Source: a virus (Duplodnaviria > Heunggongvirae > Uroviricota > Caudoviricetes). From it: a DNA stretch of 31,165 nt. The DNA lies in the IMG/VR virus record IMGVR_UViG_2541047931_000001; one strand, given 5' to 3'. The notes below the pieces were generated by a model. It was not told the origin of the DNA and did no database searches. It worked only from the letters and a program-made list of their open reading frames with translations. Position numbers and translations under genes: made by a program. Positions 1 through 31,165 of this stretch are shown piece by piece (within the stretch, counting starts at the first letter, position 1; each line of letters opens with the position of its first letter).

Positions 1-378
1 CTGCCTTTTCCGCCCAGCGTGAACACGTACTGGCGACACCCCAACAAAGGGGTGTTTGCTGGTAAGAGCCTGATAAGCGCGGCGGGGCGAAAATTCCAGA
101 GCGCGGCGTGCGCAGCAATAGTTGAGCAGTTACGTCGTCTGCCGAAACCAACGTCGGCACCTGCTTCAGTGGAGATCGTGTTGTTTCCTCCGGATAACAG
201 GATCCGCGATCTGGACAACTATAACAAGGCGCTGTTTGACGCCCTGACCCACGCGGGGGTGTGGGAAGACGACAGTCAGGTGAAAAGAATGCTGGTGGAG
301 TGGGGACCGGTTATCCCGGAAGGGAAGGTCGAGATCACTATCAGTAAGTACGAGAAAACGGCGGGTGCAGCTGCCTGA
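1..378 (+). CDS. rusA: Holliday junction resolvase RusA, 5'-truncated by the window edge
   Basis: The frame is open from base 1; upstream in-frame residues LPFPPSVN match the RusA N-terminal LPxPPSxN signature, and the conserved acidic RDLDN motif is present. Resemblance to K-12 RusA is from memory. The ORF track's apparent start at 19 is GTG. Confidence 0.75.
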   Translation: MPFPPSVNTYWRHPNKGVFAGKSLISAAGRKFQSAACAAIVEQLRRLPKPTSAPASVEIVLFPPDNRIRDLDNYNKALFDALTHAGVWEDDSQVKRMLVEWGPVIPEGKVEITISKYEKTAGAAA

Positions 379-397
379 TTAAGAGGAGAAACGAAGT

Positions 398-1207
398 ATG
401 AATAATCTGATGGTCATTGATGGTATTGAAGTTCGTCGTGATGCTTATGGGCGTTACAGCCTGAACGATCTGCATCGCGCAGCAGTAGCATCTGGTGCAA
501 ATGCCAGAACCAAGGAGCCAGGAAAGTTTCTTTCCAGCCAACAAACTGTTGAGCTTGTTCATGAATTAACCAACACCCAGAATTTGGGTGTTGACCCGGT
601 GAGCGTGATTCATGGGGGAAATGAACGGGGAACGTATGTCTGTAAGGAACTGGTGTATGCCTATGCAATGTGGATCAGCCCGTCATTCCATCTGAAGGTG
701 ATCCGTACTTTCGATATGGTAACCAGCGCGCCGGAAAAGTTATCCGGACAGGCTGCTGACAAGATGCAGGCTGGCGTGATTCTGCTGGACTTTATGCGCC
801 GGGAGTTAAATCTGTCTAACTCATCTGTGCTTGGGGCCTGTCAGAAACTCCAGGAGGCTGTTGGCTTACCGAATCTGGCACCGCGCTATGCCATTGATGC
901 ACCTGCTGACGCGCCTGATGGCTCAAGCCGCCCCACGCTGTCGCTGAGTGCACTGCTGAAGCAGTATGGTATCCGCCTGACGGCTAATCAGGCATATCAC
1001 CAGATGGCGAAGCTGGGGATCGTTGAACAACGCGAACGATACAGCCGTACCGCGATTAACAACATCAAAAAATTCTGGTCGCTGACAGCGAAAGGCTGCA
1101 TGTTCGGCAAGAACATCACCAGTCCCGCAAATCCGCGCGAGACGCAGCCGCATTTCTTCGAATCCCGATTCCCTGAGCTGTTAAAGCTGCTCGATACCGT
1201 TCATTGA
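398..1207 (+). CDS. KilA-N domain protein (antirepressor-like), 269 aa
   Basis: N-terminal MNNLMVIDGIEVRRDAYGRYSLNDLHRA fits the KilA-N/antirepressor pattern. A strong SD (AGGAG) sits just upstream of the ATG. It lies in the nin-region position between rusA and Q. Confidence 0.55.
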   Translation: MNNLMVIDGIEVRRDAYGRYSLNDLHRAAVASGANARTKEPGKFLSSQQTVELVHELTNTQNLGVDPVSVIHGGNERGTYVCKELVYAYAMWISPSFHLKVIRTFDMVTSAPEKLSGQAADKMQAGVILLDFMRRELNLSNSSVLGACQKLQEAVGLPNLAPRYAIDAPADAPDGSSRPTLSLSALLKQYGIRLTANQAYHQMAKLGIVEQRERYSRTAINNIKKFWSLTAKGCMFGKNITSPANPRETQPHFFESRFPELLKLLDTVH

Positions 1208-1208
1208 G

Positions 1209-2204
1209 GTGACCGTGAGAGCACTACTGACCCCTGAAATTGCCCCGCGTATGGGGATCGTATTGTTCAGGCCAGGTTCAGAGCTGATGCCCCTGTTTAT
1301 GCAGGGGCGTGTCCTGCTGGAGCCTGAGCCGGAACGTTATTCATCTTTTGCCAGTGGTGCCGTTCCGGCTGCATCACAACCGCTGGCGGATGATCCTGCC
1401 GTTCGGGCCGTGTTCCGCAATGAGGCAGTGATCCGTCGTGCTGGTGGCGTGGAATGTCTTGAAAGCTGGTTACTTCGTGAAAAAGGCTGCCAGTGGCCTC
1501 ATTCCGACTGGCACAGCGAGAACATGACCACAATGCGACACGCGCCGGGCGCAATCCGTCTGTGCTGGCACTGCGATAACCAACTGCGCGATCAGTTCAC
1601 GGAACGGCTGGAATCAATGGCAACGGATAACTGTGCCCGCTGGGTGTTGTCTGTTGTGCGTCGGGATCTCGGTTTTGATGACAGTCACGTTGTGACAATG
1701 CCGGAACTGTGCTGGTGGCTGATTCGTAATGATCTGGCGGATGCCTTACCGGAAAGTGCAGCCCGTAAGGCACTGAGATTACCGAAGCCTGTTGTGCCGT
1801 CTGTCACCCGGGAAAGTGACCTGGTGCCTTCGGTTCCTGCCACCAGCATCATCCAGGATAAAGCGAAAAAGGTGCTGGCGCTGAAAGTGGATCCGGAGTC
1901 GCCGGACTCTTTTATGTTACGCCCAAAACGTCGCCGCTGGGTTAATGAAAAGTACACGCGATGGGTTAAGACGCAGCCGTGCGCATGTTGTGGAAAACCT
2001 GCTGATGATCCCCACCACCTGATAGGCCACGGTCAGGGTGGAATGGGGACAAAAGCGCATGACCTCTTTGTGTTGCCTTTGTGCAGAAAGCATCACGACG
2101 AGCTGCATGCGGATAATGTGGCATTCGAAGAGAAGTATGGCTCCCAGCTGGAGCTGATATTTCGTTTTATCGATCGTGCGCTGACGATTGGTGTGCTGGC
2201 CTGA
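1209..2204 (+). CDS. DUF968-family prophage protein with C-terminal HNH-like zinc-finger motif, 331 aa
   Basis: The C-terminus carries CACCGK...DPHHL...[12 protein letters not shown] (Cys/His cluster typical of HNH-type nucleases; YdfU-like). GTG start immediately after the preceding stop. Confidence 0.5.
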
Positions 2205-2221
2205 TTTTGTGGAGAAAGTTG

Positions 2222-2605
2222 ATGCGTGATATTCAGATGGTTCTTGAGCGTTGGGGAGCGTGGGCGGCTAATAATCATGAAGATGTGACCTGGTCGTCCA
2301 TTGCCGCCGGTTTTAAGGGATTAATTCCTTCAAAAGTAAAATCTCGCCCGCAATGTTGTGACGATGACGCGATGATCATTTGCGGGTGCATGGCCCGTCT
2401 GAAAAAGAACAACAGCGATTTGCACGATTTATTAGTAGATTATTATGTAGTCGGTATGACATTCATGTCACTGGCAGGTAAGCATTGCTGCTCTGATGGT
2501 TATATCGGGAAAAGGTTACAAAAAGCTGAGGGCATAATTGAAGGGATGTTAATGGCATTAGATATCCGGTTAGAGATGGATATCGTTGTTAATAACTCTA
2601 ATTAA
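2222..2605 (+). CDS. quuD: Late antiterminator Q, small phage-21/DLP12 type, 127 aa
   Basis: Translation [26 protein letters not shown]... is recognised as the short Q family. GGAG lies 7 nt upstream of the ATG at 2222. The ORF-track start at 2207 is probably an over-extension. Confidence 0.75.
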
Positions 2606-2744
2606 TATGCCAATTGTTTACTAAAAATTATTAAAAATGGGGCGTTGAGACGCCCCCAAAAATAAAGGGTAATATATAACAGAAGGTTTATATAGTTAGA
2701 AGCAAGGTTGTGCTTCTAAAGGAAGTGGCTTGAGGGAGCCACTT

Positions 2745-2785
2745 ATATGTTGGGGAGGCAACGCCTCCCGCAACATATCTTTTTC
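2745..2785 (+). terminator. Intrinsic terminator, about 15-bp interrupted stem plus T-run
   Basis: atatgttg-gggaggc / gcctccc-gcaacatat inverted repeat followed by cttttt, placed between Q and the convergent porin gene. Confidence 0.45.
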
Positions 2786-2794
2786 GTAATCAGA

Positions 2795-3877
2795 TTAGAA
2801 CTGGTAAACCAGACCTACAGCAACGATGTCATCAGTATCAATACCAGCTGTTTTGGTAAACTTACTATCGTCAATTAAGTTGATTTTGTAATCAACAAAA
2901 GTGGACATGTTTTTATTAAAGTAGTAAGTAGCACCGACATCGACATACTTGACTAAGTCTCGGTCACCATGAACACCAAGGTCTTTACCTTTTGACTGAA
3001 GGTAAGCAACAGATGGGCGCAGACCGAAGTCAAACTGATATTGTGCTACTGCTTCAAAGTTTTGTGCTTTGTTTGCAATATGGTTATTACCAAAAACGGT
3101 CATATTCTGAGTTTCAGAATATGTGGTAGCCAGATAGATATTGTTCGCATCATATTTCAGGCCTGCAGCCCATACTTCCGCATTTTTGCCGGAGGCATTG
3201 AATTTGCTCTTACCATAGGCGACCTGACCGTCAGTGCGATCTGATTTAGCATAGGTTGCACCCACGCCGAATCCTTCATACTCATAAGTAGTGGAGAAAC
3301 CGAAACCATCACCATTGGCTTCAGTTACGTCAGTGCGGTCATTTTTACCCTGATACTGAGCAGCAAAGTTCAGGCCATCGACCAGACCAAAGAAGTCGTT
3401 GTTACGATAAGTTGCAACACCAGTAGTGCGACCAGTCATGAACACATCTGTTTGGGTCCAGGTATCACCACCGAATTCTGGCAGGACGTCAGTCCACGCA
3501 CCGATGTCGTATGCTACACCGTAGTTACGGCCGTAATCGATTGAGCCGTAATCACCAAATTTCAGGCCTGCAAATGCAAGACGGGTTTTGTCTTTGGAAG
3601 AACCTTGAGATTCAGCGCGGTTGCCTTTGAATTCATATTCCCACTGACCGAAACCAGTCAGTTGATCGTTGATTTGGGTTTCACCTTTGAAGCCAAGACG
3701 GGCATAAGTAGTATCACCATCATCTGCATCATTAGAGGAGAAGTAGTGCTTAGCATTAACTTTCCCGTACAGATCCAGCTTGTTACTGTCTTTATTATAA
3801 ATTTCAGCTGCCTGAGCAGACATCGCCATCAGTACTGATGCAGCTACAGCAGAAATTGCCACTGTTAATTTTTTCAT
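2795..3877 (-). CDS. nmpC: Outer-membrane general porin, OmpC/OmpF family, NmpC/Lc-type phage moron, 360 aa, apparently intact
   Basis: Signal peptide [23 protein letters not shown], then [16 protein letters not shown] and a C-terminal ...VGLVYQF ending in Phe, as in classical porins. Convergent with Q and located between Q and the lysis genes, as in DLP12/PA-2. Confidence 0.85.
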
Positions 3878-4305
3878 CGTGAGCCCTTTTTTTTGAACTA
3901 TTATTAAAAAATGATGTCACTGCGCGATAAATATTCATCTAATCAATGTGATTATTTCAAGATGTAAGTTTTGGTTTCTCGTTTGATTTGTGAAGTAGAT
4001 CTCTATTTTTATCTGAACTTTTTTCTATCGAATCCTATTCATAGCTCTTGGCTGAATAAAAATAAATCTATTAGCCAATTTATACTAACGGTTGTTATTT
4101 ATAAGTGCTCTATAATTTGAAGGTTCAATTTAAATCGGCTAAAAATAACACTGGAAATTATTTGTTGGTTATTTGTTGAGATTTGCTTATGTATTTGTAG
4201 TGGTGTTTTCAATACTCGGTAGCATTCTCGCAAATATCATTTAGTGGTTTACGTACGTAAAAAATTGGTTATGCTGTTAAGAGTGGTTACTTCGTCACAC
4301 AGCTT

Positions 4306-4337
4306 AAACCCGCCGTCGAGCGGGTTTTTCCATTTTT
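4306..4337 (+). terminator. tR'-like intrinsic terminator upstream of the lysis cassette
   Basis: aaacccgc / gcgggttt stem with cgtcga loop, followed by ttttccatttttt. It occupies the position of lambda tR' (end of a 6S-like leader). Confidence 0.45.
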
Positions 4338-4450
4338 TGAGTCTCGATATTAGCTGATAACCCAATACCTGAGTTATTCACTGACTTCGAGTCTGTTACG
4401 TTTCGTAGTATTCCCTCAATTTACACCCGCTTTGTCTGCGAGGTGGGGTT

Positions 4451-4666
4451 ATGAAATCCATGGATAAGTTAACAACGGGTGTCGCCTATGGCACCTCAGC
4501 AGGTAGTGCCGGGTACTGGTTTTTACAGCTGCTAGATAAAGTCACGCCCTCACAGTGGGCGGCAATTGGAGTGCTGGGTAGCCTGGTATTTGGCCTGCTG
4601 ACGTACCTGACAAACCTTTATTTCAAGATTAAAGAAGATAAGCGTAAGGCTGCGAGAGGTGAATAA
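4451..4666 (+). CDS. essD: Class II holin, phage-21 S21-type pinholin with dual start, 71 aa
   Basis: [10 protein letters not shown]... has the Met1-Lys-Ser-Met4 dual-start arrangement and two hydrophobic segments. SD GAGGTGGGG upstream. Confidence 0.85.
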
Positions 4667-5163
4667 TGTCGCCATCATTACGCAAGGCTGTAGCAGCTGC
4701 TATTGGTGGTGGGGCTGTTGCCATAGCGTCTGTGCTCATCACTGGTCCGAGTGGTGACGATGGTCTGGAAGGTGTCAGCTACATACCATATAAAGATATT
4801 GTTGGTGTATGGACTGTATGTCACGGGCATACAGGAAAAGACATCATGCTCGGTAAAACGTATACCAAAGCAGAATGCAAAGCACTCTTGAATAAAGACC
4901 TTGCCACTGTCGCCAGACAAATTAACCCGTACATCGAAGTCGATATACCGGAAACAACGCGCGGCGCTCTTTACTCATTCGTTTACAACGTGGGTGCTGG
5001 CAATTTCAGAACATCGACGCTTCTTCGCAAAATAAACCAGGGCGATATCAAAGGCGCATGTGATCAGCTACGGCGCTGGACATACGCTGGCGGTAATCAA
5101 TGGAAAGGACTGATGACTCGCCGTGAGATTGAGCGTGAAGTCTGTTTGTGGGGGAAACAATGA
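4666..5163 (+). CDS. rrrD: SAR endolysin (R21-type lysozyme), 165 aa
   Basis: N-terminal Gly/Ala-rich signal-anchor-release segment [18 protein letters not shown] followed by a lysozyme-like domain. Its start overlaps the holin stop (TAATG). Confidence 0.85.
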
Positions 5164-5618
5164 GCAGAGTAACCGCGATTATCTCCGCTCTGGTTATCTG
5201 CATCATCGTCTGCCTGTCATGGGCTGTTAATCATTACCGTGATAACGCCATTACCTACAAAGCCCAGCGCGACAAAAATGTCAGAGAACTGGAGAAGGCG
5301 AACGCCACCATCGCTGACATGCGGAAGCGTCAACGTGATGTAGCAGAACTCGATGCAAGATACACAAAGGAGCTTGCTGATGCTAACGCGACTATCGAAA
5401 GTCTCCGTGCTGATGTTTCTGCTGGGCGTAAGCGCCTGCAAGTCGCCGCCACCTGTGCAAAGTCAACGACCGGAGCCAGCGGCATGGGCGATGGAGAAAG
5501 CCCAGGACTTACAGCAGATGCTGAACTCAATTATTACCGTCTCCGAAGTGGAATCGACAAGATAACCGCGCAGGTTAACTACCTGCAGGAATACATCAGG
5601 ACGCAATGCCTGAAATAA
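5160..5618 (+). CDS. rzpD: Inner-membrane spanin Rz, 152 aa
   Basis: [40 protein letters not shown]... closely resembles lambda Rz. The ATG overlaps the endolysin stop. The ORF-track start at 5148 is GTG. Confidence 0.85.
5380..5565 (+). CDS. rzoD: Outer-membrane lipoprotein spanin Rz1, nested in the +1 frame of Rz
   Basis: Embedded ORF with lipobox LLGVSAC and a Pro-rich segment. AAGGAG lies 8 nt upstream of the ATG at 5380. The ORF-track start at 5353 is the alternative. Confidence 0.65.
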
Positions 5619-5649
5619 TTTTTTTGCAAATCACAAAGTCCATTTAATG

Positions 5650-5707
5650 AGCCTCGCGATGCGGGGCTTTTTGCAATAAATGCGTACCGCAACGCATGTT
5701 TTTTACA
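5650..5707 (+). terminator. Two tandem intrinsic-terminator-like hairpins after Rz
   Basis: agcctcgc gat gcggggct + ttttt, then atgcgt accgca acgcat + gtttttt. Confidence 0.45.
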
Positions 5708-5870
5708 CCGAACCTGCCCCTTTGGAATGGGCCTTTGAGGATACCAGTTAGTGCTGGCGAGCCTCGGTGGGCTGGTTTCCTGTGCGGCAAAGGTTCATTT
5801 CAAAGAGTAGGTACACGCTATGAAATCATTAACCCTCTTCAATTAACCAATTCGTATCGGTGAAGATGGC

Positions 5871-6317
5871 ATGATCTGCCTCACTGATATGTGGAAAGCC
5901 AGTGGTAAAAGTGAATCTGAATCGCCTTACCACTACCTGCGAAACAAGCAGACCAAAGAGTTCTTAGCCGAGCTGGAGAAAAACCACGAATCTGTGGTTT
6001 TTACTGAGCGCGGTGTACACGGTGGAACATATGGCGGGAAGTTTGTTGCTTACGATTATGCGGCTTGGTTAAACCCCGGGTTCAAGTACGCGGCCTATAA
6101 AGTCCTCGATGACTACTTCACCGGAGAACTTCAGCATCGCAACAGCTTAAGTGCGCAGCTCAACATGAAATGTCATGAGTTTGACCAGAAGAAAGACATG
6201 GCGAGCTTCTGCGGACAAGGGCTGGCAGCATGGCGCTATACGAAGCCAGTGTTGGTCGCTGAGATTAACTCCCTGGCTAACCAGCTGCAGATTACGATCC
6301 CCGGGCTTCCGGGATGA
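5871..6317 (+). CDS. KilA-N-like domain protein, 148 aa as called, possibly N-terminally disrupted
   Basis: GMICLTDMWKASGKSESESPYHYLRNKQTKEFLAEL fits the KilA-N/antirepressor N-domain pattern. An upstream in-frame ATG at 5820 is cut off by TAA at 5844. Confidence 0.4.
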   Translation: MICLTDMWKASGKSESESPYHYLRNKQTKEFLAELEKNHESVVFTERGVHGGTYGGKFVAYDYAAWLNPGFKYAAYKVLDDYFTGELQHRNSLSAQLNMKCHEFDQKKDMASFCGQGLAAWRYTKPVLVAEINSLANQLQITIPGLPG

Positions 6318-6583
6318 GTGATCATGTTATTGAATGCGCCTCCAGAGCGGGGCGCGACTTCTCAGAGTTCATGAAAGGCGAGAAGGGCATGATGGAAGCA
6401 TTGGCCTCGGTGGACGAGTTTGGCGAGCAGCTGCGCCTCAACGGCTGTGTCAATCATCACTTTGTTAGCTACATGATGCGGAACTCGATCATGCAGGCAT
6501 TCATGGACATGGCAAAAGCCGAGAGGAAAGAAGAGCGCCGGCGTAAGCGAGCGGAAGCAAAAGCAAAAGCAAAAGTGAAGTAG
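6314..6583 (+). CDS. Hypothetical protein, 89 aa, Lys/Ala/Glu-rich C-terminal tail
   Basis: Start overlaps the upstream stop (ATGA), suggesting translational coupling. No recognisable family; the C-terminus is encoded by an (AAAGC)n-like run. Confidence 0.35.
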   Translation: MSDHVIECASRAGRDFSEFMKGEKGMMEALASVDEFGEQLRLNGCVNHHFVSYMMRNSIMQAFMDMAKAERKEERRRKRAEAKAKAKVK

Positions 6584-7171
6584 CCATTACAAAGCCCATT
6601 TACGGGTGGGCTTGATAATGAAACCGGAATTTATTCTGGGCCACCAGTTAACGGCAGTACCACGAAACAACCCAAGCCAGTAAGTGGGGAAATAACACCG
6701 GCAGCCACTGAAAGATGAACCTCCTGCCTTATGGCAAAAAAGATTCTTTGTGGTGGCGGACTGATGGAAAGACATCCTAATTTCAGCCAAACATTGAAGG
6801 AGTTGTTATGTCAGCAGAAGGTTTCAATAACCCATCAAAATTCCGGGATGAGTGGGATAGCAGCGTAAAGAGTAAGTGATGCCATCACAAAAGCCATTCC
6901 CTACAGAGTGGCTTTGATAATGGCTTATACCCTACACGGGATAACTTAACTGATATCCCTTTTAAAGGATAAAGGTATTCAAGCCTGACATATCATGCGC
7001 TGTATCGTCGCCGTATTCCCGTATTAACAGAGACCGTAGCCCGACGGGGAACTCCTTCTGCGCGAGTGTGCGGGAATAATCAAAAACGATGCACACCGGG
7101 GTTACCGGGTACACATATTTCATCATGCCAGCGAGTCCGGTTCTGGCACGGAAGAAACCGGACGTTATGAT

Positions 7172-7597
7172 TTAGTGCGGAAATATTTGTGTAGTGTTCT
7201 GAATGTTCTCAGTAAAGAGTAATGAATTATCAAAGGTATAGTAATACCTTTTGTTTTCGTGGATATTTGTAATCCATCTGAAAACCCCTGCTGTAGCAAG
7301 ATTTTTCCTGTATTCGTAAAATGATAACTCTCCTGATTTGAATCCTTTTAAGGTGGCTTCTATAAGGCATTTATTTTTTGAAAATCTTACATTTACAACC
7401 TTACCCTGTCCTTTTATTAAAACCGTATTATCGTTTTCAAGAACAAGATGAATATTCTCTGTGGCTAAATAGTAAATGTAATGTGAGACATTGTGACGTT
7501 TTAGTTCAGAATAAAACCAGTGATAGTTTAAATTATTTCGCACTTTATCGAATATTTGTTTAAAAATGGCAACCTGAGCCATTGTAGTACCTTCCAT
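7172..7597 (-). CDS. Hypothetical protein, AT-rich, 141 aa (136 aa from the more probable start at 7582)
   Basis: Long ORF in a visibly AT-rich segment. GAAGG SD-like element precedes the second ATG (Met6). It lies 42-57 bp downstream of the RHH gene on the same strand. No recognisable motif. Confidence 0.45.
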
Positions 7598-7639
7598 GTG
7601 ATATGAGGGGGCGTAGTCTGCACGATTATCTAAATTGCT

Positions 7640-7873
7640 TCAATCTGGTCTAACCTGTTTTCTGAGCAATTCAGTAATGTCACTCTTTTCTTTGTTTGCT
7701 TCAGGCGAAACTCTTTTTTCTGAGCACAGTCTCCGGCGGCAGGCTTCAATGACCCAGGCTGAGAAATTCCCGGACCCTTTTTGAACAAGAGCGATGTTAA
7801 TTTGTTCAATCATTTGGTTAGGAAAGCGGATGTTGCGGGTTGTTGTTCTGCGGGTTCTGTTCTTCGTTGACAT
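7640..7873 (-). CDS. Arc/Mnt-type ribbon-helix-helix DNA-binding protein, 77 aa
   Basis: RNIRFPNQMIEQINIALVQKGSGNFSAWVIEACRRRL aligns by eye with P22 Arc FNLRWPREVLDLVRKVAEENGRSVNSEIYQRVMESF (beta-strand, helix, G-x-S, helix). Confidence 0.55.
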   Translation of the reverse strand: MSTKNRTRRTTTRNIRFPNQMIEQINIALVQKGSGNFSAWVIEACRRRLCSEKRVSPEANKEKSDITELLRKQVRPD

Positions 7874-7942
7874 GAGGTTGCCCTGTATTCAGTGTCGCTG
7901 ATTTGTATTGTCTGAAGTTGTTTTTACGTTAAGTTGATGCAG

Positions 7943-7975
7943 ATCAATTAATACGATACCTGCGTCATAATTGAT
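7943..7975. promoter_or_regulatory. Inverted repeat, candidate operator upstream of the RHH gene
   Basis: ATCAATTA - 17 bp - TAATTGAT, about 70 bp upstream of the RHH start on the minus strand, with a direct repeat of AAGTTG nearby. Confidence 0.3.
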
Positions 7976-8072
7976 TATTTGACGTGGTTTGATGGCGTAG
8001 ATGCACGTTGTGACATGTAGATGATAATTATTATCATTTTGCGGGTCCTTTCCGGCGATCCGACAGGTTACG

Positions 8073-8084
8073 GGGCGGAAGGCG
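8073..8084. other. cosN, the 12-nt cohesive-end site (variant sequence)
   Basis: Flanks CAGGTTACG | GGGCGGAAGGCG | CGCGGGTTTTCGCTATTTATGAAAATTTTCC are collinear with the lambda cos junction; the 12-mer itself differs from lambda GGGCGGCGACCT at positions 7-12. Confidence 0.7.
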
Positions 8085-8255
8085 CGCGGGTTTTCGCTAT
8101 TTATGAAAATTTTCCGGTTTAAGGCGTTTCCGTTCTTCTTCTCCGTAACTTAATGTTTTTATTTAAAACACCCCCTGAAAAGAAAGGAAACGACAGGTGC
8201 TGAAAACAGGCCTTTTGGCCTCTGTCGTTTCCTTTCTCTGTTTTTGTCCGTGGAA
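8085..8255 (+). promoter_or_regulatory. cosB, terminase small-subunit binding sites R3/R2/R1 with intervening bend site
   Basis: Repeated CGTTTCC / GGAAACG elements (gcgtttccgttcttc; aaggaaacgacagg; tctgtcgtttcctttctc) immediately upstream of Nu1, as in lambda. Confidence 0.65.
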
Positions 8256-8261
8256 TGAACA

Positions 8262-8781
8262 ATGGAAGTCAACAAAAAGCAGCTGGCTGACATTTTCGGT
8301 GCGAGTATCCGTACCATTCAGAACTGGCAGGAACAGGGAATGCCCGTTCTGCGAGGCGGTGGCAAGGGTAATGAGGTGCTTTATGACTCTGCCGCCGTCA
8401 TAAAATGGTATGCCGAAAGGGATGCTGAAATTGAGAACGAAAAGCTGCGCCGGGAGGTTGAAGAATTACGGCTGGCCAGCGAGGCAGATCTTCACCCCGG
8501 AACACTTGAATTTGAGCGCCATCGCCTGACTCGTGCTCAGGCGACGGCGCAGGAACTGAAAAATGCCAAAGAATCGGCTGAAGTGGTGGAAACCGCATTC
8601 TGTACTTTCGTGCTGTCGCGTATAGCAAGGGAAATATCCAGTATTCTCGACGGTATTCCTCTGTCGGTGCAGCGACGTTTTCCTGAGCTGGATAACCGGC
8701 ATATTGATTTCCTGAAACGGGATATCATCAAAGCCATGAACAAAGCAGCCGCGCTGGATGAACTGATACCGGGGTTGCTGA

Positions 8782-8807
<26 letters not shown>
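8262..8807 (+). CDS. Nu1: Terminase small subunit, 181 aa
   Basis: MEVNKKQLADIFGASIRTIQNWQEQGMPVLRGGGKGNEVLYDSAAVIKWYAERD... is near-identical to lambda gpNu1; same length. Confidence 0.95.
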
Positions 8808-12488
<3,681 letters not shown>

Positions 12489-12508
<20 letters not shown>

Positions 12509-13820
12509 TCTCCCGCATATTGCCAGCATGGCCTTTAATGAGCCGCTGATGCTTGAACCCGCCTATGCGCGGGTTTTCTTTTGTGCGCTTGCAGGCCAGC
12601 TTGGGATCAGCCGCCTGACGGATGCGGTGTCCGGCGACAGCCTGACTGCCCAGGAGGCACTCGCGACGCTGGCATTATCCGGTGATGATGACGGACCACG
12701 ACAGGCCCGCAGTTATCAGGTCATGAACGGCATCGCCGTGCTGCCGGTGTCCGGCACGCTGGTCAGCCGGACGCGGGCGCTGCAGCCGTACTCGGGGATG
12801 ACCGGTTACAACGGCATTATCGCCCGTCTGCAACAGGCTGCCAGCGACCCGATGGTGGACGGCATTCTGCTCGATATGGACACGCCAGGCGGAATGGTGG
12901 CGGGGGCATTTGACTGCGCTGACATCATCGCCCGTGTGCGTGACATAAAACCGGTATGGGCGCTGGCCAACGACATGAACTGCAGTGCAGGTCAGCTGCT
13001 TGCCAGTGCCGCCTCCCGGCGTCTGGTCACGCAGACCGCCCGGACAGGCTCCATCGGCGTCATGATGGCTCACAGTAATTACGGTGCTGCCCTGGAGAAA
13101 CAGGGTGTGGAAATCACGCTGATTTACAGCGGCAGCCATAAGGTGGATGGCAATCCCTACAGCCATCTTCCGGATGACGTCCGGGAGACACTGCAGTCCC
13201 GGATGGACGCAACCCGCCAGATGTTTGCGCAGAAGGTGTCGGCATATACCGGCCTGTCTGTGCAGGCTGTGCTGGATACCGAGGCTGCAGTGTACAGCGG
13301 TCAGGAGGCCATTGATGCCGGACTGGCTGATGAACTTGTTAACAGCACCGATGCGATCACCGTCATGCGTGATGCACTGGATGCGCGTAAATCCCGTCTC
13401 TCAGGAGGGCGAATGACCAAAGAGACTCAATCAACAACTGTTTCAGCCACTGCTTCGCAGGCTGACGTTACTGACGTGGTGCCAGCGACGGAGGGCGAAA
13501 ACGCCAGCGCGGCGCAGCCGGACGTGAACGCGCAGATCACCGCAGCGGTTGCGGCAGAAAACAGCCGCATTATGGGGATCCTCAACTGTGAGGAGGCTCA
13601 CGGACGCGAAGAACAGGCGCGCGTTCTGGCAGAAACCCCCGGAATGACCGTGGAAACGGCCCGCCGCATTCTGGCTGCAGCACCACAGAGTGCACAGGCG
13701 CGCAGTGACACTGCGCTGGATCGTCTGATGCAGGGTACACCGGCACCGCTGGCTGCAGGTAACCTGGCATCTGATACCAATAAAGAATTACTTAATACAC
13801 CTGAAGCTTTACCGGTATAA
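12489..13820 (+). CDS. C: Head maturation protease C, 443 aa
   Basis: GTG start at 12489 gives MTAELRNLPHIASMAFNEPLMLEP..., as lambda gpC. The ORF-track start at 12342 is an upstream over-extension. About 4 aa longer than lambda C. Confidence 0.9.
13203..13820 (+). CDS. Nu3: Scaffold protein Nu3, in-frame nested within the 3' part of C
   Basis: Internal in-frame ATG (MDATRQMFAQK...) at the position corresponding to lambda Nu3 by collinearity. Coordinate inferred from remembered lambda map. Confidence 0.45.
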   Translation: MDATRQMFAQKVSAYTGLSVQAVLDTEAAVYSGQEAIDAGLADELVNSTDAITVMRDALDARKSRLSGGRMTKETQSTTVSATASQADVTDVVPATEGENASAAQPDVNAQITAAVAAENSRIMGILNCEEAHGREEQARVLAETPGMTVETARRILAAAPQSAQARSDTALDRLMQGTPAPLAAGNLASDTNKELLNTPEALPV

Positions 13821-13829
13821 GAGGCAGTT

Positions 13830-14162
13830 ATGGCGACAAAAGAAGAGTTTAACCATTACCAGCCGCTGGGTAACAGTGATCCGGCTCATACAGCAATTGC
13901 GCCTGGCGGATTGAGTGCGAAAACGCCTGCAATGACCCCGCTGATGCTGGATGGCACTACCCGTAAGCTGGTTGTGTGGGATGGCACCACCGACGGTGCA
14001 GCCGTTGGCATTCTGTCGGTTGCTGCTGACCAGACCAGCACCACACTGACGTTCTACAAGTCCGGCTCGTTTCGTTATGAGGATGTGCTCTGGCCGGAGG
14101 CTGCCAGCGACGAGACTAAAAAACGGACCGCGTTTGCCGGAACGGCAATCAGCATCGTTTAA
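13830..14162 (+). CDS. D: Head decoration protein D, 110 aa
   Basis: Size and position as lambda gpD. Confidence 0.95.
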
Positions 14163-14181
14163 TCTTCCCCTTCATCAACAA

Positions 14182-14208
14182 AGGCCGCCTGTGCGGCTTT
14201 TTTTATGG
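14182..14208 (+). terminator. Hairpin plus T-run between D and E
   Basis: aaaggccgc ctgt gcggc followed by ttttttt. Confidence 0.4.
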
Positions 14209-14217
14209 AAATAATTT

Positions 14218-15243
14218 ATGTCTGTATATACAACTGCAGAATTACTGGCATCGACCCAGCATCACTTTAAGTTCGATCCGCTGTTTCTGCGCCTGTTTTT
14301 CCGTGAAACCTATCCTTTCACCACGGAAAAAGTCTATCTCTCACAAATTCCGGGACTGGTAAACATGGCGCTGTACGTTTCGCCGATTGTTTCCGGTGAG
14401 GTTATCCGATCCCGTGGCGGCTCCACCTCTGAATTTACGCCGGGTTATGTCAAACCCAAGCATGAGGTGAATCCGCAGATGACCCTGCGTCGCCTGCCGG
14501 ATGAAGATCCGCAGAACCTGGCTGACCCGGCTTACCGTCGTCGCCGTATTATTCGGCAGAATATGCTGGATGAAAATCTGGCGATTGCCCAGGTCGAAGA
14601 GATGCAGGCAGTTTCTGCCGTGCTTAAGGGCAAATACACCATGACCGGTGAAGCCTTCGATCCGGTTGAGGTGGATATGGGCCGCAGTGCGGCGAATAAC
14701 ATCACGCAGTCCGGCGGCACAGAGTGGAGCAAGCGTGACAAGTCCACGTATGACCCGACCGACGATATCGAAGCCTACGCGCTGAACGCCAGCGGTGTGG
14801 TGAATATCATCGTGTTTGATCCGAAAGGCTGGGCGCTGTTCCGTTCCTTCAAGGCCGTCAAGGAGAAGCTGGATACCCGTCGCGGCTCTCATTCCGAGCT
14901 GGAGACAGCGGTAAAAGACCTGGGTAAAGCGGTGTCTTATAAGGGAATGTATGGCGATGTGGCCATCGTCGTGTATTCCGGACAGTACGTGGAAAACGGC
15001 GTCAAAAAGAACTTCCTGCCGGACAACACGATGGTGCTGGGGAACACTCAGGCACGCGGTCTGCGCACCTATGGTTGCATTCAGGATGCGGACGCACAGC
15101 GCGAAGGCATTAACGCCTCTGCCCGTTACCCGAAAAACTGGGTGACCACCGGCGACCCGGCGCGTGAGTTCACCATGATTCAGTCAGCACCGCTGATGCT
15201 GCTGGCTGACCCTGATGAGTTCGTGTCCGTTCAACTGGCGTAA
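14218..15243 (+). CDS. E: Major capsid protein E, 341 aa
   Basis: Size and position identical to lambda gpE. Confidence 0.95.
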   Translation: MSVYTTAELLASTQHHFKFDPLFLRLFFRETYPFTTEKVYLSQIPGLVNMALYVSPIVSGEVIRSRGGSTSEFTPGYVKPKHEVNPQMTLRRLPDEDPQNLADPAYRRRRIIRQNMLDENLAIAQVEEMQAVSAVLKGKYTMTGEAFDPVEVDMGRSAANNITQSGGTEWSKRDKSTYDPTDDIEAYALNASGVVNIIVFDPKGWALFRSFKAVKEKLDTRRGSHSELETAVKDLGKAVSYKGMYGDVAIVVYSGQYVENGVKKNFLPDNTMVLGNTQARGLRTYGCIQDADAQREGINASARYPKNWVTTGDPAREFTMIQSAPLMLLADPDEFVSVQLA

Positions 15244-15284
15244 TCATGGCCCTTCGGGGCCATTTTCTCTCTGTGGAGGAGTCC

Positions 15285-15680
15285 ATGACGAAAGATGAAC
15301 TGATTGCCCGTCTCCGGTCGCTGGGTGAGCAACTGAACCGTGATGTCAGCCTGACGGGGACGAAAGAAGAACTGGCGCTCCGTGTGGCAGAGCTGGAAGA
15401 GGAGCTTGATGACACGGATGACGCAGCCGGTCAGGACACGTCTGTCAGCCCGGAAAATGCGCTGACCGGACATGAAAATGAGGTGGTATCAGCACAGCCG
15501 GATTCCGTGACTGATACGGCTGCTCTGGTCACGGTTGTGGCACTGGTGACGCTGCATACCGATGCACTTCACGCCACGCGGGATGAGGCTGTGGCATTTG
15601 TGCTGCCGGGAACGGCGTTTCGTGTCTCTGCCGGTGTGGCAGCCGAAATGACAGAACGTGGCCTGGCCAGAATGCAATAA
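15285..15680 (+). CDS. FI: DNA-packaging protein FI
   Basis: MTKDELIARLRSLGEQLNRDVSLTGTKEELALRVAEL... matches lambda gpFI. GGAGGA SD precedes the ATG at 15285. The ORF-track start at 15246 is upstream. Confidence 0.85.
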   Translation: MTKDELIARLRSLGEQLNRDVSLTGTKEELALRVAELEEELDDTDDAAGQDTSVSPENALTGHENEVVSAQPDSVTDTAALVTVVALVTLHTDALHATRDEAVAFVLPGTAFRVSAGVAAEMTERGLARMQ

Positions 15681-15691
15681 CGGGAGGCGCT

Positions 15692-16045
15692 GTGGCTGAT
15701 TTCGATAACCTGTTCGATGCTGCCATTGCCCGCGCCGATGAAACGATACGCGGGTACATGGGAACGTCAGCCACCATGACATCCGGTGAGCAGTCCGGCG
15801 CAGTAATACGTGGTGTTTTTGATGACCCTGAAAATATCAGCTATGCCGGACAGGGCGTACGCGTTGAAGGCTCCAGCCCGTCCCTGTTTGTCCGGACTGA
15901 TGATGTGCGGCAGCTGCGGCGCGGCGACACGCTGACCATCGGTGAGGAAAACTTCTGGATAGACCGGATTTCGCCGGATGATGGCGGAAGCTGTCATCTC
16001 TGGCTTGGGCGGGGCGTACCGCCTGCCGTTAACCGTCGCCGCTGA
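15692..16045 (+). CDS. FII: Head-tail connector protein FII, 117 aa
   Basis: Size and position as lambda gpFII. Confidence 0.9.
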   Translation: MADFDNLFDAAIARADETIRGYMGTSATMTSGEQSGAVIRGVFDDPENISYAGQGVRVEGSSPSLFVRTDDVRQLRRGDTLTIGEENFWIDRISPDDGGSCHLWLGRGVPPAVNRRR

Positions 16046-16056
16046 AAGGGGGATGT

Positions 16057-16635
16057 ATGGCCATAAAAGGTCTTGAGCAGGCCGTTGAAAACCTCAGCCG
16101 TATCAGCAAAACGGCGGTGCCCGGTGCCGCCGCAATGGCCATTAACCGCGTTGCTTCATCCGCGATATCGCAGTCGGCGTCACAGGTTGCCCGTGAGACA
16201 AAGGTACGCCGGAAACTGGTAAAGGAAAGGGCCAGGCTGAAAAGGGCCACGGTCAAAAATCCGCAGGCCAGAATCAGGGTTAACCGGGGGGATTTGCCCG
16301 TAATCAAGCTGGGTAATGCGCGGGTTGTCCTGTCCCGCCGCAGGCGTCGTAAAAAGGGGCAGCGTTCATCCCTGAAAGGTGGCGGCAGCGTGCTTGTGGT
16401 GGGAAACCGTCGTATTCCCGGCGCGTTTATTCAGCAACTGAAAAATGGCCGGTGGCATGTCATGCAGCGTGTGGCCGGGAAAAACCGTTACCCCATTGAT
16501 GTGGTGAAAATTCCGATGGCGGTGCCGCTGACCACGGCGTTTAAACAGAATATTGAGCGGATACGGCGTGAGCGTCTTCCGAAAGAGCTGGGCTATGCGC
16601 TGCAGCATCAACTGAGAATGGTAATAAAGCGATGA
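16057..16635 (+). CDS. Z: Tail completion protein Z, 192 aa
   Basis: Size and position as lambda gpZ. Confidence 0.9.
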   Translation: MAIKGLEQAVENLSRISKTAVPGAAAMAINRVASSAISQSASQVARETKVRRKLVKERARLKRATVKNPQARIRVNRGDLPVIKLGNARVVLSRRRRRKKGQRSSLKGGGSVLVVGNRRIPGAFIQQLKNGRWHVMQRVAGKNRYPIDVVKIPMAVPLTTAFKQNIERIRRERLPKELGYALQHQLRMVIKR

Positions 16636-17027
16636 AACATACTGAACTCCGTGCAGCCGTACTGGATGCACTGGAGAAGCATGACACCGGGGCGACGCTT
16701 TTTGATGGTCGCCCCGCTGTTTTTGATGAGGAAGATTTTCCGGCAATTGCCGTTTATCTCACCGGCGCTGAATACACGGGCGAAGAGCTGGACAGCGATA
16801 CCTGGCAGGCGGAGCTGCATATTGAAGTTTTCCTGCCTGCTCAGGTGCCGGATTCAGAGCTGGATTCGTGGATGGAGTCCCGGATTTATCCGGTGATGAG
16901 CGATATCCCGGCACTGTCAGATTTGATCACCAGTATGGTGGCCAGTGGCTATGACTACCGGCGCGACGATGATGCGGGCCTGTGGAGTTCAGCCGATCTG
17001 ACTTATGTCATTACCTATGAAATGTGA
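16632..17027 (+). CDS. U: Tail terminator protein U, 131 aa
   Basis: Size and position as lambda gpU; ATGA overlap with Z. Confidence 0.9.
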
Positions 17028-17034
17028 GGACGAT

Positions 17035-17814
17035 ATGCCAACACCAAATCCTCTGGCACCGGTGAAAGGGGCCGGGACCACACTGTGGGTTTATAACGGG
17101 AGCGGCGACCCTTATGCAAACCCGCTTTCAGACAATGACTGGTCGCGTCTGGCAAAGGTTAAAGACCTGACGCCCGGCGAACTGACCGCTGAGTCCTATG
17201 ACGACAGTTATCTCGATGATGAAGATGCGGACTGGACCGCGACCGGACAGGGGCAGAAATCTGCCGGAGATACCAGCTTCACGCTGGCGTGGATGCCCGG
17301 AGAGCAGGGGCAGCAGGCGCTGCTGGCGTGGATGCCCGGAGAGCAGGGGCAGCAGGCGCTGCTGGCGTGGTTTAATGAAGGTGATACCCGTGCCTATAAA
17401 ATCCGCTTCCCGAACGGCACGGTCGATGTGTTCCGCGGCTGGGTCAGCAGTATCGGTAAGGCGGTGACGGCGAAGGACGTGATCACCCGCACGGTGAAAG
17501 TCACCAACGTAGGACGTCCGTCGATGGCAGAAGATCGCAGCACGGTAACAGCGGCAACCGGTATGACCGTGACGCCAGCCAGCGCTTCCGTAGTGAAAGG
17601 GAAGAGCACCACGCTGACCGTGGCATTCCAGCCGGAAGGCGCAACCGACAAGAGCTTCCGTGCGGTGTCAGCGGATAAAACAAAAGCCACCGTGTCGGTC
17701 AGTGGTATGACCATCACCGTGAATGGCGTTGCTGCAGGTAAGGTCAACATTCCGGTCGTATCCGGTAATGGTGAGTTTGCTGCGGTTGCAGAAATCACCG
17801 TCACCGCCAGTTAA
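17035..17814 (+). CDS. V: Major tail protein V, 259 aa (lambda 246 aa plus a 13-aa in-frame duplication)
   Basis: [33 protein letters not shown]... and the C-terminal Ig-like domain match lambda gpV. Contains a duplicated [13 protein letters not shown] segment. Confidence 0.9.
17284..17361 (+). repeat. Perfect 39-bp direct tandem duplication (2 copies) inside V
   Basis: ctggcgtggatgcccggagagcaggggcagcaggcgctg occurs twice in tandem (17284-17322 and 17323-17361). Confidence 0.85.
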
Positions 17815-17829
17815 TCCGGAGAGTCAGAG

Positions 17830-18252
17830 ATGTTCCTGAAAACCGAATCATTTGAACATAACGGTGTGACCGTCACGCTTTCTGAACTGTCAGCCCTGCA
17901 GCGTATTGAGCATCTCGCCCTGATGAAACGGCAGGCAGAACAGGCGGAGTCAGACAGCAACCGGAAGTTTACTGTGGAAGACGCCATCAGAACCGGCGCG
18001 TTTCTGGTGGCGATGTCCCTGTGGCATAACCATCCGCAGAAGACGCAGATGCCGTCCATGAATGAAGCCGTTAAACAGATTGAGCAGGAAGTGCTTACCA
18101 CCTGGCCCACGGAGGCAATTTCTCATGCTGAAAACGTGGTGTACCGGCTGTCTGGTATGTATGAGTTTGTTGTGAATAATACCCCTGAACAGACAGAGGA
18201 CGCCGGGCCTGCAGAGCCTGTTTCTGCGGGAAAGTGTTCGACGGTGAGCTGA
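17830..18252 (+). CDS. G: Tail assembly chaperone G, 140 aa
   Basis: Size and position as lambda gpG; ends ...PVSAGKCSTVS. Confidence 0.9.
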   Translation: MFLKTESFEHNGVTVTLSELSALQRIEHLALMKRQAEQAESDSNRKFTVEDAIRTGAFLVAMSLWHNHPQKTQMPSMNEAVKQIEQEVLTTWPTEAISHAENVVYRLSGMYEFVVNNTPEQTEDAGPAEPVSAGKCSTVS

Positions 18253-18668
18253 GTTTTGCCCTGAAACTGGCGCGTGAGATGGGGCGACCCGACTGGCGTG
18301 CCATGCTTGCCGGGATGTCATCCACGGAGTATGCCGACTGGCACCGCTTTTACAGTACCCATTATTTTCATGATGTTCTGCTGGATATGCACTTTTCCGG
18401 GCTGACGTACACCGTGCTCAGCCTGTTTTTCAGCGATCCGGATATGCATCCGCTGGATTTCAGTTTGCTGAACCGGCGCGAGGCTGACGAGGAGCCTGAA
18501 GATGATGTGCTGATGCAGAAAGCGGCAGGGCTTGCCGGAGGTGTCCGCTTTGGCCCGGACGGGAATGAAGTTATCCCTACTTCCCCGGATGTGGCGGACA
18601 TGACGGAGGATGACGTAATGCTGATGACAGTATCAGAAGGGATCGCAGGAGGAGTCCGGTATGGCTGA
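18234..18668 (+). CDS. T: T portion of the G-T tail assembly chaperone, expressed by -1 programmed frameshift from G
   Basis: Slippery heptamer G GGA AAG at 18228-18234 in the G frame; the -1 frame continues as ...GKVFDGELSFALKLAREMGRPDW. No independent RBS. Confidence 0.85.
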   Translation: MFDGELSFALKLAREMGRPDWRAMLAGMSSTEYADWHRFYSTHYFHDVLLDMHFSGLTYTVLSLFFSDPDMHPLDFSLLNRREADEEPEDDVLMQKAAGLAGGVRFGPDGNEVIPTSPDVADMTEDDVMLMTVSEGIAGGVRYG

Positions 18669-21240
18669 ACCGGTAGGCGATCTGGTCGTTGATTTGAGTC
18701 TGGATGCGGCCAGATTTGACGAGCAGATGGCCAGAGTCAGGCGTCATTTTTCCGGTACGGAAAGTGATGCGAAAAAAACAGCGGCAGTCGTTGAACAGTC
18801 GCTGAGCCGACAGGCGCTGGCTGCACAGAAAGCGGGGATTTCCGTCGGGCAGTATAAAGCCGCCATGCGTATGCTGCCTGCACAGTTCACCGACGTGGCC
18901 ACGCAGCTTGCAGGCGGGCAAAGTCCGTGGCTGATCCTGCTGCAACAGGGTGGTCAGGTTAAGGACTCCTTCGGCGGGATGATCCCCATGTTCAGGGGGC
19001 TTGCCGGTGCGATCACCCTGCCGATGGTGGGGGCCACCTCGCTGGCGGTGGCGACCGGTGCGCTGGCGTATGCCTGGTATCAGGGCAACTCAACCCTGTC
19101 CGATTTCAACAAAACGCTGGTCCTTTCCGGCAATCAGGCGGGACTGACGGCAGATCGTATTCTGGCCCTGTCCAGAGCCGGGCAGGCGGCAGGGCTGACG
19201 TTTAACCAGACCAGCGAGTCACTGACGGCGCTGGTGAATGCCGGTGTGCGTGGTGGTGAGCAGTTTGAGGCGATCAGCCAGAGTGTGGCGCGTTTCTCCT
19301 CTGCATCCGGCGTGGAGGTGGACAAGGTCGCTGAAGCCTTCGGGAAGCTGACCACTGACCCGACGTCGGGACTGACAGCGATGGCACGTCAGTTCCATAA
19401 CGTGACGGCGGAGCAGATTGCGTATGTTGCTCAGTTGCAGCGTTCCGGAGATGAAGCCGGGGCATTGCAGGCGGCGAACGAGGCCGCAACGAAAGGGTTT
19501 GATGACCAGACCCGCCGCCTGAAAGAGAACATGGGCACGCTGGAGACCTGGGCAGACAGGACAGCACGGGCATTCAAATCCATGTGGGATTCGGTGCTGG
19601 ATATTGGTCGCCCGGACACTGCCCGGGAAATGCTGGAGAAAGCAGAAAAGGCTTTTGATGAGGCGGACAAAAAATGGCAGTGGTATCAGAGCCGGAGCCA
19701 CCGACGCGGTAAAACATCCGCATTTCTTGCCAATCTCCGGGGAGCATGGGAGGACAGAGCGAATGCGCAACTTGGGCTTTCAGCCGCCACGTTGCAGGCC
19801 GATCTTGAAAAGGCCAGAGAGATGGCAGCAAAGGACTGGGCCGAGTCTGAGGCATCACGGCTGAAATATACCGAAGAGGCGCAGAAGGCTTATGAACGCC
19901 TGCAGACGCCGCTGGAGAAATATACCGCCCGTCAGGAAGAACTGAACAAGGCACTGAAGGACGGGAAAATTCTGCAGGCAGATTACAACACGCTGATGGC
20001 GGCGGCGAAAAAGGACTATGAAGCGACGCTGAAAAAGGCGAAACAGTCCGGCGTGAAGGTGTCTGCGGGCGATCGTCAGGAAGACAGTGCTCATGCTGCC
20101 CTGCTGACGCTTCAGGCTGAACTCTGGACGCTGGAGAGGCATGCCGGAGCAAATGAGAAAATCAGCCAGCAGCGCCGGGATTTGTGGAAGGCGGAGAGTC
20201 AGTTCGCGGTACTGGAGGAGGCGGCGCAACGTCGCCAGCTGTCTGCACAGGAGAAATCCCTGCTGGCGCATAAAGATGAGACGCTGGAGTACAAACGCCA
20301 GTTGGCTGCACTTGGCGACAAGGTTACGTATCAGGAGCGCCTGAACGCGCTGGCGCAGCAGGCGGATAAATTCGCACAGCAGCAACGGGCAAAACGGGCC
20401 GCCATTGATGCGAAAAGCCGGGGGCTGACTGAGCGGCAGGCAGAACGGGAAGCCACGGAACAGCGCCTGAAGGAACAGTATGGCGATAATCCGCTGGCGC
20501 TGAATAACGTCATGTCAGAGCAGAAAAAGACCTGGGCGGCTGAAGACCAGCTTCGCGGGAGCTGGATGGCAGGCCTGAAGTCCGGCTGGAGTGAGTGGGA
20601 AGAGAGCGCCACGGACAGTATGTCGCAGGTAAAAAGTGCAGCCACGCAGACCTTTGATGGTATTGCACAGAATATGGCGGCGATGCTGACCGGCAGTGAG
20701 CAGAACTGGCGCAGCTTCACCCGTTCCGTGCTGTCCATGATGACAGAAATTCTGCTTAAGCAGGCAATGGTGGGGATTGTCGGGAGTATCGGCAGCGCCA
20801 TTGGCGGGGCTGTTGGTGGCGGCGCATCCGCGTCAGGCGGTACAGCCATTCAGGCCGCTGCGGCGAAATTCCATTTTGCAACCGGAGGATTTACGGGAAC
20901 CGGCGGCAAATATGAGCCAGCGGGGATTGTTCACCGTGGTGAATTTGTCTTCACGAAGGAGGCAACCAGCCGGATTGGCGTGGGAAATCTCTACCGGCTG
21001 ATGCGCGGCTATGCCACCGGCGGTTATGTCGGTGGCACCGGAAGTCCGGCGCAAATGCGGCGTTCAGAGGGTATCAGGTTTGAGCAGAACAACAACGTGG
21101 TGATTCAGAACGACGGTACGAATGGTCTGCCAGGTCCACAGATGATGAAAGCAGTGTATGACATGGCCCGCAAGGGTGCCCGCGATGAAATTCAGACACA
21201 GATGCGTGATGGTGGCCTGTTCTCCGGAGGTGGACGATGA
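18661..21240 (+). CDS. H: Tail tape-measure protein H, 859 aa
   Basis: MAEPVGDLVVDLSLDAARFDEQMARVRRHF... and the C-terminal ...MRDGGLFSGGGR match lambda gpH; about 6 aa longer than lambda. Confidence 0.95.
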   Translation: MAEPVGDLVVDLSLDAARFDEQMARVRRHFSGTESDAKKTAAVVEQSLSRQALAAQKAGISVGQYKAAMRMLPAQFTDVATQLAGGQSPWLILLQQGGQVKDSFGGMIPMFRGLAGAITLPMVGATSLAVATGALAYAWYQGNSTLSDFNKTLVLSGNQAGLTADRILALSRAGQAAGLTFNQTSESLTALVNAGVRGGEQFEAISQSVARFSSASGVEVDKVAEAFGKLTTDPTSGLTAMARQFHNVTAEQIAYVAQLQRSGDEAGALQAANEAATKGFDDQTRRLKENMGTLETWADRTARAFKSMWDSVLDIGRPDTAREMLEKAEKAFDEADKKWQWYQSRSHRRGKTSAFLANLRGAWEDRANAQLGLSAATLQADLEKAREMAAKDWAESEASRLKYTEEAQKAYERLQTPLEKYTARQEELNKALKDGKILQADYNTLMAAAKKDYEATLKKAKQSGVKVSAGDRQEDSAHAALLTLQAELWTLERHAGANEKISQQRRDLWKAESQFAVLEEAAQRRQLSAQEKSLLAHKDETLEYKRQLAALGDKVTYQERLNALAQQADKFAQQQRAKRAAIDAKSRGLTERQAEREATEQRLKEQYGDNPLALNNVMSEQKKTWAAEDQLRGSWMAGLKSGWSEWEESATDSMSQVKSAATQTFDGIAQNMAAMLTGSEQNWRSFTRSVLSMMTEILLKQAMVGIVGSIGSAIGGAVGGGASASGGTAIQAAAAKFHFATGGFTGTGGKYEPAGIVHRGEFVFTKEATSRIGVGNLYRLMRGYATGGYVGGTGSPAQMRRSEGIRFEQNNNVVIQNDGTNGLPGPQMMKAVYDMARKGARDEIQTQMRDGGLFSGGGR

Positions 21241-21566
21241 AGACCTTCCGCTGGAAAGTGAAACCCGGTATGGATGTGGCTTCGGTCCCTTCTGTAAGAA
21301 AGGTGCGCTTTGGTGATGGCTATTCCCAGCGAGCGCCTGCCGGGCTGAACGCTGACCTGAAAACGTACAGCGTGACGCTTTCTGTTCCCCGTTGGGAGGC
21401 CACGGCGCTTGAGTCGTTTCTGGCTGAGCACGGGGGCTGGAAATCCTTTCTGTGGACGCCGCCTTATGAGTGGCGGCAGATAAAGGTGACCTGCGCAAAA
21501 TGGTCGTCGCGGGTCAGTATGCTGCGTGTTGAGTTCAGCGCAGAGTTTGAACAGGTGGTGAACTGA
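21237..21566 (+). CDS. M: Tail tip protein M, 109 aa
   Basis: Size and position as lambda gpM. Confidence 0.9.
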   Translation: MKTFRWKVKPGMDVASVPSVRKVRFGDGYSQRAPAGLNADLKTYSVTLSVPRWEATALESFLAEHGGWKSFLWTPPYEWRQIKVTCAKWSSRVSMLRVEFSAEFEQVVN

Positions 21567-22264
21567 TGCAGGATATCCGGCAGGAAACACTGAATGAATG
21601 CACCCGTGCGGAGCAGTCGGCCAGCGTGGTGCTCTGGGAAATCGATCTGACAGAGGTCGGTGGAGAACGTTATTTTTTCTGTAATGAGCAGAACGAAAAA
21701 GGTGAGCCGGTTACCTGGCAGGGGCGGCAGTATCAGGCATACCCCATTCAGGGGACGGGATTTGAACTGAATGGCAAGGGCAGTGCTGCCCGTCCGACAC
21801 TGACGGTTTCTAACCTGCACGGCATGGTCACCGGGATGGCGGAAGACCTGCAGAGTCTGGTCGGCGGAACGGTGGTCAGGCGTAAGGTTTACGCCCGTTT
21901 TCTGGATGCGGTGAACTTCGTCAACGGAAACAGAGACGCCGATCCGGAGCAGGAGGTGATCAGCCACTGGCGCATCGAGCAGTGCAGCGAACTGAGCGCG
22001 GTCAGTGCCTCCTTTGTACTGGCCACGTCGACGGAAACGGACGGCGCTGTTTTTCCGGGACGTATCATGCTGGCCAACACCTGCACCTGGACCTATCGCG
22101 GCGATGAGTGCGGTTATCACGGTCCGGCGGTCGCGGATGAATATGACCAGCCAACGTCCGATATCACGAAGGATAAATGCAGCAAATGCCTGAGCGGATG
22201 TAAGTTCCGCAATAACGTCGGTAACTTTGGCGGCTTCCTTTCCATTAACAAACTTTCGCAGTAA
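21566..22264 (+). CDS. L: Tail tip protein L, 232 aa
   Basis: Size and position as lambda gpL; Cys-rich C-terminus. Confidence 0.9.
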   Translation: MQDIRQETLNECTRAEQSASVVLWEIDLTEVGGERYFFCNEQNEKGEPVTWQGRQYQAYPIQGTGFELNGKGSAARPTLTVSNLHGMVTGMAEDLQSLVGGTVVRRKVYARFLDAVNFVNGNRDADPEQEVISHWRIEQCSELSAVSASFVLATSTETDGAVFPGRIMLANTCTWTYRGDECGYHGPAVADEYDQPTSDITKDKCSKCLSGCKFRNNVGNFGGFLSINKLSQ

Positions 22265-22268
22265 ACCC

Positions 22269-23012
22269 ATGACAGAGACAGAATCAGCGATTCTGGCGCA
22301 CGCCCGGCGATGTGCGCCAGCGGAGTCGTGCGGCTTCGTGGTGAGAACGCCGGAAGGGGAAAGATATTTTCCCTGTGTGAATATCTCCGGTAAGCCGGAG
22401 GCGTATTTCAGGCTGTCGCCGGAAGACTGGCTGCAGGCAGAAATGCAGGGTGAGATTGTGGCGCTGGTCCACAGCCACCCCGGTGGTCTGCCCTGGCTGA
22501 GTGAGGCCGACCGGCGGCTGCAGGTGCAGAGTGATTTGCCGTGGTGGCTGGTCTGCCGGGGGACGATTCATAAGTTCCGCTGTGTGCCGCATCTCACCGG
22601 GCGGCGCTTTGAGCACGGGGTGACGGACTGTTACACGCTGTTCCGGGATGCTTATCATCTGGCGGGGATTGAGATGCCGGATTTTCATCGCGGGGATGAC
22701 TGGTGGCGTAACGGTCAGAATCTCTATCTGGATAATCTGGAGGCCACGGGGCTGTATCAGGTGCCGTTGTCATCAGCACAACCGGGCGATGTGCTGTTGT
22801 GCTGTTTTGGTTCATCGGTGCCGAATCATGCCGCCATTTACTGTGGTGACGGCGAGCTGCTGCACCATATTCCTGAACAACTGAGCAAACGAGAGAGGTA
22901 TACCGACAAATGGCAGCGACGCACACACTCCCTCTGGCGTCACCGGGCATGGCACGCATCTGCCTTTACGGGGATTTACAACGATTTGGTCGCCGCATCG
23001 ATCTGCGTGTGA
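22269..23012 (+). CDS. K: Tail tip assembly protein K, JAB/MPN plus NlpC/P60 peptidase domains
   Basis: MTETESAILAHARRCAPAESCGFVV..., JAMM-like HSHPGG...SEADR motif, and a C-terminal Cys/His cluster. Start is uncertain: TTG at 22227 or an internal ATG at 22443 are alternatives. Confidence 0.7.
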   Translation: MTETESAILAHARRCAPAESCGFVVRTPEGERYFPCVNISGKPEAYFRLSPEDWLQAEMQGEIVALVHSHPGGLPWLSEADRRLQVQSDLPWWLVCRGTIHKFRCVPHLTGRRFEHGVTDCYTLFRDAYHLAGIEMPDFHRGDDWWRNGQNLYLDNLEATGLYQVPLSSAQPGDVLLCCFGSSVPNHAAIYCGDGELLHHIPEQLSKRERYTDKWQRRTHSLWRHRAWHASAFTGIYNDLVAASICV

Positions 23013-23581
23013 AAACGGGAGCCGAAGCCATCCGGGCGCTGGCCACACAGCTCCCGGCGTTTCGTCAGAAACTGAGCGACGGCTGGTATCAGGTACGGAT
23101 TGCCGGGCAGGATGTCAGCACGTCCGGATTAACGGCGCAGTTACATGAGACTCTGCCTGATGGCGCTGTGATTCATATTGTTCCCAGAGTCGCCGGGGCC
23201 AAGTCAGGTGGCGTATTCCAGATTGTCCTGGGGGCTGCCGCCATTGCCGGATCATTCTTTACCGCCGGGGCCACCCTTGCAGCATGGGGGGCAGCCATTG
23301 GGGCCGGTGGTATGACCGGCATCCTGTTTTCTCTCGGTGCCAGTATGGTGCTCGGTGGTGTGGCGCAGATGCTGGCACCGAAAGCCAGAACTCCCCGTAC
23401 ACAGACAACGGATAACGGCAAACAGAACACCTATTTCTCCTCACTGGATAACATGGTTGCCCAGGGCAATGTTCTGCCGGTTCTGTACGGTGAAATGCGC
23501 GTGGGGTCGCGGGTGGTCTCTCAGGAGATCAGCACGGCAGACGAAGGGGATGGTGGTCAGGTTGTGGTGATTGGTCGCTGA
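22910..23581 (+). CDS. I: Tail tip assembly protein I, 223 aa
   Basis: Size and position as lambda gpI; overlaps the K 3' end by about 100 bp as in lambda. Confidence 0.9.
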   Translation: MAATHTLPLASPGMARICLYGDLQRFGRRIDLRVKTGAEAIRALATQLPAFRQKLSDGWYQVRIAGQDVSTSGLTAQLHETLPDGAVIHIVPRVAGAKSGGVFQIVLGAAAIAGSFFTAGATLAAWGAAIGAGGMTGILFSLGASMVLGGVAQMLAPKARTPRTQTTDNGKQNTYFSSLDNMVAQGNVLPVLYGEMRVGSRVVSQEISTADEGDGGQVVVIGR

Positions 23582-23641
23582 TGCAAAATGTTTTATGTGA
23601 AACCGCCTGCGGGCGGTTTTGTCGTTTCTGGAGCGTGAGGA

Positions 23642-26600
23642 ATGGGTAAAGGCAGCAGTAAGGGGCATACCCCGCGCGAAGCGAAGGACAACCTGAAATC
23701 ATCCCAGATGCTGAGCGTGATAGACGCCATCAGTGAAGGGCCGATTGAAGGTCCGGTGGACGGATTAAAAAGTGTGCTGCTGAACAGTACGCCAGTGCTG
23801 GACAGTGAGGGGAATACCAATATCTCCGGCGTCACGGTGGTGTTCCGGGCAGGTGAGCAGGAGCAGACACCGCCGGAGGGGTTTGAATCCTCCGGCTCCG
23901 AGACGGTGCTGGGTACGGAAGTGAAGTACGACACGCCGATTACCCGGACCATCACGTCTGCAAACATCGACCGTCTGCGCTTTACCTTCGGTGTGCAGGC
24001 ACTGGTGGAAACCACCTCAAAGGGTGACAGGAATCCGTCGGAAGTCCGTCTGCTGGTTCAGATACAGCGTAACGGTGGCTGGGTGACGGAAAAAGACATC
24101 ACCATTAAGGGCAAAACCACGTCGCAGTATCTGGCCTCGGTGGTGGTGGATAACCTGCCGCCGCGCCCGTTTAATATCCGGATGCGCAGGATGACGCCGG
24201 ACAGCACCACAGACCAGCTGCAGAACAAAACGCTCTGGTCGTCATACACAGAAATCATCGATGTGAAACAGTGCTACCCGAACACGGCACTGGTCGGCGT
24301 GCAGGTGGACTCGGAGCAGTTCGGCAGCCAGCAGGTGAGCCGTAATTATCATCTTCGCGGGCGCATTCTGCAGGTGCCGTCGAACTATAACCCGCAGACG
24401 CGGCAATACAGCGGTATCTGGGACGGAACGTTTAAGCCAGCATACAGCAATAACATGGCCTGGTGTCTGTGGGATATGCTGACCCATCCACGCTACGGCA
24501 TGGGGAAACGTCTTGGTGCGGCGGATGTGGACAAATGGGCGCTGTATGTCATCGGCCAGTACTGCGACCAGTCAGTGCCGGACGGCTTTGGCGGCACGGA
24601 GCCGCGCATCACCTGTAATGCGTACCTGACCACACAGCGCAAGGCGTGGGATGTGCTCAGTGATTTCTGCTCGGCGATGCGCTGTATGCCGGTATGGAAC
24701 GGGCAGACGCTGACGTTCGTGCAGGACCGGCCGTCGGATAAGGTGTGGACCTATAACCGCAGTAATGTGGTGATGCCGGATGATGGCGCGCCGTTCCGCT
24801 ACAGCTTCAGCGCCCTCAAGGACCGCCATAATGCCGTTGAGGTGAACTGGATTGACCCGGATAACGGCTGGGAGACGGCGACAGAGCTTGTGGAGGACAC
24901 GCAGGCCATTGCCCGTTACGGTCGTAACGTCACGAAGATGGATGCGTTTGGCTGTACCAGTCGGGGGCAGGCGCACCGAGCCGGGCTGTGGCTGATTAAA
25001 ACAGAACTGCTGGAAACGCAGACCGTGGACTTCAGCGTGGGTGCCGAAGGGCTTCGCCATGTACCGGGCGATGTCATTGAAATCTGCGATGATGACTATG
25101 CGGGCATCAGCACCGGTGGGCGCGTGCTGGCGGTGAACAGCCAGACGCGGACACTGACGCTCGACCGTGAAATCACGCTGCCAGCCTCCGGCACCACGCT
25201 GATAAGCCTGGTTGACGGGCAGGGGAGTCCGGTCAGCGTGGAGGTTCAGTCCGTCACCGACGGCGTGAAGGTAAAAGTGAGCCGGGTTCCTGACGGTGTT
25301 GCTGAATACAGCGTGTGGGGGCTTAAGCTGCCGACGCTGCGCCAGCGCCTGTTCCGCTGCGTGAGTATCCGTGAGAACGACGACGGCACGTATGCCATCA
25401 CTGCCGTGCAGCATGTGCCGGAGAAAGAGGCCATCGTGGATAACGGGGCGCACTTTGACGGTGACCAGAGCGGCACGGTGAATGGTGTCACGCCGCCAGC
25501 AGTGCAGCATCTGACCGCCGAAGTCACTGCAGACAGCGGGGAATATCAGGTGCTGGCGCGATGGGACACGCCGAAGGTGGTGAAGGGTGTGAGCTTTATG
25601 CTTCGCCTGACTGTGGCAGCAGACGACGGCAGTGAGCGGCTGGTCAGCACGGCCCGGACGACGGAAACCACATACCGCTTCACGCAACTGGCGCTGGGAA
25701 ACTACAGGCTGACAGTCCGGGCGGCAAATGCCTGGGGGCAGCAGGGCGATCCGGCATCGGTATCGTTCCGGATTGCCGCACCGGCAGCACCGTCGCGGAT
25801 TGAGCTGACGCCGGGCTATTTTCAGATAACCGCAACGCCGCATCTTGCCGTTTATGATCCGACGGTACAGTTTGAGTTCTGGTTCTCGGAAAAGCGGATT
25901 GCGGATATCAGGCAGGTTGAAACCACAGCCCGCTATCTTGGTACGGCGCTGTACTGGATAGCTGCCAGTATCAATATCAAACCGGGCCATGATTATTATT
26001 TTTACGTTCGCAGTGTGAACACCGTCGGCAAATCGGCATTCGTGGAGGCTGTTGGTCAGCCGAGTGATGATGCATCCGGTTATCTGGATTTTTTCAAAGG
26101 CGAGATAGGGAAAACCCATCTGGCTCAGGAGCTGTGGACGCAGATTGATAACGGTCAGCTTGCGCCTGACCTGGCTGAAATCAGGACGTCCATTACGCAT
26201 GTCAGCAATGAAATCACGCAGACCGTCAATAAGAAACTGGAAGACCAGAGTGCGGCAATTCAGCAGATACAGAAGGTTCAGGTTGATACAAATAATAACC
26301 TGAACAGCATGTGGGCTGTGAAGCTGCAGCAGATGCAGGACGGACGCCTTTATATCGCGGGTATTGGTGCCGGTATTGAGAACACCCCTGACGGCATGCA
26401 GAGTCAGGTGCTGCTGGCGGCGGACAGGATTGCGATGGTTAATCCTGCGAATGGCAACACAAAACCGATGTTTGTTGGTCAGGGCGATCAGATATTCATG
26501 AACGACGTGTTCCTGAAACGCCTGACGGCCCCGACCATTACCAGTGGTGGAAATCCACCGGCATTTTCCCTGACACCGGACGGAAAGCTGACCGCTAAAA

Positions 26601-27139
26601 ATGCGGATATCAGTGGCAGTGTGAATGCGAACGCCGGGACGCTCAACAATGTCACGGTAAATGAAAACTGTACGATTAAGGGCATGCTGGAGGCGACTCA
26701 GGTCAGAGGTGACTTCGTTAAAGCTGTATCCAAATCATTTCCGAAACAGGCTGGTACGTGGGGTAACACGGAAACACCAAACGGGACGGTTACAGTCACC
26801 ATCAGCGATGATCATAACTTTGACCGTCAAATCATTATTCCGCCCATTATCTTTAACGGAATAGCGTATAGCGATCCGGGAAGTGGTAATAACCCGGGAG
26901 GTACAAGATACACGGGTTATGGTTTTGAAGTTCGCAAAAACGGTGTATTAATCGCATCCAGAGAAACTAAAGGGGCCATTCCCGGTAGCTACAGTGCGGT
27001 TATTGATATGCCGAGTGGCAGGGGAAGCGTCACTCTGGAGTTTAAGGTTTTCCATAAAGGCAATCAGCGGGCAGGTAATATCACCGACTGTACGGTGATT
27101 GTGACCAAAAAAGCCGCTTCCGGCATCAGTATTCGTTGA
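23642..27139 (+). CDS. J: Central tail fibre / host-specificity protein J, 1165 aa
   Basis: [37 protein letters not shown]... matches lambda gpJ; 33 aa longer than lambda J. Confidence 0.95.
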
Positions 27140-27157
27140 AATTGTTATAACCCATAT

Positions 27158-27186
27158 AAGGGCACCAGAAATGGTGCCTTTTTTAT
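27158..27186 (+). terminator. Intrinsic terminator after J
   Basis: aagggcacc agaaat ggtgcctt followed by ttttatt. Confidence 0.55.
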
Positions 27187-27208
27187 TGCAGAAAAGCGAG
27201 AGGTAATT

Positions 27209-27808
27209 ATGCGTAAACTTTATGCCGCCATTTTGTCCGCAGCCATTTGTCTGGCCGTATCCGGTGCGCCTGCATGGGCATCTGAACATCAGTCCACGCT
27301 GAGCGCGGGGTATCTTCATGCCTCGACGAACGTTCCCGGCAGCGATAATCTGAACGGGATTAACGTGAAATACCGTTATGAATTTACGGACACGCTGGGG
27401 CTGGTGACGTCATTCAGTTATGCCAATGCCAAAGATGAGCAAAAAACGCATTACAGCGATACCCGCTGGCATGAAGATTCAGTGCGTAACCGCTGGTTCA
27501 GCATGATGGCGGGGCCATCTGTACGCGTGAATGAATGGTTCAGTGCTTATGCGATGGCAGGTATGGCTTACAGCCGTGTTTCGACGTTCTCCGGGGATTA
27601 TCTCCGCGTAACTGACAACAAGGGGAAAACGCACGATGTGCTGACCGGAAGTGATGACGGTCGCCACAGCAACACGTCTCTGGCGTGGGGAGCTGGCGTG
27701 CAGTTTAACCCGACCGAATCCGTGGCCATTGATATTGCTTATGAAGGCTCCGGCAGTGGTGACTGGCGCACTGACGGTTTCATCGTGGGTGTCGGTTATA
27801 AGTTCTGA
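27209..27808 (+). CDS. lom: Outer-membrane protein Lom (Ail/Lom family), 199 aa
   Basis: Signal peptide MRKLYAAILSAAICLAVSGAPAWA, beta-barrel-like alternating pattern, C-terminal ...GVGYKF. Position after J as in lambda. Confidence 0.9.
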   Translation: MRKLYAAILSAAICLAVSGAPAWASEHQSTLSAGYLHASTNVPGSDNLNGINVKYRYEFTDTLGLVTSFSYANAKDEQKTHYSDTRWHEDSVRNRWFSMMAGPSVRVNEWFSAYAMAGMAYSRVSTFSGDYLRVTDNKGKTHDVLTGSDDGRHSNTSLAWGAGVQFNPTESVAIDIAYEGSGSGDWRTDGFIVGVGYKF

Positions 27809-27835
27809 TTAGCCAGGTAACACAGTGTTATGACA

Positions 27836-27862
27836 GCCCGCCGGTTCAGGCGGGCTTTTTTG
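27836..27862 (+). terminator. Intrinsic terminator after lom
   Basis: agcccgcc ggttcag gcgggct followed by ttttttg. Confidence 0.55.
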
Positions 27863-27872
27863 TGGAGTGGAT

Positions 27873-30221
27873 ATGGCAGCAGTAAAAATCTCAGGTGTGC
27901 TGAAAGATGGTGCGGGAAAACCAATACAGAACTGCACTATTCAACTGAAGGCAAAGCGTAACAGCACCACGGTACTGGTGAACACGGTGGCCTCTGAAAA
28001 TCCGGATGAAGCCGGGCGTTACAGCATGGATGTCGAGTATGGCCAGTACAGCGTCACCCTGCTGGTTGAAGGTTTTCCGCCTTCACATGCCGGAACCATT
28101 ACCGTCTATGAAGGTTCCAGACCTGGTACGCTGAATGATTTTCTCGGTGCCATGACGGAAGATGATGTCATGCCGGAGGCATTGCGTCGTTTTGAGGCAA
28201 TGGTGGAAGAAGCAGCACGCAACGCTGAAGCCGCCTCTCAGAGCGCAGCGGCAGCAAAGAAATCAGAAACAGCAGCGGCATCATCGAAGAACGCGGCGAA
28301 AACCTCAGAAACGAATGCAGCTAACAGCGCACAGGCGGCAGCGGCCTCGCAGACTGCATCGGCAAACTCCGCGACAGCAGCTAAAAAATCAGAAAACAAC
28401 GCGAAAAATAGCGAGACAGCAGCAAAGACGAGCGAAACCAACGCAAAGTCCAGCCAGGCGGCAGCGAAAACAAGCGAAACGAATGCCAAAACCAGTGAAA
28501 CTGCGGCGAAAAGCAGTCAGGCTGCAGCAGCCGAAAGCGAGAGTGCGGCAGCCGGTTCTGCGACTTCAGCAGCTGGATCAGCAACTGCTGCAGCTAACAG
28601 CCAGAAAGCAGCGAAGACGAGCGAAACTAACGCAAAGTCCAGCCAGACGGCAGCGAAGACCAGCGAAACGAATGCCAAAGCCAGCGAAACTGCGGCGAAA
28701 AACAGTCAGGATGCAGCGGCCCAAAGCGAGAGTGCCGCAGCTGGTTCTGCAAGTGCGGCGGCTTCTTCTGCCACTGCATCAGCCAACAGTCAAAAAGCTG
28801 CAAAAACCAGTGAAACCAACGCAAAGGCGAGCGAGACTGCGGCGGCTAACTCGGCGAAAGCATCCGCTGCAAGCCAGATGGCTGCAAAAGCAAGTGAAGA
28901 CGCAGCCAGAGAGTATGCAAGCCAGGCAGCAGAGCCGTATAAATATGTCTTACAGCCACTGCCTGATGTGTGGATACCGTTTAACGATTCACTGGATATG
29001 CTTGCTGGCTTTTCGCCTGGTTATAAGCAAATAACTGTAGGTGATGATGTTATTAAAATGCCATCCGATAAGGTTGTTAGCTTCAAACGCGCATCAGGTG
29101 CAACATACATTAATAAATCAGGTGTATTAACCGTTGCTGAAGTTGACGAACCGCGATTTGAACGAGAAGGTTTGCTGATTGAAGGACAGAGAACAAACTA
29201 TTTCAGAAATTCAAATACACCAGAAGCATGGAATAACACGGGTAGTGTGTCTGTTGAGTCGTTCGACAGTGATAAGGGGTTTAACTATGGAAGGATAACT
29301 GTTATTAATGAAAATCCGACAGCACAAGGATATCAGGCAATTGCTGTAAACACGAATGATGCTTACACCTGCCCGGCAGGTTCTTATACGACGATATCGT
29401 GTCTGACGAAAAGTGATAATTCCCGGTGTCGTGCAAGGTTCGGAAAAATGTCTGATAATGGTGCGTTTGTTTTTCATTCAGATGCAGCTCTGGATCCTGT
29501 TACGGGAAATGTTGTTCATGGAAATAATGTGACGGTGACGGCAGAAAGAGTCGGTGAATGGTGGTTGTTTACCGCCACTCTTTTTGCAGATGCGGAAATG
29601 ATAATCAGCTCAAGATTTGAAATCCTGGCGATGCCTGGAATCAGTATTATCCCCAATGGCTCTACGTTAGATATTGCGATGCCTCAGGCGGAGATTGGGT
29701 CGTACAGGACGTCATTTATCATTACTGAAGGGGCTCCTGGCACTCGCTCCAGCGACATGGTGACAATACCTGTAAGAAACAATATTCACCGATTACCATT
29801 CAGTGCTCTTGTTGAAGTTAATAAAAACTGGGATATCCCTCCCAGCAAATCACCATTAATCTTTAATGTTAAAGATTATCAGGAAAATGGTCTGTTCACG
29901 CATGGATTCCGTGGTAATAATTTCTCTGATGCCGGTTCTCCTTTTATTTCTATGGGAGGGTGTAATAAATATGTGGCAACAACCCAGAGGAAAATCATTT
30001 CAGGCTTCCGTTGTGGCGCTGATGGAGATGTTCAGGCCGTATGTAATGGTGAATTATCTGTTGCGGCAAAAACAACATGGACTTCAATTGTTCCACGGGC
30101 AGTATTGCGAATTGGAGGGCAGGGCACTAATGGGGAGTATCATCTTTTTGGTCATATCCGTAATCTGCGTATCTGGCATAAAGAATTAACTGATGCGCAA
30201 ATGGGGGAGAGTATTAAATGA
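27873..30221 (+). CDS. stf: Side tail fibre, lambda Stf-like N-terminus, Ala/Ser/Thr-rich fibre repeats, distinct C-terminal domain, about 782 aa
   Basis: MAAVKISGVLKDGAGKPIQNCTIQLKAKRNSTTVLVNTVASENPDEAGRYSMDVEYGQYSV... resembles the lambda Stf N-terminus. GGAG lies 5 nt upstream of the ATG at 27873; the ORF-track start at 27867 is GTG. The C-terminal ~400 aa is non-lambda and ends ...GEYHLFGHIRNLRIWHKELTDAQMGESIK. Confidence 0.8.
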   Translation: MAAVKISGVLKDGAGKPIQNCTIQLKAKRNSTTVLVNTVASENPDEAGRYSMDVEYGQYSVTLLVEGFPPSHAGTITVYEGSRPGTLNDFLGAMTEDDVMPEALRRFEAMVEEAARNAEAASQSAAAAKKSETAAASSKNAAKTSETNAANSAQAAAASQTASANSATAAKKSENNAKNSETAAKTSETNAKSSQAAAKTSETNAKTSETAAKSSQAAAAESESAAAGSATSAAGSATAAANSQKAAKTSETNAKSSQTAAKTSETNAKASETAAKNSQDAAAQSESAAAGSASAAASSATASANSQKAAKTSETNAKASETAAANSAKASAASQMAAKASEDAAREYASQAAEPYKYVLQPLPDVWIPFNDSLDMLAGFSPGYKQITVGDDVIKMPSDKVVSFKRASGATYINKSGVLTVAEVDEPRFEREGLLIEGQRTNYFRNSNTPEAWNNTGSVSVESFDSDKGFNYGRITVINENPTAQGYQAIAVNTNDAYTCPAGSYTTISCLTKSDNSRCRARFGKMSDNGAFVFHSDAALDPVTGNVVHGNNVTVTAERVGEWWLFTATLFADAEMIISSRFEILAMPGISIIPNGSTLDIAMPQAEIGSYRTSFIITEGAPGTRSSDMVTIPVRNNIHRLPFSALVEVNKNWDIPPSKSPLIFNVKDYQENGLFTHGFRGNNFSDAGSPFISMGGCNKYVATTQRKIISGFRCGADGDVQAVCNGELSVAAKTTWTSIVPRAVLRIGGQGTNGEYHLFGHIRNLRIWHKELTDAQMGESIK
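28418..28870 (+). repeat. About 2.4 tandem copies of a 189-bp (63-aa) repeat within stf
   Basis: aagacgagcgaaac(c/t)aacgcaaagtccagccag recurs with a 189-bp period (near 28424, 28613, and diverged at 28802); encodes the ...AAKTSETNAK(S/A)S... fibre repeats. Confidence 0.7.
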
Positions 30222-30499
30222 AAGATTTAACACTCAAATTTGCAGACAGGGCCGACTTTTCGGCCTTTATGGAGAGTATTGGCTATTATGATGACGAGTC
30301 GATGCAGGATGATATTCTTATTGACGTGATAGGTAACGTGTACAAAGAAACCGGAGAACTGACTGAAGATGGCGAACCGGTATGTGTTAAGGAAGACGGA
30401 TATTTTGTAAACGTGCGCATCATTAATGATGCAAAAAAATCGTCAATATTCGATAAATACGCGGTTGTTGTTGAGCATCAACTTCGTGGCTGGATGTGA
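30218..30499 (+). CDS. Hypothetical acidic protein, 93 aa, translationally coupled to stf
   Basis: ATGA overlap with the stf stop; no recognisable motif. Confidence 0.4.
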   Translation: MKDLTLKFADRADFSAFMESIGYYDDESMQDDILIDVIGNVYKETGELTEDGEPVCVKEDGYFVNVRIINDAKKSSIFDKYAVVVEHQLRGWM

Positions 30500-30508
30500 G
30501 GGAGACAA

Positions 30509-30940
30509 ATGGCTACATCGACAGTAATTCCAGGAGATATCACCACGCTAAAGGGAGATGTCAGTAAAACTAAGGAAGATATTTCCTCAATTAACGGAAA
30601 AGTATCAACGCTTCAGACTGATATGACCAGTGCAAAGCAGGATATCAGCACCAGATACACAAAAACTGAAGTTGATAATAAGCTGAAAAACAAACTGGAA
30701 GTGAACGATCTGGAAAGCGGTCGTTATGGTGGAGATTTTTACCCGTTGACTGGCCGTGAAGCGTTTTATTTGTGGGGATTGGGCACGACTACAGCGGCGG
30801 CAAACCTTTATCTTAATCCTGACCCCGCAATTTCGTCTGTGCTGCGGTCAACATCGTCTATCCGCTATAAACATTCAGTAGAGACAATAGATTCAGAGCA
30901 CGCTGATCTCATTTTCAGGATGCGCCCTGTGTGGTACAGG
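30509..30940 (+). pseudogene. Fibre/spike-like ORF truncated by the IS2 insertion
   Basis: GAGGGAG SD; a coiled-coil-like N-terminus, then SSIRYKHSVETIDSEHADLIFRMRPVWYR, which resembles the start of a peptidase-S74-type intramolecular chaperone domain. The frame continues into IS2 terminal sequence at 30942 and stops shortly after. Confidence 0.5.
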
Positions 30941-30941
30941 T

Positions 30942-31165
30942 TGGATTTGCCCCTATATTTCCAGACATCTGTTATCACTTAACCCATTACAAGCCCGCTG
31001 CCGCAGATATTCCCGTGGCGAGCGATAACCCAGCGCACTATGCGGATGCCATTCGTTATAATGCTCGAACGCCTCTGCAAGGTTCTTTGCTGCCGTTAAC
31101 CCGTCTGGTTTGGGCATGATACTGATGTAGTCACGCTTTATCGTTTTCACGAAGCTCTCTGCTAT
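30942..31165 (-). mobile_element. IS2 (IS3 family), right terminal inverted repeat and 3' part, continuing beyond the window
   Basis: TGGATTTGCCCCTATATTTCCAGACATCTGTTATCACTTAACCC is recognised as the IS2 right end in reverse orientation; the transposase C-terminus is encoded on the minus strand. Confidence 0.85.
30953..31165 (-). CDS. insD: IS2 transposase OrfB (InsD), C-terminal part, 5'-truncated by the window edge
   Basis: ...[70 protein letters not shown] is the characteristic IS3-family integrase-core C-terminus. The frame is open to the window end. Confidence 0.85.

What the first reader, a model, noticed from the sequence alone, without database searches (positions are those of the whole stretch)
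5820..6583. KilA-N-like gene apparently interrupted by an in-frame TAA near its 5' end, coupled to an 89-aa ORF with a Lys/Ala/Glu repeat tail
The ORF called at 5871 has a KilA-N-type N-domain pattern, but an ATG at 5820 in the same frame gives MKSLTLFN, then TAA, then PIRIGEDGMICL.... KilA-N domains normally begin within the first residues, which suggests a nonsense mutation or a reinitiated truncated product. The downstream ORF overlaps by ATGA and ends in EERRRKRAEAKAKAKVK, encoded by an (AAAGC)n-like microsatellite that could vary in length. This is the second KilA-N-type gene in the window (the other is at 398-1207).
Basis: partly seen in the sequence, partly recalled or inferred. Interest (0 to 1): 0.45.

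Follow-up and report, generated by a model that had tools for sequence, protein, structure and literature searches.

The report
Nonsense-broken prophage KilA-N gene pair
A common two-gene accessory cassette of lambda-like E. coli prophages has, in this copy, a single C-to-T change that stops the first gene at codon 9; this is an ordinary inherited pseudogene allele.

Summary
Window 5820-6317 is a 165-codon gene of the HK620 hkbK family (KilA-N domain plus ORF11CD3 domain). It lies between the lysis genes (S, R, Rz) and the terminase genes of a lambdoid prophage. In this window codon 9 is TAA instead of CAA (C to T at 5844). HK620, ECP1, Stx2 phage 1717, 336 RefSeq E. coli genomes and homologs down to 53% identity all start at the 5820 ATG and read through. 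The TAA is not a sequencing error. It recurs in at least eight independent assemblies of the same prophage lineage, always with an R4H change in the downstream gene. The 148-aa remainder (5871-6317) lacks the first two beta-strands of the KilA-N fold. Its start site has a fair Shine-Dalgarno sequence that is buried in a strong hairpin, so the allele is probably null or weak. The overlapping 89-aa ORF (6314-6583, hkbL family) is intact and predicted to be a three-helix protein. Its tail repeat has a 6-nt unit (AAGCAA), not 5 nt, and varies in frame from 1 to 6 copies among relatives, including within the TAA lineage. The function of the cassette is not known. Interest is low.

The parts
5820..6317 (+). 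Whole hkbK-family gene (KilA-N + ORF11CD3), 165 codons in intact relatives. Here it is a pseudogene because of an in-frame TAA at codon 9.
   Evidence: Intact 498-nt CDS at the same position in E. coli OkiPb01701, HK620 hkbK, ECP1 and Stx2 phage 1717. Alignments. Pfam PF04383 E 1.3e-15 and PF10549 E 2.4e-13 on the intact allele.
5844..5846 (+). Premature stop TAA. C to T at 5844 converts CAA (Gln9) to TAA.
   Evidence: Alignment A1, column 65. None of 336 RefSeq complete E. coli genomes carrying this 61-mer matches it exactly; 335 are at 98.4%, i.e. one mismatch. The TAA is present in L005-L008, L011-L013 and L017.
5871..6317 (+). Residual 148-aa ORF starting at Met18. It lacks residues 1-17 (beta1 and beta2 of the KilA-N fold) and keeps the rest of KilA-N and the ORF11CD3 helix.
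   Evidence: KilA-N model positions 17-106 only. AF2 model of an intact homolog: strands 2-6 and 9-13, pLDDT 79-86. Databases hold this product as a 148-aa 'KilA-N domain-containing protein' on 201 contigs.
5847..5894 (+). Predicted mRNA hairpin that encloses the GGUGA Shine-Dalgarno sequence (5859-5863) and AUG 5871.
   Evidence: -19.9 kcal/mol, z -3.4 against shuffles. SD:anti-SD -6.0 kcal/mol with 7-nt spacing, against -6.2 kcal/mol for the native AUG 5820. A functional role is inferred, not shown.
6314..6583 (+). hkbL-family small gene (89 aa), intact, overlapping the upstream stop by ATGA (6314-6317). It carries R4H relative to most relatives.
   Evidence: phrog_875 E 1.5e-53, no Pfam family. 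98-99% identical to HK620 hkbL, ECP1 and 1717. AF2 model with three helices, pLDDT 89.5. Always directly downstream of a KilA-N gene, even in unrelated phage contexts.
6555..6575 (+). Hexanucleotide repeat (AAGCAA) x 3.5, in codon register GCA-AAA x 3, encoding the (Ala-Lys)n tail.
   Evidence: TRF period 6, 100% matches. The gapped-pattern scan of 119 IMG/VR contigs gave 1 GCAAAA copy in 90, 2 in 10, 3 in 10, 4 in 4, 5 in 4 and 6 in 1. L012 and L017, within the TAA lineage, have one unit fewer.
5680..5697 (+). Terminator-like hairpin plus T-run between Rz and the cassette. It marks the upstream boundary of the inserted module.
   Evidence: Consensus scan only. No sigma-70-like promoter was found on the + strand between Rz and 5820.

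Best explanation
Window 5820-6583 is a two-gene accessory cassette of the HK620 hkbK/hkbL type. It is inserted in the late operon of a lambdoid prophage, between the spanin gene Rz and the Nu1/gpA terminase genes. Gene 1 normally encodes a 165-aa protein of the 'Bro network'. Its N-terminal KilA-N domain has the fold of the APSES DNA-binding domains, and it is followed by one long helix (ORF11CD3). Gene 2 encodes a small three-helix protein with a basic tail; it is translationally coupled to gene 1 by an ATGA overlap and has almost no Shine-Dalgarno sequence of its own. In this prophage lineage a single C-to-T transition at 5844 turned Gln9 (CAA) into TAA. This is shown. Inferred: ribosomes starting at the native AUG 5820 release after 8 codons. 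Any product must then come from reinitiation at AUG 5871 (Met18), whose SD and start codon lie in a stable hairpin. Such a product would lack the first two strands of the KilA-N sheet, so the DNA-binding domain is probably misfolded and gene 1 is null or strongly hypomorphic. Expression of gene 2 is probably reduced because it depends on coupling. The head and tail genes of the window form an unbroken ORF series, so the cassette appears dispensable and the lesion looks like neutral decay of an accessory gene. The (AAGCAA)n repeat is an ordinary in-frame slippage polymorphism in a non-conserved tail.
Against: No expression or protein data exist. AUG 5871 has an SD as good as the native one (-6.0 against -6.2 kcal/mol), so a truncated protein may be made. 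That protein still passes the Pfam KilA-N threshold (49.4 bits) and keeps the whole ORF11CD3 helix, so residual or altered activity cannot be excluded. The biological role of the intact cassette is uncharacterised: no literature on hkbK was found, there is no solved structure, and there is no NCBIfam model.
Confidence: 0.9

Rival explanations
1. The TAA is a sequencing or assembly error and the gene is really intact.
For: No RefSeq complete E. coli genome in the collection carries it: none of the 336 genomes matched the 61-mer exactly. It was also absent from the GTDB species representatives.
Against: The identical allele is present in seven GenBank/ENA assemblies from different projects and in one IMG/VR contig. 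It is always on the same R4H haplotype. In these assemblies the prophage has since diverged, by deletions downstream of window 6945 or 6740 and by loss of one repeat unit.
Confidence: 0.02
2. The truncated Met18 protein is made by reinitiation and is functional, either as a shortened regulator or as a dominant-negative that still oligomerises through the ORF11CD3 helix.
For: A GGUGA SD lies 7 nt upstream of AUG 5871 (-6.0 kcal/mol). The stop is only 24 nt upstream of that AUG. Met18 is conserved in at least 90% of the aligned homologs. ORF11CD3 is intact.
Against: The SD and AUG lie in a -19.9 kcal/mol hairpin. The lost residues form two of the four strands of the predicted sheet. HK620 has no usable SD before Met18 (AGGA abuts the ATG), so there is no conserved internal start. 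Other lineages disrupt the gene at quite different places: a 2-bp deletion in the ORF11CD3-coding part in strain MDR_56 (annotated 'frameshifted') and IS insertions. That pattern fits plain decay.
Confidence: 0.15
3. The KilA-N protein is toxic (as the name kil suggests), and inactivation is positively selected in resident prophages while the downstream partner is kept.
For: There are several independent lesions in the same gene: Q9* here, a 2-bp deletion in MDR_56 and L038/L039, IS insertions at three different 5' positions in L009, L010 and L014, and other premature stops in IMG/VR loci.
Against: Among 62 unique IMG/VR alleles the hkbL gene is disrupted about as often as the KilA-N gene, roughly 6 against 5. 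About 90% of copies of both genes are intact, including those in plaque-forming phages HK620 and ECP1. The sample gives no excess of KilA-N lesions.
Confidence: 0.07
4. The TAA is decoded by programmed readthrough or recoding, so that full-length protein is still made.
For: None beyond the in-frame position. TAA followed by C is not the strongest termination context in E. coli (general knowledge).
Against: The allele is derived and rare. Relatives have an ordinary sense codon. Rfam found no recoding element or any other RNA family in the window. There is no suppressor tRNA in the window.
Confidence: 0.01

Closest known systems
hkbK / hkbL of coliphage HK620 (NP_112071, NP_112072), with the same pair in phage ECP1 and Stx2 phages 1717 and 2851
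   Same: Same position (after Rz, before the packaging genes), same ATGA-coupled pair, and 97-100% amino-acid identity from residue 18 onward. hkbL is 98-99% identical.
   Different: The window copy has Q9* (TAA) and R4H. HK620 diverges in the first 17 codons. HK620 and 1717 have 1 GCAAAA copy (85 aa) against 3 here (89 aa).
Bro-network phage proteins (KilA-N, Bro-N, Rha, ANT, P22_AR, ORF11CD3 and others), described as domain-swapping proteins in PMC10111431. Rha-like regulators share the ORF11CD3 module.
   Same: Two-module architecture with a swappable N-terminal DNA-binding domain and a C-terminal module. PHROG 'Rha-like transcriptional regulator' matches residues 105-163 only (E 1.6e-09). 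A Klebsiella relative pairs KilA-N with P63C instead of ORF11CD3 in front of the same small gene.
   Different: No antirepressor or regulatory activity has been shown for this subfamily. This copy is truncated.
APSES DNA-binding domain of fungal Mbp1/Swi4 (PDB 1bm8), regarded as derived from viral KilA-N (PMC4862756)
   Different: Only 14% identity. The bacterial phage protein has a single long C-terminal helix instead of ankyrin repeats.
[quoted passage not shown]
   Same: Prophage-encoded, with a KilA-N-type N-domain.
   Different: BstA is about 307 aa, has a different C-terminal domain, and sits near the repressor rather than in the late operon. PADLOC gave only a 30-residue match to candidate PDC-S22 and no BstA hit.
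KilA of phage P1 (from memory: the founding KilA-N protein, lethal to the host when expressed)
   Same: The HK620 annotation notes similarity to P1 KilA. Both share the KilA-N domain.
   Different: P1 KilA is larger and part of the lytic replicon operon. Toxicity was not tested for this family.

Membership tests
KilA-N domain proteins (Pfam PF04383) | Profile match above the curated gathering score | tested here: met
   57.6 bits for the intact allele and 49.4 bits for the window ORF, against a cut-off of 23.8.
KilA-N domain proteins (Pfam PF04383) | Complete domain, including the N-terminal beta-hairpin that starts within the first residues | tested here: not met
   The window ORF aligns to model positions 17-106 only. 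The intact allele aligns to 8-106. Strands 2-6 and 9-13 of the model lie in the lost segment.
KilA-N domain proteins (Pfam PF04383) | APSES-like alpha+beta fold | tested here: met
KilA-N domain proteins (Pfam PF04383) | DNA binding | not testable with these tools
   Needs EMSA or ChIP with the intact and the Met18 proteins.
ORF11CD3 domain (Pfam PF10549) | Profile match above the gathering score, over the full length of the model | tested here: met
   50.8 bits against a cut-off of 25, model positions 1-54 of 54, residues 92-144 of the window ORF.
hkbL family (phrog_875) | Full-length profile match and position directly downstream of a KilA-N gene | tested here: met
   E 1.5e-53 over positions 1-85 of 85. 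Adjacency is conserved in E. coli, Klebsiella and Enterobacter loci.
BstA-type abortive-infection defence | BstA C-terminal domain, or a PADLOC BstA model hit | tested here: not met
   PADLOC returned only PDC-S22 over residues 60-90 (E 1.2e-08), which is the shared KilA-N core.
Phase-variable contingency locus (simple-sequence-repeat switch) | Repeat unit not divisible by 3, or located in a promoter, so that slippage switches expression on and off | tested here: not met
   The unit is 6 nt and lies inside the ORF. All observed alleles (85 to 95 aa) stay in frame.
Pseudogene by nonsense mutation | Derived in-frame stop relative to intact orthologues, reproducible in independent assemblies | tested here: met

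The most novel reading that the evidence does not exclude
The KilA-N/hkbL pair is a mobile toxin-like or abortive-infection module, with a DNA-binding KilA-N effector controlled by the small coupled partner. Under this reading the repeated knock-outs of the KilA-N gene in resident prophages (a nonsense mutation, frameshift mutations and three IS insertions) reflect selection against its cost, or the Met18 product acts as a dominant-negative.
Probability: 0.07. Interest if true: 0.5.

Novelty: already known. Interest (0 to 1): 0.12.

Why it matters
It matters little beyond annotation. Public databases list the 148-aa remnant as an ordinary 'KilA-N domain-containing protein', although it is the tail of a gene broken at codon 9 and should be flagged as a pseudogene. 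The survey adds two small facts. First, hkbK/hkbL travel as a coupled two-gene cassette that inserts at different places in the late operons of unrelated enterobacterial phages. Second, the function of this widespread cassette is still unknown, so it is a reasonable target for a defence or regulation screen using an intact allele rather than this one.

Tried and rejected
1. Sequencing error. Rejected, because the allele recurs in eight assemblies.
2. Homologs starting at Met18. Rejected.
3. Specific selection against the KilA-N gene. I compared disruption of KilA-N and hkbL among 62 unique IMG/VR alleles and found about equal numbers, so there is no support.
4. Phase variation through the repeat. 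Rejected, because the unit is 6 nt and all alleles stay in frame.
6. Known defence system. PADLOC gave only a short KilA-N-core match to candidate PDC-S22.
7. Literature on hkbK. The search returned only unrelated papers. ORF11CD3 appears only in a list of Bro-network domains.
8. An own promoter for the cassette. No sigma-70-like site was found on the + strand between Rz and 5820.
9. An RNA element or tRNA in the window. None was found.
10. Exact-match scan of the GTDB species representatives for the TAA 30-mer. It gave 0 hits. An attempt to fetch NZ_CP164749 from the RefSeq E. coli set failed, so the TAA-carrying complete genomes are not in that collection.

Full report
**Observation**

- ATG 5820 gives MKSLTLFN, followed by TAA at 5844-5846.
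- The same frame continues PIRIGEDG and reaches ATG 5871, which opens a 148-aa ORF ending at 6317.
- An 89-aa ORF (6314-6583) overlaps that stop by ATGA and ends in RAEAKAKAKVK.
- Tandem Repeats Finder gives a repeat of period 6, (AAGCAA) x 3.5 at 6555-6575, and not a pentamer.

**Context**

The window is the late half of a lambdoid prophage. Pfam and the ORF list give this order:
- RusA, a 269-aa KilA-N protein (398-1207), DUF968 and the Q antiterminator;
- an OmpC-like porin on the minus strand;
- an S21-type holin, a lysozyme and Rz;
- the finding itself;
- a 54-aa ORF, DUF1398 and a YlcI/YnfO-like protein on the minus strand;
- Nu1, gpA and portal, followed by an unbroken lambda-like series of head and tail ORFs that I did not annotate individually.

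**What the gene is**

The 1-kb region matches 1,586 of 5,426 RefSeq complete E. coli genomes and 199 phage records. In E. coli OkiPb01701, HK620 (hkbK/hkbL), ECP1 and Stx2 phage 1717 the first gene is annotated as a 498-nt, 165-aa 'KilA-N domain-containing protein'. It starts exactly at the position of window 5820 and is followed by an overlapping 85- or 89-aa hypothetical gene.

The DNA alignment shows one relevant difference. The close relatives (OkiPb01701, ECP1, phage 1717) have CAA at codon 9, HK620 has ACA, and the window has TAA, which is a C-to-T change at 5844. From residue 18 onward the proteins are 97-100% identical.

The N-terminus belongs to the family:
- The intact protein matches Pfam KilA-N (residues 9-101, model positions 8-106 of 107, E 1.3e-15) and ORF11CD3 (residues 109-161, E 2.4e-13).
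- The window ORF matches KilA-N only from model position 17.
- Seventeen full-length homologs down to 53% identity, from Pantoea, Cronobacter, Salmonella, Yersinia and Erwinia phage phiEt88, all begin with the M-K-x-L-T-L-F-N-x-P-V-R-V motif.

**Is the TAA real?**

None of the 336 RefSeq complete genomes that carry this 61-mer matches it exactly; 335 are at 98.4%, which is one mismatch. The GTDB species representatives do not contain it either.

However, an exact look-up of the 148-aa product found it in many assemblies. In seven of the ten places shown (L005-L008, L011-L013) the upstream DNA carries the same TAA. One IMG/VR contig (L017) carries it too.
- These loci are 99.8-100% identical to the window over up to 12.3 kb.
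- All carry the linked R4H change in the downstream gene.
- They differ in later events. In L007, L011 and L013 homology ends at window 6945. In L012 it ends at 6740. L012 and L017 have lost one repeat unit.

The allele is therefore inherited within one prophage lineage and is not an error.

The same 148-aa product is also called where an IS element has replaced the 5' end (L009, L010 and L014, at three different junctions). Strain MDR_56 keeps CAA but has a 2-bp deletion in the ORF11CD3-coding part of the gene, and PGAP annotates it as 'frameshifted'.

**Consequence for the protein**

An AlphaFold2 model of an intact homolog (pLDDT 84.5) has these elements:
- strands at residues 2-6 and 9-13, and short strands at 19-20 and 71-72;
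- helices at 21-28, 36-41, 43-54 and 74-84;
- one long helix at 86-156, which corresponds to ORF11CD3.

On translation:
- AUG 5871 has a GGUGA Shine-Dalgarno sequence at 7-nt spacing (-6.0 kcal/mol), close to the native AUG 5820 (-6.2 kcal/mol).
- This SD and the AUG lie inside a hairpin of -19.9 kcal/mol (z -3.4).
- HK620 has no usable SD at this place, so an internal start is not a conserved feature.
- The hkbL start has almost no SD (-2.5 kcal/mol) and overlaps the upstream stop.

I infer, but cannot show, that little truncated protein is made, that what is made is misfolded in its N-domain, and that hkbL expression falls with it.

**The downstream gene and its repeat**

The 89-aa ORF is a full-length member of phrog_875 (unknown function), has no Pfam or NCBIfam family and has no PDB relative.
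- Homologs are restricted to enterobacterial phages and prophages, including HK97 gp61.
- They share a conserved core, E-C-A-S-R-x-G-R-D-F-S ... G-C-V-N-H-H-F, and a variable basic tail.
- The AF2 model (pLDDT 89.5) is a three-helix protein with a long C-terminal helix.

The repeat codes for (Ala-Lys)n in the variable tail. A gapped-pattern scan of IMG/VR found 1 GCAAAA copy in 90 contigs, 2 in 10, 3 in 10, 4 in 4, 5 in 4 and 6 in 1. That corresponds to proteins of 85 to 95 aa, all in frame. Copy number changes even within the R4H haplotype, which has 85-, 87- and 89-aa forms. This is ordinary slippage polymorphism and not a phase-variation switch.

**The pair is a cassette**

More distant hkbL homologs in Klebsiella and Enterobacter lie directly downstream of a KilA-N gene (KilA-N+P63C or KilA-N+ORF11CD3). 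Those pairs sit among tail genes rather than after Rz. The two genes therefore move together and are probably functionally linked.

KilA-N and ORF11CD3 are listed among the domain-swapping 'Bro network' phage proteins (PMC10111431). A Rha-like PHROG shares only the ORF11CD3 part. PADLOC gives no real defence-system assignment. No paper on hkbK was found. The function of the intact cassette remains unknown. My best guess is a late-expressed DNA-binding accessory regulator or exclusion factor that acts with its small partner.

**Is the gene singled out for inactivation?**

The several independent lesions suggested this. Among 62 unique IMG/VR alleles, however, hkbL is disrupted about as often as the KilA-N gene, and about 90% of both are intact. 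I therefore treat the lesions as neutral decay of accessory genes.

**Verdict**

The feature is an ordinary, already-catalogued pseudogene allele of a known phage gene family, next to a small gene with a mundane in-frame repeat polymorphism. Interest is low (0.12).

Noticed in passing
window 398-1207 (+): A second, unrelated-subfamily KilA-N gene (269 aa, PF04383 E 2.4e-22) lies between RusA and DUF968 in the early-right region. It is only 27% identical to the hkbK-type protein over the KilA-N core. This arrangement is conserved in the relatives L005-L008 and L011-L012; in L013 the corresponding gene is called at only 166 aa.
   Followed up: partly
window 2795-3877 (-): An OmpC/NmpC-like porin gene (Porin_1, E 1.8e-151) sits on the opposite strand between the Q antiterminator and the holin. 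RefSeq annotates the gene at the corresponding position in E. coli OkiPb01701 (L001) as 'porin OmpC'.
   Followed up: partly
window 5353-5565 (+), inside Rz (5148-5618): An embedded out-of-frame ORF contains the lipobox-like sequence LLGVSAC followed by a proline-rich stretch. It looks like the Rz1 o-spanin nested in Rz. It was not checked by profile search.
   Followed up: no
window 6740 and 6945; loci L007, L011, L012, L013: Near-identical relatives of this prophage lose homology just downstream of the cassette. In L007, L011 and L013 the break is at window 6945 and is followed by AAA_15/AAA_21 ATPase genes and the xdh region. In L012 the break is at window 6740 and is followed by an IS and an invasin-like gene. 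The prophage has therefore been truncated there in some strains.
   Followed up: partly
loci L009, L010, L014 (5' end of the hkbK homolog): IS3-family elements are inserted at three different positions in the first ~50 nt of the KilA-N gene, and in each case the same 148-aa ORF is called. L010 also has a ParD/ParE-like pair between Rz and the IS.
   Followed up: partly
window 7172-7597 (-) and 7640-7873 (-): DUF1398 (YbcV-like) and DUF3950 (YlcI/YnfO-like) genes lie on the minus strand between the cassette and Nu1. There is also an unannotated 54-aa ORF at 6962-7126 (-) that gene callers pick up in relatives.
   Followed up: no
IMG/VR locus L078; cluster member P0004: Some alleles of the KilA-N gene read as 184 aa instead of 165 aa, apparently through loss of the normal stop.
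   Followed up: no
RefSeq E. coli collection versus GenBank: Complete genomes that carry the TAA allele (CP164749.1, CP160322.1) are not in the RefSeq complete-genome E. coli collection that was searched. The best match of window 1-12000 in that collection is only 96.8% identical. The reason is unknown.
   Followed up: no

Follow-up and report, generated by a model that had tools for sequence, protein, structure and literature searches.

A probable microhomology-mediated tandem duplication in the tail-tube gene V of a lambda-like prophage of Escherichia coli UMEA 3271-1

The gene for the major tail-tube protein, V, in a lambda-like prophage of Escherichia coli UMEA 3271-1 carries a perfect 39-bp tandem duplication which, judged from the sequence at its junction, was very probably produced by a microhomology-mediated (slipped-strand) event. 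The prophage was analysed as a stretch of 31,165 nucleotides (IMG/VR record IMGVR_UViG_2541047931_000001), referred to here as the window, which excludes the integrase and the immunity region. An earlier reading of the same letters, made without database searches (the sequence-only reading), had already recorded the duplication. What the present comparison adds to it is the recurrence of the duplication on at least three backgrounds, the existence of the reciprocal deletion, and the membership of the duplication among many microhomology indels of V.

Gene V and the duplicated segment

Gene V occupies positions 17035-17814 on the plus strand and encodes 259 amino acids plus a stop codon; it was identified by its open reading frame, by Pfam and by its match to lambda gpV. 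The mechanically called frame begins at 17005 (269 amino acids), and the ATG at 17035 (259 amino acids), which is the lambda-like start and that of RefSeq, was adopted. The product has the domain composition of a gpV-type protein, with an N-terminal tube domain (approximately residues 1-169; PF16461, E = 3.1e-71) and a C-terminal Ig-like Big_2 domain (approximately residues 170-259; PF02368, E = 1e-19). It is identical to the RefSeq entry WP_021568265.1 ('major tail protein V [Escherichia coli UMEA 3271-1]') and matches the lambda gpV chains 6p3e, 8iyk and 7t4f over its full length, with E values of about 1e-145 (2e-145 for 6p3e_A). The surrounding tail genes follow the order Z-U-V-G-T-H (16057-16635, 16632-17027, 17035-17814, 17830-18252, 18234-18668 and 18661-21240) with lambda-like lengths, and the annotation of relatives concurs with this order. 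The late operon from Nu1 to stf is likewise made up of full-length open reading frames of lambda-like length.

With lambda gpV (PDB 2K4Q, 6P3E, 7T2E, 8K36), window V shares the PF16461 tube and Big_2 Ig-like domains, the Z-U-V-G-T-H gene order and approximately 93-97% identity outside the insert. Unlike lambda gpV, it has 13 extra residues, which form the sole gap of the alignment as one insertion and which duplicate L84-L96 (the end of strand β3, a turn, and the first half of the outer helix). This 13-residue duplication was found in no solved structure among the structure matches and in no gpV of a deposited phage (50,697 phage records).

Direct reading of the sequence gives two 39-bp copies of the unit CTGGCGTGGATGCCCGGAGAGCAGGGGCAGCAGGCGCTG on the plus strand, at 17284-17322 and 17323-17361, with 0 mismatches between them; the unit encodes 13 residues that correspond to residues 84-96 of lambda gpV. 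Tandem Repeats Finder places the array at 17283-17370 (period 39, 2.3 copies, 100% matches, score 176), where it is the top-scoring perfect array within the window. The additional 0.3 copy is the third occurrence of a 10-bp motif, GCTGGCGTGG. This motif is found, always on the plus strand, at 17283-17292 (codons T-LAW), at the duplication junction at 17322-17331 (the mid-point of the 44-nucleotide junction probe described below), and at 17361-17370 (codons L-LAW, then FNEG). The array is thus laid out as microhomology, 29-bp spacer, microhomology, spacer, microhomology, and the motif bounds both units at their ends and at the junction, as in microhomology-mediated tandem duplication. By simple arithmetic, the chance of a perfect 39-bp tandem copy is about 4^-39 per position, which is negligible across 31 kb. 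The unit lies in frame within V and, 39 being a multiple of three, adds 13 residues to gpV.

These observations bear out the sequence-only reading, which had described a perfect in-frame 39-bp tandem duplication at 17284-17361, had placed the 13 duplicated residues in the N-terminal tube domain (by Pfam, the unit falls in PF16461), and had given V as 13 amino acids longer than the 246-amino-acid lambda protein (259 = 246 + 13).

Other features of the window were observed in passing. A tandem repeat at 28410-28844, within the side tail-fibre reading frame (27867-30221; N-terminal domain PF08400), has a period of 189 bp (2.3 copies, identity 83%) and contains nested periods of 21 and 42 bp; this array in the fibre shaft is older and has diverged. 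A Lom gene is found at 27209-27808 and a DUF1398 gene at 7172-7597, and a very widespread KilA-N protein is encoded at the left end. A full-length general porin gene (2795-3877, minus strand, noted together with 2207-2605 on the plus strand; PF00267, E = 2e-151), annotated as OmpC in relatives, lies on the opposite strand between the Q antiterminator gene and the lysis genes, and looks like prophage cargo. At the right end, an IS2 end starts at 30943, opens with TGGATTTGCCCCTATATTTCCAGACATC and runs to the window end at 31165; this edge is 100% identical to the IS2 edge of E. coli N32. Downstream of the side tail-fibre gene, the reading frame at 30509-30982 runs on into IS2, so that an accessory gene of the tail-fibre region is interrupted, which is a sign of decay.

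Origin by strand slippage

The nearest relatives over 3.7 kb are E. coli N32 and 582 (99.6-99.7% identity), and removal of one copy of the unit from window V yields exactly their single-copy V (WP_001530241.1; 741 of 741 nucleotides). An otherwise identical single-copy state with two microhomology arms thus exists, over V in N32 and 582 and over 3.7 kb for two other backgrounds that carry the duplication. Because the two copies are identical and window V shows no other change from the single-copy allele, the event is taken to be recent. The sequence-only reading had offered a recent slipped-strand or recombination event as origins, beside an assembly artefact, and had suggested that V be compared in related prophages. 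That comparison returned identical single-copy siblings as well as the same junction on other backgrounds. The siblings and the threefold microhomology strongly support recent slipped-strand mispairing among the origins offered.

The ancestral V contains two GCTGGCGTGG motifs 39 bp apart, because its protein contains LAW at residues 84-86 and again at 97-99. A nascent strand ending in the downstream GCTGGCGTGG would re-pair with the upstream GCTGGCGTGG on the template, and the 39 bp would then be copied a second time; this slippage step is read from the junction signature. The reading frame would be kept, since 39 is divisible by three, and gpV would emerge 13 residues longer. As a class, such duplications are characterised by RecA-independent slippage or template switching during replication and by frequent reversion.

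Microhomology-mediated tandem duplication has been shown experimentally and reported across bacteria, and its favoured substrates are long, GC-rich microhomology pairs at short spacing (PMC8639346; bioRxiv 10.64898/2026.02.28.708716). Reciprocal deletion takes place at the same pair, and the duplicated product can collapse back (PMC8639346; bioRxiv 10.64898/2026.02.28.708716). In the known cases and in V alike, a single-copy segment between a microhomology pair has been duplicated head to tail, and no mechanistic difference separates them. However, the known cases are subclonal, whereas the V duplication is fixed in natural prophage lineages, and its junction also recurs on several backgrounds.

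Two elaborations of this scheme were considered and rejected. A DNA hairpin could assist misalignment, but the sequences between the repeats fold no better than shuffled sequence (z of 0.02 and 0.44), and hairpin-assisted slippage was rejected on these values of about 0. A contingency or phase-variable repeat was rejected because only 0, 1 or 2 copies of the unit occur and because the unit is in frame, so that its gain or loss switches no reading frame. Alleles with three or more copies were found neither among the 120 best homologues nor in the five complete genomes that carry the duplication.

Distribution and recurrence

The duplication was surveyed with a 44-nucleotide probe across the junction (17305-17348). 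Each half of the probe gives 27 exact bases against a single-copy V, which is below the 28-base word of megablast, so only carriers of the duplication match. A 60-nucleotide junction probe matches both states, as two overlapping pieces are joined in single-copy genomes, and it serves to count V-bearing genomes only. With the shorter probe the junction was found in 5 of 5,426 complete E. coli genomes; with the longer, approximately 3,424 complete genomes contain the probed part of V, which puts the frequency of the duplication at about 0.15%. The five carriers (SCU-116, MS20673, AH19K002, Eco_23-2678 and B36) come from different laboratories and countries.

Across collections the junction is present on more than 170 contigs. 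In a large protein collection, a 17-member UniRef100 entry contains the exact window protein, while 164 contigs carry a second duplication allele and 4 carry a third; three further protein alleles (P0015, P0027 and P0029) have the identical insertion, making 6 distinct alleles in all. The 44-nucleotide probe matched none of 50,697 deposited phage genomes. V is present in 81 phage records, and all 30 among the matches listed span 39 bp less than the query and are therefore single copy. The junction was likewise not found in IMG/VR viral contigs, GTDB species representatives or JGI metagenome contigs. Such absences from phage, viral and metagenome sets are expected for a variant that is carried by about 5 of every 3,424 genomes with V.

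Four of the complete carriers (SCU-116, MS20673, AH19K002 and Eco_23-2678) share an identical V allele, WP_021532037.1, which is also the allele on 164 contigs. In B36 both the allele (WP_129685219.1) and the prophage that carries it are different. Window V differs from the four-genome and B36 alleles at 31 and 41 nucleotides, and those two are 49 nucleotides apart; a fourth background (L011) differs at 27-46 nucleotides, so that differences among the four nucleotide backgrounds number 27-49 in V. All of them agree exactly in the junction and in both copies, and V nucleotides 229-347, around the duplication site, are invariant among alleles. Over 3.7 kb around the B36 allele, single-copy JJ1887, O25b:H4 and many others show 100% identity, and so do single-copy UTI89, NU14, IHE3034 and others over the same distance around the four-genome allele. 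Each of these single-copy siblings matches over 39 bp less than the query.

The simplest reading of these sequences is that the duplication has arisen in at least three separate events, on backgrounds 31-49 nucleotides apart in V. Repeated origin in several E. coli prophage lineages would be understandable because the GCTGGCGTGG pair is the best slippage substrate in the gene. As a separate observation, P0029 (262 amino acids, from an ENA contig of 875 nucleotides) combines the N-terminal domain of the 164-contig allele with a clearly different C-terminal Ig-like domain, which suggests domain-level mosaicism in V.

Short direct repeats and other length variants of V

In the reconstructed single-copy V there are 18 direct repeats of 7 bp or longer within 160 bp, and the GCTGGCGTGG pair comes first among them. 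It is GC-rich, has a 39-bp spacing, and is the longest short-range direct repeat of the gene. The reciprocal product of the same microhomology pair is present in public data: P0073 is a protein of 233 amino acids without L84-L96, and the predicted deletion junction, TTCACGCTGGCGTGGTTTAAT, occurs in L010. The reciprocal 39-bp deletion was not found in complete E. coli genomes.

Several other in-frame length variants of V coincide with direct repeats of the gene. A 19-amino-acid deletion of Q72-E90, seen in 13 clusters, is bounded by the microhomology CAGGGGCAG, which is lengthened to the 10-mer GCAGGGGCAG in the carrying allele. Both a deletion and a duplication of 17 amino acids, T140-S156, are associated with the microhomology GCACGGT, and a further 17-amino-acid deletion, T165-L181, with TGACCGTG. 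Duplications of 12, 17, 30, 39 and 47 amino acids are found among public V homologues (P0024-P0125). A deletion of V131-T157 was also observed in 11 clusters of V homologues. When complete genomes were probed for the 57-bp V deletion no match was found; the alleles are rare, with few contigs each, some of them from Shigella.

These indels of E. coli and Shigella prophages affect the same gene and belong to the same event class as the 13-amino-acid duplication. Most of them, however, remove core strands and must destroy the fold, whereas the duplication retains all native residues and only adds to them, and it is the V variant most likely to stay functional. Read from the junction sequences, the duplication is one member of a predictable microhomology indel spectrum.

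Structural position of the insert

In gpV, the N-terminal domain is a β-sandwich flanked by one α-helix, and in the tube a 24-stranded lumen barrel provides the contacts within each ring, while the N-loop, the 50-78 loop and the C-terminal loop provide those from ring to ring (PMC8718954; PMC10721106). The outer surface of the tail-tube ring consists of the helix and the O-loop (PMC10721106). Secondary-structure limits were taken from these two reviews and from a control AlphaFold2 model of the single-copy sibling. In the control, β3 comprises residues 79-86 and the helix residues 92-102, with pLDDT values of 74-81; the only low-confidence stretches (1-13, 47-77 and 148-158) match loops that are flexible by NMR. 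On this model the duplicated unit runs from the last three residues of β3 through the MPGE turn to the middle of the single helix. The mapping onto the gpV structure that the sequence-only reading had suggested would thus set the insert at the end of a lumen-sheet strand, in the turn and in the outer-surface helix.

In the 259-residue protein, only the first copy adjoins the N-terminal half of β3, and only the second adjoins FNEG, the C-terminal half of the helix. No contiguous stretch can rebuild the native β3-turn-helix, and therefore 13 residues must loop out, on the outside. An AlphaFold2 model of the 259-residue protein, built from the same alignment as the control, loses β3 and, with low confidence in the N-domain, places a strand end at residues 97-99 and the helix at residues 104-115, in the second copy. 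Its pLDDT is 26-35 over residues 71-100, and at β3 and the helix it drops to 30-35 against 74-81 in the control, with a shallow alignment of 33 sequences behind the prediction. By Foldseek, the N-domain TM-scores to the lambda tube (7t2e) are nearly equal, at 0.61 for the duplicated and 0.64 for the control protein, both being monomer models from shallow alignments. The models give a weak hint that the insert destabilises the protein locally and leaves the global fold in place. Impaired gpV folding or tube polymerisation is judged, from these predictions, to lie just on the probable side of even. Tolerance of the insert as a surface loop, for which its outward-facing position would leave room, is put somewhat short of even. 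By our estimate the duplication is a passenger mutation.

Carrier prophages and alternative explanations

The condition of the carrier prophages bears on how the alleles persist. Those with WP_021532037.1 are prophage remnants at icd, in which the integrase is cut by an IS3-family element. The icd remnant (L001, L002, L003 and L005; 1-3000 and 32500-36100) has no early, immunity or replication region, and retains iss and sitABCD beside an apparently intact head and tail module. The persistence of this commonest allele across continents is attributed to hitch-hiking, because the icd prophage cannot excise or replicate. In B36, the tail assembly gene I is interrupted by ISEc23, of the IS66 family (L004, 26187-28603), so this prophage cannot make tails whatever its V. 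The IS2 of the window and the defective state of the carrier prophages are compatible with relaxed selection; relaxed selection in the window itself is not shown, as the full-length reading frames of its late operon count against it. Of the two consequences put forward in the sequence-only reading, altered tail-tube assembly and neutrality in a prophage no longer under selection, either may apply.

The perfect identity of the copies could in principle reflect a single copy in the true genome to which an assembler or a PCR step added a second, an explanation that is scarcely credible here. The source is indeed a draft assembly (a 530-kb contig), and the junction is missing from the phage records, IMG/VR, GTDB species representatives and JGI metagenome contigs. 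An artefact, however, would be expected in a single assembly or from a single technology and not in finished genomes, yet more than 170 contigs carry the identical junction, as do five complete genomes, one duplication allele accounting for 164 of the contigs and the window protein having its own UniRef100 entry of 17 members. Furthermore, the array is only 88 bp long, shorter than a standard short read, so single reads would be expected to span it. These sequence records indicate that the duplication is genuine and make the assembly artefact entertained by the sequence-only reading very unlikely; for UMEA 3271-1 itself, the basis is the UniRef100 entry and the same type of allele elsewhere. 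For a genuine duplication, recurrence might instead be explained by one ancient event that spread among prophages through short-patch homologous recombination or gene conversion. Homologous tail modules number a median of 2 and up to 8-10 per E. coli genome, with donors and recipients co-resident, and within the invariant V nucleotides 229-347 a short tract would be traceless. Nevertheless, three backgrounds each have single-copy siblings with zero differences (over V or over 3.7 kb), and three clean transfers of an allele at a frequency of about 0.15% would be needed. The two copies are also identical on every background, and the ranking of the GCTGGCGTGG pair, the reciprocal deletion and the other microhomology indels fit a mutational hotspot. 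Spread by conversion is accordingly regarded as improbable, and repeated slippage at the GCTGGCGTGG pair as the preferred account.

That the duplication is adaptive, either because the longer gpV builds a working tail with an altered outer surface or because an aberrant subunit benefits the lysogen, appears highly improbable. Several backgrounds share the same in-frame change, one allele is present in isolates from the USA, Australia and St Kitts (164 contigs), the helix is surface-exposed, and complete genomes hold five duplications and zero reciprocal deletions. The widespread allele, however, resides in the icd remnant, which points to hitch-hiking; only two events, and rare alleles, stand behind the contrast of five to none, and other V indels are absent from complete genomes too. 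In addition, fold-destroying in-frame deletions recur in public assemblies, so V is often free of purifying selection, and the duplication is in no sequenced phage (0 of 50,697). A role in defence was also considered: gpV triggers the HigBAC toxin-antitoxin-chaperone system, with the trigger and the escape sites within residues 1-78 (S54P, W67A). These residues are unchanged in window V, which counts against an adaptive role through this trigger, and escape from HigBAC found no support. Equally doubtful is a retained variant whose product enters tubes, whether as a working tube with an enlarged outer loop or as a poison subunit. In the latter case, a superinfecting lambdoid phage would trans-activate the resident late operon, and the aberrant gpV would spoil the tails of that phage and so protect the lysogen population.

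Implications

The V duplication is a natural case of microhomology-mediated tandem duplication caught just after its formation. Its importance is modest and its mechanism an ordinary, known one; public genomes supply its ancestral allele, its reciprocal deletion and several independent recurrences. The indel spectrum of a prophage structural gene is, from this example, largely predictable from its short direct repeats. In comparisons of prophage tail genes, homoplasy should be expected at this site of V, and a shared insertion does not equate to common descent. Should the longer protein retain its ability to polymerise, an insertion-tolerant site on the outer surface of the lambda tail tube would lie at residues 84-99, and such a site, if real, could serve for display.

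Follow-up and report, generated by a model that had tools for sequence, protein, structure and literature searches.

The window analysed here, the whole stretch of 31,165 nt, holds the late region of a lambda-like E. coli prophage with genes for RusA, KilA-N, Q, a porin, lysozyme, Rz and Nu1, along with the terminase, head and tail genes, J and Lom. Within it we studied the side tail fibre gene (stf) and the genes that follow. The features detected are given below with their coordinates in the window, the strand and a short description.

27835..27856, plus strand: terminator-like hairpin between lom and stf, with a T run behind it (consensus scan; 7 of the 8 bp in the stem are GC pairs, and TTTTT follows)
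27873..30221, plus strand: stf, side tail fibre gene, 782 aa plus stop (list of open reading frames)
27873..28157, plus strand: N-terminal collar (attachment) domain of Stf, aa 1-95 (PF08400; PDB 9e7m/9mgh)
28173..28928, plus strand: Ala/Ser/Thr-rich shaft, predicted trimeric coiled coil, aa 101-352 (heptad register; alignment with the orf-401 shaft)
28410..28844, plus strand: 189-bp tandem repeat, 2.3 copies, with a unit of 63 aa or nine heptads (TRF)
28929..29081, plus strand: neck, aa 353-403 (PLPDVWIPFNDSLDM... from aa 362), within the conserved block aa 351-440
29082..29777, plus strand: tip domain A, a beta-sandwich homologous to the head spike fibre of the Rhodobacter capsulatus gene transfer agent (RcGTA), aa 404-635 (NF048003; profile match to Rcc01080)
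29778..30218, plus strand: tip domain B, a LamG/concanavalin-A-like beta-sandwich, aa 636-782
30218..30499, plus strand: gene of a 93-aa acidic protein (pI 4.3), translationally coupled to stf (ATGA overlap with the stf stop)
30509..30941, plus strand: 5' part of an LtfB-like mini-fibre gene, truncated, 144 of 229 codons (homologue in the related prophage locus L001; N-terminal motif)
30942..31165, minus strand: end of an IS2 element (IS3 family) within the mini-fibre gene (100% match to annotated IS2 copies)

The stf gene starts with an ATG at position 27873, which is preceded by GGAG 5 nt upstream, and its extent equals that of the RefSeq CDS in intact relatives such as L001. The profile phrog_1419 ('tail protein') matches it end to end with 1243.6 bits. 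By analogy with lambda, stf would be expressed by Q-antiterminated late transcription. The gene product is built of four parts: a lambda Stf collar, a coiled-coil shaft, a conserved neck and two beta-sandwich tip domains.

The N-terminal 95 residues are a collar domain of the lambda type, through which the fibre trimer is anchored on the tail. PF08400 is recognized over aa 5-134 (E 1e-66, 223.5 bits against a cutoff of 26.6), and aa 3-95 align with the solved collar of lambda (Ur-lambda) Stf in PDB entries 9e7m/9mgh (E 7.5e-49). The alignment to 9e7m is almost residue for residue (about 88%, counted by hand from the alignment). The collar role of this domain is known from the anatomy of the Ur-lambda Stf (PMC12617516). 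In the initial annotation, made from the sequence alone, the resemblance to lambda Stf was restricted to the first ~130 aa. The resemblance as such is supported by PF08400 and by the 9e7m structure, but it extends much further: BLASTP against lambda orf-401 reveals 59% identity across aa 3-329, and the likeness runs through the whole shaft, to about aa 329-340. Both the collar domain (PF08400) and the proximal heptad coiled-coil shaft of a lambda-type Stf are thus present. A lambda-type gp37-like distal tip with a Tfa gene was not found, as there is no similarity to orf-314 or Tfa.

The shaft comprises 36 consecutive heptads of the form K/A-x-S-x-x-x-A, whose register is unbroken from aa 101 to aa 352. 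Its lag-7 identity autocorrelation is 0.47, compared with 0.197 +/- 0.021 for shuffled sequences, which is 13 SD above. In Ur-lambda the homologous stretch, residues 102-393, forms the proximal trimeric coiled coil (PMC12617516), and residues 101-352 are the predicted equivalent of this part of the lambda fibre. The array that was originally described as about 2.4 tandem copies of a 63-aa Ala/Ser/Thr-rich repeat was recovered by TRF with a period of 189 and 2.3 copies (score 597, 83% matches, 0 indels). It is in frame and begins at aa 180. Since the repeat unit corresponds to nine heptads, gains or losses of whole units or of heptad size keep the register.

Copy 1 and copy 2 of the repeat are 85% identical at the DNA level, i.e. 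15% diverged, and the duplication is therefore old. The length of the N-terminus plus shaft is the same as in the window in 68 of 74 related prophage loci from IMG/VR; a single locus is longer by 63 aa, and five are shorter by 1, 7, 14, 41 and 49 aa. Because this length recurs in so many independent loci, the repeats are no assembly artefact, a doubt that had been raised along with their first description. Proteins with an identical tip occur in the databases with 755, 733 and 718 aa, and these lengths are due to indels within the repeat array. The expectation that the array might expand or contract was correct in so far as the copy number does vary. However, it does so rarely, with one gain of 63 aa and few losses among the 74 loci, and the frequent length variation expected of a contingency-type repeat was not observed in a set in which 68 loci have the same length. 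The repeats can change through recombination, yet the locus is not rapidly varying.

No similarity to lambda orf-314 was seen in the last 430 aa, which agrees with the earlier view that about 400 aa at this end are unrelated to lambda Stf. The neck is part of a block (aa 351-440) that is 75-100% identical among the prophage tip alleles and about 80% identical in the T5-like phage EC100 (counted by hand from the alignment). In the monomer model the pLDDT of the neck is below 50. The two beta-sandwich domains beyond the neck belong to the concanavalin-A-like class. Domain A is matched over aa 435-626 by NF048003 ('phage head spike fibre domain'; E 8e-18, 65.6 bits against a cutoff of 36), an NCBIfam family modelled on the gene transfer agent of R. 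capsulatus. With a profile of the tip we obtained a match to Rcc01080 (PDB 6tb9; E 6e-14) that spans approximately aa 404-635, starts with the strands FKRASxATY...PRFE...GLLIEGxRTN and ends with PQVExGxxxSSxIxTxxxxxTRxxD. Weaker matches of the same profile were the tail fibre gp17 (9occ) and baseplate triplex proteins of Pa193 and E217. The AF2 model of domain A has a pLDDT of 85-93.

The tip has the beta-sandwich jelly-roll fold of the concanavalin-A-like lectin/LamG superfamily. At its very end the Pfam family Laminin_G_3 (PF13385) aligns with the last 57 residues, with E 0.018 and 15.7 bits and hence below the cutoff of 27.6; two homologues of the tip reach 26.3-27.0 bits, just under this cutoff. 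The resemblance of the C-terminal strands to concanavalin-A/LamG-like folds, which had been suspected from the letters, is therefore seen in the fold match and in the sub-threshold Laminin_G_3 hit, and fold prediction returned this type of domain and not a canonical lambda-type tip. Many structural matches of the tip are carbohydrate-binding modules, and the best ones are non-catalytic binding modules. An internal duplication of the two tip domains was considered and rejected (hhalign probability 0.3%). A match between the tip profile and gpJ (E 3.5e-27) looked like homology but was traced to one chimeric database protein (P0007) in which a J fragment is fused to the tip; the window's own tip has no match to J.

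The comparison of tip alleles is based on 80 IMG/VR loci picked by the 93-aa gene, and the clustering of tips on 72 related prophage loci. Across the 80 loci the N-terminus, the neck, the small gene and the following genes are 80-100% identical. Between alleles, identity is 43-46% for tip domain B, and for domain A it is about 31% or the domain is undetectable. Clustering resulted in 11 distal-tip alleles with pairwise identities of 31-75%, and the allele of the window is the third most frequent (14 loci of 72). In a nucleotide comparison of the window with another allele, identity amounts to 90-100% up to aa 360 and to 40-60% over aa 450-780; it rises again to 93-99% precisely across the 93-aa gene plus the first ~20 codons of the gene behind it, and then drops. 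Both tip domains form a hypervariable cassette with conserved sequence on either side. A variable stretch (aa 450-780) between conserved flanks is the signature of a receptor-binding cassette exchanged by flank recombination. Domain A is presumed to be the hypervariable domain that determines specificity, and the phage would be retargeted by exchange of alleles through recombination in the conserved flanks.

This kind of fibre is widely distributed. The full module was detected at about 98% identity in about 111 of 5,426 complete E. coli genomes, and a partial module in nearly all of them. In the phage collection 218 records carry the tip, 200 of them at a coverage of at least 80%, and the 93-aa gene is present in 186 records with the same spread of taxa. 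The pair of tip and small gene also occurs in T1-like, Dhillonvirus, T5-like and rV5-like phages. Judged by these sequence comparisons, the tip is no oddity: the cassette, which several coliphage families share, has at least 11 common alleles, and this is one of them. The isolated phage IdasGreatGrand shows the same four-gene layout with about 92% identity over the matched 68%. Our literature search found no paper that names IdasGreatGrand and none that describes the cassette of tip and 93-aa gene. The locus is an ordinary, widespread stf of a lambda-like E. coli prophage with a mosaic build.

The initial annotation had missed the third gene of the module, with its S74 chaperone domain and the IS2 at 30942. 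In intact relatives (L001) this gene encodes 229 aa, comprising an N-terminus, a coiled coil and an S74 chaperone domain. The latter is recognized in the L001 homologue as PF13884 over aa 116-172 (27.4 bits against a cutoff of 22) and contains the Ser-Lys site SSIRYK. The conserved N-terminus reads MATSTVIPxDIxTLK, a motif common to the second fibres of the T5-like phages EC100 and mar004NP2 (mar004NP2_00162). Other prophages have a 346-aa allele of the third gene with an extra globular domain, and T5-like phages with such a tip have a fibre of 576-589 aa with the same N-terminal motif and an S74 end. For mar004NP2, the homologous main fibre was found in virions by mass spectrometry (PMC6563131). 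In analogy to LtfA and LtfB of DT57C (PMC4728585), the third gene product is probably a second subunit docking on the main fibre: a short LtfB-like subunit which has its own S74 intramolecular chaperone and would branch off the main fibre.

The 93-aa protein corresponds to phrog_1361, which is listed as of unknown function. As had been pointed out before, no Tfa-type chaperone follows stf. BLASTP revealed no similarity of the 93-aa protein to lambda Tfa, searches of Pfam, NCBIfam and PADLOC gave no match, and neither a sequence nor a fold match was obtained in the PDB; it was not assignable to the Tfa/gpG-type assembly proteins. Further downstream, L001 has a 40-codon tfa remnant only. The translational coupling described for the 93-aa frame is evident from the ATGA by which it overlaps the stf stop. 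This stop/start overlap is kept in all six loci examined (the window, L002, L004, L005, L006 and L089), and the stf/tfa junction of lambda is of the same kind. An exhaustive profile search for the 93-aa family yielded 63 clusters among 1.84 billion representatives. The two long matches to the profile are a spurious one to a TPR/CHAT protein and a weak one to an Mtd_N fibre protein.

Homologues with 35-53% identity are located directly after tail fibre genes with such a tip in five phage groups: Drexlerviridae (SLUR29), Dhillonvirus and Seuratvirus, T5-like phages (EC100, mar004NP2), rV5-like phages (CarlMeissner) and natural lambda-like isolates. Across lambdoid, T1-like, Dhillonvirus, T5-like and rV5-like coliphages, phrog_1361 is co-inherited with the tip. 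Among the prophage tip alleles the 93-aa protein is 86-100% identical, and since the tips share only 31-75%, it is not the specificity determinant. Conserved as it is across variable tips, it must act on conserved parts of the fibre. The divergence of the small protein follows the phage lineage and not the tip allele, which fits a chaperone of conserved parts and equally a structural adaptor.

Occupying the slot of tfa in lambda, the 93-aa protein would be the dedicated accessory factor of this fibre. Most likely it is an assembly chaperone that acts on the conserved fibre parts and not on the variable tip, a reading for which position, coupling and co-inheritance argue. With somewhat less than even odds, we tentatively propose that phrog_1361 is the founder of an undescribed class of tail-fibre accessory proteins, serving as chaperone or distal adaptor for GTA-spike-like and LamG-like tips.

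Instead of being an assembly chaperone, the 93-aa protein might be a structural adaptor at the distal fibre on which the LtfB-like second fibre docks, branched as in DT57C. Such a role would suit the observation that a single conserved nucleotide island, made up of the 93-aa gene and the start of the third gene (~20 codons), lies between two variable cassettes. It would also suit the N-terminal docking motif which the third gene shares with T5-like second fibres, one of which, that of mar004NP2, has been called an ltfB orthologue (PMC6563131). However, Lambda_ev203 and rV5-like phages possess the small gene but lack the third, LtfB-like gene, and for this reason we regard the small protein as attached to the tip and not to the branch. 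Moreover, it is not among the virion proteins detected for mar004NP2, in a survey that was shallow and missed LtfB too (PMC6563131). On balance, a docking function is not very likely.

Concerning the ligand, fold and homology together suggest that the swappable lectin-like tip probably binds a sugar on the cell surface. Its reversible first receptor would be a variable polysaccharide on the surface of E. coli, namely O-antigen, capsule or LPS core. The sole functional anchor for sugar binding is Rcc01080, which binds the capsule of R. capsulatus (PMC10218006). JakobBernoulli, an O16-binding phage, was tried as an experimental anchor; its fibre is unrelated and therefore gives the tip-sugar reading no support. 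Concanavalin-A/LamG folds bind proteins too. A tip that recognizes an outer-membrane protein, e.g. a porin, in the way the lambda and T4 tips bind OmpC, is nevertheless unlikely: Rcc01080 as the closest sequence homologue with a tested function binds capsule, carbohydrate-binding modules are numerous among the structural matches, and the lateral fibres of T5- and T1-like phages at the same position are held to target O-antigen (PMC8594841).

In the window the third gene is cut after codon 144, similarity to the relatives stops at 30941, and 29 residues of the S74 domain are left before IS2. The C-terminus of the IS2 transposase is encoded on the minus strand (30953-31150). This junction of third gene and IS2 is absent from all complete E. 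coli genomes searched. IS2 appears to have inactivated the third gene here. The truncation, together with the fact that the window ends inside IS2 and the prophage end lies beyond view, could indicate that the fibre module of this genome is a decaying, non-functional remnant. We consider this quite improbable, since neither stf nor the 93-aa frame is disrupted and both are 98-100% identical to their counterparts in many other prophages, the late genes upstream seem to be intact, the layout recurs in the isolated phage IdasGreatGrand, and phages without the third gene exist. Highly improbable is a tip that acts as a concanavalin-A-like enzyme of the glucanase/lyase class degrading surface polysaccharide, given that the best structural matches are non-catalytic, that no hydrolase or lyase family was matched by sequence, and that domain A is too variable between alleles (about 31% identity) for an evident conserved active site.

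The best explanation of the whole, to which we assign a probability of roughly 0.65, is a mosaic lambda-type stf with a sugar-binding, exchangeable tip, a 93-aa accessory factor and an LtfB-like second fibre. Such a mosaic stf is of a common, already catalogued kind, and its sole unexplained component is the small 93-aa partner. The practical value of the locus is modest. It is a clean natural example of how coliphage fibres are retargeted: collar and coiled coil stay fixed, neck and small partner gene are conserved, and the lectin-like tip with its two domains can be exchanged. The neck and the small gene, both conserved, offer natural splice points that could help in designing chimeric lambda fibres for delivery vectors, and such engineering is already practised (PMC11338833). 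If such a tip were transplanted without the 93-aa protein, it might not assemble.

Among the known systems, gp46 of Pa193 and gp45 of E217, weakly matched by the tip profile like gp17 (9occ), differ from the protein studied here as they are baseplate wedge subunits that hold fibres and not distal receptor-binding tips. RcGTA Rcc01080 (NF048003, 6tb9) shares sequence homology across tip domain A and is itself predicted to be beta-rich and lectin-like; it binds capsular polysaccharide (PMC10218006). In contrast to Stf, it is a fibre of 325 aa whose N-terminus is anchored to a pentameric spike base on the head, and it has no lambda collar, no coiled-coil shaft and no small partner gene.

The gene order of DT57C and DT571/2, with LtfA and LtfB, is similar in that a gene for a second fibre with an S74 C-terminus comes after that of the main fibre; the short N-terminus of LtfB is thought to dock on the first fibre. 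A link between both arrangements is found in the T5-like phages EC100 and mar004NP2, in which the main fibre carries the same tip and is followed by the small gene and then by an LtfB-type fibre. DT57C LtfA, however, carries an S74 domain of its own at the C-terminal end and differs in its receptor-binding region, and the available part of the DT57C description mentions no small intervening gene. Compared with DT57C, the second fibre of the prophage is only 229 aa long, is devoid of a globular binding domain, and is interrupted.

The closest parallel in overall plan is Stf/Tfa of lambda (Ur-lambda). The genes occupy the same genome position after J and lom, the collars align, the heptad coiled-coil shafts are homologous, and the partner gene overlaps the stf stop likewise. 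The distal parts differ. That of lambda combines a T4 gp37-like coiled coil with a tip that binds OmpC and requires the 194-aa Tfa, whereas here the distal 430 aa consist of the neck and two beta-sandwich domains and the partner is an unrelated protein of 93 aa.

In intact relatives, the fibre module has as its third gene one for a probable LtfB-like second fibre of 229 aa; some other prophages carry a longer allele of this gene. The features considered here are as follows.

L028 (related prophage locus), 4292-5332: alternative third-gene allele, 346 aa, also in L048, L050 and others
Window, 30942-31165: end of IS2 (IS3 family), inside the third gene
L001 (intact relative), 9358-9790: 97-aa hydrophobic ORF, then a 40-codon tail fibre assembly protein remnant, 3' of the module
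L089 (Lambda_ev203), 4177-7273: sitABCD manganese/iron transporter operon, directly 3' of the module
Window, 28162-29034, + strand: Arg/Gln-rich 290-aa ORF in another frame, across the stf repeat region
Window, 24572-26200, - strand: 542-aa ORF, antisense to J
Window, 2795-3877, - strand: gene for a general porin, carried by the prophage (Pfam Porin_1, E 2e-151)

In the 346-aa allele the N-terminal docking motif and the S74 end (SDRDLKDNI) are unchanged, and an additional globular domain of about 200 aa is present. The second fibre is thus a variable cassette in its own right. In the window, 144 of the 229 codons remain 5' of the IS2 insertion, and the sequence terminates within the element. 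The exact junction of IS2 and third gene was found in none of the 5,426 complete E. coli genomes searched.

In intact relatives the module is followed by the 97-aa ORF, whose nearest relatives are in lambda-like phages (90-99% identity), with partial weak matches in Aeromonas and Halomonas phages. The remnant 3' of it in L001, annotated as tail fibre assembly protein, is a relic of an earlier tfa. In Lambda_ev203, a natural lambda-like isolate, the sitABCD operon immediately adjoins the module.

An apparent homology of the tip profile to gpJ was rejected, since it is produced by one fusion protein of the public collection (P0007, 576 aa), in which gpJ residues 220-524 are joined to the Stf tip; this protein reflects either a chimeric assembly or a deletion. 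The coliphage fibre cassette also occurs in phage records named after Campylobacter or Listeria (e.g. A12a, C11, C14). Its identity there equals that in rV5-like coliphages, which suggests that these records are mislabelled or mixed. The 290-aa and 542-aa overlapping ORFs are unsupported as genes and represent by-products of codon composition.

The porin gene has the gene for antiterminator Q (2207-2605) on one side and the lysis genes on the other, and its product is similar to the porins of Lc/NmpC type known from lambdoid prophages.

Follow-up and report, generated by a model that had tools for sequence, protein, structure and literature searches.

What ends the last gene in this stretch of DNA? 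The window, by which we mean the whole stretch analysed (31,165 nucleotides, IMG/VR record IMGVR_UViG_2541047931_000001), has near its end a chimeric ORF of 157 amino acids at 30509-30982 on the plus strand. The original prediction, made from the letters alone, read this ORF as a fibre- or spike-like gene with the beginning of a peptidase-S74 chaperone domain, truncated and inactivated by the insertion sequence IS2. If this is correct, the ORF records a transposition; if it is not, the same letters may represent a faulty assembly, a rearrangement or simply the natural end of a gene. It is also necessary to ask what kind of protein the uninterrupted gene encodes, since only then can the consequences of the break be judged.

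We are highly confident in the following reading. The side-tail-fibre operon of a lambda-like E. coli prophage contains a gene of 234 codons, and a single IS2 element (IS3 family) has jumped into codon 145, with duplication of the sequence CAGGT. What the original prediction said about the sequence holds, with one correction to the gene's place in the operon, and each check that it proposed supports it. The features on which this reading depends are collected in Table 1.

Table 1. Positions in the window of the interrupted gene, the insertion and the neighbouring fibre genes
Feature	Position	Strand	Details
Side tail fibre (Stf-like), 782 aa	27873..30221	+	Intact, first gene of the cassette; phage_tail_N PF08400, E = 1e-66; NCBIfam NF048003
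93-aa gene, middle of the cassette	30218..30499	+	Intact; phrog_1361, E = 1e-46; start overlaps the fibre stop
Native 5' part of the S74 tail-fibre-domain gene	30509..30941	+	Codons 1-144 plus 1 nt; 433 nt, 99% to ECB_RS02700
CAGGT, left copy of the 5-bp target-site duplication	30937..30941	.	Right copy at L002 11685-11689
IS-encoded tail of the ORF	30942..30982	+	Last 2 bases of junction codon 145, 12 more codons (13 residues), stop from the IS2 terminal repeat
IS2 right end (IRR side)	30942..31165	-	Terminal inverted repeat TGGATTTGCCCCTATATTTCCAGACATCTGTTATCACTTAAC and 3' end of the transposase (orfB, integrase core)

The insertion and its two junctions

The last 224 nt of the window are 100% identical, by nucleotide comparison, to copies labelled 'IS3-like element IS2 family transposase', and among 5,426 complete E. 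coli genomes 4,439 contain matching copies, at a median of 3 sites per genome. Against the first 224 nt of a full-length IS2 copy there are 0 mismatches. The minus-strand translation is the C-terminus of an integrase core (rve_3 in Pfam, E = 1.1e-13). Both the identity of the element and the minus-strand orientation of its transposase were thus correctly anticipated. The first bases of the IS are TGGATTTGCCCC, and in an alignment the terminal sequence given in Table 1 pairs with the opposite end of IS2 as an imperfect inverted repeat. The terminal repeats of IS2 are about 40 bp long and imperfect (TGGATTTGCCCC... and TAGACTGGCCCCC...), and both ends are present in the locus L002, which is described below. 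In its inverted repeats, in the orientation of its transposase and in the length of its duplication the element matches reference IS2 (insC/insD, about 1,331 bp, 5-bp duplication), and nothing about the copy in the window is distinctive.

The breakpoint was located with the uninterrupted gene ECB_RS02700 of E. coli B REL606 as reference (WP_000235987.1, 234 aa, annotated as 'tail fiber domain-containing protein'). Identity to this gene is about 99% from upstream of the start codon through 30941, and from 30942 onwards the two sequences are unrelated. The break that had been placed at 'about 30941' is therefore exactly there.

The far side of the insertion lies beyond the window, and it can be read in L002, a locus taken from the 530-kb scaffold KE702253.1 of GCA_000461115.1. 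The final 10,657 nt of the window match L002 with 0 mismatches, and a run of 805 N in the scaffold (L002 10658-11462) starts exactly at the window end, 31165. It follows that the window is KE702253.1, or a scaffold indistinguishable from it, cut at the gap, and that IS2 is cut short there because a short-read assembly broke off in a multicopy repeat, not at a biological boundary. Past the gap come 222 nt of the opposite IS2 end (219/222, i.e. 3 mismatches to the reference copy), ending in ...GGGGGCCAGTCTA. Directly after this stands CAGGT, followed by CACAATGCGAAAATGAC..., and the gene continues in frame. Read as a whole, the junction has ...TGGTACAGGT immediately before IS2 and CAGGTCACAATGCG immediately after it. 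The other IS2 end and the 5-bp duplication that the original prediction expected in the adjacent sequence are thus both in place, with CAGGT on each side. A second, unrelated IS2 copy has CCTCC on both flanks, i.e. likewise a duplication of 5 bp. When the IS and one CAGGT are removed in silico, a 234-codon ORF is restored, which has 2 substitutions relative to WP_000235987.1. The 3' part of the gene, although separated from its start, is without decay, which indicates that the insertion is recent.

As to the interior of the element, the sequenced ends of 224 and 222 nt leave 881 nt of the 1,327-nt reference copy, and the gap was estimated as 805 N. Of orfB the C-terminus is sequenced (rve_3) and of orfA the N-terminus (HTH_Tnp_1), while the middle 881 nt lie in the scaffold gap. 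The size of this gap agrees with one 1.33-kb IS2, and from it, the interior being unread, we infer a single intact element.

The intact protein and the part removed

The uninterrupted gene is found elsewhere. Its homologs are 221-234 aa long and are conserved for 90 residues past the position of the break, and the cluster to which it belongs has 2,928 members. The intact S74 protein is also found in the temperate phages PhiR49_1, PhiR55_1 and IdasGreatGrand, and PhiR55.1 is described in the literature as a plaque-forming relative of lambda. Hence related genomes, and viable phages among them, carry whole the gene that we rebuilt as 234 aa. The literature found on the PhiR49/PhiR55 phages contains nothing on the S74 gene. 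Three database entries (P0047, P0061 and P0050) join parts of the S74 protein to Lom-like or ParB-like sequence, which suggests that the locus has independently undergone other deletions or rearrangements in further strains.

The resemblance to an S74 domain, first noticed in the truncated ORF, is real. Alone, this ORF scores 12.1 bits with Pfam PF13884, below the gathering score of 22, versus 27.1 bits for an intact homolog, in which residues 116-172 align with profile positions 1-57 of 58. The motif SSIRYK supplies a Ser (Ser116) and a Lys (Lys121) that are invariant in 32 homologs, and the catalytic pair of T5 pb1, Ser1264/Lys1269, has the same S-x4-K spacing (PMC4690869). When the PDB was searched by sequence, it yielded a T5-like L-shaped tail fibre, matched in its chaperone region (8hqz_d, E = 1.6e-7), as well as the ICA domain of MyRF (7dc3). 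In an AlphaFold2 model of an intact representative (P0001), about residues 130-230 have a pLDDT of 85-95 and are predicted to form alpha/beta elements and then a long helix at 198-233. When this model was compared with the PDB by Foldseek, the meaningful matches were exclusively to intramolecular chaperone domains, namely 7dc3 of MyRF (E = 1e-5, prob 1.00), 3gw6 of K1F endosialidase and 3gud of GA-1. Assignment of the intact protein to the S74 intramolecular-chaperone family is thus supported by profile, by the invariant Ser and Lys and by the predicted fold. In the solved structures of its relatives (3GW6, 4UW8, 3GUD and 7DC3) the terminal helix is a trimeric coiled coil, and a terminal helix is present in our model as well.

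The N-terminal half is modelled less firmly. Helices are predicted at 11-47 and 52-62 with moderate confidence, and residues 63-113 have low confidence. The N-terminal part has a weak match to the coiled coil of the P22 gp26 tail needle (E = 0.005), and together with the predicted helices this agrees with the coiled-coil-like N-terminus noted at the outset. Over residues 1-32 the protein matches the fibre PHROGs 4563 and 19752, in each case at the N-terminus.

The intact product can be divided into four regions. A short motif resembling an anchor stands at the N-terminus and is followed by a helical stalk of about residues 11-62, probably a trimeric coiled coil. Residues 66-115, about 50 in number, form a conserved segment, and the C-terminal region, 116-234, is the Peptidase_S74 chaperone domain. 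As in K1F endosialidase and T5 pb1, this last domain would drive trimer folding and would then cleave itself off at the Ser with the help of the Lys five residues on. In T1-like orthologs the identity is 60-68% in segment 66-115 and 56-62% in the chaperone part that is lost here. The segment ahead of the cleavage site is at least as conserved as the chaperone part, which speaks for a function of the mature product itself, beyond the chaperone alone. This product would most likely be a small fibre tip or branch. The position in the fibre operon, the N-terminal PHROG matches and the conserved pre-cleavage segment make the S74 protein a putative component of the virion, as part of the tail fibre. 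It differs from its known chaperone-bearing relatives in the size of the cargo, which is 115 residues here and from several hundred to more than 1,200 in K1F endosialidase (3GW6), T5 pb1 (4UW8), GA-1 (3GUD) and MyRF (7DC3). No enzymatic domain and no large receptor-binding domain can be recognised in it, again in contrast to these relatives. The database labels for the protein include 'tail fiber protein' at one extreme and 'putative lateral tail fiber chaperone' at the other. NCBIfam contains no family for it, nor for the 93-aa and 95-aa proteins encoded beside it, and in the literature we found no experiment on the 234-aa S74 protein.

What, then, does the insertion remove? Residues 1-115, which are the whole of the presumed mature part, are kept, and so are Ser116 and Lys121; residues 116-144 of the ORF (SSIRYKHSVETIDSEHADLIFRMRPVWYR) are the first 29 of the chaperone domain. 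The lost portion is 145-234, i.e. 90 of the domain's about 119 residues, or three quarters of it. In the alignment of 32 homologs 19 of the 33 invariant or nearly invariant columns fall within this portion, and among the conserved positions lost are W154, Y157-G158, I160-E163, E166, P169, G190, E194-V196, Y198 and R200. The AlphaFold2 model places strands 155-159, 172-176 and 191-196 and the terminal helix in the lost part. Their counterparts in T5 pb1 are the central trimeric coiled coil and the beta-hairpin 'tentacles', with which the folding substrate is embraced (PMC4690869). The product of the interrupted gene would consist of residues 1-144 fused to 13 IS-encoded residues, retaining the scissile Ser116 and Lys121, with its beta-hairpin 'tentacle' and C-terminal trimerising helix (145-234) split off by about 1.3 kb of IS. 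In characterised S74 proteins the C-terminal domain acts in cis and is regarded as necessary for the folding of the trimer that precedes it, as Schwarzer in 2007 and Schulz in 2010 reportedly found. By analogy, the truncated protein, being deprived of its chaperone domain, should fail to fold and trimerise, and the allele would be a null; the inactivation claimed in the original prediction is to this extent an inference. Its short coiled coil might nevertheless trimerise unaided.

The fibre cassette and the prophage around it

The window covers the late region of a lambda-like prophage. It contains RusA, KilA-N, DUF968, antiterminator Q, a porin on the opposite strand, lysozyme, Rz and Nu1, and then lambda-sized ORFs for terminase, portal, head, tail, J (1,165 aa) and Lom; the genes from the tape measure through Lom were assigned by Pfam. 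The ORFs in the rest of the morphogenesis region within the window are intact. Rfam and tRNA scans of the window returned no match. The porin gene (2795-3877, minus strand; OmpC-like, Porin_1 505 bits) is situated between the Q gene (2207-2605) and the lysis genes, and has the appearance of an NmpC/Lc-type moron. Within the tail-gene block, an ORF of 269 aa (17005-17814) in the position of the major tail protein contains a perfect 39-bp tandem repeat at 17283-17370 (2.3 copies, 100% matches).

The fibre cassette begins with the 782-aa side tail fibre, which comprises a phage_tail_N anchor, a shaft of Ala/Ser/Thr-rich repeats, a GTA_spike_fiber domain and a C-terminal tip. The shaft (...AAKTSETNAKSSQ...) is encoded at 28410-28844 by a 189-bp tandem repeat with 2.3 copies and 83% matches. 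Strain-to-strain length variation and assembly differences are likely in such a repeat, and it may be the source of the 18-44 mismatches in the metagenome loci L007 and L011. The fibre gene is followed by the 93-aa gene, the S74 gene and, beyond the IS, a gene of 95 aa (97 aa in REL606) that belongs to phrog_1443. The 93-aa and 97-aa proteins have no match in Pfam, and the PHROGs families of both are of function unknown.

These neighbours modify two claims of the original prediction. The gene does lie in the tail-fibre operon, but it is not quite at the distal end, since the 95-97-aa gene follows it. It is also a genuine member of the S74 tail-fibre-domain proteins, and as such a small accessory member of a three-gene cassette and not the main fibre or spike. 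The transposase of IS2 is transcribed against the operon, and for this reason the downstream 95-aa gene is probably affected by polarity.

In REL606 the gene belongs to a DLP12-like prophage and has the same flanks as here, i.e. Stf, the 93-aa gene and the 97-aa gene. The prophage sites are different: appY-ompT in REL606, and here a position beside a Septu-like locus and yagQRST-like genes (xanthine dehydrogenase family). The Septu-like defence pair lies just beyond the prophage end and outside the window (L002 12615-15078, minus strand). PADLOC labels the pair PDC-M01A/B and PtuA: an HNH protein of 296 aa resembles PtuB, and its partner is a PtuA-like ATPase. The latter is in two pieces, an N-terminal one of 83 aa and another of 376 aa, and is therefore probably disrupted.

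The same cassette is found on a different backbone. In KarlJaspers (Bas06, Drexlerviridae) the fibre gene bas06_0037 and the genes bas06_0036 and bas06_0035 stand in the same order as their counterparts here. Comparison of 27873-30982 in the window with L013 2765-5666 of KarlJaspers gave identities of 44% for the distal 531 aa of the fibre, 54% for the 93-aa protein and about 60% for the S74 protein, whose counterpart bas06_0035 was labelled 'putative lateral tail fiber chaperone' by the BASEL authors. KarlJaspers is virulent and T1-like and our prophage is temperate and lambda-like, and the N-terminal anchors of the two fibres are also different. Such a combination of different anchors and backbones is consistent with the distal cassette being exchanged as a module. 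Lateral fibres made of several proteins, and intramolecular chaperone domains, are described in the BASEL papers, which contain no experiment on the KarlJaspers ortholog of the S74 protein. In another strain, E. coli FDAARGOS_1250, an IS1 is inserted in the neighbouring 93-aa gene (L015 1689-2386) of a DLP12-like remnant, in which the S74 gene is intact.

Alternative readings and significance

Could the junction between gene and IS2 be an assembly chimera at a repeat boundary near a contig end? The end of the window does coincide exactly with a scaffold gap, 224 nt inside a multicopy repeat, and the exact junction is absent from all 5,426 complete RefSeq E. coli genomes. Moreover, the assemblies that carry it are all draft or metagenome, and all except KE702253.1 stop in or near the IS. 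However, an exact-protein look-up found the chimeric 157-aa product in 18 contigs, which come from independent assemblies in NCBI and from metagenome assemblies in ENA, and the junction 40-mer is identical in all 10 loci fetched. The far contig, in addition, opens with the opposite IS2 end, then CAGGT and the gene's next base in frame; this is the signature of a true transposition, which misassembly cannot yield. In our opinion a chimera is extremely improbable. The idea that the ORF ends naturally near 30941, with a chance S74 resemblance and IS2 in intergenic DNA, draws on the sub-threshold Pfam score of the truncated ORF. It has next to no chance of being right, and we reject it: the REL606 alignment and the longer homologs extend 90 conserved residues further, the missing 3' part stands directly after the IS in the same scaffold, the conservation among 32 homologs runs past the break, and the intact protein exceeds the Pfam threshold and has a predicted chaperone fold. 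There remains an IS2-mediated rearrangement, be it an adjacent deletion, an inversion or a composite of two IS2 copies with other DNA. IS2 is multicopy, recombination between its copies is common, and the interior of the element is represented by N. On the other hand, the flanks are contiguous in the target gene, the 5-bp duplication is perfect with no base missing, and the estimated gap is close to the length expected for one IS2, so that we regard this as very improbable. Taken together, the junction data exclude a misassembly, a natural end of the ORF and a deletion or rearrangement at the junctions.

A different matter is whether the insertion, real as it is, is neutral or nearly so, either because the product is an accessory or trans-acting chaperone not needed here or because the truncated protein still assembles. 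In favour of this one may note that the presumed mature part and both residues of the Ser/Lys pair are kept, that lambda side fibres are dispensable in the laboratory, that the allele persists in several assemblies, and that the IS1 in the 93-aa gene of another strain suggests an expendable cassette in lysogens. On the side fibres, Ur-lambda against lambda PaPa is a subject of PMC11990801. The name given to the T1-like ortholog by the BASEL authors, a 'chaperone', points the same way. Yet persistence in a lysogen is uninformative about function in the virion, 19 of the 33 best-conserved columns are gone, and the characterised S74 C-terminal domains act in cis and are regarded as necessary for the folding of the preceding trimer (PMC4690869). 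We therefore find neutrality unlikely, though it has a real chance of being correct. More doubtful still, to our mind, is a specific proposal about the intact product: a 'minimal' fibre part, i.e. a 115-residue trimeric stub or tip on the 782-aa fibre, possibly attached via the 93-aa protein, or else a trans-acting S74 chaperone, in a receptor-binding cassette exchanged between lambda-like and T1-like phages.

Returning to the insertion of a single IS2 into a fibre-operon gene, its effect on the phage would probably be mild, because side fibres are dispensable for plaque formation by lambda and the other morphogenesis ORFs are intact. IS2, its 5-bp duplication, the S74 chaperone domain and the 234-aa protein family (an NCBI-named RefSeq protein) are all already known, IS insertions in prophage tail-fibre regions are commonplace, and the present event is ordinary prophage decay. 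For annotation, it means that the 157-aa ORF should be regarded as a pseudogene fragment and that the contig break beside it was caused by the repeat. The prophage carries a recent and clean IS2 disruption of one accessory fibre gene, which has little import beyond annotation. There is a modest side value in the cassette, which is conserved from lambdoid prophages to Drexlerviridae and includes the 234-aa 'mini-fibre' member. If the reading as a minimal fibre or a trans-acting chaperone were true, the IS2 allele would be a natural knockout for a role in host range. Disrupted alleles, such as this one or that with IS1 in the 93-aa gene, lend themselves to simple genetic tests of a structural tip versus a chaperone.
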